Origin: Vulcanimicrobiota bacterium | GTDB lineage: Bacteria; Vulcanimicrobiota; Vulcanimicrobiia; Vulcanimicrobiales; Vulcanimicrobiaceae | DNA length: 64,000 nt | Reading direction: 5' to 3' | Assembly: GCA_963723515.1 (NCBI GenBank) | Contig: CAVRQT010000003.1 | Location: 608,001 to 672,000 of the forward strand | Shown here: positions 1 through 64,000 of the stretch, in pieces | Layout: the number at the start of each line of letters is the position of its first letter | How positions within the stretch are numbered: position 1 is the first letter of the stretch | Notes under the pieces: model-generated | The model's input: the letters and a program-made list of their open reading frames with translations, nothing else | Databases searched by the model: none | Told to the model about the DNA's origin: nothing | Translations under genes and position numbers: made by a program

Positions 1-1120
1 ATGGCTCCTGGATTCCGCGAATGTGAATTGTATAGCGCAGTTTTCGGAACATTTCCGCTCGCAACGAGCTCCTTAACAAGCACGTCGCCGACATAAACAT
101 TGTCATGCTTCCTCGCTTGCCAGCCATCCCTGTGTTCAACACGAGCGCGCTTGCGCGCTCCGATAAGACCTGCGACTTGCATGAATGCTTGAGTATAAGA
201 AAGATTGGCAACTCGCGTGCAGTAGATGCCCGATTTTCCCCAGCCGGAAGTGGTCATTCTTGTAGTTGTCGGTACGCCAAGTGCGAGTAGAAGCAACTTA
301 ACGTGCTCGGTGAATTTGCGCGAAGTTGATGACCACGTTGGTACGCCAGTGGTGACTGTGCCATCGGCCTCGAAGAGTCCGCGCACGAACGCGCCATATA
401 CGATGGGATCGTTGGAGGCTAATACCGCGTCCGGAATATGTGGAACGTATCCCTTGCCTGAGTGGTTCTCCGTGGGGGCGGCCGCTTTCTGAATCCGCAT
501 GCTTCCCACCATAGCGTGAGCGGCACGGAATGTACTGACACGTCGATATAGCCTGCGGCTTGGGAGATCTTCGCTTCCAAATTGAAAAGCCGACGAATCA
601 GCAGAACGAGATGGTCCGCGACGTCAAAGTCATCTTGGCTCACGCAAAAGCGCAGGCCCTTACTGTGGAATGAGCCGTCACCCATGAAGTAGCCGATTAG
701 CTCCGCTAAGTCGGCATTCATAACTCGAGGTACACGCGTCGTATAGTCGCCGGTCCAATATTCTTCCGCGACGTCCGGGAGATTTACGACCTGTCTTGCA
801 CCTATAAGATTGCTCATTGAGAGAGGCACGATATCGTTTGACTTAACGTCGGCTAAGCGTTTCCATTCCGCATCACCAGTCGTGGTATTGATGACCTTAA
901 TGCGATGTGTAAGCGTTCCCTGAATTGCATAACCGCTTTTTGTAGTCAGGCGGCGCGTTGAATCGATGCCATTCACAAAGAACTTTGTCGCTCGCTGTTC
1001 TCCGTCGTCCGTTAAGACGCGAAAGTTAGCGTCTTGCCACTTTGAGCCGTTGATGTCTCCGAGACGATCGAGTCTAATCATTCCACGATCGGTTGTGACA
1101 AGCGAATCGCCGGTCAGGCA
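1..1120 (-). mobile_element. Intein with LAGLIDADG homing endonuclease (partial; C-terminal end outside window)
   Basis: Starts CLTGDSLVTTDRG right after IAPTG. Block B GTLTHRI and first motif LAELIGYFMGDGS are in the annotated ORF. Second motif AFVRGLFEADG lies in a shifted frame that stays open to base 1. Confidence 0.9.
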
Positions 1121-3121
1121 ACCAGTGGGCGCGATCACGGTCGTCTGTGCATTGCGGAAGCCTGAAACCTCGCCGACCGCAAGCGCTTCATCCCACATCT
1201 TGCGAGCGAGCGCCCATGTTTTTTCGGTGAACAAGATTGGCGCATGCGCTACCGGCCTGATAGAGAGCTTTTCGTATTCAGAATCATCTGCGTGGTAGGC
1301 GGCGCGGCGATGGTTGCGGATGACGCGCAGCATCGAATCCCAATTCTGTTCGTAACGCGCAAAGGCGCCGAACTGCTGCGCCATTTCCGCCGAACAGTGA
1401 TATGCGGTGCCGGTCATCAGTGATGTGATTGCGGCGCACCAACCGAACGCTTCTTCCGAATCATACGGCAAGCCCATACGCATCAATAGCGTGCCGAGGT
1501 TCGCGTATCCTAAGCCGAGCGTTCGGTAGTCGTAGGACTTTTGGGCGATATCTCGCGATGGGAATTGTGCCATGAGCACGCTGATCTCAAGCGTGAAGGT
1601 CCAGAAGCGACATGCGTCTGCAAAACACTTTGCATCAAATTCACCTTTGGCATCCTCAAATTTGACGAGGTTCATGCTAGCGAGGTTGCATGCCGTGTCA
1701 TCTAAAAACATGTATTCGGAGCACGGATTGCTTGCGTTGATGCGGCCGTCGCTCGCGCATGTATGCCACTCGTTAATCGTTGTGTCGTACTGAACGCCTG
1801 GATCAGCGCATTGCCAAGCTGAAAGCGCGATATCTTCCCATAACTGCGGGGCTGGAATATTCTTTGAAACAGTGCCGTTCGTACGCTCCCTCAACTGCCA
1901 TTCTTCGTTATTATCTAGCTTATCGAAGAAAGAATTTGGAACGCGAACTGAGTTGTTCGAGTTCTGGCCGGAAACGGTTCCATATGCTTTGCTATCCCAA
2001 TTGACATCGTAGGTCTCGATTTTGAGCTCTTTGTAGCCCTGTTTCGCAAAATCAAGCGCATACTGAACGTTCGCTTGCGGAATACCAGCTGTTAATGCTG
2101 CTCGTATTGCCGCGCGCAATGTGACGTTGAGTGCTGGATCCAGACGAGCCGCTTCAGGAATTCGCTCATCGTGTGCGGCTTTCATAATTGCGTTTAAATG
2201 CCGCTCGCAGGTGATGGAGCCGGCTACGAGGTCAGAAACTTTTTGCTCTTCTTTGACCTTCCAAAGAATGAAATCTTCAACATCGGGATGATCGAGATCG
2301 AGGCAGACCATCTTTGCAGCACGGCGTGTCGTGCCGCCGGATTTAATTGCGCCAGCCGCGCGGTCCCCGACGCGCAAAAAAGACATCAATCCAGATGAGG
2401 TGCCACCACCGGAAAGTCGTTCACCTTCGCCACGGATCTTGGAAAAATTTGAACCGGTGCCGCTGCCGAATTTGAAGATACGCGCTTCACGAACCCACAA
2501 GTCCATGATGCCGCCTTCGTTCACCAGATCATCGTTAACGGATTGAATGAAGCATGCGTGGGGCGCGGGATGCTCGTATGCGTTTACGCTGCGGGTTAGC
2601 TCTTTGGTCTTGGGATCGACGTAATAATGACCTTGGGCCGGGCCGGCAATACCATACGCCCAATGCAAGCCGGTGTTAAACCACTGCGGACTGTTCGGCG
2701 CGCCGATCTGGCGTGCAAGCATGGCGCACATCTCACCGTAATAAATCTGTGCGTCTCCTTCGGAATCAAAGTAGCCGTGCTTGAAGCCCCAGTACGTCCA
2801 GCATCCCGCTAAGCGATGAAAGACTTCTCGCGCATCATGCTCTCCGCCAAATTCAGCGCCATCATCGGGCTCGGTACGCCACAACCACTGCGGAACACCG
2901 TCTTCCGGAACGCGCCGGCCCTTTGTCGGAACTCCGGCTTTGCGACAATACTTTTGCGCTAGGACGTCGGTAGCGACTTGGCTCCAAGTTGCCGGGACCA
3001 TGACGTCCTTGGCTTCGAAAACGATGCCGCCGTCGGGATTGACGATGCGACTCGTTCTGGGTTCGAACGTAAGGCCGGCGTAGGGGTCGCCGGGAGCGGA
3101 GTAGGTGCGGCGAAACTTCAC
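1..3121 (-). CDS. nrdJ: Class II (adenosylcobalamin-dependent) ribonucleotide reductase with intein; runs off the left edge of the window, frameshift near 475
   Basis: NSPQWFNTG, GSGTGSNFS, SGGTTRRAAKM, thiyl-radical motif NPCSE, CNLAS, IAPTG. GTG start at 3121 with upstream AGAGGG RBS. Confidence 0.95.
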
Positions 3122-3163
3122 TGAAGCGTCCCTCTCTGAGTAAAGTGTTCGTTTAGGCGTGCC

Positions 3164-3177
3164 CGAACACCTGTTCG
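3164..3177. promoter_or_regulatory. LexA (SOS) box, GAAC-N4-GTTC type
   Basis: CGAACACCTGTTCG, 43 nt upstream of the nrdJ start. Confidence 0.75.
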
Positions 3178-3202
3178 ATTCAGCGCAAAAGGCGCTAAAT
3201 TA

Positions 3203-3250
3203 GTACCAAATATTGTACCGCTGAAGCAGCACGGATACAATATCTGGTAT
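3203..3250. promoter_or_regulatory. Tandem NrdR boxes
   Basis: GTACCAAATATTGTAC (3203-3218) and ATACAATATCTGGTAT (3235-3250) both fit acaCwAtATaTwGtgt at the core positions, 32 bp start to start, upstream of nrdJ. Confidence 0.88.
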
Positions 3251-3392
3251 TTCGCTCCTTGTGCCGAAGTTGCGAAAAACCCGAATTTCCTGGGGATAGC
3301 CGCCGCGTTTATGTGCAGAGCGGGTCACAGGGTCCCATGCCATATGTGCATATGTCCGAGGATAGTGAGGAAAACTCGCGCAAACGCGCTCC

Positions 3393-3875
3393 ATGTTCCG
3401 ACCCGATCGGTTTGCGCCGCGCCTTTGCGATGTCTCGCTCGACGAGCTCGCCGCGCGGGGGATTCGCGGACTGATCATTGACCTCGACAACACGCTTGTC
3501 GCGTACCGCTGTTCCGACGTTATCAGCGACCATCTGGGCTGGGTGGAACTCGCGAGGCAGCGGGGGCTAAAGATCGTCATGGTCTCGAATAATTTCAGCG
3601 AGCGCGTTCGTTCAATCGCCGCTCAATTGAACGTGCAGTGCGTCCCCAATGCGCTAAAACCGTTACCAACGGGATTTTGGCGCGCCAAACGTGCCCTCAA
3701 CCTATCGCGTAAGGAGATCGCGGTCGTCGGCGATCAGCTTTTCACCGACGTCCTCGGCGCGCGTCTCTTTGGTTTTTATACGATTCTCACCGAGCCGATC
3801 GAGCCGCACGACTTCGCGCTCACGCGCGTCTTTCGGTTCTTTGAACGACTCGTGTTGCCGCAGCGTCATAGCTAA
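3393..3875 (+). CDS. yqeG: YqeG-family HAD IIIA phosphatase
   Basis: DLDNTL, SNN, KP and VGDQLFTD motifs; adjacent to aroE. Confidence 0.9.
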   Translation: MFRPDRFAPRLCDVSLDELAARGIRGLIIDLDNTLVAYRCSDVISDHLGWVELARQRGLKIVMVSNNFSERVRSIAAQLNVQCVPNALKPLPTGFWRAKRALNLSRKEIAVVGDQLFTDVLGARLFGFYTILTEPIEPHDFALTRVFRFFERLVLPQRHS

Positions 3876-4604
3876 ATGAAGCTTGCCGTCATCGGTGATC
3901 CCGTCGCGGCAAGTCGTAGCCCCGAATTGCAACGCCGGTTTATGGAAGAGGCCGGCATCGACGGCGATTACGTTGCAATCCGCGTCGGCAAGGGATACGC
4001 GGCGGACGCGATATGGCGGCTTCGCGATGACGGGTACGCCGGTTGTAACCTCACCACGCCGTTGAAAGAAGAAGCTGTCGCATCGTGCGACGCGCTGGAT
4101 GAAGATGCGCGACTGGCCGGAGCCGTAAACACGCTCTTCTTCGGAAGAAAAATCTTCGGCGCGAACACCGATGGTATCGGCGCTCGGAGCGCGTTGGAAA
4201 CCGCGATGGGCGAGCCGGTCTCACTGCATCGGATAGGTATACTCGGCACCGGCGCCACGGCTCGTGCAATTCTGGCGCAGTTGCATGAAACCGACGCTTA
4301 CACGTTTTGTTGGGGGCGCGATACTGAGAAAGTCGTCGCAATTTGCGAGCGATTCGAGTGCCAAATTTGGCCGCCGAATCCGCCGGAAATCGTCATTTCG
4401 TGCCTGCTGCCTGAAGCGGAACTCCCACGGCCACTAGCCGATGATCTTAGTCAGGCTGATTTGGTCATGGACGTAAACTACGGCGAACGCTCAACAATCG
4501 GCCGGCAGATTGGGCGGGACGTTATCCGCGGCGATCTGATGCTGGAGGCGCAAGCGCGCGCCTCATTTGATTTTTGGCTTGCGCATCTGGAGCGTGTGAT
4601 CTAG
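3876..4604 (+). CDS. aroE: Shikimate dehydrogenase (short form)
   Basis: IGDPVAASRSP, NLTTPLKE, GAVNT, NTDG, GTGATAR. Confidence 0.88.
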   Translation: MKLAVIGDPVAASRSPELQRRFMEEAGIDGDYVAIRVGKGYAADAIWRLRDDGYAGCNLTTPLKEEAVASCDALDEDARLAGAVNTLFFGRKIFGANTDGIGARSALETAMGEPVSLHRIGILGTGATARAILAQLHETDAYTFCWGRDTEKVVAICERFECQIWPPNPPEIVISCLLPEAELPRPLADDLSQADLVMDVNYGERSTIGRQIGRDVIRGDLMLEAQARASFDFWLAHLERVI

Positions 4605-4616
4605 CCGACAGCAGCA

Positions 4617-5009
4617 TTACTCTGCGCGGCAGCACACCTCGAGCGGGTGACCATCCGGATCATCGAAAAAAATCGCGTAATATCGAGGCCCTTCATCGTA
4701 ATTTGGGCCCTCAACCCGCGTGCCGATATTGCGTAAGATCGTAGCGACTTTATCGACTTCATCGTTCGACGTCGCAACGAAAGCGATGCGGTTCAGGTTC
4801 GGCGTTGCTGCAGCGTCCTCAGTGAATCCAAACCATTCGAAGTCGGCGGGACTTGTTCTATCGATCGAAACGTCGTAGTACGAAGTCCACATATCGCCGT
4901 CGCGGCGCGAAAAGCCTAAAGCGCCGAAGAGCGCATCGTAAAATGCGATCGACCGGTTTCGATCGCGAACGCGTAGATCAACGTGCGAAAGCAGAGGACG
5001 TGCCATCAC
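4617..5009 (-). CDS. VOC/glyoxalase family protein
   Basis: HVDLRVRD..RSIAFYD; YYAIFFDDPDGHPLEVC. Confidence 0.85.
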   Translation of the reverse strand: MMARPLLSHVDLRVRDRNRSIAFYDALFGALGFSRRDGDMWTSYYDVSIDRTSPADFEWFGFTEDAAATPNLNRIAFVATSNDEVDKVATILRNIGTRVEGPNYDEGPRYYAIFFDDPDGHPLEVCCRAE

Positions 5010-5034
5010 GGGGACCCCTTATCGTTGTCTTTTA

Positions 5035-5220
5035 TCAGCATGCGGAGAGGGAGAGATTCGCGCTATTCACCAAGCTCAGCGTGACAGGTGCCAAGGGCCT
5101 CGACAACCTCTAGAGCCTCTCTCGACTTCAACGTCTCCCTCGGCCGTAGCTGAGTAAAGACCCGCGCCGGAGTCTTTGTCAGCATGCGGAGAGGGAGAGA
5201 TTCGAACTCTCGAGAGGCTC
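5035..5220. repeat. tRNA-Ser-derived repeat unit: one direct and one inverted copy of the tRNA 3' end
   Basis: TCAGCATGCGGAGAGGGAGAGATTCG at both 5035-5060 and 5179-5204; 5113-5161 is a degenerate inverted copy of 5172-5220. Confidence 0.8.
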
Positions 5221-5274
5221 ATCACCTCTGCCCGCTTTCCAAGCGAGTGCATTCAACCGCTCTGCCACCTCTCC
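5187..5274 (-). tRNA. tRNA-Ser(GGA)
   Basis: Reverse complement gives GGAGAGG acceptor stem, anticodon arm CTCGC-TTGGAAA-GCGGG, long variable arm, TTCGAAT T-loop; CCA not encoded. Confidence 0.95.
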
Positions 5275-5326
5275 CCAACTGCGTCGATGGCCGTGCGCGT
5301 CGACGCTCCCGAACCGCGCTTTGGTT

Positions 5327-5911
5327 CTAGTCGCCGGCCGTCGAGCCCGCTAGGCGGCTGAAGTACGCGATGCGCGCGGCTTCTTCAACGAGATCCGTTT
5401 GCAAGAACGCGTCTTCGATTGAAGCAGACACGGATAGCAAGCCGTGCCGCTCCATCAATACGTTATCCGCACCCTTAAGTGCGGCAGCGACTTCATTAGC
5501 AAGTTCGACTGTTCCGGGCGGCTGGTACGGCGCAACGGCAACGTCGCGCAGCGTCTCGCGTGCTCCAACCGTATCGCGTGGCAGAACGGTGTTGTGCTTG
5601 GACCAGATGACGCAAAACGTCGGGTGCGTGTGCAGGGCGACGTTGATGTCCGGACGCGTTTGATACGCCGCGACATGCAATTGATACTCGGTCGTCGGAC
5701 GCCGTTTTTCATCGTGCGGCCGGCCGAATGAATCGGTGACGACAAAATCCGCAGTCCGCAATTCACGCAAGCAAACACCGGCGCGCGTGAGCAACAGTGA
5801 GCCGTCATCGAGGCGCGCGCTGAGATTGCCGCTGCTCCCGCTGACGAGCCGCCGCTCCCACAGTGCGCGTCCGATTTCGGTCAACTCATAGAGCGCGGCA
5901 CGATACTTCAC
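5327..5911 (-). CDS. Class II aldolase/adducin family protein
   Basis: SGNLSAR, PTTEYQLH, HTHP, HGLL Zn-binding pattern. Confidence 0.88.
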   Translation of the reverse strand: MKYRAALYELTEIGRALWERRLVSGSSGNLSARLDDGSLLLTRAGVCLRELRTADFVVTDSFGRPHDEKRRPTTEYQLHVAAYQTRPDINVALHTHPTFCVIWSKHNTVLPRDTVGARETLRDVAVAPYQPPGTVELANEVAAALKGADNVLMERHGLLSVSASIEDAFLQTDLVEEAARIAYFSRLAGSTAGD

Positions 5912-5990
5912 GAGGCCGCAGGCGTACGACAGCGCACGCGAGGCTACCTAGCCGAAGGCGTCGCCATTCGCTCGGACAATAGCGGGCGAC

Positions 5991-7590
5991 ATGGGGGTCG
6001 ATCAGCGTGCGCAGCGCGTGATCGTCGCGGAGCCGTTCTCAAAGAGTGGTTTGAACGTCTTGCGCAGCGCTGCGGTCGACGTCGTTGAATGTTCGAGCGG
6101 CGATCGCGATGGTCTGATCGACGCAATGCAGGGCGCCGACGGGCTGATCGTGCGCTCGCAGACGCGAGTCGATGCGGCGCTCATCAGCGGAGCGCCGACT
6201 TTGAAGGTCATCGGCGCGAGCGGGTGTCGGCGTTGACTCGATTGACGTCGATGCAGCGACGCACGCCGGCATCATCGTGCTCAACACGCCGAGCGCCAAC
6301 GTCCTTGCAGCGGCAGAGCAAACTTTTGCATTGATGCTCGGCTTCTTTCGGCGTACGCCGCAGGCGAATGCATCCCTTAAGTCGGGAAAGTGGGAACGGG
6401 CGCAGTTGGTCGGACGCGAGTTATACGGCAAGACGCTGGGGATTGCCGGCCTCGGTCGGATCGGCGCCGCGGTCGCACAGCGCGCCAAGAGCTTTGGGAT
6501 GAAGGTTCTGGTTTACGACCCGTACGTATCGGCGGCTAGCGCTGAGGAACACGGCGCACAATCGCTGCCGCTGGACGAAATGTTGATGCAATCTGATGTC
6601 GTCACGCCTGCATCTGCCGTTGAATGACGAGACCGAAAATCTGATCGACGCATCGAGGCTGAGAGAAGATGAAACCGCAGGCACTCTTGGTCAATTGCGC
6701 TCGTGGCGGATTAGTTGATGAAGAGGCGCTGCTTGAGGCGCTCGATCGAGGTGCGATCTCAGGCGCCGCGCTGGATGTATTCGTCCACGAACCGGTCAAG
6801 AGTGGAACCTCGAGCGCGCGCTTGCAAGCGCATCCTCATGTATTGGCAACGCCGCATCTGGGTGGTTCGACGCATGAAGCTTTTGAACGCGTTGCAGTCG
6901 AGTTGGCACGCGACATCGTCAATGTTTTGCGTGGGCTGCCGGCAGAAGGCGCCGTCAACGCGCCCATTCCGCGCGGCGCGGATGCACAGAAGCTTCGTCC
7001 CTACGCCGAGCTCGCATACCGCTTGGGCATTCTTTGTCCGCAATTGCAAGAGACGCCGCATCTGCAGCCGATCTCAATGACGCTGAGCGGCGATATTGCC
7101 AGCGCAAATCCTGCGCCGCTCGTTACGGCGTTTCTTTCAGGTGCTTTGCAGAAGACAGCGGATCGCCGTATTAGCGTCGTAAACGCTGACGCTATAGCGC
7201 GTGAGCGCGGCATCGTCGTCACGACGCATCAACGGTCAACGGACGACTGGGTCGCGTCACTCGCGATCGACCTCGGCGCGCTGCATGTGATCGGCACGGC
7301 GTTGCACCACGGCTTGCGAATCGTACAAATCGATCGTTTTGAAATCGACGCCGCGCCGGAAGGAACGCTCATTGTGACCCGCCACCGCGACGTGCCCGGG
7401 ATGATTGGAAGAGTGGGAACGATTCTGGGTGATGCGGGCGTCAATATTTCAAACATGCAAGTCGCGCGCTTGAACGAGGGCGGCGAGGCGATGATGGTTC
7501 TTGCGATCGACCGCGAGCCGCCGCCAGCGACGGTGAGAACGCTCGAAGCTACTCCCGGACATCAGCTCCGCTCGCGTGGTTCACCTATAA
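5991..7590 (+). CDS. serA: D-3-phosphoglycerate dehydrogenase with ACT domain; broken by ~4 small frameshifts (near 6220, 6607, 6660, 7560)
   Basis: Fragments join to LIVRSQT, GLGRIG, NCARGG, TPHLGGST and C-terminal HRDVPGMIGRVG..NISNMQV; TAA at 7588-7590. Confidence 0.9.
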
Positions 7591-7593
7591 GAA

Positions 7594-8223
7594 ATGCCGA
7601 GTGTCTTCATCGCGCGTCACGGCGAAACGACGTGGAACATTACGGGCCGCTACCAGGGACGCTTAGAATCGCCGCTGTCGCCGCTTGGAATCGCACAGTC
7701 GCAGCGGCTCGCAGATTCACTGGCGTCCCATCCGTTAAAGCGCATCATCAGCAGCCCGCTGGGCCGCTGCGTGGACACGGCGAAGAGCGTCGCGGAACGA
7801 TTCGGTTTAGCCGTTGAGATTGAACCCTTGCTGATCGAAATCGCGCACGGCAGTTGGGAAGGGCGGTATCGCGATGAACTGGCGGCCAACGATCCCGAGC
7901 GCTACCGTCAATGGCGCCATGAGCCGGAAATCGTGCAATTTGAAAATGGCGAAAGCATTCGCGACGTTCTCGAGCGCTGGCGCCGTTTTATCAAAGGGTT
8001 TGTCGTCGGCGACGACACGCTGCTCGTTACGCACGATGCGGTCGTTCGCGTTGCGCTCGTCGACCGTTTGAAGCGGCCGCTTTCCGAGTTTTGGAAGTCG
8101 CGAGTGCTCAACGGCGCCTACGCGTGGTTTCAAGTGACGAACTCGCATTGGGAACTGGTGGAAGAATGCGTCAGCGATCATCTGATAGGCCTTGTCGCCG
8201 ATCCGTCGACGCAGGCGCTGTAG
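7594..8223 (+). CDS. Histidine phosphatase, probable metal-independent phosphoserine phosphatase (PspA/iPSP type)
   Basis: RHGET, GRYQG, EIAHG.WEG, C-terminal QAL; starts 3 nt after serA. Confidence 0.8.
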   Translation: MPSVFIARHGETTWNITGRYQGRLESPLSPLGIAQSQRLADSLASHPLKRIISSPLGRCVDTAKSVAERFGLAVEIEPLLIEIAHGSWEGRYRDELAANDPERYRQWRHEPEIVQFENGESIRDVLERWRRFIKGFVVGDDTLLVTHDAVVRVALVDRLKRPLSEFWKSRVLNGAYAWFQVTNSHWELVEECVSDHLIGLVADPSTQAL

Positions 8224-8298
8224 CACGATAGTGGTTTACCGCGGGGCCGCCGGGTATACTGAGAGTCACATCAGCCGTTTTTTGTTGGGAGATACGAA

Positions 8299-8841
8299 GT
8301 GACCGATACGACTCCGTTTTTATCGGACATCAAAGAGTTGCGTCGCCGAGCGCGCGAGCACATGGATCGAGGCGCTGTAACGGAGACCTACAAAGGCGAC
8401 GTCCACCGCACGGTGGACATCCTAAATCAGGCGCTCGCAACGGAGCTCGTCTGCGTATTGCGCTACAAGCGCCACTATTACATGGCGAAAGGCATTAACA
8501 GGGATTCGGTCGCGAACGAATTCTTAGCGCACGCCAACGAGGAGCAAGGCCACGCGGACCGGATTGCCGAGCGCATCACGCAGCTCGGCGGCGCACCCGA
8601 CTTCAATCCTCAAGGAATGGTCACGCGCAGTCACTCGGAGTACGTCGAGGGAACCAACTTGACCGACATGATTCGCGAAAATCTAGTTGCAGAACGGATC
8701 GCTATCGAGTCGTATACGGAAATCATTCGTTATTTCGGCTCGAACGATCCGACTTCACGCCGGCTGATGGAAGAGATATTGGCGGTCGAAGAAGAGCACG
8801 CCAACGACATGGCGGATCTGTTGGAGCAACAGGGCACATAA
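8299..8841 (+). CDS. Ferritin-like / DpsL-type bacterioferritin-like protein
   Basis: LNQALATELVCVLRYKRHY, EEQGHAD, ENLVAERIAI, EEEHAND di-iron motifs. Confidence 0.9.
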   Translation: MTDTTPFLSDIKELRRRAREHMDRGAVTETYKGDVHRTVDILNQALATELVCVLRYKRHYYMAKGINRDSVANEFLAHANEEQGHADRIAERITQLGGAPDFNPQGMVTRSHSEYVEGTNLTDMIRENLVAERIAIESYTEIIRYFGSNDPTSRRLMEEILAVEEEHANDMADLLEQQGT

Positions 8842-8849
8842 GGACACAT

Positions 8850-8936
8850 TTCGACAAGCTCACATTATCGACAAGCTCAATGTGACACCGGGACCACATC
8901 TAACAGCGGTAAGCCATGTTTCGACGAACTCAGCAT
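8850..8936. repeat. Degenerate REP-like repeat cluster (TCGACAAGCTCA units)
   Basis: TCGACAAGCTCA at 8851 and 8868, variant TCGACGAACTCAGCAT at 8921, related copy at 5066-5086; lies between convergent genes. Confidence 0.6.
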
Positions 8937-8982
8937 CGCACTGAAAACTATCGTCACATGCAAGTTCAGAATGCGCCGTTGG

Positions 8983-10446
8983 CTACTGACCTTGTGCTAA
9001 GCTGAACCCCGGTTTGCCGTCGAAGGTGTACAGTAGCTCCGTTTTGATGAAATCGACATTGTCGGATGCGAGGTGACCGAGCAGATCGATGATCGCATGG
9101 TGGCTCACGGTATGCGGGCCGTCGGCGAGAAACCGGCATGCCCAATGGTCGCTTAAGAATGTCTCCGGTGATCCATCCGGCCAGACCTTCGTGCCGCGAT
9201 TGCTCAACATCTGAAGCGCGAGCCCTTCCGGAGCCTTCGGCTGAAGAAGATTCGCGAGATCGTCCGCGCCGCCGCCCGTCCAATCGACGAAGACGTCGAT
9301 CCCAACCAAGCGTTTCTCTTCCATAGCCTTGAACGGGCGCGCATGTAAATCCATCGGTGCGCTTGCATTATATCGGACCGGCTTGAGCGTTAACGGCTCC
9401 TGGCCGAGCCGCTCGATCACCGCATCCGCAAACTCACGCGTCCCGACTTTTTGTTTGCTCGTCCCTTCCTTATAAATGTCGTAGGTGTGAATGCCGTCCT
9501 CGATCGTCTTGAGCCAGGCGTTGTGAACTTTCTGCGCGATTTCGCTCTGGCCGATATGGTTGAGCATCATGACGCCACCGAGCAACAATGCGGATGGGTT
9601 CGCCAGATTTTGACCGGCGCGCCGCGGCGCTGAGCCATGAATCGCCTCGAACATCGCACAGTGGTCGCCGATGTTAGCCGAACCCGCAATTCCCACGGAG
9701 CCGGCAATCTGCGCCGCGATATCCGAAAGCACGTCACCATAGAGATTCGGCATCACGAGAACGTCGAACGCCTCGGGCGTATCGGACATCTTAGCCGCGC
9801 CGATGTCGACGATCCAGTGCTCTTTCTCGATATCAGGATACTCTGCGCCGATCTCATCGAAGACCTTGTGAAAGAGACCGTCGGTCGCTTTTAAAATGTT
9901 GTCCTTCGTGAAGCAGGTGACTTTCTTGCGATTGTTCTGCTTTGCGTATTCAAACGCATAGCGGACCACTTTCTCTGACCCCGGGCGCGAAATCAATTTC
10001 AGCGCTTGCGTGACCTGTTGCGTTTGCCGGTGCTCGATGCCGCCGTAAACGTCTTCCTCGTTCTCACGCACGATGACGAGGTTCATCGTCGGGTATTTCG
10101 TGTCGATATAGGGATGAAGCGAAGCGCACGGCCGAACGTTCGCGTAGAGGCCGAGCGTCTTGCGAACGGTGACGTTCAGGCTCTTAAAACCGCCGCCTTG
10201 GGCGTGGTGATCGGTGCCTTGAGGAAAACTCGCGTTCGCCGCAGCGAATCCCATGAAGACGGCTCGATGCCGTTGCTAAGCCCACGCTTGTACACGCTTT
10301 CCCCGATTCGAAATGACTTCCGGCTCGATCTGCGCGCCCGCCGCGTTGATGATTCGCAGCGTCGCATCCATGATCTCGGGGCCGATGCCGTCACCGTAAG
10401 CAACGGTAATCGGCGTCTTCTTTTGTGTCGCAGTTATCGTCGTCAT
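8983..10446 (-). CDS. icd: Isocitrate dehydrogenase (long C-terminal form); frameshifts in the 5' part
   Basis: N-terminus MTTITATQKKTPITVAYGDGIG from ATG 10446 (GGAGG RBS), KAPITTP, RENEED, MPNLYGD, FEAIHGSAP, ends FSLAQGQ. Confidence 0.92.
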
Positions 10447-10532
10447 CGCAGTCCCTCCGGCAAACGACTGCTCGCTTTTTCAGCGGCACACAACAGCGGG
10501 TTACGCGCATCTGACATTGAAATGCCGCGTGC

Positions 10533-12397
10533 GTGCGAGCAAAGCTTCCGCCGCTTGCCTTAGCAGCGCTTGGCGTCGTCTTTGGAGATATCGGCACGAG
10601 CCCGCTCTACGCCTTTGGGCTGTGCTTCAAGGGAGACTACCCCGCCCCGGTAGCGCGCGATAACATCATCGGCATCCTCTCGCTGATTTTTTGGGCGCTC
10701 ATCATTGTGGTCTGCGTGAAATACGTTACGTTCATGCTGCGCGCCGACAACAATGGACAAGGCGGTACGATCGCGTTGCTTGCGTTAATCAATCCGAAAA
10801 CACGCGCGGGATTGCCGAGCGCGCTGACCGCGATCGCATTGCTGGTGCTCTTCGGTGAGGCGACGCTCTATGGAGATGGCGCCATCACGCCCGCGATTTC
10901 CGTGATCTCGGCCATCGAAGGCTTGGATGTTTGGACGCAAGCGGCTCATCGTTTGATCGTGCCGCTCTCGGTCGTTATCTTGATCGGCCTGTTTGTTTGG
11001 CAACGCCGCGGGACGGGAGAGATCGGCAAGCTCTTCGGGCCCGTCATGCTGATATGGTTCCTCGCAATTGGGATCGCCGGAGCGATTGGGATCGTGGCCC
11101 ATCCGAACATTCTCATCGCGCTCAATCCGGTCTATTCGTGGGCGTTCTTTCTGCACCACGGCTTGCTGAGTGTGCTGATCATGGGGGCGGTCGTGTTGTG
11201 TGTGACCGGAGTGGAAGCGCTCTATGCCGACCTGGCGCACTTTGGCCGGCGCCCGATCACGATGGCATGGTACATCGGTGGTGCTACCGGCACTGGTGCT
11301 GAACTACTTTGGACAAGGCGCGAATACGCTCGCTCACCCAACAGCGATCGCAAATCCCTTTTACGCTCTCTATCCGCGCTGGGCAATCATTCCGATGGTG
11401 CTGTTGGCAACCGTGGCCACGGTCATTGCATCGCAGGCGCTGATCAGCGGCGTCTTTTCGCTCACGCAACAAGTGATGCAACTGGGCTACTCGCCGCGGT
11501 TTCGTATCGTTCACACCTCGCGGGAACACGTCGGCCAAATCTATCTTCCGGCCGTCAATGCCATGCTCGCCATCGCTTGCATCTTGCTCGTCATTTCGTT
11601 CCGTTCGTCTGCGGCGCTCGGGGGCGCATACGGTCTAGCGGTCACAATCACGATGATCATCAGCTCGATTACCTATTTCACGCTCGTTACGAAACGCTGG
11701 CGGTGGACGCTGTGGATCGCGGTGCCGCTTCTGGCGCTCTTTCTTGTCGTGGGACTTGCCGTTCTTATTTGGAAATCTTCCGAAGATCGTATCCGGCGGT
11801 TGGGTGCCTCTGGTTATCGCGAGCGTGATCTTTATATTCTTCACGACTTGGAATCGCGGCCGGCGGCGGTTGATGCAGGCGCTTGCCGCCCATACATTAC
11901 CGGTGAGCTCATTCTTGAAGGAAATCAAGGAAACGTCAACGGTCAGCGGGACCGCGTTCTTCCTCGCGCCGGATCCGCAAGGCATCCCGTTCGTGCTGCA
12001 GCATCAATGGCTGCGAACGCATATCATCTACGATACGATCGTCTTGTTGACGATCTTGACGGAGGCGCGCCCAATTGTTCGACCGGAGGAACGCGTCAAG
12101 GTCGAGCAGATCAGCTCGCGTCTGTTCCGGATAAAGGCGCACTACGGTTTCATGGAACAGCCGAAGATCGAAGATATTCTCGAGCACTGCCGCAAGCAGC
12201 GTCCCGACCTCGATCTGTCAAAGCCGACCTACTATCTTGCGAGCCCAAAGATAAGCCGCGACCATTCGAAGGCCGGCTTACCATCTTGGCAGTGGAGTCT
12301 TTATCGCTGGATGATCCGCAATGCGCGACCGCTCACCGATTCGCTCGGCCTTCCGGCGAATCGAACGGTGGAGTTCGGCGTCGAGGTGCCGCTTTAG
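10533..12397 (+). CDS. kup: KUP/HAK/KT potassium transporter; frameshifts near 11280 and 11745
   Basis: LGVVFGDIGTSPLY, ITPAISVISAIEG, EALYADLAHFG, ASQALISG, GGWVPL, YGFMEQP. Confidence 0.93.
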
Positions 12398-12398
12398 G

Positions 12399-12566
12399 TA
12401 AGGAACCTCTGATCAAGTCTCACGCGGCTCATCCTCGGCCGCTTTTTGCCGATTTCGTCGTTGCTGCGGCGGCCACAATGCGCTGCATTGCGTCCGTCCT
12501 CGCGCCTCGAAAGCGACAAAAATCGCCACGAGGCTGAACCGCGGAGACTTGATCAGAGGTTCCTTA
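12399..12566. mobile_element. MITE-like long palindromic element
   Basis: Perfect 23-bp terminal inverted repeat TAAGGAACCTCTGATCAAGTCTC / GAGACTTGATCAGAGGTTCCTTA; imperfect pairing continues inward; TA at both ends; no transposase. Confidence 0.8.
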
Positions 12567-14185
12567 GATCGACCACCGATACGCGTTCCAGGTTTCCGTG
12601 ATTCCGTTGGGCGTGTATCCTCGCAGATCGGGATTTACCGCGGTGAGCTCTTTGCGGTAGAAGAGGAAGACGCCGGGAATCTGCTCCGCCATGATCTGCT
12701 GGGTCCGGTCATACGCCCGCTTGCGCGTCGGTCGATCGAAATGCGTGAGCGCGGTTGCTTCTTGGGCGTCGAACTCGTGATTGCAGAAGCGGTACGCGTT
12801 GTTGCCGGCCGGTGGAATCATCGCGCACGTGAATTGTGACGAGTCGTCAGGGTCGGCGCCGGAAACCCACGGGTAGATGTTGATGTCGTACTTGCCGCCG
12901 AGATAAATTCCGCCTTGCTGCATCGGGGCGTAGAGCATCGTGTAAGTGTAGCTTTTGATCGATGTTTCCACTCCCACCGCTTTGAGCTGCGACTGCGTCA
13001 GCGTCGAAATCGCTTGCCCTGCGCTGCTCCCCTGCGCAATCGTGAAGAGAAGTGAGAGCCGCTGCCCGTTCTTGACCCGCACGCCGTCCGGTCCGACTTT
13101 CCATCCATCGGCGTCAAGGATCTGCGCCGCCTTCGTTGGGTTGTAATCGTAGCGCGTCACGCTGGGATTGTACGCCCATGAGAAGTTTGAGATGTCCTCC
13201 GTTGCGGGGCTCCCCGCTCCGTATTGCGTCGCGTTCATAATTTTGGCTTTATCGATTGCATACGAGAGCGCCTGACGAACTTTGAGGTCGGTCAGCGGCG
13301 GGTGCGACATGTTGAAGCCGATCGCTTCGTATTGAGGCGAGTTTGTCATCACGATCCCGATCTCGGGATTGCCGCGCAGATCGCGATATTGCGGACCGCC
13401 CAACTCCGGCACAAAATCGATCTCATGATCCCGCATCTGCGTTGATTGCGTATTCGTATCGGTGATGATCTTCCAGATCATCTGCTTGATCTTTGGCGCG
13501 CCGAGGAAGTAGTTAGGATTCGCAATGAGCTCAATACGATCGCCGCGGGCCCAGCGCAAGAACTTGAACGGTCCCGTGCCAATCGGATTTGAATTGAACG
13601 GCACGTGGTTCAAGTTCGGATAACTCTCGAGCAGGTGTTTCGGGAGCACGCTGTACGGCGTGTCGCTTTGGCTGAACAGCGTTTCGATCGCCGGCGCAAA
13701 GCGCGAGCGCATGTGAAAGACGACTGTGTACGAATCCGGCGTGTCGACCGATCGAACGAGATCGTAGCCGCGGCGGGCCGGCACGTTGTTCGCGGGATTC
13801 ATGATCGCTTGCCACGTGAACTTGACATCTGCCGAAGTGAACGGTGCACCGTCATGCCATTTGACGTTATGGCGCAGCTTGTAGGTAAGCGTTAGGCCGT
13901 CTTTGCTGATGCCGCCATTCTCAAGTGTCGGCACTTGTGCAGCCAGGACCGGCTGCGGGTTTCCATTGTCATCGACGGTCACGAGTGGATCGAATATCAG
14001 GGTGTCGACCATCACTTCGCCCGTGCTGGTGCTGAAGATTGGATTGAGCGTATTGGGACTGATGAAGAGTGCCGCCCGCAAGACTTCCGGCTGAGTCCAT
14101 GCGTGCCGGCCGCCGGCGCTGCCGGACGTGCCGACTTTAGTGCAGCCTGCCGCGAACATCACCGCGACAAGTCCGCATGCGAGCT

Positions 14186-14201
<16 letters not shown>
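12564..14201 (-). CDS. Peptide/oligopeptide ABC transporter substrate-binding lipoprotein (OppA/DppA family)
   Basis: Lipobox FAAGC; family-5 motifs WHDGAPFTSADV, PIGTGPF, VRQALSYAID. Confidence 0.92.
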
Positions 14202-16553
<2,352 letters not shown>

Positions 16554-16631
16554 CCACGGCACTTGGCGGATGGTCGTGCCGCGTCCTCGGGCGCTGGATT
16601 TGTCGCCTGCTCTCCCGAACCAAGCGCGGTC

Positions 16632-17575
16632 ATGAGCGTCCGACGCACACTCTTGCAGCAATTGATCGACTACGCCGGCCTCTTTCCCCCGGCGCAACTC
16701 TCGATGCCACAAGCGGTCGAAGAATACAATGCGATACGCAGTGGGTCTCATGCCTGGATCGCGGGACGCTTCATCGTTCCGGTTTCCCGGATCAGCGAGC
16801 TCATGAACTGCTCTTGGCGGCAAGGTGCGCTTTCCAATATCGGCGATTGTTGACGCCGGCAGCCATCAGCGCGATTGGCTCGGCAACGTGCAACAAAGAA
16901 TCGGCGTCCTCTCCACCGTCCGCAATCCATCCTCGTTCGTGGATGTCGAGGCTATTGAGGCGGCGCTGCCGGCTCCGATTGCGGCCCGCGACACGTTTGA
17001 TCCGGTAATCGGGCAGTTTGCGATGGTTTGCTACAACGCCGGCTTGCATGAATTGCCGACCTACGTTGAACTGCCTCGCACAAGCCGGTTCGAAGAACTG
17101 CTGCCGTCCGCGATGTTCGCCTTAGCCCGGAGCAAGCTCGGCGCAAAGCTGCGATGCGGCGGCGTGGAGCAAGCTGCCTTTCCCTCAGTCGGTGAAATAG
17201 CGGCGTTTCTCTTGCGAGCAAAAGAATACGGCGTTCCGTTTAAAGCGACCGCCGGCTTGCATCATCCGATCCGTGGCGTGGACCGCTCGAGTGGGCTCAT
17301 GATGCACGGCTTCTTGAATTTACTCACGGCTTCAATTGCGGCGCAGCAGGGTGCGGATTGCACCGCAACTGGAGGCCATCCTCGAAGAACGCGACGCGCA
17401 TGCGTTTCAGGTGAGCGAAGAAGAAATGTCCTGGTCGACCGGGCGTGCGGCCGCAACCGAAGTTTCGGCAATGCGCGCTCAAGGCTTTCGTTCTTATGGA
17501 AGCTGCAGCTTCAGCGAACCGATCGAGGATTTGATCGAGCTGGGTATTCTTTCGGGATCAGCGGCAGCGGTTTGA
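16632..17575 (+). CDS. Conserved hypothetical protein coupled to fahA; two frameshifts
   Basis: LIDYAGLFPPA, KLRCGG, PFKATAGLHHP, MHGFLN, SYGSCSFSEP; its TGA overlaps the fahA TTG. Confidence 0.75.
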
Positions 17576-18851
17576 ACAGCCGCTTGCAATCCTGGGTGTC
17601 GGTCCCCGCCGATTCTGATTTTCCGCTTGAAAATCTCCCCTACGGCGTTTTCGAATCGCAAAATCAAGAACTCCATATCGGCGTTGCCATCGGAAACTCG
17701 ATTTTTGATCTACACGTCGCGGCGAACGCGGGCCTATTCGATCGGAGCTTCCATCGACCGCTCGATGCTGACCGCGCCAACGCTAAACTCACTATTAGCG
17801 TTGAGCGGACAGCAATGGAGTGCTGTACGTAAACGCACGACGGAATTGCTCTCCGCAGATAATAACGAGGTGCGTAGTTTGGAAAGCACCGATCGTGTTG
17901 ACCGTCAAACAGCGCGACGTCACGATGAAGCTGCCCTTTGAAGTGACCGATTACGTCGATTTCTATTCGTCGCTCGAGCATGCGACGAATATGGGCAAGA
18001 TACTCCGCCCCGGTTCTGAGCCGCTCTTACCGAATTGGCGTTACCTGCCGATCGGCTACCACGGGCGAGCGACTTCTGTGATCCTCGACGGCTCGCCGGT
18101 CGTGCGCCCAAAGGGCCAGTTCAAAGCACCCGATGACGCTGCGCCAAGCTTCGGTCCAACGCGATCGCTCGACGTCGAACTCGAGATGGGATTTGTTACC
18201 GGCAACCCGACCGAACTTGGGACAGCCGGTTTCGATCGATCATGCGCGCGAGCATATCTTCGGGCTCGTCATCGTCAACGATTGGAGCGCGCGTGATATT
18301 CAGGCCTGGGAATATCAACCGCTCGGGCCATTTCTCGGCAAATCGTTTGCGACGTCGATTTCACCGTGGGTCGTCACGCTGGATGCACTCGAACCGTATC
18401 GGTGCGCATCGCCGCACCAAGATCCGCCGCCTTTGTCGCATCTCACGCCGAGCGAAGATTTTGCTTACGATATCGCGCTCGAGATGTCGCTGCAGACCGA
18501 AGCAGATGCGCGAGCGCAACATCGCCGCAGAAATAATCGCACGCTCGAATTTTAAAACGATGTATTGGACAATGGCCCAGCAGCTTGCGCATCTCACGAG
18601 CAACGGCGCGAGAATTTCGCCCGGTGGTCTTTACGCTTCCGGGACGATCTCAGGCGATGATCCGAGCAGTTACGGCAGCTTGATGGAATTGACGTGGCGC
18701 GGCACGCGGCCTTTGAAACTCTCGTCGGGTGAGGGGCGTGGATTTTTGGAGGACGGCGACACGGTTATCATGCGCGCGTTGTGCACATCGTGATGGATTG
18801 CCGCGGATCGGCTTAGGCGAAGTCCGCGGCACCATCTTACCGACGGCCTAA
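17572..18851 (+). CDS. fahA: Fumarylacetoacetase; several frameshifts
   Basis: SDFPLENLPYG, DYVDFYSS..HATN, PIGYHGRA, LDVELE, NDWSARDIQAWEYQPLGPFLGKSF, ASGTISG, RIGLGEVRG. Confidence 0.93.
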
Positions 18852-18869
18852 TGCGAAGCCGTTAAGGCG

Positions 18870-20037
18870 TCAGGCCTTTACCGGTTCGGCGACCCAACTG
18901 CGATAATAGTTCTTGTCCTCGAGATCGAAGGCCGCGTTTGAGATCATCAGCGGCTGGAACGTATCGACCATCACCGCGATTTCATCGGTCGATTTCTTGC
19001 CGAGGCTTTCCTCAACGGCGCCGGGCTGTGGACCGTGCGGAGCGCCGGCTGCGTGCAACGTGATCGATCCTTCGCCAACACCGCGCCGGCTCATGAAATT
19101 TCCGCTGACGTAGTAGATCACTTCGTCGCAGTCGACGCTCGAATGGTTGTACGGAATCGGGATCGCCAGCGGATGGTAATCGAAAAGACGCGGCACAAAC
19201 GCGCAAAACGCGGCTCCCGGCGCTTCGAACGTTGCATGCGCCGGCGGCGGCTGATGCAGCTTGCCGGTGATCGGCGCGAACTCTTCAACGTTAAACGCAT
19301 AGGGATAGCAGTAGCCATCCCAACCCACGACATCGCACGGATGATTTTGCACGATGTAGATTGCGTCCCGGCCGCTGTTCGTGACGTGAACTTCGTATTC
19401 GCCGGTTTCATCTTTCGGCGGCCCTAGAATCGGCGCGCGAAAATCGCGCTCGTAGTATGGCGCTTGCTCGTCGAGCTGGCCAAACTCGTTGCGATACTTC
19501 TTCGGGATGGTGATCATGCCGGTGCTTTCGTGGACCAGCAAGCGCGTCGGCGAAGAAGGCTGTAGCCGGTATGTCGTGCCGCACGGGATGATCAAATAAT
19601 CGTGCGCGCGGTACGCGAGGTCTCCGAACGGCGTCTCCAGTACGCCGGCGCCGCGATGCACGAAGAGCATTTCATCGCCGCCGACATTGCGGTAGAAGTA
19701 ATCCATCGGCTTTGTCGGCATCCGCAACGCAAATCGTAATCTCGGCGTTGCCTAAGAGCGGCACGCGACCCTCGACTGCGTCGCCTTCTTCACGGCTATT
19801 CTGCGAAAGAATGTGCCGATTGCGAAGCGGCTGATTCAATTCGAAGTGCACGCGCGGACGTTTCCATTCGCGTACCTCGAGCGTCGCGGTCGGCGGCCGA
19901 ACGTGGTAGAGCAGTGAGTAAACGCTCTCGAAGCCTTTGGTGGAGAACAGCTCCTCCGCGTATAAAGCGCCGTGCGGATCGCGGAATTGGATGTGACGTT
20001 TTGGCGGAACGGATCCTTGACGTTGGTATGCCGGCAT
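18870..20037 (-). CDS. hmgA: Homogentisate 1,2-dioxygenase; frameshift near 19730
   Basis: PPKRHIQFR, YSLLYH, DVVGWDG, HQPPPAHATF, PYNHSSVDCDE, SITLH...PHGP, VMVDTF. Confidence 0.93.
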
Positions 20038-20038
20038 A

Positions 20039-20296
20039 CTACTCCGCTTTTTTCTCTTCGGAACGCAGCGGAAGCGCGCATAGCGCGCGCTCGGGAGCAT
20101 CGAAACTGTTTTGCTTGTGCGTTCCGTCACAGAACGGTTTTGTCGAGGAGCCGCCACAGCGGCAGAGCGCGGCGTTGACGCCTTCCTGAAGGTAGTATTG
20201 ACCGCCATCGGCGTCGATCAGCGTAACGGGACCCGTAATCAAGTACGGCCCATTGTGGCGCGCCTTTATTGTGACTTCATTTGGCGAAGGATTCAT
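20039..20296 (-). CDS. CDGSH iron-sulfur domain protein
   Basis: NGPY; ALCRCGGSSTKPFCDGTH. Confidence 0.92.
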   Translation of the reverse strand: MNPSPNEVTIKARHNGPYLITGPVTLIDADGGQYYLQEGVNAALCRCGGSSTKPFCDGTHKQNSFDAPERALCALPLRSEEKKAE

Positions 20297-20302
20297 AGCT
20301 TC

Positions 20303-20842
20303 TTAGCGTTTGTACAGGCCGACGATCGCGCCCTCGGCGAGCAGGTGCGGTTTCATCATCGCCAGCAGTTCGGGCCCCTTCGTCTGCGCGTTTGCACCGA
20401 TGTGAAAAACGTTCAGCGCGTACACCGTAAAGCGATAGTGGTGCGCGCGGCCTGGCGGAGGACAGGGACCGCCGTATCCTGGCGCACCAAAAGACGTCAT
20501 TGCGGAGACCCCTGCAGTTCGTCCCTCCGCGATGCGATGCGTTTGCGACGGAATATCAAAGAGCGCCCAATGCCACCATCCGCCGGGAGCTGAGGCGTCC
20601 GGATCCCAAGCGGTTACCGCATAGCTTTTCGTGCCTCTCGGTCCGGCGTTCCAGTGCAATTCCGGCGAGATGTTTTGGCCCTGACAACTCATGGCGTTGT
20701 TCACCATGCGATTGGGAACCGTCGCGTTCGCGTGAAAGGTGCTTGAACCGACAGACAACGTTGCCGGCATCGCCTGCGCGCTCTGGACGAAACCACTACC
20801 GGCCAGAAACGCCGCGATCGTGAGCGCAATCCAAAGACGCAT
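20303..20842 (-). CDS. YbhB/YbcL (PEBP-like) secreted protein
   Basis: Signal peptide; NISPEL.W, DPDA, WWHW, YGGPCPP, HHYRFTVYAL. Confidence 0.92.
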   Translation of the reverse strand: MRLWIALTIAAFLAGSGFVQSAQAMPATLSVGSSTFHANATVPNRMVNNAMSCQGQNISPELHWNAGPRGTKSYAVTAWDPDASAPGGWWHWALFDIPSQTHRIAEGRTAGVSAMTSFGAPGYGGPCPPPGRAHHYRFTVYALNVFHIGANAQTKGPELLAMMKPHLLAEGAIVGLYKR

Positions 20843-20845
20843 TGT

Positions 20846-22954
20846 CTACCTGATTCCGCTGCCGACCGCGTTCACCGTGACACCGAACTCCCGATAAAAC
20901 GCGGTGGGGCTCATCGGCCTTCCGAGAAACGCAGCGACTTCCGCGTCCGGCTCTCTGGTACGCGCCGGCGCGAGAATGTCGTTGCGATAGCGCATGCCCA
21001 CCACCGGATTCTCCAAACCGCCCTTTTGGAAAGCCGTGAAGAGGTCTTGCGCGTAGACCTTGGACCAGAGATAGCCGTAATAGCCGGCATCATACCCGCC
21101 CATCAAGTGGCCGAACGAAGCTTGAGGATGCGTTCCAGGGGACATCGGTAAAGGCGTGTCTTCACGCGCGACTTTGGCCCAGATCGCCGTCGTGTCGACG
21201 TTGGGTCCCATCGTGTGGTAATCCATGTCCACTTTTGCGAGCAGAATCTGTCGCGTCGTAAAGTATGCGTAATCAACATACTTTGCCGCGGTCATTTTCG
21301 AGATCAGATCGTCGGGTAATGGCGCCCCGGTCGTCACGTTTGAACTGATCTCTTTGAGAATCGATGGTTGCCAGACGAAATTTTCGAGCATCTGCGACGG
21401 CGCCTCGATGAAATCTTGGCGGAAGCCCGCGCTGAGCGTTTCGTACGGCGCAGTCGTCAAGAGCGCGGCCATGTCGTGGCCGAACTCATGAAAGAACGTC
21501 ACAACGTCGGAGTGGCTCAGAACCGCTGGATGTCCCGGCGCCGGTTTGGGCCAGTTGCCGACTATTGCTGCGAGCGGAGCGCGAAACGTGCCGTTGATTT
21601 TGCGCACCGGCAATAGCGGGAAGTTTGCGAAGTGGTCGTACTTGCCGGGGCGCGGATAGAGATCGAAATAGGTGCTGCCGATGAAGCGTCCGCTTCGCGT
21701 ATCGTACACCTCGTAACCGAGCACGTCGGGATACCACACGCCGGGATTCGCAATCTTCACGAACGTGACGCCGAGCAGTTTATGGTAAATGTTCAATACG
21801 GCGTCGATCGTGTGATTGACAGGGAAATATTGCCGGATTGCGTCGTTGTCGACAGCGTATTTCGTCTTGTTCAGAAGATTGTCGTAGTAGACAACATCCC
21901 AGGGATCGATCGTCGCGTTCGGCGTTCCCATATCTTGCGCTTTGAGCTGGGCGAGCGTGGCGAGCTCTTCACGTGCCTTCGGTAGAATCTTCGCGTCGAG
22001 ATCGTCGAGGAAATGAAAAACGCGCTGCGGCGATTGTGCCATCTTGTCGTCCAGTTGGTATGCGGCCCAATTCGGATAGCCCATCAGATGCGCGAGCCGA
22101 TCGCGCGTCGCGATTGCTTCTTGTAAGAGCGCCGTATTGGTGGCGGCGTCGCGGTTATTATACGCAAAGTAGAAAGCTTTGCGAGCGCCCGCGTCTTTCG
22201 CATTTTGCAGGAAAAGCGTTACGGTGCTCTCGTTCACAGGCACAACGAGACTCCCGTCGGCATTCTTCTTGAGGCCGGCAATAAAATCGGCGGGCAGACC
22301 CGCTGTGGCTGACTGCGCAAGGGTGAACGTTGTGGCGTCGTTGCCCAGGTTCTCCTGATACTTGTTTTGGAGATCCGTCAACTTCTTTTCGAGCTGAACG
22401 AATTCGGCGCGCTTGGCCGCGGGCAATGCGGCGCCGGATCGCGCTAGCGACGTCATCCACAGTTGAAGCAGCTTCTTGTCATACATCGTTCTTGCGGTTC
22501 CGCTGGAACGAACGGCCGCGAGTGCGGCGTAGAGGTCCGGCCGAGCGCTGAGATCCGTCACATAGTTGCTCTGGTCGGTGCCGCATTGCAGCGATGCGCC
22601 GCGCACGCCTTTGTCCGGTGAAACTTCAAAGAGAAACGTTTCGGCGACGAGCCGATCGTTGAGATCCGCGGCTGCATCCTCCAAGGGCAAGAGCGTATTG
22701 CCAAATGTGCGCTTTGCGCGCCGAGCCAAAATACGCTTGACGGCGGTATCGACGTTGCCGATAACCGTTTTGCAATTCGCTTTAATCTGCGCTGCCGAGA
22801 GATTCCAGTTGACGATCGTCGGATGCGCCGGACCTAATACCGCGGCCGCTGCCGCCGGCCGGCTGATCGCAGGCGAAATGAAGGTGAAGAACAGGACGAA
22901 CGCTGTCAGCGCTCGCGTAAAGGATGAAATCACGCTACCTCCTGGGGACCGCAA
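20846..22954 (-). CDS. M3 family (thimet oligopeptidase-like) zinc metallopeptidase, secreted
   Basis: DLYPRPGK, FHEFGH, DFIEAPSQMLE, FGHLMGGYDAGYYGYLWS; N-terminal signal-like segment. Confidence 0.93.
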   Translation of the reverse strand: MRSPGGSVISSFTRALTAFVLFFTFISPAISRPAAAAAVLGPAHPTIVNWNLSAAQIKANCKTVIGNVDTAVKRILARRAKRTFGNTLLPLEDAAADLNDRLVAETFLFEVSPDKGVRGASLQCGTDQSNYVTDLSARPDLYAALAAVRSSGTARTMYDKKLLQLWMTSLARSGAALPAAKRAEFVQLEKKLTDLQNKYQENLGNDATTFTLAQSATAGLPADFIAGLKKNADGSLVVPVNESTVTLFLQNAKDAGARKAFYFAYNNRDAATNTALLQEAIATRDRLAHLMGYPNWAAYQLDDKMAQSPQRVFHFLDDLDAKILPKAREELATLAQLKAQDMGTPNATIDPWDVVYYDNLLNKTKYAVDNDAIRQYFPVNHTIDAVLNIYHKLLGVTFVKIANPGVWYPDVLGYEVYDTRSGRFIGSTYFDLYPRPGKYDHFANFPLLPVRKINGTFRAPLAAIVGNWPKPAPGHPAVLSHSDVVTFFHEFGHDMAALLTTAPYETLSAGFRQDFIEAPSQMLENFVWQPSILKEISSNVTTGAPLPDDLISKMTAAKYVDYAYFTTRQILLAKVDMDYHTMGPNVDTTAIWAKVAREDTPLPMSPGTHPQASFGHLMGGYDAGYYGYLWSKVYAQDLFTAFQKGGLENPVVGMRYRNDILAPARTREPDAEVAAFLGRPMSPTAFYREFGVTVNAVGSGIR

Positions 22955-23052
22955 GGACTCGACCCTTTTAACGTCGTGGAGGTCCGTCCTGTGCCCCCAG
23001 GCGCATCTTTGGGACTGCGACTTTTGCCGGTTGCTTTGCGTCCGCGCGCCTG

Positions 23053-23061
23053 TGCTATCAT
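23053..23061 (+). promoter_or_regulatory. Putative extended -10 promoter element for SRP RNA
   Basis: TG-C-TATCAT about 10-15 nt upstream of the SRP hairpin. Confidence 0.45.
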
Positions 23062-23074
23062 TGTGCGAGCCATG

Positions 23075-23180
<106 letters not shown>

Positions 23181-23194
23181 TATGGTCCGCACTT

Positions 23195-23695
23195 ATGCAA
23201 ACCAGCACGATCGCGGCGATAGCCGCTTTGGGCGGGGCGCTCCTTGCGCTCGCCGTCTACCATTTCGTTGCCGTCGCCCCGCACATCCGCCGGCTGCATG
23301 CGCTTATCTCGTCCTACGATAGCCTATTGAATACAGGCGCTGCGCAGACGGCTCGCAATCGGCTTTCTTCATTAGAAGAAGCCGCCGCCGAGCGCAAGGC
23401 TCAGGCCGAGCAAACCGAGATGCGTCTAGCGCATCTCGAGAAGGCCGCGCACGACGACCTCTCGCGTGTCGGCTTCTTTCGCTTCAACGCCTTCCCAGAC
23501 GCCGGCGCGCAGTTGTCCTATGCGCTGGCGTTATTGAATCGCACCGGTGACGGCGTCGTTATTAGCAGCATTTTCTCGCGCGAAGACACGCGAACGTTTG
23601 GCAAAGCGGTGACCGCGTTTCGCCCGCTGCAAGAAGCCTCTAAGGAAGAACTCAGCGCAATCGCGCTCGCTCGCGACGGCTCCGCATCCGCATGA
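23195..23695 (+). CDS. DUF4446 family membrane-anchored protein
   Basis: N-terminal TM, coiled coil, then VGFFRFNAF..G..LSYALALLN..GDGVVISSIFSRE..RTFGK and SKEE; ATG 23195 avoids overlap with SRP RNA. Confidence 0.8.
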   Translation: MQTSTIAAIAALGGALLALAVYHFVAVAPHIRRLHALISSYDSLLNTGAAQTARNRLSSLEEAAAERKAQAEQTEMRLAHLEKAAHDDLSRVGFFRFNAFPDAGAQLSYALALLNRTGDGVVISSIFSREDTRTFGKAVTAFRPLQEASKEELSAIALARDGSASA

Positions 23696-24634
23696 GAGAA
23701 CGGTACTTCGTCAAGATCGTTCCCGCACGCGGCGACCGGATCCACCGGTTGGAGGTGACGCGCCGGCACATCGTCGCCGGACTCTGCTTGCTCGTTGCCG
23801 TGATCTTAGGCGCGCTGGGGTTGCATGCGTTTCAGCTTTACGATGCAAAAGTGCGTCTGAACGCTCTGCAAAACCTTGACCGCGTCGCAAAACGCGCGGC
23901 TGCAGACGATCGACCGCCAGACCAGCGATCTGCGCTCGCAACTGCAAATCGTGCAGAAGCAGAACCAGCAGATCGGGCAGTTAATGGGCATCCGGCCGCC
24001 TCGCCATGGCGCGCCTCGTCCGACGCATATAACGAAGCTCTCGCGTTTGAACGTGCATTCCCGGTTTTCGCGCGAAGCATCGCAGATCGAAGATAAGCTT
24101 CGCGATTTGGCGGCGGCTTCAGATGCGACATCCGTACAAGCGGCGTTCGTGCGCCGCATGACGCTACGGATTTTGAATCTGCGCCATATTGAAGCGCTGG
24201 AGCGCACGCGCATGCTGGCGGCGATTCCATCGATCGATCCTGTCGCCGGCGCCCCTATTGTGGGATGTTTCTGTTACCGCTCGGATCCGTCGTACGAATT
24301 TCATCCCGGGCTCGACCTCGGCGCAAGTTATGGCGACACGGTGAGAGCTGCCGCTGCCGGCACCGTTGCAAGCGCGGATTGGGACGGCGGATTCGGATTG
24401 AAGGTCGATATCGATCACGGCAACGGGTACCATTCCTGGTACGCGCATCTTTCAAAGGCACTCGTTAGCGCCGGCCAGCATGTCGTCAAAGGTGAGCCCA
24501 TCGGGCTTGTGGGCTCAACGGGTTTTTCAACGGGACCGCATTTGCATTACCAGCTGATGTTGAACGGCTCACCGATCGATCCGACCGCGTATTTGAGCGG
24601 CGTCCCGCGAAACGTTTCGGCAACACTGCCGTAA
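23692..24634 (+). CDS. M23 family metallopeptidase with TM and coiled coil; frameshift near 23875
   Basis: FHPGLDL, YAHLS, GSTGFSTGPHLHY. Confidence 0.9.
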
Positions 24635-24643
24635 GAGAGAGAT

Positions 24644-24916
24644 ATGATCGGCTGTCAGTTACTGCAAGGCGTGTACTGGGTGCTCTGGATCTATACGATC
24701 GTGATGCTGGCCTATGCGGTCACGTCGTGGATTCCGGACATTCGGGGACGGTGGAGCGATTACGTTGGGATGGTCGTTGAACCGGTCATTGCGCCTGTCC
24801 GCCGGCTGATTCCGCCCGCCGGTGGATTCGATTGGTCGTTTCTTGTCGTGCTGCTGGCCCTGCAGGTTCTGATCCGGATCATCAGTTCGTACATCGCGAC
24901 CAGCTGCTACTTTTAG
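24644..24916 (+). CDS. yggT: YggT family membrane protein
   Basis: SWIP, EPVIAPVRRLIPP.GGFDWS. Confidence 0.88.
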   Translation: MIGCQLLQGVYWVLWIYTIVMLAYAVTSWIPDIRGRWSDYVGMVVEPVIAPVRRLIPPAGGFDWSFLVVLLALQVLIRIISSYIATSCYF

Positions 24917-24919
24917 GAC

Positions 24920-26752
24920 TTGCCCACCCTAAGAACTGAGAGCCACTCGCGACATGAAGTCGCCGAGCGCGTTCGCAATTTCTGCATCATTGCGCACATC
25001 GACCACGGAAAGACGACGCTTTCCGATCGCTTACTCGAACTCACGAAAACGATCGAAGCGCGCGACATGGAAGAGCAGCTGCTCGACACGATGGATCTCG
25101 AGCGGGAGCGCGGGATCACAATTAAAGCGCATCCGGTCACGATGGGCTATCGAGCGCGTGACGGAGAGCAGTACGAGTTAAACTTGATTGACACCCCGGG
25201 GCACGTCGATTTTTCCTATGAAGTTTCTCGGTCATTGGCAGCGTGCGAAGGCGCCATCTTGATCATCGATGCATCGCAAGGCATCGAGGCGCAAACGCTT
25301 GCCAATTATCATCTGGCGCTCGAGCACGACCTCGAAATTATTCCGGTGCTCAATAAGATCGATCTGCCTTCGGCGGATCCGGAACGCGTCATCGGCGAGA
25401 TCGAGGAGTTGCTCATCATCGATCGTGACGACGTGCTGCTCGCAAGTGCAAAGAACGGCGTCGGTATCGAAGAAATCCTCGAAGCGATCGTCACGCGAAT
25501 TCCGCCGCCCCGCGGCGCACGCGATCGTTTGCGCGCCCTGGTCTTCGATGCGCAGTTTGATTCATATCGCGGCGTCGTCTCCTACGTTCGCGTGGTAGAC
25601 GGCGAGCTGCGCCCCGGCACAAGCTTCATGTCGATGGCGCATCAACGTTCGTACGAATGCACGGAAGTAGGCGTCTTCAGTCCGCAGATGCGCCAAACGG
25701 AGGCGCTCTCGCTCGGCAGTGTCGGCTACGTCATCGCCAACATTCGCGCGCTGGGTGATATCGACGTCGGAGATACGATCACCGAAGCCGGCAACCCGGC
25801 GCACGTTCCGCTGCGCGGTTACCAGAAAGCCGTGCCGATGGTCTACTGCGGGCTGTATCCGAACGAGGGCGTTGAGTACTCCGATCTGCGCGACGCGCTC
25901 GAGAAGTTGAAGTTGAACGATTCGGCGCTCGTCTACGAGCCGGAGACTTCGGTCGCCCTTGGCTTCGGCTTTCGGTGCGGATTTCTCGGCCTGCTGCATA
26001 TGGAGATCGTTCAGGAGCGACTCGAGCGCAACTACGCTCTCGATCTCATTGCCACGTCGCCGTCAGTGGTCTTTCGCGTCACAAAGACCGACGGCTCGGT
26101 CGAGCTGATTGACAACCCTTCGAAGTTGCCGCCGTCGAATTACATTCGCGCAATTGAAGAGCCGTACGTCAAGGCGACGGTCATGGCGCCGCCGGATTAC
26201 GTCGGCGCGATAATGGACATCGCGCAATCGCGACGCGGCACGCTCGCGAACATGGAGTACTTGCACGATGGGCGCGTGATCATGGCCTATGAAATGCCGC
26301 TGATCGAAGTGATCGTCGAATTTTTCGATGTGCTGAAATCGCGTACGAAAGGCTACGCTTCGCTGGACTACGAGTTGATCGGCTACCGCGAAGGCGAGCT
26401 GGTGAAGCTGGAAATCTTATTGAACGGCGAGCCGGTTGACGCGCTTTCGTTCATCATTGCTCGGGACAAGGCGGCCAGCCGCGGCCGCGCGCTCGCGGAG
26501 CGGCTGAAGGAGCTGATTCCGCGCCAGCTCTTCGATGTGCCGATCCAAGCGGCGATCGGTGGAAAAATCGTCGCGCGCGAAACGGTGAGCGCCTTGCGCA
26601 AGAACGTCCTTGCGAAATGCTACGGTGGCGACATCACGCGTAAGCGAAAACTCTTGGAGAAGCAGAAGGCGGGTAAAGAGCGGATGAAGCGCATCGGTAA
26701 GGTCGATCTCCCGCAAGACGCCTTCATGGCGGTACTCAAGCTCGCTGAATGA
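24920..26752 (+). CDS. lepA: Elongation factor 4
   Basis: [53 protein letters not shown]. Confidence 0.98.
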
Positions 26753-27339
26753 AGACCTATGTGGCGACGAAGAACATGGACAAACTTCGCGAGTTGCGCG
26801 CTCTCTTCGGCGGTTCGGAACTCGATCTCGCAACGTATCCTTCGTACATTGAAGTAGAAGAGACCGCGGCGGACTACACCGGCAATGCGCTGCTTAAAGC
26901 GTGTGGCTTGAGCGCTCAGCTTCGGGAACAACGCGAGATCGCGGCGGTCCTTGCGGATGACTCCGGGATTGAAGTTGACGCGCTCGACGGAAGACCCGGC
27001 GTGCTTTCTGCACGCTACGGAGGCGATATTTCGTGGCCCGTGCGCTTGCAGAGGTTGCTGAACGAAGTTGACGGCGTAACGAATGAGCAGCGCGGCGCGC
27101 GATTCGTGTGCGCGATGGCCCTCGTGCAACCGGACGGTCAGGCGCTGCAGAGCGAAGGAGAAGTTCGAGGGATCCTTGCGCGTAGCCCAATTGGAACGAA
27201 CGGCTTCGGATACGACCCTATTTTTTATTATCCGCCCCTGCAAAAGACGTTCGGCCAGATTTCGGAAGAGAAGAAGAACCGGCTAAGCCACCGCTATCAC
27301 GCGGCAGAAGCCCTGTTAAGCCTGTTGCGCACCGCTTGA
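26749..27339 (+). CDS. rdgB: Non-canonical purine NTP pyrophosphatase (HAM1 family)
   Basis: [36 protein letters not shown]. Confidence 0.95.
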
Positions 27340-28193
27340 TCGCCGCGCAAATCGTTCAAGCGGCCGACGATGACATCGCGTATTTCGCGAAGCGTCGGTG
27401 TAAAGACGAGCATGAGCGCGCGCTCTGGTTCTATCTCGCGGAGCATGCGCCGAACGGCGTCTGGGTGGCCAAGGACGTCGAGACGGCGGTCGGTATCGCG
27501 ATACCACACGCAGGTGATGATGAGTGGTTCTTGTCGGAGCTCTTCGTTGAACCGAGCTTTCGTAATCACGGAATCGCGCTCGAGTTGCTGCACGCTGCTG
27601 CCGGTCCCGCGGGCGACGTAACGCGAAGCGGCATGTTAGATCAAGCCGAGCTCGATGGCCTTGCCTTCTATGCGGCGCGTTCCGTGCCGATCGCATCGCC
27701 GGTGCTCTCGGTGTCCGGCGAAATTCCACGAGACGAAGCGCTGGCCAAAATGGCTGCGGGCGAGTACCGCTTTCGAACAAGGCAACTCGACATGCTCGAA
27801 CATCGGCAGTCGTTGACGGCGCTGGATCACGAAGTCCGCGGTACCGGTCGCCTATTCGATCATGAGTATTTCATGAGCAGGGCGCATGGTGTTGCGTTCT
27901 ACTTGGACGACGAGTTTGTGGCTTATGCGTATGCATGGCCAAGTGGCCGCATTGGGCCGCTTGCGACGACATCAGCAGTGTACGCGGTGCAGATTTTGGC
28001 CTTTATGCTGGCCGCGCTAAAGCACGTTTACGAAGCGTCATGGTGTACGATGCTCGTGCCGGGAATCAACGTACGAGTGCTGCGCGCGGCCATGCGCGCC
28101 AACTTAAAAATCGATGGAGTGCAAATATTCGCAACCGATGGAGCAGCCGGCGATCTTTCCCGCTACATCGGTTTGCATCGGCTGCTATTTTGA
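27336..28193 (+). CDS. GNAT family N-acetyltransferase
   Basis: LSELFVEPSFRNHGIA acetyl-CoA motif A; second domain with GRIGPL. Confidence 0.8.
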   Translation: MIAAQIVQAADDDIAYFAKRRCKDEHERALWFYLAEHAPNGVWVAKDVETAVGIAIPHAGDDEWFLSELFVEPSFRNHGIALELLHAAAGPAGDVTRSGMLDQAELDGLAFYAARSVPIASPVLSVSGEIPRDEALAKMAAGEYRFRTRQLDMLEHRQSLTALDHEVRGTGRLFDHEYFMSRAHGVAFYLDDEFVAYAYAWPSGRIGPLATTSAVYAVQILAFMLAALKHVYEASWCTMLVPGINVRVLRAAMRANLKIDGVQIFATDGAAGDLSRYIGLHRLLF

Positions 28194-28200
28194 ATTGAGA

Positions 28201-28277
28201 TGGTCGGGGCGAGAGGACTTGAACCTCCGACTTCTGCGTCCCAAACGCAGCGCTCTACCAAGCTGAGCTACGCCCCG
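28201..28277 (-). tRNA. tRNA-Pro(TGG)
   Basis: Reverse complement CGGGGCGTAGCTCAGCTTGGTAGAGC..CTGCG-TTTGGGA-CGCAG..GTTCAAGTC..CGCCCCGACCA. Confidence 0.97.
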
Positions 28278-28702
28278 GCTCTGTACCAACCCCGTTCCCT
28301 TGCTGTCTTGCGACGATGACAATTTGCGCAGCGGACTTCACATTTTAGCATCTCTCTTCTTAACTGCGAAAGGGTGCAGCCGCTCCACGCTAAGAGGCAG
28401 ACCTCAGTAAGCTTAGTCCCGCTCACGTGATCGAATTCCAAAACGATTGGGTCACGTTCTCCGCAGTCGACGCACGGCGATTTCAACAAGTACTGAAGCA
28501 TGTACTCGCGATTCCTCTTAACGCATGACCGTTTGTTTCGATATCGCCTAATGTTATGTTCCGTGCTATGGCGACGGTAATGAGCCTTGCAATAAGCACT
28601 TTGACACTTTTTGCAATACGATGTCGGTGCTCCCGTAGCCAAGTCTCGGCAGTAAAATTCGTTTCGAGGCTTGCCTTCTTGACAGCGTGGGCATCGCTTC
28701 AT
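28268..28702 (-). CDS. HNH (His-Me finger) endonuclease-like protein with N-terminal zinc finger
   Basis: CPRC..CKKC N-terminal Zn finger; PCVDCG..DPIVLEFDH..KCEVRCANCHRRKT. Confidence 0.8.
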   Translation of the reverse strand: MKRCPRCQEGKPRNEFYCRDLATGAPTSYCKKCQSAYCKAHYRRHSTEHNIRRYRNKRSCVKRNREYMLQYLLKSPCVDCGERDPIVLEFDHVSGTKLTEVCLLAWSGCTLSQLRREMLKCEVRCANCHRRKTARERGWYRAGA

Positions 28703-28753
28703 GTATCAATTGAACAAAAGAGGTGTGCCATACGCTTGGCATTCTAAAACGAA

Positions 28754-29435
28754 TTACCAGAGAAACGGAACAATGCGATAACGAACGCGATAAGTATAAT
28801 CGTTGTAACCATCGAGTTCGCGTATCAAAAGCCGTTCTTCAATGGCGATCCGCACCATGAGTGACGCAATCGGAATAATCGCGAACAACGCAGCCGCGTA
28901 AGACCCCAGCCATAACGGGAGTCCAATAATTAGGAGCGCGCCGCCCGCGTAAATTGGATGGCGAACGATGCCGTAAGCCCCCGTATCGACGACCGTTTGA
29001 TGTCGTTCTTCTTGATGCCTGACGACTGCCGCGGCAAATGCGTTTTCGCGCAAACCAGCCCACGCGATCGACCAGCCGATAAAGAACAGCACGAGGCCCA
29101 GAACTTGGATATGAATCGGCGGCGTGGACATAAGGTGCAGACGAAAGATGTCGAGCGCCGCAAACACGACCATCCCGTAGAAAGTCAGAATCAAAATCGC
29201 AAGGACGACTTTATCTGAGAGCGGCTGTCCCCGCTGAAAAGGCGGCTTCAAACGTTCTCGAAGCAGATCCATGCCGTCGTGCGAAAGATCGACAATGCTC
29301 AATACGGTGCCGATCGAGATAGAGTCCTAAAATAATCCAAGCGCTCGGCCAGTTCAGCGTGCCGGCCGGCACGAACAGCAGCGCGGCGAAGATGCCGACG
29401 CTTGCCACGGTGCTAACGATTAACCGAAGAGTCAT
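28754..29435 (-). CDS. Isoprenylcysteine carboxylmethyltransferase (ICMT/PEMT) family membrane protein; frameshift near 29310
   Basis: LFVPAGTLNWP.AW, LLRERL, ENAFAA, VVDTGAYGIVRHPIY, RIAIEE, YRIVPFLW. Confidence 0.85.
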
Positions 29436-29493
29436 CGAAAGATGTGCTGAAGGGCGCGCTAGTGGTATTCTATTGTGCGGCGTCGCGCTCAAT

Positions 29494-29566
<73 letters not shown>

Positions 29567-29582
29567 TAGATTTGCGGTCCGC

Positions 29583-29660
29583 GGTGACTGTAGCTCAGCC
29601 GGTTAGAGCGTCGGCCTGTGGAGTCGAAGGTCGCGGGTTCGATCCCCGTCAGTCACCCCA
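29583..29660 (+). tRNA. tRNA-His(GTG)
   Basis: G-1 plus GTGACTG/CAGTCAC stem, TCGGC-CTGTGGA-GTCGA anticodon arm, ends C-CCA. Confidence 0.96.
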
Positions 29661-29731
29661 ACAATTTGCGCGGCAGGGCCGTGTTTGAACCGGTGGAAGC
29701 AACGTGAGCGCTCGATGACATTCGGCGCCCG

Positions 29732-29804
29732 GCGCCTGTAGCTCAGTTGGTAGAGCAGCGGCCTTTTAAGCCGTTGGTCCTGGGTTCGAGTCCCAGCGGG
29801 CGTA
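29732..29804 (+). tRNA. tRNA-Lys(TTT)
   Basis: GCGGC-CTTTTAA-GCCGT anticodon arm, GGTTCGAGTCC. Confidence 0.95.
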
Positions 29805-29807
29805 CGT

Positions 29808-29882
<75 letters not shown>

Positions 29883-30020
29883 TGATTTTTAGAAGTGCCG
29901 TCAACGTGAATTGGCACGCCGAGACCACGGTTTACAGCTGTGGTCCGTCGGCATTTGCTTCGGCGACGTTGGAGTGTGCGCTAATGAAAAAAGGTAGCCG
30001 CATATAACGTTTTCCTTAAG

Positions 30021-31314
30021 ATGCAGCCGAAAGGCCGCGTCCTTCAATTTCAGGTGCAAGGTCCGGAAAACGGCAAACTGGTGCCCGTCCGCGCTTTAAT
30101 TTACGATCAGAGTGGGCAGCGTATTGCAATTACGGACGACAGCGGAGACGCAGTTGCGCGTTGAAGGAAGCGATGGGCGAAACGGTCGTTCTGCAAGCAA
30201 GAGCGCCGCATTGGCCCTCCGCAACTGGGTCTTACGTCGTCGGCGCCTCCGAAGCGGGAAGCAAACTTACCCGCAGCACGGATTACGTGAACTTCGTTCT
30301 CAACTCCGAGGAAAGCGCCGAGCAAGAGATTGCGCTCCAAATCATGGTGTTCGGCACGAAGGACGGAGGCCGCGTGCCGATCGAGCATACGCTGATCTAC
30401 GATGAGAGCGGACATTTTCTCACGAGCACCGACTCCCGTGGCCACGCAGCCGCGCTGGTCAAGGAGCCGTTTGGCGAAACGTTTCGCCTGAAGGCGGAAG
30501 CCCAACACTGGGGTTCGCAGACGCAAGCGTTGCTCGCACGATCGGAGACGCGCAACAGCTACGCTGGTCCTGTCGGCAGCAAATACTTGTATCAGCAGGT
30601 CAGGTTCACGCTGCCGGCGGCGACCAATGAAATCGGAGACCTGGTCGTTCAGGTCCTCAACAGAGACAACGACAAGCCGGTCTCGGGTGCGGCCGTTCGT
30701 CTCTATAAGCCGACCGGTTTTCCAGGCACGCTCGTTGGGGTTGAAAGTACGAATCAACAAGGCGAAGCGACCTTTGATGCGCGCCATGTCGAGCAGGCGC
30801 TGTCCGGACAAGAAGCCCGAGTCGGCGTGCAGCATGGCGGCTACTCGGAGGCGCTGCAAACGGTGGCCGGCTCCTTGACGACGGCGGAGTTGCCTCGTTA
30901 CGTCGTGTATCTTAAACCGAAAAACGAAAACACGAAGTGGAGCGGCACGTGGTACGACGGCCCGTATACGATGCAGGTGTCCGGCGGAACGGGATCGCTT
31001 GGCTATACGGCGCTGCGTTCTTCAGGCGTTGGAACGTGCTGCCCCTCGTCGATGAAAGCAGTGGTAATTGCCAGGTGATTGGCAGCAAGGCGATCTGTCA
31101 ATATCACGGGCATTACCATGACAGTGCGAAGGACGTCACCTATGGCGGCCATGCAACGCTCACGTATTCTGGAGAGTACATCCAGTACAGCTTCACGCAA
31201 GTTAGCGGATCGATTACGCTGTCGAGCGGTCAGCCTTGTCCGGCAATCGAACAATGCACGAGCATGCATCCGGGTGCAATATTTACCGGTTCCTGGACAC
31301 GTAAGAAACCGTAA
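30021..31314 (+). CDS. Repeat-containing beta-sandwich (surface-like) protein, apparently 5'-truncated; frameshifts near 30160 and 31045
   Basis: The segment LQFQVQG.ENGKLVPVRALIYDQSGQRIAITDDSG upstream of the listed ORF repeats its internal LQIMVFG.KDGGRVPIEHTLIYDESGHFLTSTDSRG; Cys-containing C-terminal part continues in another frame to TAA 31314. Confidence 0.55.
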
Positions 31315-31360
31315 GATCGCAGACGGTCCTCCCAGGGTTCCGCAAGCTCGCAACAGCAGC

Positions 31361-32107
31361 GTGTTTCCGAACCTGATAGCGGGAGCGCTGCTCTTATTTT
31401 GCATCGTCTCTAACAGCGAAGTAACAGGTGCAAGCCCCTCCCGACCAATCATCTACGTTGCGCTCGGTGATAGCATCACGTGGGGATTGGCTGCATCGAA
31501 GACCTGCCAGCCGCAGATTCCGATGCCGGTCCGAACCAGCGTGCTTTGACGCGACGTCCTTCCCGGCTGTCTTCGCTCGCGCGCTTCGGAGCAGCGGACG
31601 AAGCGTTAGGGTTCAAAACGTGGCGATTTCAGGGGCGCGTGTAGGCTGGATGTTGCCGACGAGCTGCCGCAGGTCGCAAAAAACGCAAACCTGATCACGC
31701 TTTTTGTCGGCGCGAACGATTTCTCCGACATCGCGTTTCATGGTGCACGGTGGAAGATTTTGAACGCCAGTATACGGCGCTCGTCGCCTATCTCGTCGCA
31801 CAGTATCCACGGGCGCGAATCATCTTGGCGAACGTGCCGAATATCGGTTACTTACCGTGTTGCGCGGACATACGGAATGGGACACAAGAAACGTGGCACG
31901 CGGGCAACGCCTTCATCGATTCGTTTGCGGCTGGGGTTACGGTAGCAGATCTGGTTTGCGATCCGACGCTCTACCAGCCTGCGATGTTTCCCATGCAAGG
32001 AAACATCCACCCCGGTGACCTAGGGCATGCTCGCATCGCAGCCGATATTGCTGGATGCGCTGCGGCACCGCCGAAAACCGGCGGCTTCTTGTCCGCCCTA
32101 TTTCTAG
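31361..32107 (+). CDS. SGNH/GDSL hydrolase, secreted; several frameshifts
   Basis: YVALGDSIT, NVAISGA, LFVGAND and IHP..GHARIA blocks in successive frames. Confidence 0.75.
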
Positions 32108-33171
32108 CTCGTCTTCTCCGTCTGAAGCAACGCCTTCTTGCGTTCAACGCCCCACCGGTAATCCGCAACGTCTCCGTCCGCGCGAATCACGCGGTGACAA
32201 GGAATCACCAGGGCGACTCTATTGCTTGCGCACGCCTTTGCGACGGCGCGCGATGCCCCGGGACGTCCAATGAACGCGGCCACTTCATTATATGAACGCG
32301 TTTCTCCATACGGAATTTCCTGAAGCGCCTGCCAAACGGAAGATTGAAATGGCGTGCTGTCCAGGTCGAGAGGGACACGATCGCCGTGCGTGCCGCGAAG
32401 TTGCCGTTGAACCGCTTTTTCGGCAGCGTCGAGATGGGATTTCGTTTCAGCATCTAGACGATCAGAATACTGAACAAGCGTGGCATTGGGATATTCCGCG
32501 CGGAGATCCGCTTCAAGCCGTTTGGCATCGTCACCAAAGTAGATGGCGGCAACGCCGCGAGTGGTAGCCGCGAGCAACGCGAAACCAAGCGGCGTTTTCC
32601 TCGCGCGGAACGCGATGACTTTGCCGGCGCCGCGTCGTCTGTATTGTCCGGGCGTCATTCCAAGAGCTCGTAGCGCGTCCGGATAGGCCGCCCGTTCGTC
32701 GGGGTAACCCGCGTTGATCGATGCGCTTGCAACGCTTTCGTCTTTGCGAAGTCCCGCTTTTAAGCGTTCCGCGCGGCGTGTCGCGACGTACACGCGCGGC
32801 GAAACGCCGACGTGCCGCTTAAACAGACGCTGCAGATAAAACGGACTTAGGGCAACGTATTTCGCGAGATCCGTCAACGTTACGCGCTCGCCAAGGCGGC
32901 TTTCGAGTAAGTCGAGCGCCGAACGAACGATTCGTTCAGAATCTTGTCCGCTAACCGGACGGCACTTTGCGCACTCGCGAAATCCGCCATCGGTCGCGGC
33001 TTCGGGTGAAGCAAAGAAGAGCACGTTTTCTTTGCGGGGGCGACGCGCACTGCACGACGGTTTGCAGTAGACGCCCGTCGTCTTGACGCCGTACACAAAG
33101 GCCTGGTCGAACCGGTCGTCGCGCCGCACGACGGCGCTCCAACGGCGTCGATCCGAAAGCTGCTCGCTCAT
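32104..33171 (-). CDS. ada: Bifunctional Ada transcriptional activator / O6-methylguanine-DNA methyltransferase
   Basis: TTGVYCKPSC, FRECAKCRP, AraC-type HTH, IPCHRV active site. Confidence 0.95.
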   Translation of the reverse strand: MSEQLSDRRRWSAVVRRDDRFDQAFVYGVKTTGVYCKPSCSARRPRKENVLFFASPEAATDGGFRECAKCRPVSGQDSERIVRSALDLLESRLGERVTLTDLAKYVALSPFYLQRLFKRHVGVSPRVYVATRRAERLKAGLRKDESVASASINAGYPDERAAYPDALRALGMTPGQYRRRGAGKVIAFRARKTPLGFALLAATTRGVAAIYFGDDAKRLEADLRAEYPNATLVQYSDRLDAETKSHLDAAEKAVQRQLRGTHGDRVPLDLDSTPFQSSVWQALQEIPYGETRSYNEVAAFIGRPGASRAVAKACASNRVALVIPCHRVIRADGDVADYRWGVERKKALLQTEKTS

Positions 33172-33284
33172 ATGCGCGGACCCCATCCCGCAAACGTGGT
33201 CCTCAAGTCGCGCAAAGCGCAACGCTCGTTCGGGAATTCGGTACTCATTCGCCCAACGCTAGGCTGCATATCCGTCTTGATCAT
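33168..33284 (-). CDS. Putative 38-aa upstream ORF coupled to ada (or a frameshifted Ada N-terminal extension)
   Basis: MIKTDMQPSVGRMSTEFPNERCALRDLRTTFAGWGPRI*; its TGA overlaps the ada ATG (ATGA). Confidence 0.4.
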   Translation of the reverse strand: MIKTDMQPSVGRMSTEFPNERCALRDLRTTFAGWGPRI

Positions 33285-33290
33285 GCTCCT

Positions 33291-33341
33291 ACTCTAGAGC
33301 GTTAGGAGCAGAGCGTCCATCCAAAAAGTTGCGCTCTAATT
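33291..33341 (-). promoter_or_regulatory. Ada box and -10 element of the ada promoter
   Basis: Minus strand AAT-TAGAGC-GCAA (33341-33329) fits AAT-N6-GCAA; TAGAGT at 33296-33291. Confidence 0.75.
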
Positions 33342-33560
33342 CGTTGGGCAAGGCTCCATGCCAAGGCTGGTCAGTTCGATGTCGCTGTAGCGAAAATTCG
33401 TTGATTCGAGTGGCCTGCGATCATCGTTCGAAACGCGATTTCGAATGTCAGCGAGCATCTGCTCCGCGTAACGCTTTTCGTATGGGCCGAGTTCGAGGGC
33501 GTCGCCCGCGAGCGTGCGGCCGACGATGATCCAGCGAGAATCGCTCCCGAGGTCTCTCAT
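33336..33560 (-). CDS. Small hypothetical protein (74 aa)
   Basis: ORF only, no recognisable motif. Confidence 0.35.
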   Translation of the reverse strand: MRDLGSDSRWIIVGRTLAGDALELGPYEKRYAEQMLADIRNRVSNDDRRPLESTNFRYSDIELTSLGMEPCPTN

Positions 33561-33676
33561 GGCTACGACCAGAGTACCACTCCCGCGCTACAGGAATCCC
33601 GGCAAAACCGTCTTATAATCGGCGACTTGGGCAGGCCCGCCACTAAAATCGCGGCGTAAAGGTTGGACAACCGGGA

Positions 33677-33758
33677 GGGCAAGTGGCGGAACTGGCAGAC
33701 GCGCTGGATTTAGGTTCCAGTGGGGTAACCCATCAGAGTTCGAGTCTCTGCTTGCCCA
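33677..33758 (+). tRNA. tRNA-Leu(TAG)
   Basis: GGGCAAG/CTTGCCC stem, CTGGA-TTTAGGT-TCCAG anticodon arm, variable arm. Confidence 0.95.
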
Positions 33759-33776
33759 TTGGCGCGCCGTCTCGAT

Positions 33777-33848
33777 GCGGAAGTAGCTCAGTGGTAGAGC
33801 ATCGCCTTGCCAAGGCGAGGGTCGCGAGTTCGAATCTCGTCTTCCGCT
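33777..33848 (+). tRNA. tRNA-Gly(GCC)
   Basis: GCGGAAG/CTTCCGC stem, TCGCC-TTGCCAA-GGCGA anticodon arm. Confidence 0.96.
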
Positions 33849-33850
33849 CA

Positions 33851-33961
33851 CTTCGCTTCTCCCCACAAATTGCAAAATTTGCGGGGGCCCCGTACAGTTT
33901 AACAGGCGCTCCGCTCGAGCAGCTTCGCTGCCCCCCGTGCGCAAAGCGCACGGGGCCCCCC
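33851..33961. repeat. Two REP-like hairpin units
   Basis: CTTCGCT-N3-CCCC[hairpin]GGGG-CCCC pattern at 33851-33891 and 33923-33961. Confidence 0.55.
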
Positions 33962-33998
33962 AACCGTAACTAGTGGAATTTGCCTACCTCTATTTGAC

Positions 33999-35309
33999 AT
34001 GACATTAGCTGATGCGAAGTCGACCTTAACCAGGCTGGCGCCGACCGAGGTGCAGCTCGACATTCCGATATCCGCTGAAGAGCTCAGCTCCGCTGAAGAG
34101 CGCGCCTTTCGCACGTTGTCTCGCAATACGAAAATTCCGGGCTTTCGCCCCGGCAAAGTTCCGCGCAAGATCTTCGAGCAGCAGTATGGTGACGAGCTCA
34201 TTCACAATCGCGCGATCGAAGATGTCGTCCCGGAGGCGTATTCGAGAGCGGTGCGCGAGCACGAGTTGGCGCCGATCGACCGTCCCAAAGTCGAAGTGCT
34301 GCCGGCGGAAGATGACCGCCCGTTGCAGCTCAAGGTCAACGTCTCGGTGCGTCCGGATATCGACCTTCATCCTTACAGCGGTATCTCACTCGAGCGTTTG
34401 CCCGTCAACGTGACCGATGAGGAGGTCGACCGAAGCCTGCAATCGTTGGCGCGCGACCGCGGCACGCTCGTGCCGGTCGAGCGATCCGCGCGCATCGGCG
34501 ACTTCGTCGTCCTTGACTACCAAGGGAAGGTCGACGGCAAGCCCTTTGAAGGCGGAGAGGCCGAAGGCCAGACGATCGAGCTTTCGGAGGAACGGTTTGT
34601 GCCGGGGTTCGCCGCGGGGATCGCGGGTATGCGAGCGGGCGATTCCAAGGAAGTGCGCGCCGCATTTCCGGACGACTATCCGAAATCAGACCTCGCCGGC
34701 AAAGATGTCGTTTTCGACGTAACGCTCCATGAAGTTAAGGAAATGGAGTTGCCGGCGGTGGACGACGAGTTTGCAAAGACTGTCTCAACGCATGCGACGT
34801 TAGAGGCATTGAAGGGCGATATTCGTCAGCGCCTCGCGGCGATCGGAGAGAGCCGCGTTCGTAAACAACTCGAGCAGACGCTGATGCAAAAACTGATCGC
34901 CGAGCACGAGTTCTCGCTTCCGCAGAGTCTGGTCCAACGTGAAACGGAGAGTCTGCTCAGCGACGCACATGCGTTCGCGGAGCGGTTGGGGCTGAGCTGG
35001 GACGATTACCTCGCGCGAAGCGGCAACACCGAGGATCAGCTTCGCGCGGAAATGCATGAAGAGGCGCGGCGGCGCGTCAAGGGCGCCCTGCTGCTCGCTG
35101 CCATCGCCAAAACCGAAAACATTCGGGCAACGCCCGCAGACGTCCAGCGCGAGATCGTCGCACTCGCCGAACAGTACGGGCAACCGCCCCAGCGGATCCG
35201 GGAGGTGATGGGAAACAACCTCGCTTCGCTGATGGAAGGAATCGTTCGCAGCAAGACGATGGAGTGGCTCATCGAACACGCCAATATTCAAACGACCGAT
35301 GGAGCTTAA
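33999..35309 (+). CDS. tig: Trigger factor
   Basis: [10 protein letters not shown] signature, FKBP domain, precedes clpP-clpX. Confidence 0.97.
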
Positions 35310-35310
35310 G

Positions 35311-35928
35311 ATGGATCACCTCGTCCCGATGGTTGTCGAGCAGAGCGCGCGCGGTGAACGAGCCTTTGACATCTACTCGCGACTGCTGAAGGATCGCATC
35401 ATCTTCGTCGGTGGCCCGATGGACGACCATTTGGCGAACCTCGTCATCGCGCAGCTGCTCTTCCTCGAGCGCGAGGATCCCGACAAAGACATCGACATGT
35501 ACATCAATAGCCCTGGCGGCAGCGTGACGGCTGGGCTTGCGATCTACGACACCATGCGCTACATCAAGCCGGACGTGGCGACGATCTGCGCCGGCATGGC
35601 CGCGTCGATGGCGTCGATCATCTTGACCGGCGGGGCGAAGGGCAAGCGGTTTGCCCTGCCTTATGCGAAGATTCTGATCCATCAGCCGTGGGTGCAGCAA
35701 GTCGGGGGGCAGGCAACCGACATTGAGATTCACGCCCGAGACCTGATTGCCACCCGGCGCATGCTCGCGAGCATTTACGAGGAGACGACGCAGAAGCCGA
35801 TCGAGCAGATCCTCAAGGATATCGAGCGCGACTTCTACATGACTGCCCAGGAGGCGGCTGAATACGGTATTATAGATAGCGTGATTCGGAAAGACACGCG
35901 CGCGGTCGCCGCTCCGGTCAAGACCTAG
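35311..35928 (+). CDS. clpP: ATP-dependent Clp protease proteolytic subunit
   Basis: [28 protein letters not shown]. Confidence 0.98.
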
Positions 35929-35948
35929 GGAAGCGAAGCGCCTTCTAA

Positions 35949-37208
35949 ATGTTTCGGTTTGGCGACGAAAAAGGGCAATTGAAGTGCAGCTTCTGCGGCA
36001 AATCGCAGGAGCAAGTGCGCAAGTTGATCGCCGGTCCCGGCGTCTACATTTGCGACGAATGCATCGAGCTCTGTAATGAAATCATCGAAGAAGAGCTCTA
36101 CAAGAACGTTGACGAGAATCTCCGTCTGCGCAACATTCCGAAGCCCAAAGAAATCAATCACATCCTCAATCAGTATGTGATCGGTCAAGAGCGAGCCAAG
36201 AAGTCACTCGCCGTCGCGGTTTACAATCACTACAAGCGCATCAACATGGGCGGCTCCGCCGACGACGTCGAGCTGCAAAAGTCGAACATCTTGCTGGTCG
36301 GGCCGACGGGTTCCGGTAAAACCTATCTGGCTCAGACGCTCGCCAAGATCTTAGACGTGCCACTCGCGATGGCCGACGCAACGTCATTGACCGAAGCCGG
36401 TTACGTCGGTGAAGATGTCGAGAACATTCTGCTCAAGCTGATTCAGGCTGCAGACTACGACGTCAAGCGCGCGGAGAAGGGCATCGTCTACATCGATGAA
36501 ATCGACAAAATCGCGCGCAAGAGCGAGAATCCGTCGATTACGCGCGACGTTTCCGGTGAAGGCGTCCAACAAGCGCTCCTCAAGATCCTAGAAGGTACGA
36601 CTGCCAACGTTCCACCTCAAGGCGGTCGCAAGCATCCGCATCAAGAGTTCATCCAAATCGATACGACCAACGTGTTGTTCATCTGCGGCGGCGCATTCGA
36701 CGGTCTCGACCGAATGATTGAATCGCGCGTTGCCAACAACAGCATGGGCTTCCGCGCTCAACCGGAAAGCAAACGGGAGTTTCGCGTCGGCCGATTGCTC
36801 GAGCAGCTGATGCCGGAAGATCTGCTGAAGTTCGGTTTGATTCCGGAATTCATTGGGCGACTGCCGATCGTGGTGACGCTCGATGCGCTCGATGAGCTCG
36901 CCTTGCGGCGCATTTTGGTCGAACCGCGCAACGCGCTCGTCCGTCAATTCCAAAAGATCATGGGAATGGACGGCGTGGAGTTGACCTTCACGAAGGAAGC
37001 GCTCGTCGCGATCGCCATTAAAGCGCAGAGCCGCAAGACCGGCGCGCGCGGCCTTCGCTCGATTCTCGAAGAAGTGATGCTCGACGTCATGTACGATTTG
37101 CCGTCGCTGAGCGGCGTGAAGAAGTGCGTGGTGAATAAGGAAGTCATCGAAAAACGCGAGCAGCCCACGCTGATCTACGCTGAACGTCAGAAGGACATGC
37201 CCGCCTAA
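35949..37208 (+). CDS. clpX: Clp protease ATP-binding subunit
   Basis: CSFCGK zinc finger, [27 protein letters not shown]. Confidence 0.98.
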
Positions 37209-37210
37209 CC

Positions 37211-37627
37211 GTGCGCGCGTTCGGCATCGCTTGGTGTCTGTGCGGACTCCTCTGTGCACACGCCGGCGTTGCGCTCGCCAAACCACCCGCTCCGCCTGCG
37301 ATTACGATGGTGTTCGGCGACATTCCGGTAGCGCCGGGCAGCTTTCCCGATTACCGGCCGCGTCAATTCGCGCTTCGTGGAACGTTGCAAGTCAAGCCGC
37401 AAGCGTTCAACTTCGCAAGCTACACGAATGCAAACGCGATGCTTGCGTGGTACCGCCGGCAGATGCCGGCCCACGGCTGGCACGTCCAGTCAATGCACGC
37501 AAACTACCCGTATCCCGGTGCAAACTCGCTGATTAGCTCGCGTCGCGGCGAGGCCGCGACAATCGTGGTCGAGCCGGCGCGCTTCGGTTCTCGCGTCAGC
37601 ATCATCAAACTGAATACGGCGAAATAG
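37211..37627 (+). CDS. Secreted hypothetical protein
   Basis: Signal-peptide-like N-terminus; fills the clpX-valS gap. Confidence 0.6.
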   Translation: MRAFGIAWCLCGLLCAHAGVALAKPPAPPAITMVFGDIPVAPGSFPDYRPRQFALRGTLQVKPQAFNFASYTNANAMLAWYRRQMPAHGWHVQSMHANYPYPGANSLISSRRGEAATIVVEPARFGSRVSIIKLNTAK

Positions 37628-37630
37628 CGT

Positions 37631-40239
37631 ATCGCTAGCGAAGTCTCTAAAGCGTACGACCCGAAGGCCGTCGAGCAGCGTTTGTACGAGCGGTGGGAGA
37701 AGGCCGGCTACTTTCACGCGGAGCCGGACCCCGCGCGGCCGCCATACATCATCTGCATGCCGCCACCGAATGTCACGGCGCGCGCTCACTTAGGACACGG
37801 TTCGACCTACACGCCGATGGATGTGCTCGTGCGCTACCATCGTATGCTTGGCGAATTGCGCCGATTGGCTTCCCGGAACCGATCACGCGGCGATCGCGAC
37901 GGAAGCCGTGCTCGTGCGTCAATTGGCGGAGCAAGGGCTCTCGCGCGAGTCTCTGGGACGCGAAGAGTATCTTCGGCGCGCCTGGCAGTGGTCGGTTGAA
38001 ACAGGGGCCTCGATCGAGCAGCAATTCCGGCGGCTCGGATTCGGTCCCGATTGGGCGCGCTCGCGCTTTACCATGGATGCGTCGCTCGCAGCCGCTGTCA
38101 CAAAAGTTTTTGTAACACTGTATCGCGACGGGCTGATCTATCGCGATAAGCGATTGATCAACTGGGATCCCGCCGCGCAAACGACGGTGTCGGACGCCGA
38201 AGTAGAACACGTCGAACGGAGCACGAGCCTGTGGACCGTTCGCTATCCATTCGCAGACGGTTCATCGGGCGGCGCCGATATTGCGACCACGCGCCCCGAG
38301 ACGATTCTCGCCGACGTTGCGCTCGCCGTGCATCCTGAAGATCGGCGCTTTGCATCACTCATCGGCAGGCGGGTCCGCGTGCCGCCGATGCTCGAACGCG
38401 ATATTCCAATTATCGCGGATGCGGCGGTCGATCCGGCATTCGGCACCGGCATCGTGAAAGTTACTCCGGCACATGACCAAACCGATTACGAAATCGGCCT
38501 CCGGCATCATTTGCCGATGCCCTCAGTCATCGGCCTCGATGCACGAATCAGAAGCGACGACCTGCCCGTCGGCAGATACGGCGGGATGGATCGCTTCGCG
38601 GTGCGACAAGCGATCGTCGAAGATCTTGAGAAGCTCGCGCTGATCGTTCGGATCGAGCCGTACGTGCATAACGTCGCAACGAGCGAGCGCTCCGGCGAGA
38701 TGATCGAGCCGCTGCTCTCGCTGCAGTGGTTCTGCAAGATGAAGCCGCTTGCGGAACCGGCGTTACAGGCGTATCGCGATGGGCGGCTGCGTTTCATCCC
38801 ATCGAGATATGGCCGCACCTACGAGCAATGGCTTGAGAACATCCGCGATTGGAATGTCTCGCGGCAGATTTGGTGGGGCCATCAACTTCCGGTCTGGTAC
38901 ACGCCGGACGATCGAGTCGTCGTTGCCGAGACGGAAGAAGAGGCGCACGAAATCGCGCGCCGGGAGTTCGGCACGACAGATCTTCGCCGCGATGCCGATA
39001 CGCTCGATACCTGGTTCTCGAGCGCGCTGTGGCCGTTTTCGATTCTCGGCTGGCCGAAGCAAACGCCGGAACTTGCGCAGTGGTACCCGTCGCAAGTCCT
39101 GATTACCGGCTGGGAGATCATCTTTCTTTGGGTTGCAAGGATGGTAATGCTGGGCCTACGGTTCATGGGAGAAGTCCCGTTTCCCGACGCATTTATCACG
39201 CCGCTCGTCTTCGATGCCCGGGGGCGCAAAATGAGCAAATCGCTCGGCAACGCGATCGATCCCCTGGACATCGTCGAGAAGTACGGCGCGGATGCGTTTC
39301 GCATGGGAATGATGCGGCAGATGCGGCTCGAGGGCCAAGAGCTGCGATTTCAGGAGAAACGTTGCGAAGAGGCGCGCAACTTTAACAACAAGATTTGGAA
39401 CGCGACCCGATACGCATTGAGCATACCGGAGGGTTTGCCGGCGCCATTGGCCTTGCCGCCGGCGAATCAGTTATCGCTGGCCGACAAGTGGATTTTGTCT
39501 CGGCTGCACGATGCGGTCGGAACGGTTACAGAAGCCCTGAACGGCTACGATTTCGGCACCGTAGCGGAGACGTTGTGGCGCTTCATCTGGTACGACATGT
39601 GCGATTGGTACGTCGAAGCGGCGAAGCTGCCGGCGCAGCTCGCGCGCGGCGGTGCTCTCTTTTGTGTTAAATACGGCGATGCGGTTATTGCATCCGATCG
39701 AGCCATTCATCTCCGAAGAAGTGTGGCTCTCTCTCCCGCATGACGGCGAGAGCATCATGACGGCGTCGTGGCCGGATAAAGCCGAGATTCCAAGTGACCC
39801 CCAAGCGGCAATGCAGTTTGAAAGCATGCAGCGGGTGGTCGAGCGTCTGCGAAACATGCGTGCCGAGATGGGCCTCCAGCCGAGCGCCCGCCTCAGCGTC
39901 CAGATGCCGCGAACAGTGCCGAAAGAAATCGCGGACTTACTTCTATGGTACGTCCGAGGCGATGCAGAACCGATCGATGGGCCCTCAGCGACGATCGAGG
40001 AAGCATTGGACGCGGTTCGTGCGCAGGCACCGCGTGACGTGCTTCTCGAGCGTTACCGCAAGGAGGCGGCGCACTTGGAAAGCGAGATCGAACGCGTGCG
40101 GCGGAAATTGAGCGACCGGCAGTTCGTCGGCAAAGCGCCGGCAGCGGTCGTCGAGCGCGAACGCGAGAAGCTCGCTCGATTTGAAGCGGAACTCGCGCGC
40201 AGACGCGCCGGACTTGAAGAGCTGGGGGAGATCGCCTGA
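37631..40239 (+). CDS. valS: Valine--tRNA ligase; frameshifts near 37855 and 39645; probable ATC start
   Basis: KAYDP, PPPNVT..HLGH, PGTDHAAIAT, TTRPET, SRQIWWGH, DTWFSS, KMSKS, C-terminal coiled coil. Confidence 0.96.
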
Positions 40240-40241
40240 CG

Positions 40242-40785
40242 ATGCGCACCGCTACGGGAGAAGACAACGCTCATCGGCAGCGCTGAAATCGAGCGGATCA
40301 TCGCGCGGTTAGCGCATCAGATCGTCGAGCCGCAAGATGCGCAACGAGGCCTCTTCTTGATGGGCGTTCGCCGCGGAGGCGAAGCGCTCGCGATGCGCCT
40401 TGCGGAGAAGATAAAAACAATGAGCGGAGCGCAGCCGCCGCTGGGTTTTCTCAACATTAACCTTTACCGCGATGATGACGTTTCTCATGAAATGCCTGAC
40501 TCGGTCATTCCGTCCGACGTGAATGGAAGGACCGTCGTGCTTGTGGATGACGTCCTCTACACCGGTCGCACGGTTCGTTCAGCGCTCGATGCCGTCACCG
40601 ACCTCGGACGTCCCGGCGCGATTCGTTTATGCGTGCTGATCGATCGCGGATTGCGCGAACTGCCGATCCAGGCCGACTATGCGGGACGCACGATCGCAAC
40701 GACTCCGGAGCAACGCGTCGTTGTTACGCTAGCGCGAACTCCGGATCAATCCGATGAGGTAAGCATTCTTGCGAGCGCGCCGTAG
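40242..40785 (+). CDS. pyrR: Bifunctional pyr regulator / uracil phosphoribosyltransferase; 5' frameshift
   Basis: RIIARLAHQIVE, LYRDD, VLVDDVLYTGRTVRSALDA, DRGLRELPIQADY. Confidence 0.93.
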
Positions 40786-41689
40786 CCTCATCGATCTCGA
40801 TGATCTCACGCCGGCGGAGATCGAGTACCTTTTTAAACGGACGCAGCAATTCGAGCAGAAGCTTCCCAAGCGCGGATTGCTCGATGAGATCGCATGCGTC
40901 AACATGTTTTTCGAGCAGAGCACGCGCACGCTGGCCTCATTCATGCTGGCACAGCAGCGCCTAGGTGCAGACATCATCACCCTCGATCCGAGCGACACGA
41001 GCCTCGGCAAAGGCGAGCGCCTCGAAGACGCGGCGATCACGCTCAATGCAATGGGGTTTTCGGTAATGGTGATCCGCCACTCGGAGCCTGGTTTTCCGCG
41101 CCAAATTGCGATGGCGTTTGACGGGCATGTTGTCAACGCCGGTGATGGCGCGCACGCCCACCCGACGCAGGCACTGCTGGACCTGTACACGATGTGCAAA
41201 GAGTTCGGCCAGCTCAAAGGGCGCAAGGTCGCAATCGTCGGCGACATCCTGCACAGCCGCGTAGCGCATTCGAACATTCAAGGCCTGAAGAACTTAGGCG
41301 CCCAGATCGTCCTCGTCGGGCCGGAATCATTCTTACCGGAATCGTTTGCCTCGGAGAGCATTCACGTCGAGCGCGACTTCGATAAGGTCTTGCCGGAAGT
41401 TGATGCGATCATGCTGCTGCGCATTCAGCGCGAACGTTTTGCCGTGACGCCGACGCTGATCTCTGATGAGGACTTTATCCGCGGCTACCGTCTCGATGCG
41501 AACCGCCTGACGCGCCTGAAGGAAGATGCAATCGTCATGCACCCCGGACCGTACAATCGCGGCATCGAGCTCGTCGATGAAGTGCTCGCATACGCCGGAT
41601 GGCGATACGCGAATCAGGTTCGCCATGGCGTCTTCATGCGGATGGCGGTCCTCGACTTCTTGGTCAACGGTCAGCAAAAGAGCGCCTGA
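40769..41689 (+). CDS. pyrB: Aspartate carbamoyltransferase catalytic subunit
   Basis: FFEQSTRT, NAGDG..HPTQALLD, GDILHSRV, RIQRER, MHPGP. Confidence 0.97.
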   Translation: MRARRSLIDLDDLTPAEIEYLFKRTQQFEQKLPKRGLLDEIACVNMFFEQSTRTLASFMLAQQRLGADIITLDPSDTSLGKGERLEDAAITLNAMGFSVMVIRHSEPGFPRQIAMAFDGHVVNAGDGAHAHPTQALLDLYTMCKEFGQLKGRKVAIVGDILHSRVAHSNIQGLKNLGAQIVLVGPESFLPESFASESIHVERDFDKVLPEVDAIMLLRIQRERFAVTPTLISDEDFIRGYRLDANRLTRLKEDAIVMHPGPYNRGIELVDEVLAYAGWRYANQVRHGVFMRMAVLDFLVNGQQKSA

Positions 41690-42915
41690 TGCTCGTCTCC
41701 GGCGGCAGAGTGATCGATCCGGCGCAAGAGTTGGATCGCCGGCTTGACGTGCGCGTTGAGAACGAGAAGATCGTTGAATTAGGAGAGCATTTGACGCCGT
41801 CGGAAGATGAGGTCGTCTTCGACGCAAGCGGCGCGTATGTTGCGCCGGGATTCATCGACATGCACGTGCATTTGCGTGAGCCCGGCTTTCCGGAAAAGGA
41901 GACGATCGCGACCGGTTGCGCAGCGGCGGTCGCCGGTGGATTTACGGCGGTTGCGTGCATGCCGAACACGCAGCCCGCGATCGATGAGAAGGCAGTTCTG
42001 AAGAAGGTTCTAGATGCGGCAAAAGGGGCGGCCTTGGCGCGCGTCTACCCGATCGCCGCGATAACCCGCGGCAGAGCGGGACGCGAACTTCTGGATTATG
42101 CCGCTCTAGCGGCCGCTGACGCCGTCGCCTTCAGCGACGACGGCCAAGCTGTGGACGATGGGGGAATTCTTTTTGAGGCGGCCGTTCGTGCGCGCGATGT
42201 GGCACACCCATTCATCTCACATTGCGAAGATGAACGATTGAAGCGCCTGGGGGCTTCGGCCGCCGAAGACGTTGTCGTCGCGCGAGACCTCATCATCGCG
42301 CAAGCAACACGCAAGGCGTGGCATATCGCCCATCTCTCGACGACCGAATCGCTTGCGTTGCTGAGGTGGGCACGCAGTCGCGGAAATGCGGCAACCTGCG
42401 AAGTGACTCCGCACCACCTCTGCTTTACCGACGACCTGATTGCGCAATGGAACGGCAAAGCGAACGTCAATCCGCCGCTTCGGCGGGAAAGCGATGCGGC
42501 GGCGTTGCGTGAGGGCGTGCGCGATGGAACGGTTGATGCATTCGCGAGCGACCACGCCCCGCATGAGTCGCGCGAAAAGACGCGCTCCGTGGATCGCGCG
42601 GCGCCTGGATTCAGCGGGCTGGAAGTTGCGGCGGGTGCCTATGCGCTCGCCGTGCCCGACCTTTCGCTCATGCGCTACGTCGCATTGCTCTCGACGAATC
42701 CCGCGCGCATTCTCAACGTCGGCGGGGGATCGCTGCGATTGGGAGTGCCGGCGGACATGACGATTTTTGCGGATCGGCCGTGGACTGTCGATACGGCGCA
42801 CTTCTATTCTAAAGGAAGATGCACGCCGTTCGAGGGCAAGCGGCTACCGCGAAAAGCGATCGCGACGATCGTCGGCGGCCGGATTGTGATGGCCGATGGG
42901 AAGGTGAAAAGCTGA
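41689..42915 (+). CDS. pyrC: Dihydroorotase
   Basis: DMHVHLREPG, MPNT, EVTPHH, NPPLR, SDHAPH. Confidence 0.95.
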   Translation: MLVSGGRVIDPAQELDRRLDVRVENEKIVELGEHLTPSEDEVVFDASGAYVAPGFIDMHVHLREPGFPEKETIATGCAAAVAGGFTAVACMPNTQPAIDEKAVLKKVLDAAKGAALARVYPIAAITRGRAGRELLDYAALAAADAVAFSDDGQAVDDGGILFEAAVRARDVAHPFISHCEDERLKRLGASAAEDVVVARDLIIAQATRKAWHIAHLSTTESLALLRWARSRGNAATCEVTPHHLCFTDDLIAQWNGKANVNPPLRRESDAAALREGVRDGTVDAFASDHAPHESREKTRSVDRAAPGFSGLEVAAGAYALAVPDLSLMRYVALLSTNPARILNVGGGSLRLGVPADMTIFADRPWTVDTAHFYSKGRCTPFEGKRLPRKAIATIVGGRIVMADGKVKS

Positions 42916-43991
42916 AGCCGGCGGCGCTTTTTCTCGCCGATGGCACCCGCTTCGATGGGGGCGGCCTGGAGTTCGAAGGCGTGGCGCTCGGCGAGGCGGT
43001 TTTTTACACCGGCATGACAGGCTATGAGGAAGCCTTGACCGATCCATCCTATGCGGGACAGATTTTGACGTTCACCTATCCGATGATCGGCAACTATGGC
43101 GTCTCGCACAGCGCGGCACAGTATCCACGCGCCTGCGTTGCCGGCGCCGTCATCAAGCATTTGAGCGCCCATCCTTCGCATCACGCATCCGCAATCGGCT
43201 TGCGCGAGTGGCTCGGCGAGCAAAGGATCGCGACGATGGTCGGCGCAGATACGCGCTCGATCACGATCGCGCTGCGCGAACACGGCACGATCTGGGCGGC
43301 GCTTGCGGTCGGCGAAGACGCGTTGCAAAGGGCTGAAAGCGAGCTCACGACGTTCGCGCGGCGCGCCACGACGAAAGACCTCGTGCCCAGCGTCGCCACA
43401 AACCACGAGCACCACGAAGGCAGCGCGCGTGGACCCCACGTCGTCGTGATTGACTGCGGCGTGAAACGTGCGGTTTTGCGAGAGTTAGAAGCGCTCGACG
43501 CCGCGATCACGGTCGTGCCGTTTGACATGCCTGCCGAGGAAATTCTGAAGCACGATCCACGGGCGATCGTCGTCTCCCCGGGGCCGGGTGATCCGACGGA
43601 TCTTGCGGGCACGATCGAAACGTTACATCAATTGGTCGGAAAGCGGCCGATCTTCGGCGTCTGTCTGGGGCATCAGTTGCTGGCGCTGGCTTGCGGCGGC
43701 AAAACGTACAAACTCCCCTATGGTCATCGTGGCGGCAACCAACCCGTTAAGGACCTGGAGGGCGGCGAAGTGCTCATCACCGCGCACAATCACGGGTACG
43801 CCGTCGACTCAGCGTCGCTGCCCAACCACTTGATTCCAACGATGGTCAATCTCAACGACGGAACGAACGAAGGCTTTCGGCATCGCGATTTGCCGGTCGC
43901 GGCGGTTCAATTCCATCCCGAGGCCTCGCCGGGTCCGTTCGACGCACGGCGTCTCTTTGCGCAATGGTTCAACGAAGTCGGACTGCTCTAG
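42912..43991 (+). CDS. carA: Carbamoyl-phosphate synthase small subunit; probable CTG start
   Basis: TGMTGYEE.LTDPSY, SPGPGDP, GVCLGHQ, GHRGGNQPV, QFHPEA. Confidence 0.96.
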   Translation: MKPAALFLADGTRFDGGGLEFEGVALGEAVFYTGMTGYEEALTDPSYAGQILTFTYPMIGNYGVSHSAAQYPRACVAGAVIKHLSAHPSHHASAIGLREWLGEQRIATMVGADTRSITIALREHGTIWAALAVGEDALQRAESELTTFARRATTKDLVPSVATNHEHHEGSARGPHVVVIDCGVKRAVLRELEALDAAITVVPFDMPAEEILKHDPRAIVVSPGPGDPTDLAGTIETLHQLVGKRPIFGVCLGHQLLALACGGKTYKLPYGHRGGNQPVKDLEGGEVLITAHNHGYAVDSASLPNHLIPTMVNLNDGTNEGFRHRDLPVAAVQFHPEASPGPFDARRLFAQWFNEVGLL

Positions 43992-44821
43992 GCGCCCTCT
44001 TCGCCGTCGTGACCACGGCGCAAAGCGTCGCCTTTGCGCAAGCGCTGCCGCGCCTGCACGTCATTTCATTCACGATGCGCGCGGATATGCAGGCGCCGCA
44101 TGCCGGAGAGCCATTCCATCTGGAGATCGAAGGTCGGCTACGCGAGCCGCTGAGTGGCGTTGATTTTGTCGTCCTGCCGAACTTGGCCGGCTTGGAGCCG
44201 CTGGGTGACGAGCGGCACGTGTTTACGATGCAAAGCGGGACCAACTTTGCCGAGACGCTCACAGTCGTCGCGCACAACGGCGGCGCCGTGCATCTGAACG
44301 GCGCTTATTTCGATGCGATCGATCCGCGTGACGGCAAAGCGAAGCGCTATTATTCGAACGATCTCGTGCTGAACGTGATCGGTTCGACGCCGGCGCCGGC
44401 CGAAGGCACCGGCTGGCTTCTGGCTTTGCTTATGAGGCTTGTCGCGGCGCTGCTTCTCGTTTTCTTGGTGGGCGGGTTGCTGTTCAGAAAGAAAGCGCGA
44501 CGGCCTCAACCGCTGGTGCTTTCGACCCCGCCGCAGACGATCGGCCAGGCAACGCCAACCGAAGATGCAGTATCAATAGCACTCGGCGATTTGAAGCGTG
44601 CGCGAAGTCGCGATGCCGTTATGGCGCTGCGAGGCGCACTGTGGAAAACGGCCGGGGCGCGCGGCGGGGAGACGCTGGACGAGCTGCTCTCGCGCAACGG
44701 CGTCGCGGGACCGCTGCGTGCATCGCTGCGTTCGCTCGAGCGCGCTGCATTCGTCGCGGACGAGCGGCTCGGCAGCGCGATTGAGGATGCGATCGCGGTC
44801 GTCGGAAAGCAGCTTTCGTGA
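43964..44821 (+). CDS. Secreted/membrane protein (BatD-like) of the MoxR-VWA module
   Basis: Signal peptide, beta-rich domain, TM segment, Pro-rich linker; directly upstream of moxR. Confidence 0.6.
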   Translation: MVQRSRTALGALFAVVTTAQSVAFAQALPRLHVISFTMRADMQAPHAGEPFHLEIEGRLREPLSGVDFVVLPNLAGLEPLGDERHVFTMQSGTNFAETLTVVAHNGGAVHLNGAYFDAIDPRDGKAKRYYSNDLVLNVIGSTPAPAEGTGWLLALLMRLVAALLLVFLVGGLLFRKKARRPQPLVLSTPPQTIGQATPTEDAVSIALGDLKRARSRDAVMALRGALWKTAGARGGETLDELLSRNGVAGPLRASLRSLERAAFVADERLGSAIEDAIAVVGKQLS

Positions 44822-45765
44822 CGCGTACCACGCCACAGCAGTTGCTCGCGGCGCTTCGCGAGACGATCGTCGGCCAGGAATCGGTGACCCAAGCCCTGGT
44901 TTTGGGCTTGATTTCAAACGGGCATGTCCTACTCGAAGGGCCGCCCGGACTGGCAAAAACATTGGCCTGCCGCGCGCTTGCGGCCGCCTTGGACGGCTGC
45001 TTCAAACGCATTCAATTCACGCCCGATTTACTGCCCAGCGATATTGTTGGAACGCGCATCTTTGACCAGCGACAAGCTGAATTCACGACGAGCTTCGGCC
45101 CGATCTTTGCAAATGTCGTCCTCGCCGACGAGATCAATCGCGCGCCGGCCAAAGTGCAGTCGGCGTTGCTCGAAGCGATGCAAGAGCATCAAGTCACGAT
45201 CGGACCGCACACCCATCCACTTCCCGATCCATTCATCGTGATGGCGACGATGAATCCGCTCGATGCTGACGGCACCTACGCCTTGCCGCTCGCGCAGATG
45301 GACCGATTCTTGCTCAAAGTGAATGTCGGATATCCCACCGCAGACGAAGAGCGGCTCATTCTCGAGCGTTTTGCGATTGCCGAAACGCCGCTGCGCTCCG
45401 GCGCCGCAACGTTGAACGACGTGCTCGCTTGGAGAGAAGAGGCGCGCGCGATCTATCTCGACGAGAAACTGAAGGCGTATATCGTTGCGCTCGTTGGGAT
45501 GACGCGAAATGCGGCTTCAGTGTCCGCGGTCGGGGACCACGTGATCGACCGGGGAGCGAGTCCTCGCGCCACGCTGGCGCTGGCCTTCCTTTCACGCGCC
45601 AAAGCGCTCTTGGACGAACGCGATTATGTGTTGCCGGACGACGTTCGAACCGTTGCGCCGCTCGTGCTGCGTCACCGCCTCGGACTGAACTATCGCGTCT
45701 TGGCCGACAACCTGGATCCGGAAGCGATTCTCTCGTCGCTGATTGCGGCGGTGCCGGCGCCGTGA
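44818..45765 (+). CDS. MoxR family AAA+ ATPase
   Basis: HVLLEGPPGLAKT, RIQFTPDLLPSD, DEINRAPAKVQSALLEAM, GASPRA. Confidence 0.96.
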   Translation: MTRTTPQQLLAALRETIVGQESVTQALVLGLISNGHVLLEGPPGLAKTLACRALAAALDGCFKRIQFTPDLLPSDIVGTRIFDQRQAEFTTSFGPIFANVVLADEINRAPAKVQSALLEAMQEHQVTIGPHTHPLPDPFIVMATMNPLDADGTYALPLAQMDRFLLKVNVGYPTADEERLILERFAIAETPLRSGAATLNDVLAWREEARAIYLDEKLKAYIVALVGMTRNAASVSAVGDHVIDRGASPRATLALAFLSRAKALLDERDYVLPDDVRTVAPLVLRHRLGLNYRVLADNLDPEAILSSLIAAVPAP

Positions 45766-46592
45766 AGGGCGAACTTCGGCGCGCGCTGCTGCTCGGGCGG
45801 CGGCGGCCTCGCCTCATTGGCGAGGGATCGCCTACCGCAATCCGCGGCGACGGCTACGAATTTGCGGAATTGCGTGAGTACGTCGCCGGCGACGATCCGC
45901 GCCGTATCGATTGGGCGGCAACGGCACGTGCGGGGCCGCTCCAGACGCGCGTTGTCTTGGAAGATGTTGCGCTAACGCTGGGCGCAATCGTCGATCGATC
46001 GGAGTCCATGCGCCTTGGACGGCAACGTCCGCTCTCGACTGCCGCATTCGAAGCGCTGCAAACCTGGTACGACGCCGCCGAAACGGACGATCGCTGCGTT
46101 CGGGTTACCGCTCGAGGGGTGCACGCTCCGCCGGCATTGCGCGGCCGCCGGAGTGCGCTGGTCTGCGCGAACATCGCAGACAACGAACCTTTCGTTTTGC
46201 GCAGAGCGCTTGAGATCGCCAGGCACGCGCTATCTCCGGGCGCGGCGTTTCTCGCTGTTAGCGATTTTTACGACCTTCACGACGGCGACGATTTGCTGCT
46301 GCGCAGCTTGGCTCGGCGTCTCGATTGCACGGCCTTGATTGCGCGCGATCCGTGGTTCGATGAGCTGCCGCTGCGCGGCTTCGTGGCCGTGCAAGATGCG
46401 GAGAAGAAGAGGCAACGGCGCCTCTTTATCGGCGCGCCGGAACGCGAGCGTTACCATCGCGCAGTCCTGGCGCGCGAGAAGTCCTTGCGGGACCGCTTTG
46501 AAAACGCCGGTTGGCGAACGGGTGTGTTGTATGAAAGCGACGGAAGGGCTTCGCTTTACCGAGCCTTCGGAATCCCGGCGGCAATCACATGA
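45762..46592 (+). CDS. DUF58 protein
   Basis: G.EFAELREYVAGDDPRRIDWAATAR, DRSESM, VSDF. Confidence 0.92.
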   Translation: MKGELRRALLLGRRRPRLIGEGSPTAIRGDGYEFAELREYVAGDDPRRIDWAATARAGPLQTRVVLEDVALTLGAIVDRSESMRLGRQRPLSTAAFEALQTWYDAAETDDRCVRVTARGVHAPPALRGRRSALVCANIADNEPFVLRRALEIARHALSPGAAFLAVSDFYDLHDGDDLLLRSLARRLDCTALIARDPWFDELPLRGFVAVQDAEKKRQRRLFIGAPERERYHRAVLAREKSLRDRFENAGWRTGVLYESDGRASLYRAFGIPAAIT

Positions 46593-47515
46593 TCGATTTC
46601 AGCCGTCCCCTGTGGCTGCTTATCGCTTTTGCGTTGACCATGGCAGTTTTGTTGATCTACCGTATGCTATTGCGCGGTCGAACCGCGAACGCGCTTACAT
46701 ACACAAATCTCGAGTTCTTCGTCGATGCGATGCAGCCGCGAAAGTGGCCGGCAGTTGCGATTTATGCGACCTTTGCTATCGCGACGGTCCTGCTCTCGAG
46801 CGCTTTAGCCGGCCCGCATATCAGCGCGCGACTGCCGGCCAAAGATGCTGCCGTCGTGCTCTGCATCGACACATCAGGGTCCATGAACGCAACCGACGTC
46901 CAACCGACGCGGTGGGATGCCGCTCGAAACGCGGCACGAACATTCATGAGGCAGCTTTCGGCCGGAACGCGGCTTGCCGTCGTCACCTTCGCATCGAGCG
47001 CAGAGCTGATTCAACCGCTAACATCGGATCGCGATCAAGCGCTCACGGCGCTCGATCGAATTCCGCCCGCAGACGGTGCAACCGCAATCGGCGATGCATT
47101 GATGCTTGCAAGCCGGCAATTACCCGCAGGAGGCCACCGCGCGATCGTCTTGATGACCGACGGCGTCAACAACCGGGGCGCCGATCCATTGCAAGCCGCC
47201 GACGCAGTAGCCGCACGCCATATTCCGATCTATACGGTCGGCATTGGCACCAGCGATAGCGGCCTCTTGATTCCGGGAACTGCTGAACCTGCACAACTCG
47301 ATGAAGACTCTTTGCATGCCATCGCGCAAAGCGGCGGAGGAGCATATGCGAGAGTTTCCGATGCCGCAAGTTTGGAAAACGCGCTCGCGCATCTGGGGTC
47401 GAGCACCACGTTCGAACGCCGGCGGATCGACGCGTCGCTTCCGTTTGCGTTCTTCGGCGGTCTGTTGCTGTTGGCCACAATCTTGACGTCGCTTGCGGCA
47501 GGCCGGTTTCCCTAA
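46589..47515 (+). CDS. VWA domain membrane protein (BatA-like)
   Basis: MIDAS motif DTSGSM, TAIGDAL, LMTDG; N- and C-terminal TM segments. Confidence 0.93.
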   Translation: MIDFSRPLWLLIAFALTMAVLLIYRMLLRGRTANALTYTNLEFFVDAMQPRKWPAVAIYATFAIATVLLSSALAGPHISARLPAKDAAVVLCIDTSGSMNATDVQPTRWDAARNAARTFMRQLSAGTRLAVVTFASSAELIQPLTSDRDQALTALDRIPPADGATAIGDALMLASRQLPAGGHRAIVLMTDGVNNRGADPLQAADAVAARHIPIYTVGIGTSDSGLLIPGTAEPAQLDEDSLHAIAQSGGGAYARVSDAASLENALAHLGSSTTFERRRIDASLPFAFFGGLLLLATILTSLAAGRFP

Positions 47516-47517
47516 CG

Positions 47518-48603
47518 ATGTGGGAACCGTTTACTGAGGGTGCGCGGCGCGCGATTGTCCTCGCGCAAGAGGCGGCGGCCAAATACGGCGGCCGCTGCAT
47601 CGATACGCAGCACATCGTCATGGGGCTGCTCGAAATCGACGAAGGGCCACTGCTGCCGCTCTTCGAGCAGCGCGATCTCTCGATTGACGCCTACCGCGAA
47701 AAGCTGATCGGTGATTCGCATGAAGCGTCTTCCAATGATGAGGAATTCGCCTTCGCGCCGGACGCGAAGCGTTTGATCGAAGCCGCTTTTGAATGCGCGC
47801 GCGAATGGGGAATGGATTACATTTCAGCCGAGCATCTCGTCGGGGCGGTCGAGCGCGTCCCCAAGAGTAACGCAGCGCAGTATCTGCGCGAACTAGGATT
47901 CGATCTTGCGCAGATCGGTGCGTCGATGCGCGTCCAAGCGCTAGCCTCGCGCCGCTCCACTCCATCACGACTCCGCGCACACGCCCCTGCAGCACCGAAT
48001 CTTCCCGAACTGAGCGAAGAGAACGTCGGGGACGATCCGATTGCATTACTGCAGCGCTGGCTGATGGACGCCGGTGCAGCAGAAGTGACGGAGCCGACCG
48101 CGATGGCGCTTTCAACGGTCGACGACAACGGACAAGCCAGCTCGCGTATGGTGCTGCTCCGCGGGCTCGACGAACGCGGCCTCGTATTTTACACGCATTA
48201 CTTGAGCCGCAAAGGCGGCGAACTCGCGCGCAATAATCGTGCGGCGCTGCTCTTTTGGTGGGGCAACTTGCGCCGTCAGGTGCGGATCGAGGGGCTCGTC
48301 GAGTCGATCAGCGACGAAGAATCAGATGCATATTTTGCGTCGCGACCTCGCGAACATCAGCTCTCCACATGGGCCTCGGATCAAAGCGAGCCGCTGGAAT
48401 CTCGCGCCGCGCTTGAAGCACGCGTTGAAGATTATCGTTCGCGTTTCGAAGGCGAAGCCGTTGCTCGTCCGCATTCTTGGGGCGGATATCGCCTGCAGCC
48501 GCAGCGCATGGAGTTCTGGCAAGGACGCGACAATCGTCTGCACGATCGCTTGGCGTTCATAAAAGAAGGCACAACGTGGCGCCTGCAACGCCTGAGCCCA
48601 TGA
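47518..48603 (+). CDS. pdxH: Pyridoxamine 5'-phosphate oxidase fused to an N-terminal Clp repeat (ClpN) domain
   Basis: aa 1-140: MWEPFTEGARRAIVLAQE..TQHIVMGLL and FAPDAKRLIE..ISAEHL. aa ~165-361: SSRMVLL, SRKG, RQVRIEG, YFASRP, WGGY, EFWQGR..RLHDR, RLSP. Confidence 0.92.
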   Translation: MWEPFTEGARRAIVLAQEAAAKYGGRCIDTQHIVMGLLEIDEGPLLPLFEQRDLSIDAYREKLIGDSHEASSNDEEFAFAPDAKRLIEAAFECAREWGMDYISAEHLVGAVERVPKSNAAQYLRELGFDLAQIGASMRVQALASRRSTPSRLRAHAPAAPNLPELSEENVGDDPIALLQRWLMDAGAAEVTEPTAMALSTVDDNGQASSRMVLLRGLDERGLVFYTHYLSRKGGELARNNRAALLFWWGNLRRQVRIEGLVESISDEESDAYFASRPREHQLSTWASDQSEPLESRAALEARVEDYRSRFEGEAVARPHSWGGYRLQPQRMEFWQGRDNRLHDRLAFIKEGTTWRLQRLSP

Positions 48604-48641
48604 GGATCACCTCGCTCACGGTAGCCCTGCCTATTTAACCC

Positions 48642-48905
48642 CATCCGCGTCGCAACGTCTGGGGGTGCGGACATGACAATAAAAAAGAGTACTAAGGATG
48701 GATTGGCTTGAGACGGGGCGACGGTTCACTCGGGGGTGTATGGAGCACACAGGATGCACGTAGTGAGAAGACTTGTGCGGAATCAAGAGAGCAAATTTGC
48801 ACAAGTTGTAAATTTGGGAACGTCCGCCTGAGGGGACCGTCGCCTCGTAACAAGCCGTGAGCACGGGACTTAAACGAGCACTCGCCTAACGTAGCGACGC
48901 GGATG
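48642..48905 (+). ncRNA. Unassigned structured RNA / carB 5' leader (three nested stems)
   Basis: 48642-48668 pairs with 48878-48905, 48705-48736 with 48824-48856, 48771-48781 with 48796-48806; many mismatches become G-U pairs on the + strand. Confidence 0.65.
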
Positions 48906-51900
48906 CCCCAGCGTAGTGTACTCGTGATCGGCTCCGGCCCGATCGTTATCGGGCAGGCCGCGGAGTTTGACTACGCCGGAGTTCAAGCATGCCGTGCGCT
49001 ACGCGAGGCCGGACGGCGCGTCGTACTCGTCAATTCCAATCCCGCGACGATCATGACGGATCCCGAGATTGCCGACGCGGTATATCTCGAGCCGCTTACC
49101 AGTGCTTCGCTCGAGACGATCATCGAGCGTGAGATGCCCGACGCGTTGCTTCCGACGCTCGGCGGACAAACCGGTCTCAATCTTGCCGTTGAGCTGCACG
49201 AGAGCGGCGTTCTAGCGCGGTGCGGCGTCCAATTGCTCGGCACGCCGATCGCAACGATTCGCCTGGCTGAAGACCGCCGTCTATTCAAAGAGAAGATGAT
49301 CGCAATCGGCGAACCGGTGCCTCCGAGCGAAGTCGTTACCGAAGTTGAAGCCGGCGTCGCGTTCGCAAGACAAGTGGGCTATCCGCTTGTCGTGCGACCC
49401 GCGTACACCTTAGGCGGAACGGGCGGCGGCGTCGTGCATGACGAGCCAGAGTTGCGCGAAACGCTCGTCACCGGCCTCTCGCTGAGTTTGATCGGGCAAG
49501 TTCTCTTAGAGACCTCGCTCCTTGGCTGGAAAGAGATCGAGTACGAAGTGTTGCGCGACCGCGCGAACAACTGCATCGTGGTCTGCAACATGGAGAACGT
49601 CGATCCCGTCGGCGTGCACACCGGCGACTCGATCGTCGTGGCGCCATCGCAGACACTCTCCGATCAAGAGTATCAGCTGTTGCGCACGGCGAGCATCAAC
49701 GTCATCCGCGCGCTCAATGTCGAAGGCGGCTGCAACATTCAGTTTGCGTTGCATCCGGAGCGCAGCGAGTATCGGATCATCGAAGTGAATCCGCGAGTGT
49801 CACGCAGTTCTGCATTGGCTTCAAAAGCGACCGGATATCCGATCGCCAAGGTCGCAACGCGGATTGCGCTCGGAGAGACGCTCGACGAAATCCCAAATCC
49901 GGTTACTGGCGTAACAAAGGCCGCATACGAACCGACGCTCGACTACGTCGTCGTGAAGATCCCGCGCTGGCCGTTCGATAAGTTTCCGTTCGCCGACACC
50001 TCTCTGGGCACGCAGATGAAATCGACGGGCGAAGCAATGGGGATCGGCCGAACCTTCGGTGCGGCGCTGATCAAAGCGATGCGGGGTCTCGACCTCCGGC
50101 GGGAAGTCTTGACCGGTGACGGGCTGCGTCGCTGGAACACCGATGAGCTGATGTCGATCGTGAGCCGCCCAAATCATGAGCGGCTCTTTGCAATCGCGGA
50201 GTTGCTACGGCGAACTCCTCGCGAAACGCGCGCAGCGCAGGTCGATCTGATCGCCTCTCGCTCCAGCATCGATCGCTTTTGGCTGCATGAGATCAACGAG
50301 CTGGTCGATCTCGAAGCGCGCTTGGGCGATTCACCATCGAGCGCGGAACGTGCCGCAGCGCTTGAACTCGGTTACGCGGGAGCGAGTTCGGCGGACGGGA
50401 CCGCCGCATTTCGCATGGTGGACACTGCCGCCGCCGAGTTTCCCGCGAAGTCGCCGTACTACTATATCTCGCGTAACGAACAAGATGAGATGCGAGCGCC
50501 TCACAACGAGCCGGTCATCGTCGTCGGGAGCGGGCCGATTCGCATCGGTCAAGGCATCGAGTTCGACTACTCGTGCGTGCACGCCGCATGGGCCTTGCGC
50601 GATGCCGGGCGCGCGTCGGTCGTCATCAACAACAATCCAGAGACCGTCTCAACCGACTTTGACATCTCGGACGTGCTTGTCTTCGAGCCGCCAGGCGCCG
50701 ATGAAGTTGAGGCGGTCTATCACGCGACAAACGCGCGGGGCGTCATGCTCGCGTTCGGTGGGCAGACCGCGATCAATCTGGCGGATCAACTTGCCGCCCG
50801 CGGCGTTAGAATCGTGGGAAGCGATCGCCGCAGCCTTGATATGGCTGAGGACCGGCGAAAGTTCGACGAAGCGCTGCAGCGGCTCGGTGTTTCGCGGCCG
50901 CCCGGTCGTGCTGCGACGTCCTTCCGTGAAGCGCGTGCCATTGCGCGTGATTTAGGATTTCCGGTCTTGGTGCGTCCGTCGTACGTCTTAGGCGGCCGTG
51001 GAATGGAGATCGTCTACAATGAAGGACAGCTCGCGTCATACGCCGAGGCAGCGCCGCCGATTTTGCCCGAAGCACCGTTGCTCGTCGATCGCTATTTGCG
51101 TGGATTAGAAGCCGAGGTAGATGCGGTATTCGACGGCGAGGATATCCTGATTCCGGGAATCTTCGAACACATTGAGCGCGCCGGCATCCACTCGGGCGAT
51201 TCGATCAGCGTGTATCCAACGCAGACGCTTTCCGCCGATATGGAAGCGCGCCTCGCGGACTTGACGGCTTCAATCGCACGTGAACTGCAAATTCGCGGCC
51301 TGATCAACATCCAATTCGTCATCCACGAGGGCCGCCCGTACATTTTGGAGGCGAATCCGCGCGCGAGCCGCACCGTACCGATCATTTCAAAGGCAACGGG
51401 CGTCAACATCGTCGCGGCGGCGACGCGCATCGCACTCGGCGAGCGTCTTGCGGACATGGAATACGGAACCGGCTTGCGCCCGCGCGCCCCGTTCTGCGTC
51501 GTCAAAGTCCCCGTTTTCTCGTTCGCAAAAATGCGCGGCGTCGAGACGATCCTCGGTCCGGAGATGAAGTCCACGGGCGAAGCGCTCGGCATGGACTTCT
51601 CCTTTGCCGGCGCGCTGCGAAAAGGGTTCATCGGCGCCGGCATTCGTTTGCCCGAGCCCGGCGGACGCGTTCTCGCGACGGTCGCGGATCAATCGAAGGC
51701 CGATGCGATTCCGGTCTTGCGGCGCTACGCCGATCTCGGATTCGTGCTCTATGCAACGGAGGGGACTCAAGCGGCGCTCGCGCAGGCCGGTATCCGCGCG
51801 CAGCGCATCAATAAGATCGCCGGCGGTTCACCGCACACGCTGGACTTGATCACCTCGCGCGCCGTTGACTTGGTCATCAACGATGCGACTGGTCCGCGCG

Positions 51901-52064
51901 AGATCAACGACAGTTATCGGATCCGCCGCGCCGCCGTTGAGGCCAACATTGCGTGTTTGACGAGTCTTGACACTGCGAACGCGCTGGCGGATGCATTGGA
52001 AACCACTTCGGGTCCGCCGCGCACGCTGCAAGAGTATCGCGCGCTAGAACTCGCCGTCGGATGA
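48903..52064 (+). CDS. carB: Carbamoyl-phosphate synthase large subunit
   Basis: GSGPIVIGQAAEFDY, NSNPATIMTD, GVHTGDS, second ATP-grasp GQGIEFDY, MGS domain. Confidence 0.98.
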   Translation: MPQRSVLVIGSGPIVIGQAAEFDYAGVQACRALREAGRRVVLVNSNPATIMTDPEIADAVYLEPLTSASLETIIEREMPDALLPTLGGQTGLNLAVELHESGVLARCGVQLLGTPIATIRLAEDRRLFKEKMIAIGEPVPPSEVVTEVEAGVAFARQVGYPLVVRPAYTLGGTGGGVVHDEPELRETLVTGLSLSLIGQVLLETSLLGWKEIEYEVLRDRANNCIVVCNMENVDPVGVHTGDSIVVAPSQTLSDQEYQLLRTASINVIRALNVEGGCNIQFALHPERSEYRIIEVNPRVSRSSALASKATGYPIAKVATRIALGETLDEIPNPVTGVTKAAYEPTLDYVVVKIPRWPFDKFPFADTSLGTQMKSTGEAMGIGRTFGAALIKAMRGLDLRREVLTGDGLRRWNTDELMSIVSRPNHERLFAIAELLRRTPRETRAAQVDLIASRSSIDRFWLHEINELVDLEARLGDSPSSAERAAALELGYAGASSADGTAAFRMVDTAAAEFPAKSPYYYISRNEQDEMRAPHNEPVIVVGSGPIRIGQGIEFDYSCVHAAWALRDAGRASVVINNNPETVSTDFDISDVLVFEPPGADEVEAVYHATNARGVMLAFGGQTAINLADQLAARGVRIVGSDRRSLDMAEDRRKFDEALQRLGVSRPPGRAATSFREARAIARDLGFPVLVRPSYVLGGRGMEIVYNEGQLASYAEAAPPILPEAPLLVDRYLRGLEAEVDAVFDGEDILIPGIFEHIERAGIHSGDSISVYPTQTLSADMEARLADLTASIARELQIRGLINIQFVIHEGRPYILEANPRASRTVPIISKATGVNIVAAATRIALGERLADMEYGTGLRPRAPFCVVKVPVFSFAKMRGVETILGPEMKSTGEALGMDFSFAGALRKGFIGAGIRLPEPGGRVLATVADQSKADAIPVLRRYADLGFVLYATEGTQAALAQAGIRAQRINKIAGGSPHTLDLITSRAVDLVINDATGPREINDSYRIRRAAVEANIACLTSLDTANALADALETTSGPPRTLQEYRALELAVG

Positions 52065-53464
52065 CCAATCGCGTCATCGCGCAGCTGCGCACGCTCTTCG
52101 TGATCCTATTCGTTCTGCTCATCGCGCGTCAAATCTACGTTCAATTAGTGGCCGGACCGGGGTACGCGGCAAAAACGTACAATCCACGCCATGCGGTGCT
52201 CTCGCAACGTCGTGGCCGGATTCTTGCAAGCGACGGCACGGTGCTCGCGCAGACACTGCACAAGCAGCGGGTCTATCCGTTCGGAACGCAACTCGCGCAA
52301 ACTGTCGGCTACGTCTCGTTGCGTTTTGGGGCATCCGGCATCGAAGCCGCCTACGATTCAGCGCTGACGCCGCCCGACACGACGGGCGATCCAATTGCGC
52401 AGGCTGCCGAGATCCTGCAATCGCTTGGAGGCCGTAGCTCGCAAGCCTATGGCGCGGACGTTGTGACGACGCTAAAGGTTCCGATTCAATCGCTTCTGGC
52501 AAGTGAACTGGCGCAACACGCGCGCGGCGCCGGCATCGTGATCGATCCCCGCAGCGGCGCGGTTCTGGCGATGGCGAGCGTGCCGAGTTTTGATCCGAAC
52601 ACGGTCGAACAAACCTTTCCGGAGCTCGCGCATGCAGATAATAGTCCGTTGATTAACCGCGCCACCGACGGTCTCTATCCGCCGGGATCGACGTTCAAAA
52701 TGGTGACGGCTGCCGATGCGCTAGACAGCGGCACCGTTACGATGAGCTCGTCGTTTGACGACCCCGGATACTTCGTGATCGGCGATTACACGGTGCATGA
52801 CAACGAAGGCGAAGCGACTGGATATCTCGATTTGACCGGCGCCTTTGCGCAGTCGAGCAATGTGGACTTCGCGCAGATCGCACTGCGTCTGGGTGCGGAC
52901 CGTTGGTTCGATTACGCGCAGCGGTGGGGGTTAGGCGGCTCCCTCGACTTCCAGTTGCCGGCGCAGCGCGACCGGCTTCCGCCGCGCGATCAACTCTACC
53001 CGGGTACGCTAGCGCAGCTCGGTTTCGGACAGGCAAACTTGCTTGTCACGCCGCTGAGAATGGCGTTGATTGCTTCGACGATAGCGAACGAAGGAATCAC
53101 ACCGCGCCCATTCATCGTGCGTACGATTGTGCGCACCGGATCGTCCAGTTCATTCGGAGCGGCGCAACTCGCACAACCGATTTCAACGGAGACGGCGAGC
53201 AATGTGAAGAAGATGATGGTCGCGGTGGTCAAGTATGGAACCGGCACGTCTGCGGCGTTGCCGAACGTCACCGTGGCGGGGAAGACCGGAACGGCAACCA
53301 ACCCGGCCGGCGCACCGCACTCCTGGTTCGTCTGCTTTGCGCCTGCGGAAGCACCGCGCGTCGTCGTTGCCGTCGTAGTTGAAAACGCCGGCTATGGTGC
53401 CGCGGTCGCCGCGCCGATCGCCCGCCGCGTCTTGCAAGCGGCGTTGCTGGCGGTGCCAACATGA
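52061..53464 (+). CDS. Class B penicillin-binding protein (PbpA-like)
   Basis: N-terminal TM, RRGRIL, PGSTFK, SSN, KTGT. Confidence 0.95.
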   Translation: MTNRVIAQLRTLFVILFVLLIARQIYVQLVAGPGYAAKTYNPRHAVLSQRRGRILASDGTVLAQTLHKQRVYPFGTQLAQTVGYVSLRFGASGIEAAYDSALTPPDTTGDPIAQAAEILQSLGGRSSQAYGADVVTTLKVPIQSLLASELAQHARGAGIVIDPRSGAVLAMASVPSFDPNTVEQTFPELAHADNSPLINRATDGLYPPGSTFKMVTAADALDSGTVTMSSSFDDPGYFVIGDYTVHDNEGEATGYLDLTGAFAQSSNVDFAQIALRLGADRWFDYAQRWGLGGSLDFQLPAQRDRLPPRDQLYPGTLAQLGFGQANLLVTPLRMALIASTIANEGITPRPFIVRTIVRTGSSSSFGAAQLAQPISTETASNVKKMMVAVVKYGTGTSAALPNVTVAGKTGTATNPAGAPHSWFVCFAPAEAPRVVVAVVVENAGYGAAVAAPIARRVLQAALLAVPT

Positions 53465-55542
53465 TCGAGCAGATGTTCAACAACCGCTATCGTCTCGACG
53501 CGAAGCTCGGCGAGGGCGGCATGGCAACGGTCTACTGCGGGACGGATACGCTCTTACGGCGGCGCGTGGCAATAAAAGTGCTGCGTTCGCAATACGCCGG
53601 TGATCACGAGTTCGTCCGGCGCTTCTATCAAGAAGCAGAGTCGGCGGCACGACTGCAACATCCAAACATCGTCAACACGTACGACGTCGGGCGTGAAGAC
53701 GATACCTACTACATCGTCATGGAACTCGTTGACGGTCCCTCACTTGCGGACCTGATCGCTTCGGACGGCAAGATTCCCGAGCCGGTTGCGATCGACTATG
53801 CGACGCAGATCTGCAATGGTCTCGCGTACGCGCACCGGCAAGGGCTGCTGCATCGCGACATCAAGCCCGCCAATATCCTGATCACGCAAGACGATGTGGT
53901 GAAGATCTCCGATTTCGGTATCGCGCGGGCGGTGTCGCAGCAGACGATGGCGATGACACGCCCCGGAATGGTCATGGGGAGCGTTTACTACCTCTCGCCT
54001 GAGCAAGCACAGGGACACGAGCTTCATGAGAGTTCGGATCTCTACAGTCTGGGCATCGTGCTCTTTCAGATGCTGACCGGCAAGTTACCTTACAGCGGTG
54101 AGTCGCCCGTCACGGTCGCGCTCAAGCACATCAGCGATCCGGTTCCCACGCTCAACGTCGATGCACTCGGAATCAGCCCCGCGCTCGCCGCGATCGTCAA
54201 TAAGTTGCTGCAAAAACGTCCGGAGCATCGGTTCGCCTCCGCGAGCGAAGTGGCAACCGCGCTCCGGGAAGCGCGTGAGCGCCCGGCATTTGCGGCGTAT
54301 CCGACGCTCGACGATGCGCCGACGCTGATGCACGGTGCGTATGGAGGCGACCTTCCACGCCGGCCGTCACGCTCGCCCGACCGCCCGCTGCCATACACAA
54401 GTTTTACGGACGCGGAGGCGCGTAGCGATCGCTCTCGCGCGGCGGGAATGGTTGTGCTTGTCACCGCGTTGGCGCTCGCAACGGTCGCCGGATATTTCTT
54501 CGTCGGACGTGGCGGCATCGCGAAGATCATCGCCCCGCCCGTACATGTCGGCAACTACGTCGGTTTAAGCGATGCGCAAGCACAACAGCGGATCGTCAAC
54601 GCGGGCTTGGCGGCGCACATCACGTTGCAGCCGAGCGAAACCGTTGCGCCGAGTCGCGTCATCTCGCAACGTCCCTCTGCGGGAAGCAGCGTTGCGAAGG
54701 ACGCCACGATCGAGCTTCTCGTGAGCAGCGGCCTTCCAACCGTCGGTCTGCGCGACGTCCGAGGACTCACCGCAACGGACGCCGAGCGCATCTTAAACGA
54801 AGACAAATTCAAAGCGGTTGAGCGCCTTGTTTTCGATGCGTCGCCGAAGGACAGCGTGATCAGTCAAGACCCGCCGCCCGGTTCGAAGGTGCGTGAAGGG
54901 ACGATGGTGACGCTCACGGTCTCTCAAGGGCCGCCCGCGGTCGCGATGCCGAATCTCGTCATGCAAGACGTCACGGCAGCGACGAAATTGCTCGCACGTC
55001 TCAAATTAAAGCTGAAGGTCATGGAGCGGTTCCCAAGCGACACGATTGCGGCCGGAAAGATCACGCAGCAAGACATTCCTCCGCAGACGCGCGTCGATCC
55101 GGGCACGGTGGTCAATGTCGCGGTCAGCCAAGGCCCGACCAGCGCAAACGTGCCGAGCGTTAGTACCCTCAGTCTCAAAGACGCAATTGCGAATCTGCAG
55201 GCCGCGGGATTTAAACCCATCGTGCAATACAGCGCCGGCCCCGACGCGAGCGTGAACGGGACGATCATTCAGCAATCGCCCGATCCGGGTACGCCGTTGC
55301 CGCGCGGCTCAGCGGTAACGATTCTGCTGTCCGTCAGCGGTGAAGTGCCGGATACGCAAGGCATGTCGCCTTCCGATGCTAAGGACACGCTCGAAGCCGC
55401 CGGCTACCATGTCGGAACGACAATCTTTATCCCGGACGGCGCCGACGGCCGCGTCGTCCGAACGGATCCTCCCGCCGGAACGAAACGCCCGCAAGGACAG
55501 CCGATTACACTTTACGTCAACAACGCGCCGCCGAGTCAGTGA
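53461..55542 (+). CDS. pknB: PASTA-domain Ser/Thr protein kinase (PknB/PrkC/Stk1)
   Basis: GEGGMATV, HRDIKPANIL, DFGIAR, SPEQ, TM, PASTA repeats. Confidence 0.96.
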   Translation: MIEQMFNNRYRLDAKLGEGGMATVYCGTDTLLRRRVAIKVLRSQYAGDHEFVRRFYQEAESAARLQHPNIVNTYDVGREDDTYYIVMELVDGPSLADLIASDGKIPEPVAIDYATQICNGLAYAHRQGLLHRDIKPANILITQDDVVKISDFGIARAVSQQTMAMTRPGMVMGSVYYLSPEQAQGHELHESSDLYSLGIVLFQMLTGKLPYSGESPVTVALKHISDPVPTLNVDALGISPALAAIVNKLLQKRPEHRFASASEVATALREARERPAFAAYPTLDDAPTLMHGAYGGDLPRRPSRSPDRPLPYTSFTDAEARSDRSRAAGMVVLVTALALATVAGYFFVGRGGIAKIIAPPVHVGNYVGLSDAQAQQRIVNAGLAAHITLQPSETVAPSRVISQRPSAGSSVAKDATIELLVSSGLPTVGLRDVRGLTATDAERILNEDKFKAVERLVFDASPKDSVISQDPPPGSKVREGTMVTLTVSQGPPAVAMPNLVMQDVTAATKLLARLKLKLKVMERFPSDTIAAGKITQQDIPPQTRVDPGTVVNVAVSQGPTSANVPSVSTLSLKDAIANLQAAGFKPIVQYSAGPDASVNGTIIQQSPDPGTPLPRGSAVTILLSVSGEVPDTQGMSPSDAKDTLEAAGYHVGTTIFIPDGADGRVVRTDPPAGTKRPQGQPITLYVNNAPPSQ

Positions 55543-56045
55543 GGTTGCGCGTTCTCGGAATAGATCCGGGACTGCGCGTAACGGGGTATGGCGCGATCGA
55601 ATGCAATGGCAGCGCCGTCGCGTTGCTCGAAGCCGGCATCGTCGCTCCCGACGTGAGGGCGACGCTCGAAGACCGTCTCGCCTCGTTGCACCGCGGTATT
55701 TGCGAGGTCGTCGCGGCAACGCGTCCGGACGCCGTCGTGATCGAAGAGCTCTTCAGCGCCTACCGTAATCCGCTGACCGCGGTGATGATGGGCCATGCGC
55801 GCGGCGTTCTCTGTCTTGCCGCAGCGCAACAACGCGTGAGCGTCCACGCACTCGCGCATTCGGCGGTCAAGCGCGCTTTGACGGGCTCCGGCGCAGCACG
55901 CAAAGAACAAGTGCGTTCGATGGTCGTTCAATTGTTACGATTGAAAGAGCAGCCCGAACCGACGGACGTCTCAGATGCGCTGGCCCTCGCGCTTGCATTT
56001 GCGCATCGAAGCGGACGGGCTTCGCTCAATGGAGATCGGCACTAA
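55539..56045 (+). CDS. ruvC: Crossover junction endodeoxyribonuclease
   Basis: LGIDPG..TGYG, IEE, GHARG, TGSG.A.KEQV, DVSDALA. Confidence 0.95.
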   Translation: MRLRVLGIDPGLRVTGYGAIECNGSAVALLEAGIVAPDVRATLEDRLASLHRGICEVVAATRPDAVVIEELFSAYRNPLTAVMMGHARGVLCLAAAQQRVSVHALAHSAVKRALTGSGAARKEQVRSMVVQLLRLKEQPEPTDVSDALALALAFAHRSGRASLNGDRH

Positions 56046-56659
56046 TCTTCTCTCGTATTCGCGGCCAGATCGTCGAACGCGGCGAAGATCGCGTGGTGCT
56101 CGAAAGCGGCGGCCTTTCGTACGAGATCTTGCTCCCGCCATGCATCTCGGAGAAGGTGGGCGGAACGGATGGAACAGACGTCGCGCTCGAGATCCACTCC
56201 GTCCTGAATTTGGAAGGCAATGCCGGCCGCTTTTCATTCTACGGCTTCACGAATGCGATCGAGCGTGAGTTCTTCGAGGCCTTGATCAGCGTCGCAAGCA
56301 TCGGCCCAAAATCCGCTGCGCGCGCCTTTTCGCAGCCGATGTCGAAGATCGCTGAGGCGATCGAGCGCGGTGACCATGCGTTCTTGCAGACGCTGCCCGG
56401 AATCGGTCAGCAAAAAGCGCGCGATATCGTCGCCAAGCTGCAAGGAAAGGTGGCGCGCTTTCTCTTGATTCAAGAAGCGCCAACGCCCGCGCATCCACCG
56501 ATTCCCGACTTCGCGGATGAAGCGCTTGCGGTGCTGCTGCAGCTGGAGTACAAGCGGAGCGAGGCGGAGGCGATGATCCGTTCAACGCTTGCGGCTGCGC
56601 CGAACATTCGCGACGCGGAGACGCTTCTCGCGGAAATCTACCGGCAGAGAACGGCGTGA
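56045..56659 (+). CDS. ruvA: Holliday junction branch migration protein; probable ATC start
   Basis: (I)FSRIRGQIVE N-terminus in frame, FYGF...ERE.F..LISV.SIGPK, PGIG..KA; lies between ruvC and ruvB. Confidence 0.93.
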   Translation: MFSRIRGQIVERGEDRVVLESGGLSYEILLPPCISEKVGGTDGTDVALEIHSVLNLEGNAGRFSFYGFTNAIEREFFEALISVASIGPKSAARAFSQPMSKIAEAIERGDHAFLQTLPGIGQQKARDIVAKLQGKVARFLLIQEAPTPAHPPIPDFADEALAVLLQLEYKRSEAEAMIRSTLAAAPNIRDAETLLAEIYRQRTA

Positions 56660-57720
56660 CGGAAAACGCACGAAAGAAGATGCTCGGACCGGAGGACGCT
56701 TCGGCGCGGGTTATCGATCCGGCAACGTCGCTCGAAGATGAAGTGTATGTTGCATCATTGCGGCCGCGCAGTTTCGATGAGTACGTCGGCCAAGTCGACG
56801 TCGTTGAAAATCTCAAGATCGCGATCGATGCAGCGCGCCAGCGCGATCAAACGCTGGAGCACATCCTCTTTTACGGGCCGCCCGGTCTTGGAAAGACGAC
56901 GCTGGCGTCGCTGATCGCAAAGGAGCTCGGTAACGCGCTGCGGCCGACGTCGGGGCCGACGCTCGAGAAACCCAAAGATCTGGTCGGGATCTTGACGGCG
57001 CTCGAGGCGGGCGACATTTTCTTCGTTGATGAGATCCATCGGCTCGGAAGAGTCGTTGAGGAGTTCCTCTATCCGGCGATGGAGGAGTTCAAGATTGACT
57101 TCATCGTCGATCGCGGCGCATACGCAAAGACGTTAAAGCTGCCGCTCAAGCAGTTCACACTCGTGGGCGCGACGACTCGCGCCGGCATGCTCTCCGCGCC
57201 GCTGCGCGAGCGCTTTGGCATCACCTACCATCTCGACTACTACTCACCGGAGGAACTCGCAAAGATCGTCACCCGTTCTGCCACCTTGCTGACCGTTCCG
57301 ATCGACGAAGATGCCGCGCGCACGATCGCTTCACGCAGTCGCGGCACGCCGCGCATTGCAAACCGCCTGCTGCGGCGCGTTCGGGACTACGCGCAGGTTC
57401 GCGCCGGCGGCCACATCACCAGGGAAGTGGCGGATGAGGCGCTGCGGCGCGAGGGTGTCGACGAGCTCGGACTCGACAAACTCGATCGAGCGTTTCTGCG
57501 GACGATTATCGAGAATTACGGCGGCGGACCGGTAGGCATGGCGGCGATTGCGGCGACGCTCACCGAAGATTCGGAGACGCTCGAGGACGTCGTCGAGCCG
57601 TTTCTTCTGAAAGAAGGGCTTGTCGTACGAACGGCAAGCGGACGCAAAGCGACGCCGGCAGCATACGAACATTTTGGAATCGCGCAGCGCGGAGCCGCGC
57701 GTCAAGAGCGTTTGATCTAA
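56656..57720 (+). CDS. ruvB: Holliday junction helicase
   Basis: LRP..F.EYVGQ, GPPGLGKTT, DEIHR, GATTRAG, RGTPRIANRLLRR. Confidence 0.98.
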   Translation: MTENARKKMLGPEDASARVIDPATSLEDEVYVASLRPRSFDEYVGQVDVVENLKIAIDAARQRDQTLEHILFYGPPGLGKTTLASLIAKELGNALRPTSGPTLEKPKDLVGILTALEAGDIFFVDEIHRLGRVVEEFLYPAMEEFKIDFIVDRGAYAKTLKLPLKQFTLVGATTRAGMLSAPLRERFGITYHLDYYSPEELAKIVTRSATLLTVPIDEDAARTIASRSRGTPRIANRLLRRVRDYAQVRAGGHITREVADEALRREGVDELGLDKLDRAFLRTIIENYGGGPVGMAAIAATLTEDSETLEDVVEPFLLKEGLVVRTASGRKATPAAYEHFGIAQRGAARQERLI

Positions 57721-58733
57721 TGATGAACCGCAAAACGTTCTGCCTAGCCTCGAGCGCCGCAGCGGCGTCGGTTGCATTCGCGCGCGCTGCCTTTGCCGTC
57801 GACGTTCCGACGATCCGCGTCTTGCTTGGCCGGGGAAGCGCGTTGCCTCTGGACGCCGATTCGTTCTCGTTCGGCACGCGAGTCTTTCGCGGACGGTTCT
57901 CCGCCTTGCCCGACGGTCAAGTGATCAACATCGTCACGCTCGAGCAGTATTTATACGGCGTCGTACCGATGGAGACACCGCGTGTCTGGCCGGCTGCGAC
58001 CTTACAAGCGCAAGCGATTCTGGCGCGCACGTTCGCCTTGGCAAGAATCAATACGGAACGGCCGTACGATCTTGTCGCGTCACAACGCGATCAGGCGTAC
58101 GGCGGCGTCAGCGCGGAGCATCCGGAGACAACCGATGCGGTCAATGCGACCGAAGGTCAAATCGTGATGTACGATGGCGCTCCCGCTTCCGTTTCGTATA
58201 TGTCGTGTTGTGGCGGCCATACCGAGGCGGCGTCGGACGCTTGGACCGGCGGAGCGGATCATCCCTATCTGCAAGGTGTCGTCTGCAACTATTGCTCCGC
58301 TTCGCCCGATTACCGATGGACCGCAACCGTTGCGTGGCTCCCGTTTGTCAACGCGCTCTCACCGCAGTTCGACGGCTTTGGGCCGTTGCACAGCGCGACC
58401 ATTGCTGCCCTAACACGCAGTGGACGCGCGAAGATGCTGCGCTTTTCGGACGGCGCTCAGCAACGTATGGTGAGCGGCGCGGACTTTCGGCGCGCCGCGG
58501 GAGCGGCGACCGTCAAGAGTCTGCTCTTGCGATCGGTACGCGTCGGTCAGAGCGGCACCGATCTCGCCGATCCGGCGGAGAATTCGCCGGCCATCGTGGT
58601 CGATGGAGCCGGGCGCGGGCATGGCGTCGGATTGTGCCAGTGGGGCGCCCGCGGACTTGGATTGCAAGGCCGCCCAGCGGACGAGATCGTCGGATATTAC
58701 TTTCCGGGGACGCAAGTCGCCCGAGTTTCCTAG
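57720..58733 (+). CDS. SpoIID/LytB domain protein
   Basis: LEQYLYGVVP.E, LQAQAILART, DQAY, GRGHGVGLCQWGA, YYFPG. Confidence 0.93.
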   Translation: MMNRKTFCLASSAAAASVAFARAAFAVDVPTIRVLLGRGSALPLDADSFSFGTRVFRGRFSALPDGQVINIVTLEQYLYGVVPMETPRVWPAATLQAQAILARTFALARINTERPYDLVASQRDQAYGGVSAEHPETTDAVNATEGQIVMYDGAPASVSYMSCCGGHTEAASDAWTGGADHPYLQGVVCNYCSASPDYRWTATVAWLPFVNALSPQFDGFGPLHSATIAALTRSGRAKMLRFSDGAQQRMVSGADFRRAAGAATVKSLLLRSVRVGQSGTDLADPAENSPAIVVDGAGRGHGVGLCQWGARGLGLQGRPADEIVGYYFPGTQVARVS

Positions 58734-58747
58734 CGCAAGCCACGGCA

Positions 58748-59812
58748 ATCGGTGCGGAGCGGCTGACTGCCGCATACGATTACGAACTGCCGACGGAACT
58801 GATCGCGCAAGAGCATGCGCGACCCCGGGATGCTTCGCGTCTTCTGGTCGCACGCGATGCTGCGCTCGAGCATCGCATCTTTCACGAATTGCCGGGCATC
58901 TTGCGCCCCGAAGACCTGCTGGTCCTCAACGATACGCGTGTCATCGCGGCGCGCGTGTATGGACGGCGCATTCCGACGGGCGGCAAGTTGGAAGTCTTGC
59001 TATTGCGGCCGGCAGCCAAACCGGAATACGATCCAAGCGCGACGCGCTGGTTGGCCCTCGCAAATCCCGCACGAAAGGCGCGCGCGGGCGATCGCATTCA
59101 ATTCGATCGTTTCGGAACCGCGACCGTCACCGGCGTCCACGAAGACGGCGCGCGTGAGCTGCAACTCGATTTGGCGGTTTCGCTTGAAGAATTTCTTACC
59201 GCTGCCGGCCGTCTGCCACTGCCTCCCTACGTGCACGACGATTCCGCACGGAACCAAGAAGACTACCAGACGATTTTCGCGGCACATCCCGGAAGCGTCG
59301 CGGCGCCGACTGCGGCGCTGCATTTTACCGAGCGCACGTTTGGCGATCTTGCGAGGCGCGGCATCGAGAGTTGCTTTCTCACGCTGCAGGTTGGTTTAGG
59401 GACGTTTCGGCCAGTGCGCACCGAATCGGTCGATGCGCATCGGATGCACGTCGAGTGCTTCGACATTCCGGCGCGGACAGCGCAAATCGTGACGGATGCA
59501 AAGCGGAGTGGACGCCGCATCGTGGCCGTCGGCACAACCGTGGTTCGTTCTTTGGAAGGCGCTGCGGCGGATGACGGATCGCTTCGTGCCGGTCCAGCAC
59601 AGACTGATCTTTTCATCACGCCAGGCTATCGCTTCCGCATCGTGGACGCGTTGCTGACGAATTTCCATTTGCCACGCTCAACATTGCTGATGCTCGTCAG
59701 CGCATTTGCGGGCCGAGAGCGCGTCCTCGAGGCGTATAAGGAGGCCGTTCGGCGGCGATATCGCTTCTTTTCGTTTGGCGACGCAATGCTGCTGTGCCGG
59801 GTAAAGCAGTAA
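58748..59812 (+). CDS. queA: S-adenosylmethionine:tRNA ribosyltransferase-isomerase; start codon non-canonical or uncertain
   Basis: YDYELP.ELIAQ, NDTRVI.AR, PLPPY, GSVAAPTA.LHF, AVGTT, TNFHLPRST, YRFFSFGDAM. Confidence 0.96.
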   Translation: MGAERLTAAYDYELPTELIAQEHARPRDASRLLVARDAALEHRIFHELPGILRPEDLLVLNDTRVIAARVYGRRIPTGGKLEVLLLRPAAKPEYDPSATRWLALANPARKARAGDRIQFDRFGTATVTGVHEDGARELQLDLAVSLEEFLTAAGRLPLPPYVHDDSARNQEDYQTIFAAHPGSVAAPTAALHFTERTFGDLARRGIESCFLTLQVGLGTFRPVRTESVDAHRMHVECFDIPARTAQIVTDAKRSGRRIVAVGTTVVRSLEGAAADDGSLRAGPAQTDLFITPGYRFRIVDALLTNFHLPRSTLLMLVSAFAGRERVLEAYKEAVRRRYRFFSFGDAMLLCRVKQ

Positions 59813-59840
59813 TCCAAGACGCGCTGGTACGCGTACCAGC
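59810..59840 (+). promoter_or_regulatory. Putative ECF sigma promoter overlapped by a perfect palindrome
   Basis: TAATCC-N16-CGTA ending 8 nt before ATG 59844; 18-bp palindrome GCTGGTACGCGTACCAGC at 59823-59840. Confidence 0.5.
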
Positions 59841-59843
59841 AGC

Positions 59844-60176
59844 ATGAAGAAGATATCTATCCTCATGCTTGCGACGCTCTTGGGCAGCGCCGCACTGATC
59901 GGTAGTGCGCCCATGACCTCAGTCGTTCACGTCAAAGACTTCGCATTTCGACCGGCGTCATTGACGGTGACGGCGGGTCAACGCGTTACGTTTCAAAACG
60001 ACGACGATGAAGCCCATACGGTGACGGCGACCGACAAATCGTTTGACTCCGCCGGTCTGGATAGTGGCCAGAGTTGGACGCATACGTTCGATAAGCCCGG
60101 AACGTACACGTATTTCTGCGCGCTCCATCCCTACATGAAAGGCAAAATCATCGTGCTTCCGGAGAAGCGGTCGTGA
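59844..60176 (+). CDS. Secreted cupredoxin (amicyanin/plastocyanin-like type-1 copper protein)
   Basis: Signal peptide, AHTVT, YFCALHPYMKG. Confidence 0.93.
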   Translation: MKKISILMLATLLGSAALIGSAPMTSVVHVKDFAFRPASLTVTAGQRVTFQNDDDEAHTVTATDKSFDSAGLDSGQSWTHTFDKPGTYTYFCALHPYMKGKIIVLPEKRS

Positions 60177-61051
60177 AACGCCGCGACTTCGTCGAGCATG
60201 TCGGCTGGACCGGGGCCGGAATCGCTTGGACGTTAACTGCTGCCGGCACGCTGACCGCGGCGGCCAGTGCTGCCGGGAGCGGCTTGACGTTCGTGCAGAT
60301 CAGCGACAGCCACATCGGCTTTTCGCGTCCGGAGAATCCCGACGTCATCGGGACCCTGCGCAAGACGGTACAAGCGATCAACCGGCGTGCGGTTCGGCCG
60401 GCGTTCGTCGTGCATACCGGCGACATCACGCATCTCTCAAAACCCGAACAATTCGATACCGCGAAGTCGGTCCTCGCGGAGCTCGATGCGCCTGTTTTGT
60501 ATTTGCCCGGTGAACACGACGTGATTGGATCGCCCGCTGAATACTTCAAATTCTTCTCTCGGCCCGATGCGAAGGATGGGTGGTTCTCATTCGATCAAGC
60601 CGGTGCACATTTTGTCGTGCTGGTCAACGTCTTCAATTTCGAGCGCATGGGTCTCATGGGTCAGACGCAACTCGATTGGCTAACCAAAGATCTCGCTTCG
60701 CAAAAGACGTCAACACCCATCGTCGTCTTCGCGCATGTGCCGCTATACGCGCTGTATCCGCAATGGGGTTGGACCACTGAAGACGGCAGCAAAGCACTCG
60801 CGTTGCTGCGGCGCTTCGATCGGGTTACGGTTTTGAGCGGCCACATTCATCAGATCATCGAGCACACGGAAGGTAACATTCGATTTGCGACCGCGAATTC
60901 GACGGCGTATCCGCAACCAAAGCCCGGAACCGCTGCCCAGCCCGGTCCACTCATGGTGCCTCCAAGTCAGCTGCTCGGAGTAATCGGCTACCGGACGGTG
61001 CAACTTCAAAACGATGGGGGAAGCGCGCTTTCCGACGTCCGCTTGGGGTGA
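60173..61051 (+). CDS. Tat-exported calcineurin-like metallophosphoesterase
   Basis: KRRDFV signal, QISDSH, HTGD, PGEHD, GHIH. Confidence 0.92.
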   Translation: MKRRDFVEHVGWTGAGIAWTLTAAGTLTAAASAAGSGLTFVQISDSHIGFSRPENPDVIGTLRKTVQAINRRAVRPAFVVHTGDITHLSKPEQFDTAKSVLAELDAPVLYLPGEHDVIGSPAEYFKFFSRPDAKDGWFSFDQAGAHFVVLVNVFNFERMGLMGQTQLDWLTKDLASQKTSTPIVVFAHVPLYALYPQWGWTTEDGSKALALLRRFDRVTVLSGHIHQIIEHTEGNIRFATANSTAYPQPKPGTAAQPGPLMVPPSQLLGVIGYRTVQLQNDGGSALSDVRLG

Positions 61052-61574
61052 TCTGCAGCTCGAAAGCGATTTTGCGGAACGCCGCGCCGGCGCATTCGAG
61101 CGAGCTTACACGGTGTTCATGCCGCTCTTAGTGTCGGTTGCCGATACGGTGCTGCACGATCGCATGGAAGCACAGGATTGTGCGCACGAAACGTTCATGA
61201 AGATCTGGAACGATCCGCAGAGCTATCGGCGCGGCCGCGGCGAGCTGTATCCGTTCTTGACCGTCTGCGTCCGAAACAGGGCGATCACGACAATTCGCGC
61301 CTCCGAGCGACGCGCTGAAATCGTGGCGGCGCAACCGCGCGAGAGCGCGATCGAGACGTTCGAGATTACGGACTTCCTGCAGCGCTCCCAGCTTGCGGCG
61401 GCGTTGAAGACCCTGCCGCGCGAACAGTGGGAAGTCTTGCGGCTTTCATTTTTCGATTATTTGACGCACGAACAGATCGCGCGGCGATTAAATTTGCCGT
61501 TAGGCACAGTCAAGAGCCGAATTTCGCTCGCCTTACGAAAGCTACGCGCCGCCTTGCCGGATGATGCTGCATGA
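61014..61574 (+). CDS. ECF RNA polymerase sigma factor (SigK-like)
   Basis: AQDCAHETF..IW, RNRAI, THEQIA..LNLPLGTVKSRI. Confidence 0.92.
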   Translation: MGEARFPTSAWGDLQLESDFAERRAGAFERAYTVFMPLLVSVADTVLHDRMEAQDCAHETFMKIWNDPQSYRRGRGELYPFLTVCVRNRAITTIRASERRAEIVAAQPRESAIETFEITDFLQRSQLAAALKTLPREQWEVLRLSFFDYLTHEQIARRLNLPLGTVKSRISLALRKLRAALPDDAA

Positions 61575-62218
61575 ATCACCTCGAGGAACTCGCCGAGCTC
61601 TACGCACTCGGCTCGCTTACCGCTGAAGAAGAAGTACGTTTGAACGCTCATATTGCAACGTGCGAAGAATGCCGAAAACGCGTCAACGACGCTGAGAAAG
61701 TCGTCGCTAGAGTGGCGACCGAGCAGGCGAAGAGCAGGATGCCGGGCCGACCGGTTGCGATTTCGCGCCGCCCTTCGCCCGTGTGGCGCTATGCCATCGG
61801 ATTTGCGGCCGGTTTGATTTTGCCGCTGCTCTTGCTCGTTCCGCCGGCCTTACGAGCTCGTTACAATGCGCAAGAGTCGCACGTTGCTTTCTCGGCCCTT
61901 GTCAACAGTCACTTTAGTCATGTTGCGTTCGTGCGCCGAACTGCTGATGCGCCGCGCGCGAAGTTGCTCTACGAACGAACCGGTGCTTGGCTTCTTGTGG
62001 TCGCGTTGAACTCGAAAAGCGATCTGGCGGTCTTGCTGCGCAGCGGCCACACCGTCCGCGCCGCCGGAACGATTCACGCGAATCTTCCGGATGCGGAGGT
62101 GTTCGTCCCTGAACCAGGCGCCGTAAGCGAGGTACTCTTAGCGCGTGGCGGAGTCGTTGTTGGCGACGCGCGACCCGTATTTACTTCCCAATCTCCGGGG
62201 AACGGGGCGCCACGGTGA
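61571..62218 (+). CDS. Anti-sigma factor (RskA-like, zf-HC2)
   Basis: YALGSL, HIATCEEC zinc motif, single TM. Confidence 0.85.
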   Translation: MNHLEELAELYALGSLTAEEEVRLNAHIATCEECRKRVNDAEKVVARVATEQAKSRMPGRPVAISRRPSPVWRYAIGFAAGLILPLLLLVPPALRARYNAQESHVAFSALVNSHFSHVAFVRRTADAPRAKLLYERTGAWLLVVALNSKSDLAVLLRSGHTVRAAGTIHANLPDAEVFVPEPGAVSEVLLARGGVVVGDARPVFTSQSPGNGAPR

Positions 62219-63839
62219 TCGTCTTGGCGCCGGTGTAAGACACGAGCCCCGGCGCGGCGCCGCGGCGCTTGCGCACGTGTTTTCGCGACGTGTAGTCGAC
62301 GTCGACTTTCTGTCGTTGCTTCGCGCGAGAAAAGAATGCGGCAAAGGATGCCGCAAGTTCGAGATCGTTCTCGGGAGCTTCCCTTCGGTCGTCCCGTTGC
62401 AAGATGACATGCGCGCCGGGAGTATTGCGCGCGTGAAACCACAGATCGCTCGAACGCGCGACCGTAAAGGTTAGCTCGGCATTCTCAACCGGCGAGCGTC
62501 CGACGAGAATTCTTGAGCCGCCCGGCGCGGTGACGACGATCCGCTCGCGCTTCGCGCGACGTTTCGGCACGCCGGGAGGCGGCTTGATTCCGAGCACCGT
62601 TTGAGCGGCTTGTGCGACGTCCGCCAGATCATCATCGGCGGCGCGTTCCAGCTCCCAAGCAATATTGTCGACGTCTTTGCCTTTTTGCACGAGCGCCGCG
62701 CGACGCTTTTCCAGCGGTGCAAGAGAGCTGCCCAAGCGCTTGTACCGCGCGAAAAGCGATGCGGCAGTCGTTTTGGCTGCTGCTTGCTCCCCTGGATTGC
62801 GCTCGTAGAGCGTGGCGAAAATAGCCTCGGCTTCCTTACGTAACGCGTCGCGTTCCTCGACCGCTTCGAGCTGCTTGTCGATGGCGGAGATTTGCGTTTG
62901 TATCTTCGATTGCTCTTGAGCGAGCTTCTTGGCGAGTTCTCGGCGGCGCTTCGCGGGCTCACCCTCGCTCGCCGCGCTCTTGCTCGCTCCGGTGATTTCA
63001 TTGAAGAGCGGCAGCAATTCTGCTGCACGCGAGCAATCGAGCGCGGCGAATTGGCGCAGCGGCACCACGTGCGCCTGCACGAGTCGGCTGCCCTCGCGAT
63101 ACACGAAGAGCTGTTCCGACTTCGCGGCTTGCTGCGCGCGGTCCAGCAACTGATCGGCTTCGGCTAGAAGCTTACGCGCCCGCTGCTCGGGACGCTGCGA
63201 CGCGTCCTCACCGTCGCTCAACAACGAATTCGCCAGCAGCTGCGGCAACTGCGGCCGGACGCCGCGCAAGGCACGCCCGGCAGCAGCTTCGTCTTGCGCT
63301 TGCAGTGCAACCGTGAGGTCGTCTACAGCCCGTGGCGATGGCTGTTGCGGCGGAGGCGGTTCGTATCGCGCGCCCGACCGAATCGTCCGGCCGGCTCGCG
63401 CGGCCGATCTGAACTCTTTGTAAGCGGCGACGATCGTATGGTCTTTCAGTAAGAGGAGGTTACCGAACCGCGGGATGAGCTCGGCAAGCATCTGGTAGCC
63501 GGCCTCAACGCCGAATCGCGACCGCGCTGCGAATTCGAAGCCTACGATCCGCTCGCGTGCAATCGCGCCTACCTGCGTGAGCGTTAAACCGCGCAGTGTG
63601 GCACCTGCCCTGCGAATAAAGCCCGCCTCCGGCGTGAGCCTAAGGGCGCCTGAGCCGATTGTGATGATCGGTACGCGTCCGAAGAGATCGAAGATGATAA
63701 AGCGTGTGGTCCCTTTGCGCCAGCACTCGAGCGCGACGCGCCCGTCGTCCAGGTGGCCGAGCGCGGTGACGCGAGAACGGCCGGCTGCGGCATCGAGCTC
63801 GCCGGAAAGCCGTTCGATGAGGAGCCAATCGGTGAACAC
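62181..63839 (-). CDS. rqcH: NFACT / Rqc2-homolog ribosome quality control protein (FbpA family)
   Basis: ERIV.FEF, AELIPRFGNLLL, IRSG..YEPPP, ILVGRS..EN, DLWFHARNTPGAHV, VDYT..KHVRK; GTG start at 63839. Confidence 0.9.
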   Translation of the reverse strand: MFTDWLLIERLSGELDAAAGRSRVTALGHLDDGRVALECWRKGTTRFIIFDLFGRVPIITIGSGALRLTPEAGFIRRAGATLRGLTLTQVGAIARERIVGFEFAARSRFGVEAGYQMLAELIPRFGNLLLLKDHTIVAAYKEFRSAARAGRTIRSGARYEPPPPQQPSPRAVDDLTVALQAQDEAAAGRALRGVRPQLPQLLANSLLSDGEDASQRPEQRARKLLAEADQLLDRAQQAAKSEQLFVYREGSRLVQAHVVPLRQFAALDCSRAAELLPLFNEITGASKSAASEGEPAKRRRELAKKLAQEQSKIQTQISAIDKQLEAVEERDALRKEAEAIFATLYERNPGEQAAAKTTAASLFARYKRLGSSLAPLEKRRAALVQKGKDVDNIAWELERAADDDLADVAQAAQTVLGIKPPPGVPKRRAKRERIVVTAPGGSRILVGRSPVENAELTFTVARSSDLWFHARNTPGAHVILQRDDRREAPENDLELAASFAAFFSRAKQRQKVDVDYTSRKHVRKRRGAAPGLVSYTGAKTITVAPRSPEIGK

Positions 63840-63916
63840 GCAGCGGTCTCCGACAAAAATCGTCTTCGGCCTTCGCGGGGAGGCCTTGGCTCGATGAGTG
63901 GGAATTGCGTGCACTC

Positions 63917-64000
63917 GTGGTTGGCCCGGGTCTGCTCTTCGTGGTCTCGGGGCCATCTGGTGCCGGAAAGGATACGTTGGTCGAGGCGCTGCGCCAGCGC
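63917..64000 (+). CDS. gmk: Guanylate kinase, 5' fragment (not in the ORF track)
   Basis: Manual translation VVGPGLLFVVSGPSGAGKDTLVEALRQR; alternative TTG start at 63905. Confidence 0.88.
   Translation, partial: MVGPGLLFVVSGPSGAGKDTLVEALRQR

Follow-up and report, generated by a model that had tools for sequence, protein, structure and literature searches.

Why should the gap between pdxH and carB in a Vulcanimicrobiaceae bacterium fold so that it hides the start codon of the gene behind it? The spacer is 299 nt long, and the RNA read from it is predicted to form a rod whose outer stem takes in the carB ATG. The initial annotation of the 64,000-nt stretch of DNA analysed here (the window, part of a 2.11-Mb assembly, G000, that is 88% complete) took this rod to be an undescribed translational switch for carbamoyl-phosphate synthesis, listing an oversized 6S RNA or a palindromic element as alternatives. 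We find that the core of the rod is one copy of a dispersed structured repeat, not a dedicated carB switch. The likely explanation, in our view, is that insertion of this REPIN- or MITE-like non-coding repeat enlarged the spacer and that any effect on carB would be local.

The physical description of the rod is borne out. Stretching from 48604 to 48920, the region folds on the plus strand with an energy of -128.2 kcal/mol compared to -103.9 +/- 5.1 kcal/mol in dinucleotide shuffles (z = -4.79, with none of 100 shuffles equal), whereas the minus strand reaches only -104.8 kcal/mol (z = -2.04, 4 of 100 shuffles equal), in line with the earlier observation that G-U pairs favour the plus strand. 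Both the minimum free energy (MFE) and the centroid structure of the plus strand hold the outer stem (48642-48668/48878-48905) and the middle stem, and an inverted-repeat search independently returns arms at 48642-48658/48889-48905 (17 nt, 94%) and 48705-48734/48827-48856 (30 nt, 80%). CarB can be aligned at its N-terminus with the CarB of relatives and, as annotated, its gene has no clear Shine-Dalgarno (SD) sequence. The annotation had also matched the rod to no known RNA family, and here, too, we agree: Rfam returns nothing in the gap at gathering thresholds, and at E<=10 the sole match between 48500 and 49000 is a meaningless snoRNA (16 bits, minus strand). Extending the search to the window, the paralogous loci described below and seven loci of the type found in a related genome (G005) yielded only tRNA and SRP elsewhere, along with sub-threshold miRNA-hairpin and snoRNA noise. 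One detail of the fold did not hold up. The two octamers proposed as an alternative pairing, GCTCACGG and CCGTGAGC, are present, yet neither occurs in the orthologous sequence of the congener G001, and chance alone should supply about 0.7 such 8-mer pairs in 300 nt.

Table 1. Features of the pdxH-carB region in window coordinates.
Feature	Position	Strand	Evidence
pdxH (pyridoxamine 5'-phosphate oxidase, N-terminal Clp_N domain)	47518..48603	+	ORF; PNPOx_N 6.3e-27, PNP_phzG_C 7.2e-19, Clp_N 1.8e-12 (Pfam)
Outer stem, 5' arm (locus-specific)	48642..48668	+	Native carB leader plus ATG in inverted copy; both MFE and centroid pair it with 48878-48905
Purine/A-rich unpaired spacer between outer stem and repeat element	48669..48704	+	Unpaired in fold
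Repeat element proper	48708..48853	+	Covariance model R1, 108.2 bits (G000:C3:656708-656853) vs 23.7 on reverse strand; aligns with paralogous and metagenomic copies
Most conserved 5' motif of the window's subtype, TTCACTCGGGGGYGTAYGGAGC	48725..48746	+	Three exact copies in genome, none for reversed control; on four metagenome contigs
Conserved 3' motif ACGTCCSCC.GAGGGGA	48820..48836	+	Pairs with 5' motif to form P2; six-copy alignment, pair counts
Native carB upstream region: ACGGGACTT, then TAACGT (48887-48892) 10 nt before ATG	48863..48902	+	Motif found in relatives without the element
Outer stem, 3' arm, including carB start codon (48903-48905)	48878..48905	+	Fold; inverted-repeat search; pairing probability
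carB (carbamoyl-phosphate synthase large subunit)	48903..52064	+	CPSase_L_D2 1.2e-115, CPSase_L_D1 5.7e-87, MGS 1e-16 (Pfam)

Is the rod unique to this locus? Searching the gap against its own assembly with BLAST turns up two more loci with partial similarity to the middle stem on its 5' side. Both loci contain the same 22-nt motif along with the matching 3' motif, and at both the flanking stems are spelled differently but remain complementary. One copy follows a cyclophilin-type gene (read by eye), the other lies beside a tRNA. The covariance model R1 finds these three loci and no others in G000, with scores of 108.7, 108.2 and 91.5 bits compared to 24-37 bits on the reverse strands. One of the metagenome copies of the 5' motif is disrupted by another repeat; neither an exact copy of the motif nor one with up to two mismatches occurs in 40 relatives or in a genome-contig collection. 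Many dispersed copies, which the annotation had named as the observation that would speak for a repeat element, are therefore what we see, and of its two alternatives it is the palindromic element that the evidence favours. The same holds for the apical loop AATCAAGAGAGC, which had been likened to a PyrR site: its GGAATCAAG portion appears again in copies whose neighbours are unrelated genes, making the loop a feature of the repeat family rather than a pyrimidine signal.

The family consists of structured repeats of about 125-185 nt per unit, and copy number varies from zero to about 60 between related genomes. R1 has matches in 10 of 151 genomes of the taxonomic family, G000 included, with 15 matches in the complete genome G005; in a phylum-wide sample, it matches 3 of 71 genomes of this family and none of 79 genomes from 20 other families. 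Note that these tallies are underestimates and that the absence of an R1 match is a weak negative: G096, a congener of G005, has no R1 match although BLAST finds about 19 copies there. With one G005 copy and its flanks as the query we obtain 63 matches in G005 and 21 in G096 (flank and self-matches counted), corresponding to about 60 and about 19 matching pieces, and a 165-nt G005 copy finds matches in 47 of the 151 family genomes, belonging to 33 of 78 genera, when up to five candidates are scored per genome. The family tallies (R1, spacer and 165-nt query) include genomes flagged as unpublished (G157, G009, G058, G112, G125 and G068), and no conclusion hinges on these alone. As far as sampled, then, the repeats appear confined to this family, listed as Candidatus Eremiobacteraeota in public records. 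No such element is described in the portions of the literature on Eremiobacterota with repeats or noncoding RNA that our search covered, nor do 14-mers of the second repeat occur in the text searched, and judging from sequence we would class the family as a hairpin-type repeat that is undescribed as far as the literature searched.

At carB itself the element is a rarity. With the spacer as query, 25 relatives provide a single match, in G001, the only other genome of the genus, and no element is apparent when the regions upstream of carB in ten relatives are read. The pdxH-carB gap measures 57 nt in G007, without the element, and around 50 and 87 nt in G013 and G004 (extrapolated from match ends); in the remaining relatives, a gene other than pdxH precedes carB. 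In G001 the element follows pdxH on one contig (C13), which ends inside it. The rod's 3' portion is found ahead of carB on a second contig (C158), adjoining a different gene, a half-copy and a repeat of another kind; with a metagenome-assembled genome (MAG) of 230 contigs, this junction may be either a mis-join or a real rearrangement. A switch dedicated to carbamoyl-phosphate synthesis is hard to reconcile with a core that has three copies in G000 and dozens in relatives, and with an element that, among the family members examined, sits at carB only in G000 and its congener. The expectation for a cis-regulatory RNA is likewise disappointed, as the element is not conserved upstream of carB orthologues, and its paralogues and metagenome copies flank unrelated genes.

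These patterns also bear on the more specific proposals that the rod is an oversized 6S RNA (RF00013) or a PyrR-type attenuator (RF00515). There are superficial likenesses: 6S RNA is similarly rod-like with internal loops and its slot is formally open, G000 having no Rfam 6S match anywhere (E<=0.01), the apical loop loosely resembles a PyrR site, and the modelled read-through RNA would hold the carB AUG in a stable helix, as start-codon-sequestering leaders do. However, neither family matches the gap even at E<=10. The element is multicopy and patchy, with three paralogous loci in G000 and dozens in related genomes, yet it is missing from most of the family, whereas 6S RNA is a conserved gene with few copies. 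Unlike a riboswitch or PyrR leader, it is not conserved with its gene, it occurs at several loci unrelated to pyrimidine genes with the supposed PyrR loop in place, and its apical 'sensor' differs between congeners. We regard both identities as extremely improbable.

What the copies share is a fold. An alignment of six intact copies (A3) contains 47 pairs with 90.8% of cells paired, and 12 of these pairs show double changes; shuffled alignments average 5.0 +/- 1.7, and none of 500 reaches 12. For the abundant subtype of G005, 32 distinct copies (A4) give an RNAalifold consensus of 63 pairs, arranged as a long closing helix, a three-way junction and two inner hairpins. Here, 97.3% of cells are paired, compared to 86.1 +/- 0.4% after shuffling and at most 49.2% with partners slid, and compensatory double changes are found at 40 of the 63 pairs (17.5 +/- 2.2 shuffled; again, none of 500 as high). 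The 32 copies are related, so that the shuffle figures should not be read as probabilities; the slid controls, which keep this relatedness, are equally clear. Covariation, whose absence would have told against the initial annotation, is strong across repeat copies, while conservation with carB is missing among the relatives examined other than G001. The window's copy is built from a closing helix (P1/P2), a conserved junction and a diverged apical module; its subtype has P1/P2 and the junction GGGGYGU...RCGUCCCC in common with that of G005 and differs in the apical module. There is no conserved ORF in the element, and indels among copies are not multiples of three. Perfect compensation and an almost invariant interior exceed what neutral decay would leave, an observation that sits uneasily with selfish DNA and could equally mark a functional RNA.

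Could complementarity be maintained at the level of double-stranded DNA instead? Imagine that template switching or gene conversion at replication kept the arms of a palindrome complementary, and also copied the carB leader, with no selection on a single-stranded fold. Such a process would account for an outer stem that is an inverted duplication of native sequence, for the tandem and partial duplications around copies, which suggest replication slippage, and for compensation even among very recent copies of one genome. It would not account for the interior, where a three-way junction is asymmetric and its helices still covary (double changes at 8 of the 15 pairs of helix 2), nor for the strand preference. 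In a separate alignment of the same 32 copies we count 1881 Watson-Crick pairs, 73 G-U, 8 A-C and 50 others, an excess of G-U over A-C of about 9:1 on one strand, regardless of genomic orientation; many of the G-U pairs were passed down within subfamilies, yet the excess points the same way as the fold itself, which at the window's locus is better by 23 kcal/mol on the plus strand. A purely DNA-level origin thus strikes us as highly unlikely.

If single-stranded structure matters, the family might be a functional multicopy RNA, titrating a protein or acting in a guide-like manner. The loops AUGGAU (P5), AGGAUGG (P3) and ACAGGAUG (in the window's copy) would then be binding sites, for example for CsrA, whose sites GGA-containing loops of this kind may resemble. 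A CsrA sponge of the CsrB/RsmZ type would be an independently transcribed RNA with multiple GGA-loop hairpins that bind CsrA; GGA-containing loops occur in the copies and csrA genes in all five genomes tested. This scenario would make sense of covariation that extends from the closing stem to internal helices, of the 73:8 ratio of G-U to A-C and of a P5 loop that is almost invariant across the 32 copies. Against it, CsrA is also found in G007 and G010, genomes without a match to the element, and the copies lack a conserved upstream promoter, their 5' flanks being unrelated. A sigma-54-like reading of the 5' extension in one G005 subfamily was dropped, other subfamilies being without it. Truncated and internally duplicated copies, a copy number that swings between zero and about 60 in related genomes, and mixed orientation also argue against a functional RNA. 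Among 11 co-directional contexts, 4 copies (the window's included) are sense and 7 antisense, and no consistent sense bias relative to genes is evident, both on rough GC3-filtered ORF calls. All told, we consider a functional RNA family very unlikely.

The behaviour of the copies is easier to understand as that of a mobile element. All three G005 copies that were searched in G096 have empty orthologous sites, with gaps of 49, 41 and 62 nt in G096 corresponding to 345, 287 and 235 nt in G005, although the empty sites are too diverged to place exact element boundaries. Some G005 copies are only halves, others are interrupted by about 100 nt, and partial units also occur in tandem arrays that take in flanking DNA. 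Insertion sites in the window's subtype follow a pattern, in that six of seven copies start 14-40 nt beyond an ORF that ends in the same orientation (for the window's copy, 38 nt measured to the outer arm), the seventh lying between a divergent gene start and a tRNA. Note that such a preference for sites shortly 3' of genes would also fit a role in 3'-UTRs.

By what means the repeats might move is less apparent. The search for a mobiliser covered PF01797, PF07282 and PF00078. RAYT/Y1 transposases (PF01797, E<=0.001) are found in none of five genomes (G000, G005, G096, G007, G010), one of which, G005, is 97% complete on a single contig, while the same model is positive in 6 of 14 reference genomes used as a control. 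Reverse transcriptase (PF00078) is absent from the same five, and TnpB (PF07282) is found only in G010, which has no match to the element. In another genome, G084, two 170-nt copies that are 95% complementary flank 773 nt, a stretch that we considered as a mobiliser and rejected since it holds only ORFs with Glyoxalase and EthD domains and no transposase. Among 29 copies inspected, no recurrent flanking direct repeat marks a target-site duplication, and long terminal inverted repeats are missing, the best case being a 7-nt GGTAGCG/CGCTACC in one copy. The 5' end of the G005 subtype reads GTAG in 18 of 32 copies, GCAG in 8, GGAG in 3 and something else in 3; a 3' CTAC to match stands out in one copy, while others have degenerate forms (GCTAAC/GCTCAC). 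The window's subtype shows no evident tag of this kind, unless one accepts GGTAGCC at 48620. Self-palindromic REP units are not seen at element ends, the conserved part being the asymmetric interior. Copies show no clean strand switch along the G005 chromosome, where local GC skew in 3-kb flanks is too noisy for replichore assignment.

Does any described element behave similarly? By analogy, REPINs and GTAG-tagged REP dimers appear closest. Compensatory changes are common in REPIN hairpins according to Bertels & Rainey (2011, PMC3116915), and GTAG-tagged REP dimers with structured conserved spacers and additional flanking palindromes are described by Di Nocera et al. (2013, PMC3733652). Such elements resemble the present family in being dispersed extragenic repeats that form one long hairpin in single-stranded DNA or RNA, with compensatory changes and conserved structured spacers, in lying mostly 3' of genes or between convergent genes, in being lineage-restricted and long-lived and in sometimes having extra palindromic arms; a GTAG-like 5' end is seen in 18 of 32 G005-type copies. 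A RAYT is typically flanked by REP repeats in its genome, and REP units bear an unpaired GTAG (or CGTC) tag on their outer side. The present family differs in that no RAYT/Y1 is detected in a complete genome (G005) with about 60 matching pieces, and in being an asymmetric fold of 125-185 nt with the interior most conserved, rather than two palindromic REPs of 20-40 bp. Membership among REPINs would thus fall short on RAYT and be partial on GTAG.

Other small repeats offer partial parallels. ERIC/IRU and Correia (NEMIS/CREE) elements are bounded by defined inverted repeats and duplicate a TA target (listed in Table 1 of Delihas 2008, PMC2229807), and their transcribed hairpins can alter neighbouring mRNAs, as stated in the same review and by Snyder et al. 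(2009, PMC2649163). As portrayed there, they resemble the present family as non-coding repeats of 100-160 bp with long stem-loop transcripts, inserted beside genes. They may change the stability or processing of neighbouring mRNAs (via RNase E or RNase III) or supply promoters, and their insertion may affect an adjacent gene by accident. In contrast, the terminal inverted repeats and TA duplications are not found in our family, which belongs to a different phylum and has no sequence similarity to them. With MITEs it shares being multicopy, non-coding, shorter than 300 bp and present or absent at orthologous sites, but not, in the 29 copies inspected, defined terminal inverted repeats and a target-site duplication.

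We now return to the outer stem, which extends the hairpin beyond the repeat and into carB. The last ~40 nt 5' of carB are native sequence: G002, G008, G012 and G005 all have (C/G)GC(C/G)TAAYNT at 8-12 nt from the start codon, G007 and G027 have it in looser form, and ACGG(G)ACTT is common to the carB leaders of G000 and G002. All the relatives that share the leader motif do so without the element and without an SD sequence. Given that the 3' arm is native in relatives devoid of the element, the 5' arm must be the inverted copy, and it stops precisely at the ATG; in those relatives, nothing complementary to the leader is seen by eye further upstream. The conserved motif is probably the -10 region of carB's own promoter, which would give a very short leader. 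A consensus sigma-70 scan of the gap returned no promoter-like site, leaving conservation as the basis of this putative promoter; the plus strand has no terminator.

How well is the pairing kept in the congener? Among the distal 12 pairs of the outer stem, four have changed on both sides between G000 and G001 and still pair, including CAT/ATG, which has become CAC/GTG; one has changed on both sides and is broken, one is now a G-U pair and one base has become a bulge. The spacer between outer stem and repeat is weakly conserved (only 50% identity to G001 on the 5' side). Duplexes of native arms have energies of -44.5 kcal/mol (G000) and -34.4 kcal/mol (G001), and crossing the arms reduces this to -18.6 kcal/mol for the 5' arm of G000 with the 3' arm of G001, but only to -32.3 kcal/mol for the reverse combination, so that compensation in the outer stem is real but partial. 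The four compensatory changes do argue for upkeep of the start-codon lock, an observation that runs counter to a wholly incidental insertion. From these two genomes, the lock seems to be maintained, be it by selection or by palindrome homogenisation.

In models of read-through RNA the carB AUG is paired with a probability of 0.98-1.0, as the initial annotation had anticipated, compared to about 0.5-0.75 in a hypothetical short-leader mRNA. The start-codon lock is, on these models, a real structural feature of read-through transcripts, and an occluding effect on such transcripts is plausible. The idea of a switch, untenable in its dedicated form, might therefore retain a local meaning in an inverted leader copy that pairs with the start codon and whose pairing is kept in G001. 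Taken further, the rod could have been exapted to serve carB, which would be translated only once the stem is opened or cut (by temperature, a protein, RNase III or an apical ligand), or be insulated from pdxH read-through. The paired AUG, the maintained complementarity and the missing SD sequence are what such a lock would lead one to expect. But only two genomes of one genus carry it, and other relatives' carB has the same SD-less leader without a rod. The promoter-like motif 8-12 nt from the ATG implies a normal mRNA without the 5' arm, the -32.3 kcal/mol of the reverse cross betrays how partial the compensation is, and the apical module diverges strongly between G000 and G001 at this same locus, a misfit for a ligand pocket. 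Keeping in mind also that the G001 arms lie on different contigs, we judge an exapted lock to be unlikely.

We therefore favour insertion of the repeat, as follows. A spacer of ~50-90 nt, as in relatives, would have grown to 299 nt by insertion of one repeat in the common ancestor of G000 and G001. Each copy, read in the plus sense, folds with P1/P2 as a long closing helix, beyond which come a conserved junction and an apical module that varies, taking the shape of a three-way junction in the G005 subtype. Patchy copy number, presence and absence, truncated and tandem copies, either orientation and mostly short intergenic sites would reflect selfish behaviour of the REPIN/MITE type. We infer that the need to recognise a single-stranded intermediate (DNA or RNA) during copying is what keeps the fold on one strand. 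At carB, an inverted duplicate of the native leader accompanies the insertion and carries the hairpin as far as the start codon. In read-through transcripts from pdxH, the carB AUG would then be locked in a stem, while carB mRNA from the gene's own probable promoter, which lies in the 3' arm, would lack the 5' arm and escape the lock. In this account the repeat family, its covariation and strand asymmetry, the insertion polymorphism and the inverted leader copy are observed; the way the element moves, the carB promoter and any influence on expression are proposed. More speculatively, the family might represent a new kind of structured single-strand element with a covarying three-way-junction core, one that spreads without RAYT, IS200/605, TnpB or reverse transcriptase and acquires inverted leader copies as heritable antisense locks that are then kept by compensation; or it might be a multicopy RNA with GGA loops that titrates a protein such as CsrA. 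We rate this broader proposal as quite unlikely.

Under the preferred reading, insertion of a repeat, the locus carries a caution: a fold may be large, stable and strand-specific, hide a start codon and have no Rfam match, and nevertheless be one copy of a genomic repeat. Such repeats also break MAG assemblies, as the G001 contig that stops inside the element illustrates. Within Eremiobacteraeota, a group known from metagenomes only, they add an undescribed family of structured repeats whose covariation is unusually clean and for which we recognise no mobiliser, which bears on how REPIN-type elements persist and spread. The carB locus itself provides a natural two-genome case in which a repeat comes with an inverted copy of its neighbour's leader, a copy that has remained complementary through a change of start codon.

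The element, the dispersed hairpin repeat that lies between pdxH and carB in the window, also occurs in rearranged and partial form. One relative, G005, carries two tandem arrays built of partial element units: in one array, three 78-nt units, each made up of the element's 5' part together with 15 nt of flanking sequence, precede a full copy. Another copy in this genome is followed by two mini-units of about 70 nt, in which the P5 hairpin is joined straight to the 3' tail. At a further G005 copy (L054, the locus of L020), the 22-nt 3'-tail sequence reappears, inverted, some 190 nt upstream, forming a perfect outer inverted repeat that is missing from the empty site in the congeneric genome G096; the upstream sequence is probably the solo tail of another copy. 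Two 170-nt copies in a family genome, G084, lie in opposite orientation and are 95% complementary, and the 773 nt between them contain ORFs with Glyoxalase and EthD domains and no transposase. This is a composite-transposon-like arrangement in which the transposase is lacking.

Genome-wide, the window's own genome harbours a second repeat, distinct from the element near carB and far more abundant, for which a literature search returned no match. It forms a hairpin whose 7-bp stem (GTCAYRY/RYRTGAC) covaries and whose 13-nt loop, TTCGACAAGCTCA, is conserved; ACNGGGAC often comes after it. Allowing up to 4 mismatches, we found 153 matches in 2.1 Mb, part of them arranged as tandem arrays with a unit of about 57 nt. 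This TTCGAC hairpin repeat adjoins or lies within element copies at three loci (L002, L003 and L012), on contig C158 of the congener G001, and in 3' flanks in G005. The G001 assembly breaks within the element after pdxH (L022, contig C13), and on C158 (L043) carB is joined to an unrelated gene, an element half-copy and the TTCGAC hairpin repeat. The joined gene has no BLASTN match in the window's own genome, and the junction reflects either repeat-mediated mis-assembly or rearrangement.

Features and their coordinates
Feature	Location	Remark
Bacterial small SRP RNA and tRNA gene cluster	window 23080-23178, 28204-33848	ordinary
pdxH	window 47518-48603
carB upstream region	window 48863-48902	compared with L044-L053, from relatives
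Partial-unit arrays	L031:1258-1651; L028:1488-1800	G005
Copy with outer inverted repeat	L054:2090-2480	G005
Inverted pair	L189:2048-3160	G084
TTCGAC hairpin repeat, example sites	C2:74007 (L003:1468-1487); C2:82448; C3:373394-374218; C2:830350-830570	window's own genome, outside the window

Upstream of the window copy, the pdxH product has an unusual architecture, with an N-terminal Clp_N domain (residues ~90-133) fused to PNPOx domains. Downstream, carB in this family is preceded by no Shine-Dalgarno sequence and by a conserved TAAYNT-type motif 8-12 nt ahead of the start codon, sequence features which suggest that carB mRNAs are leaderless or near-leaderless.
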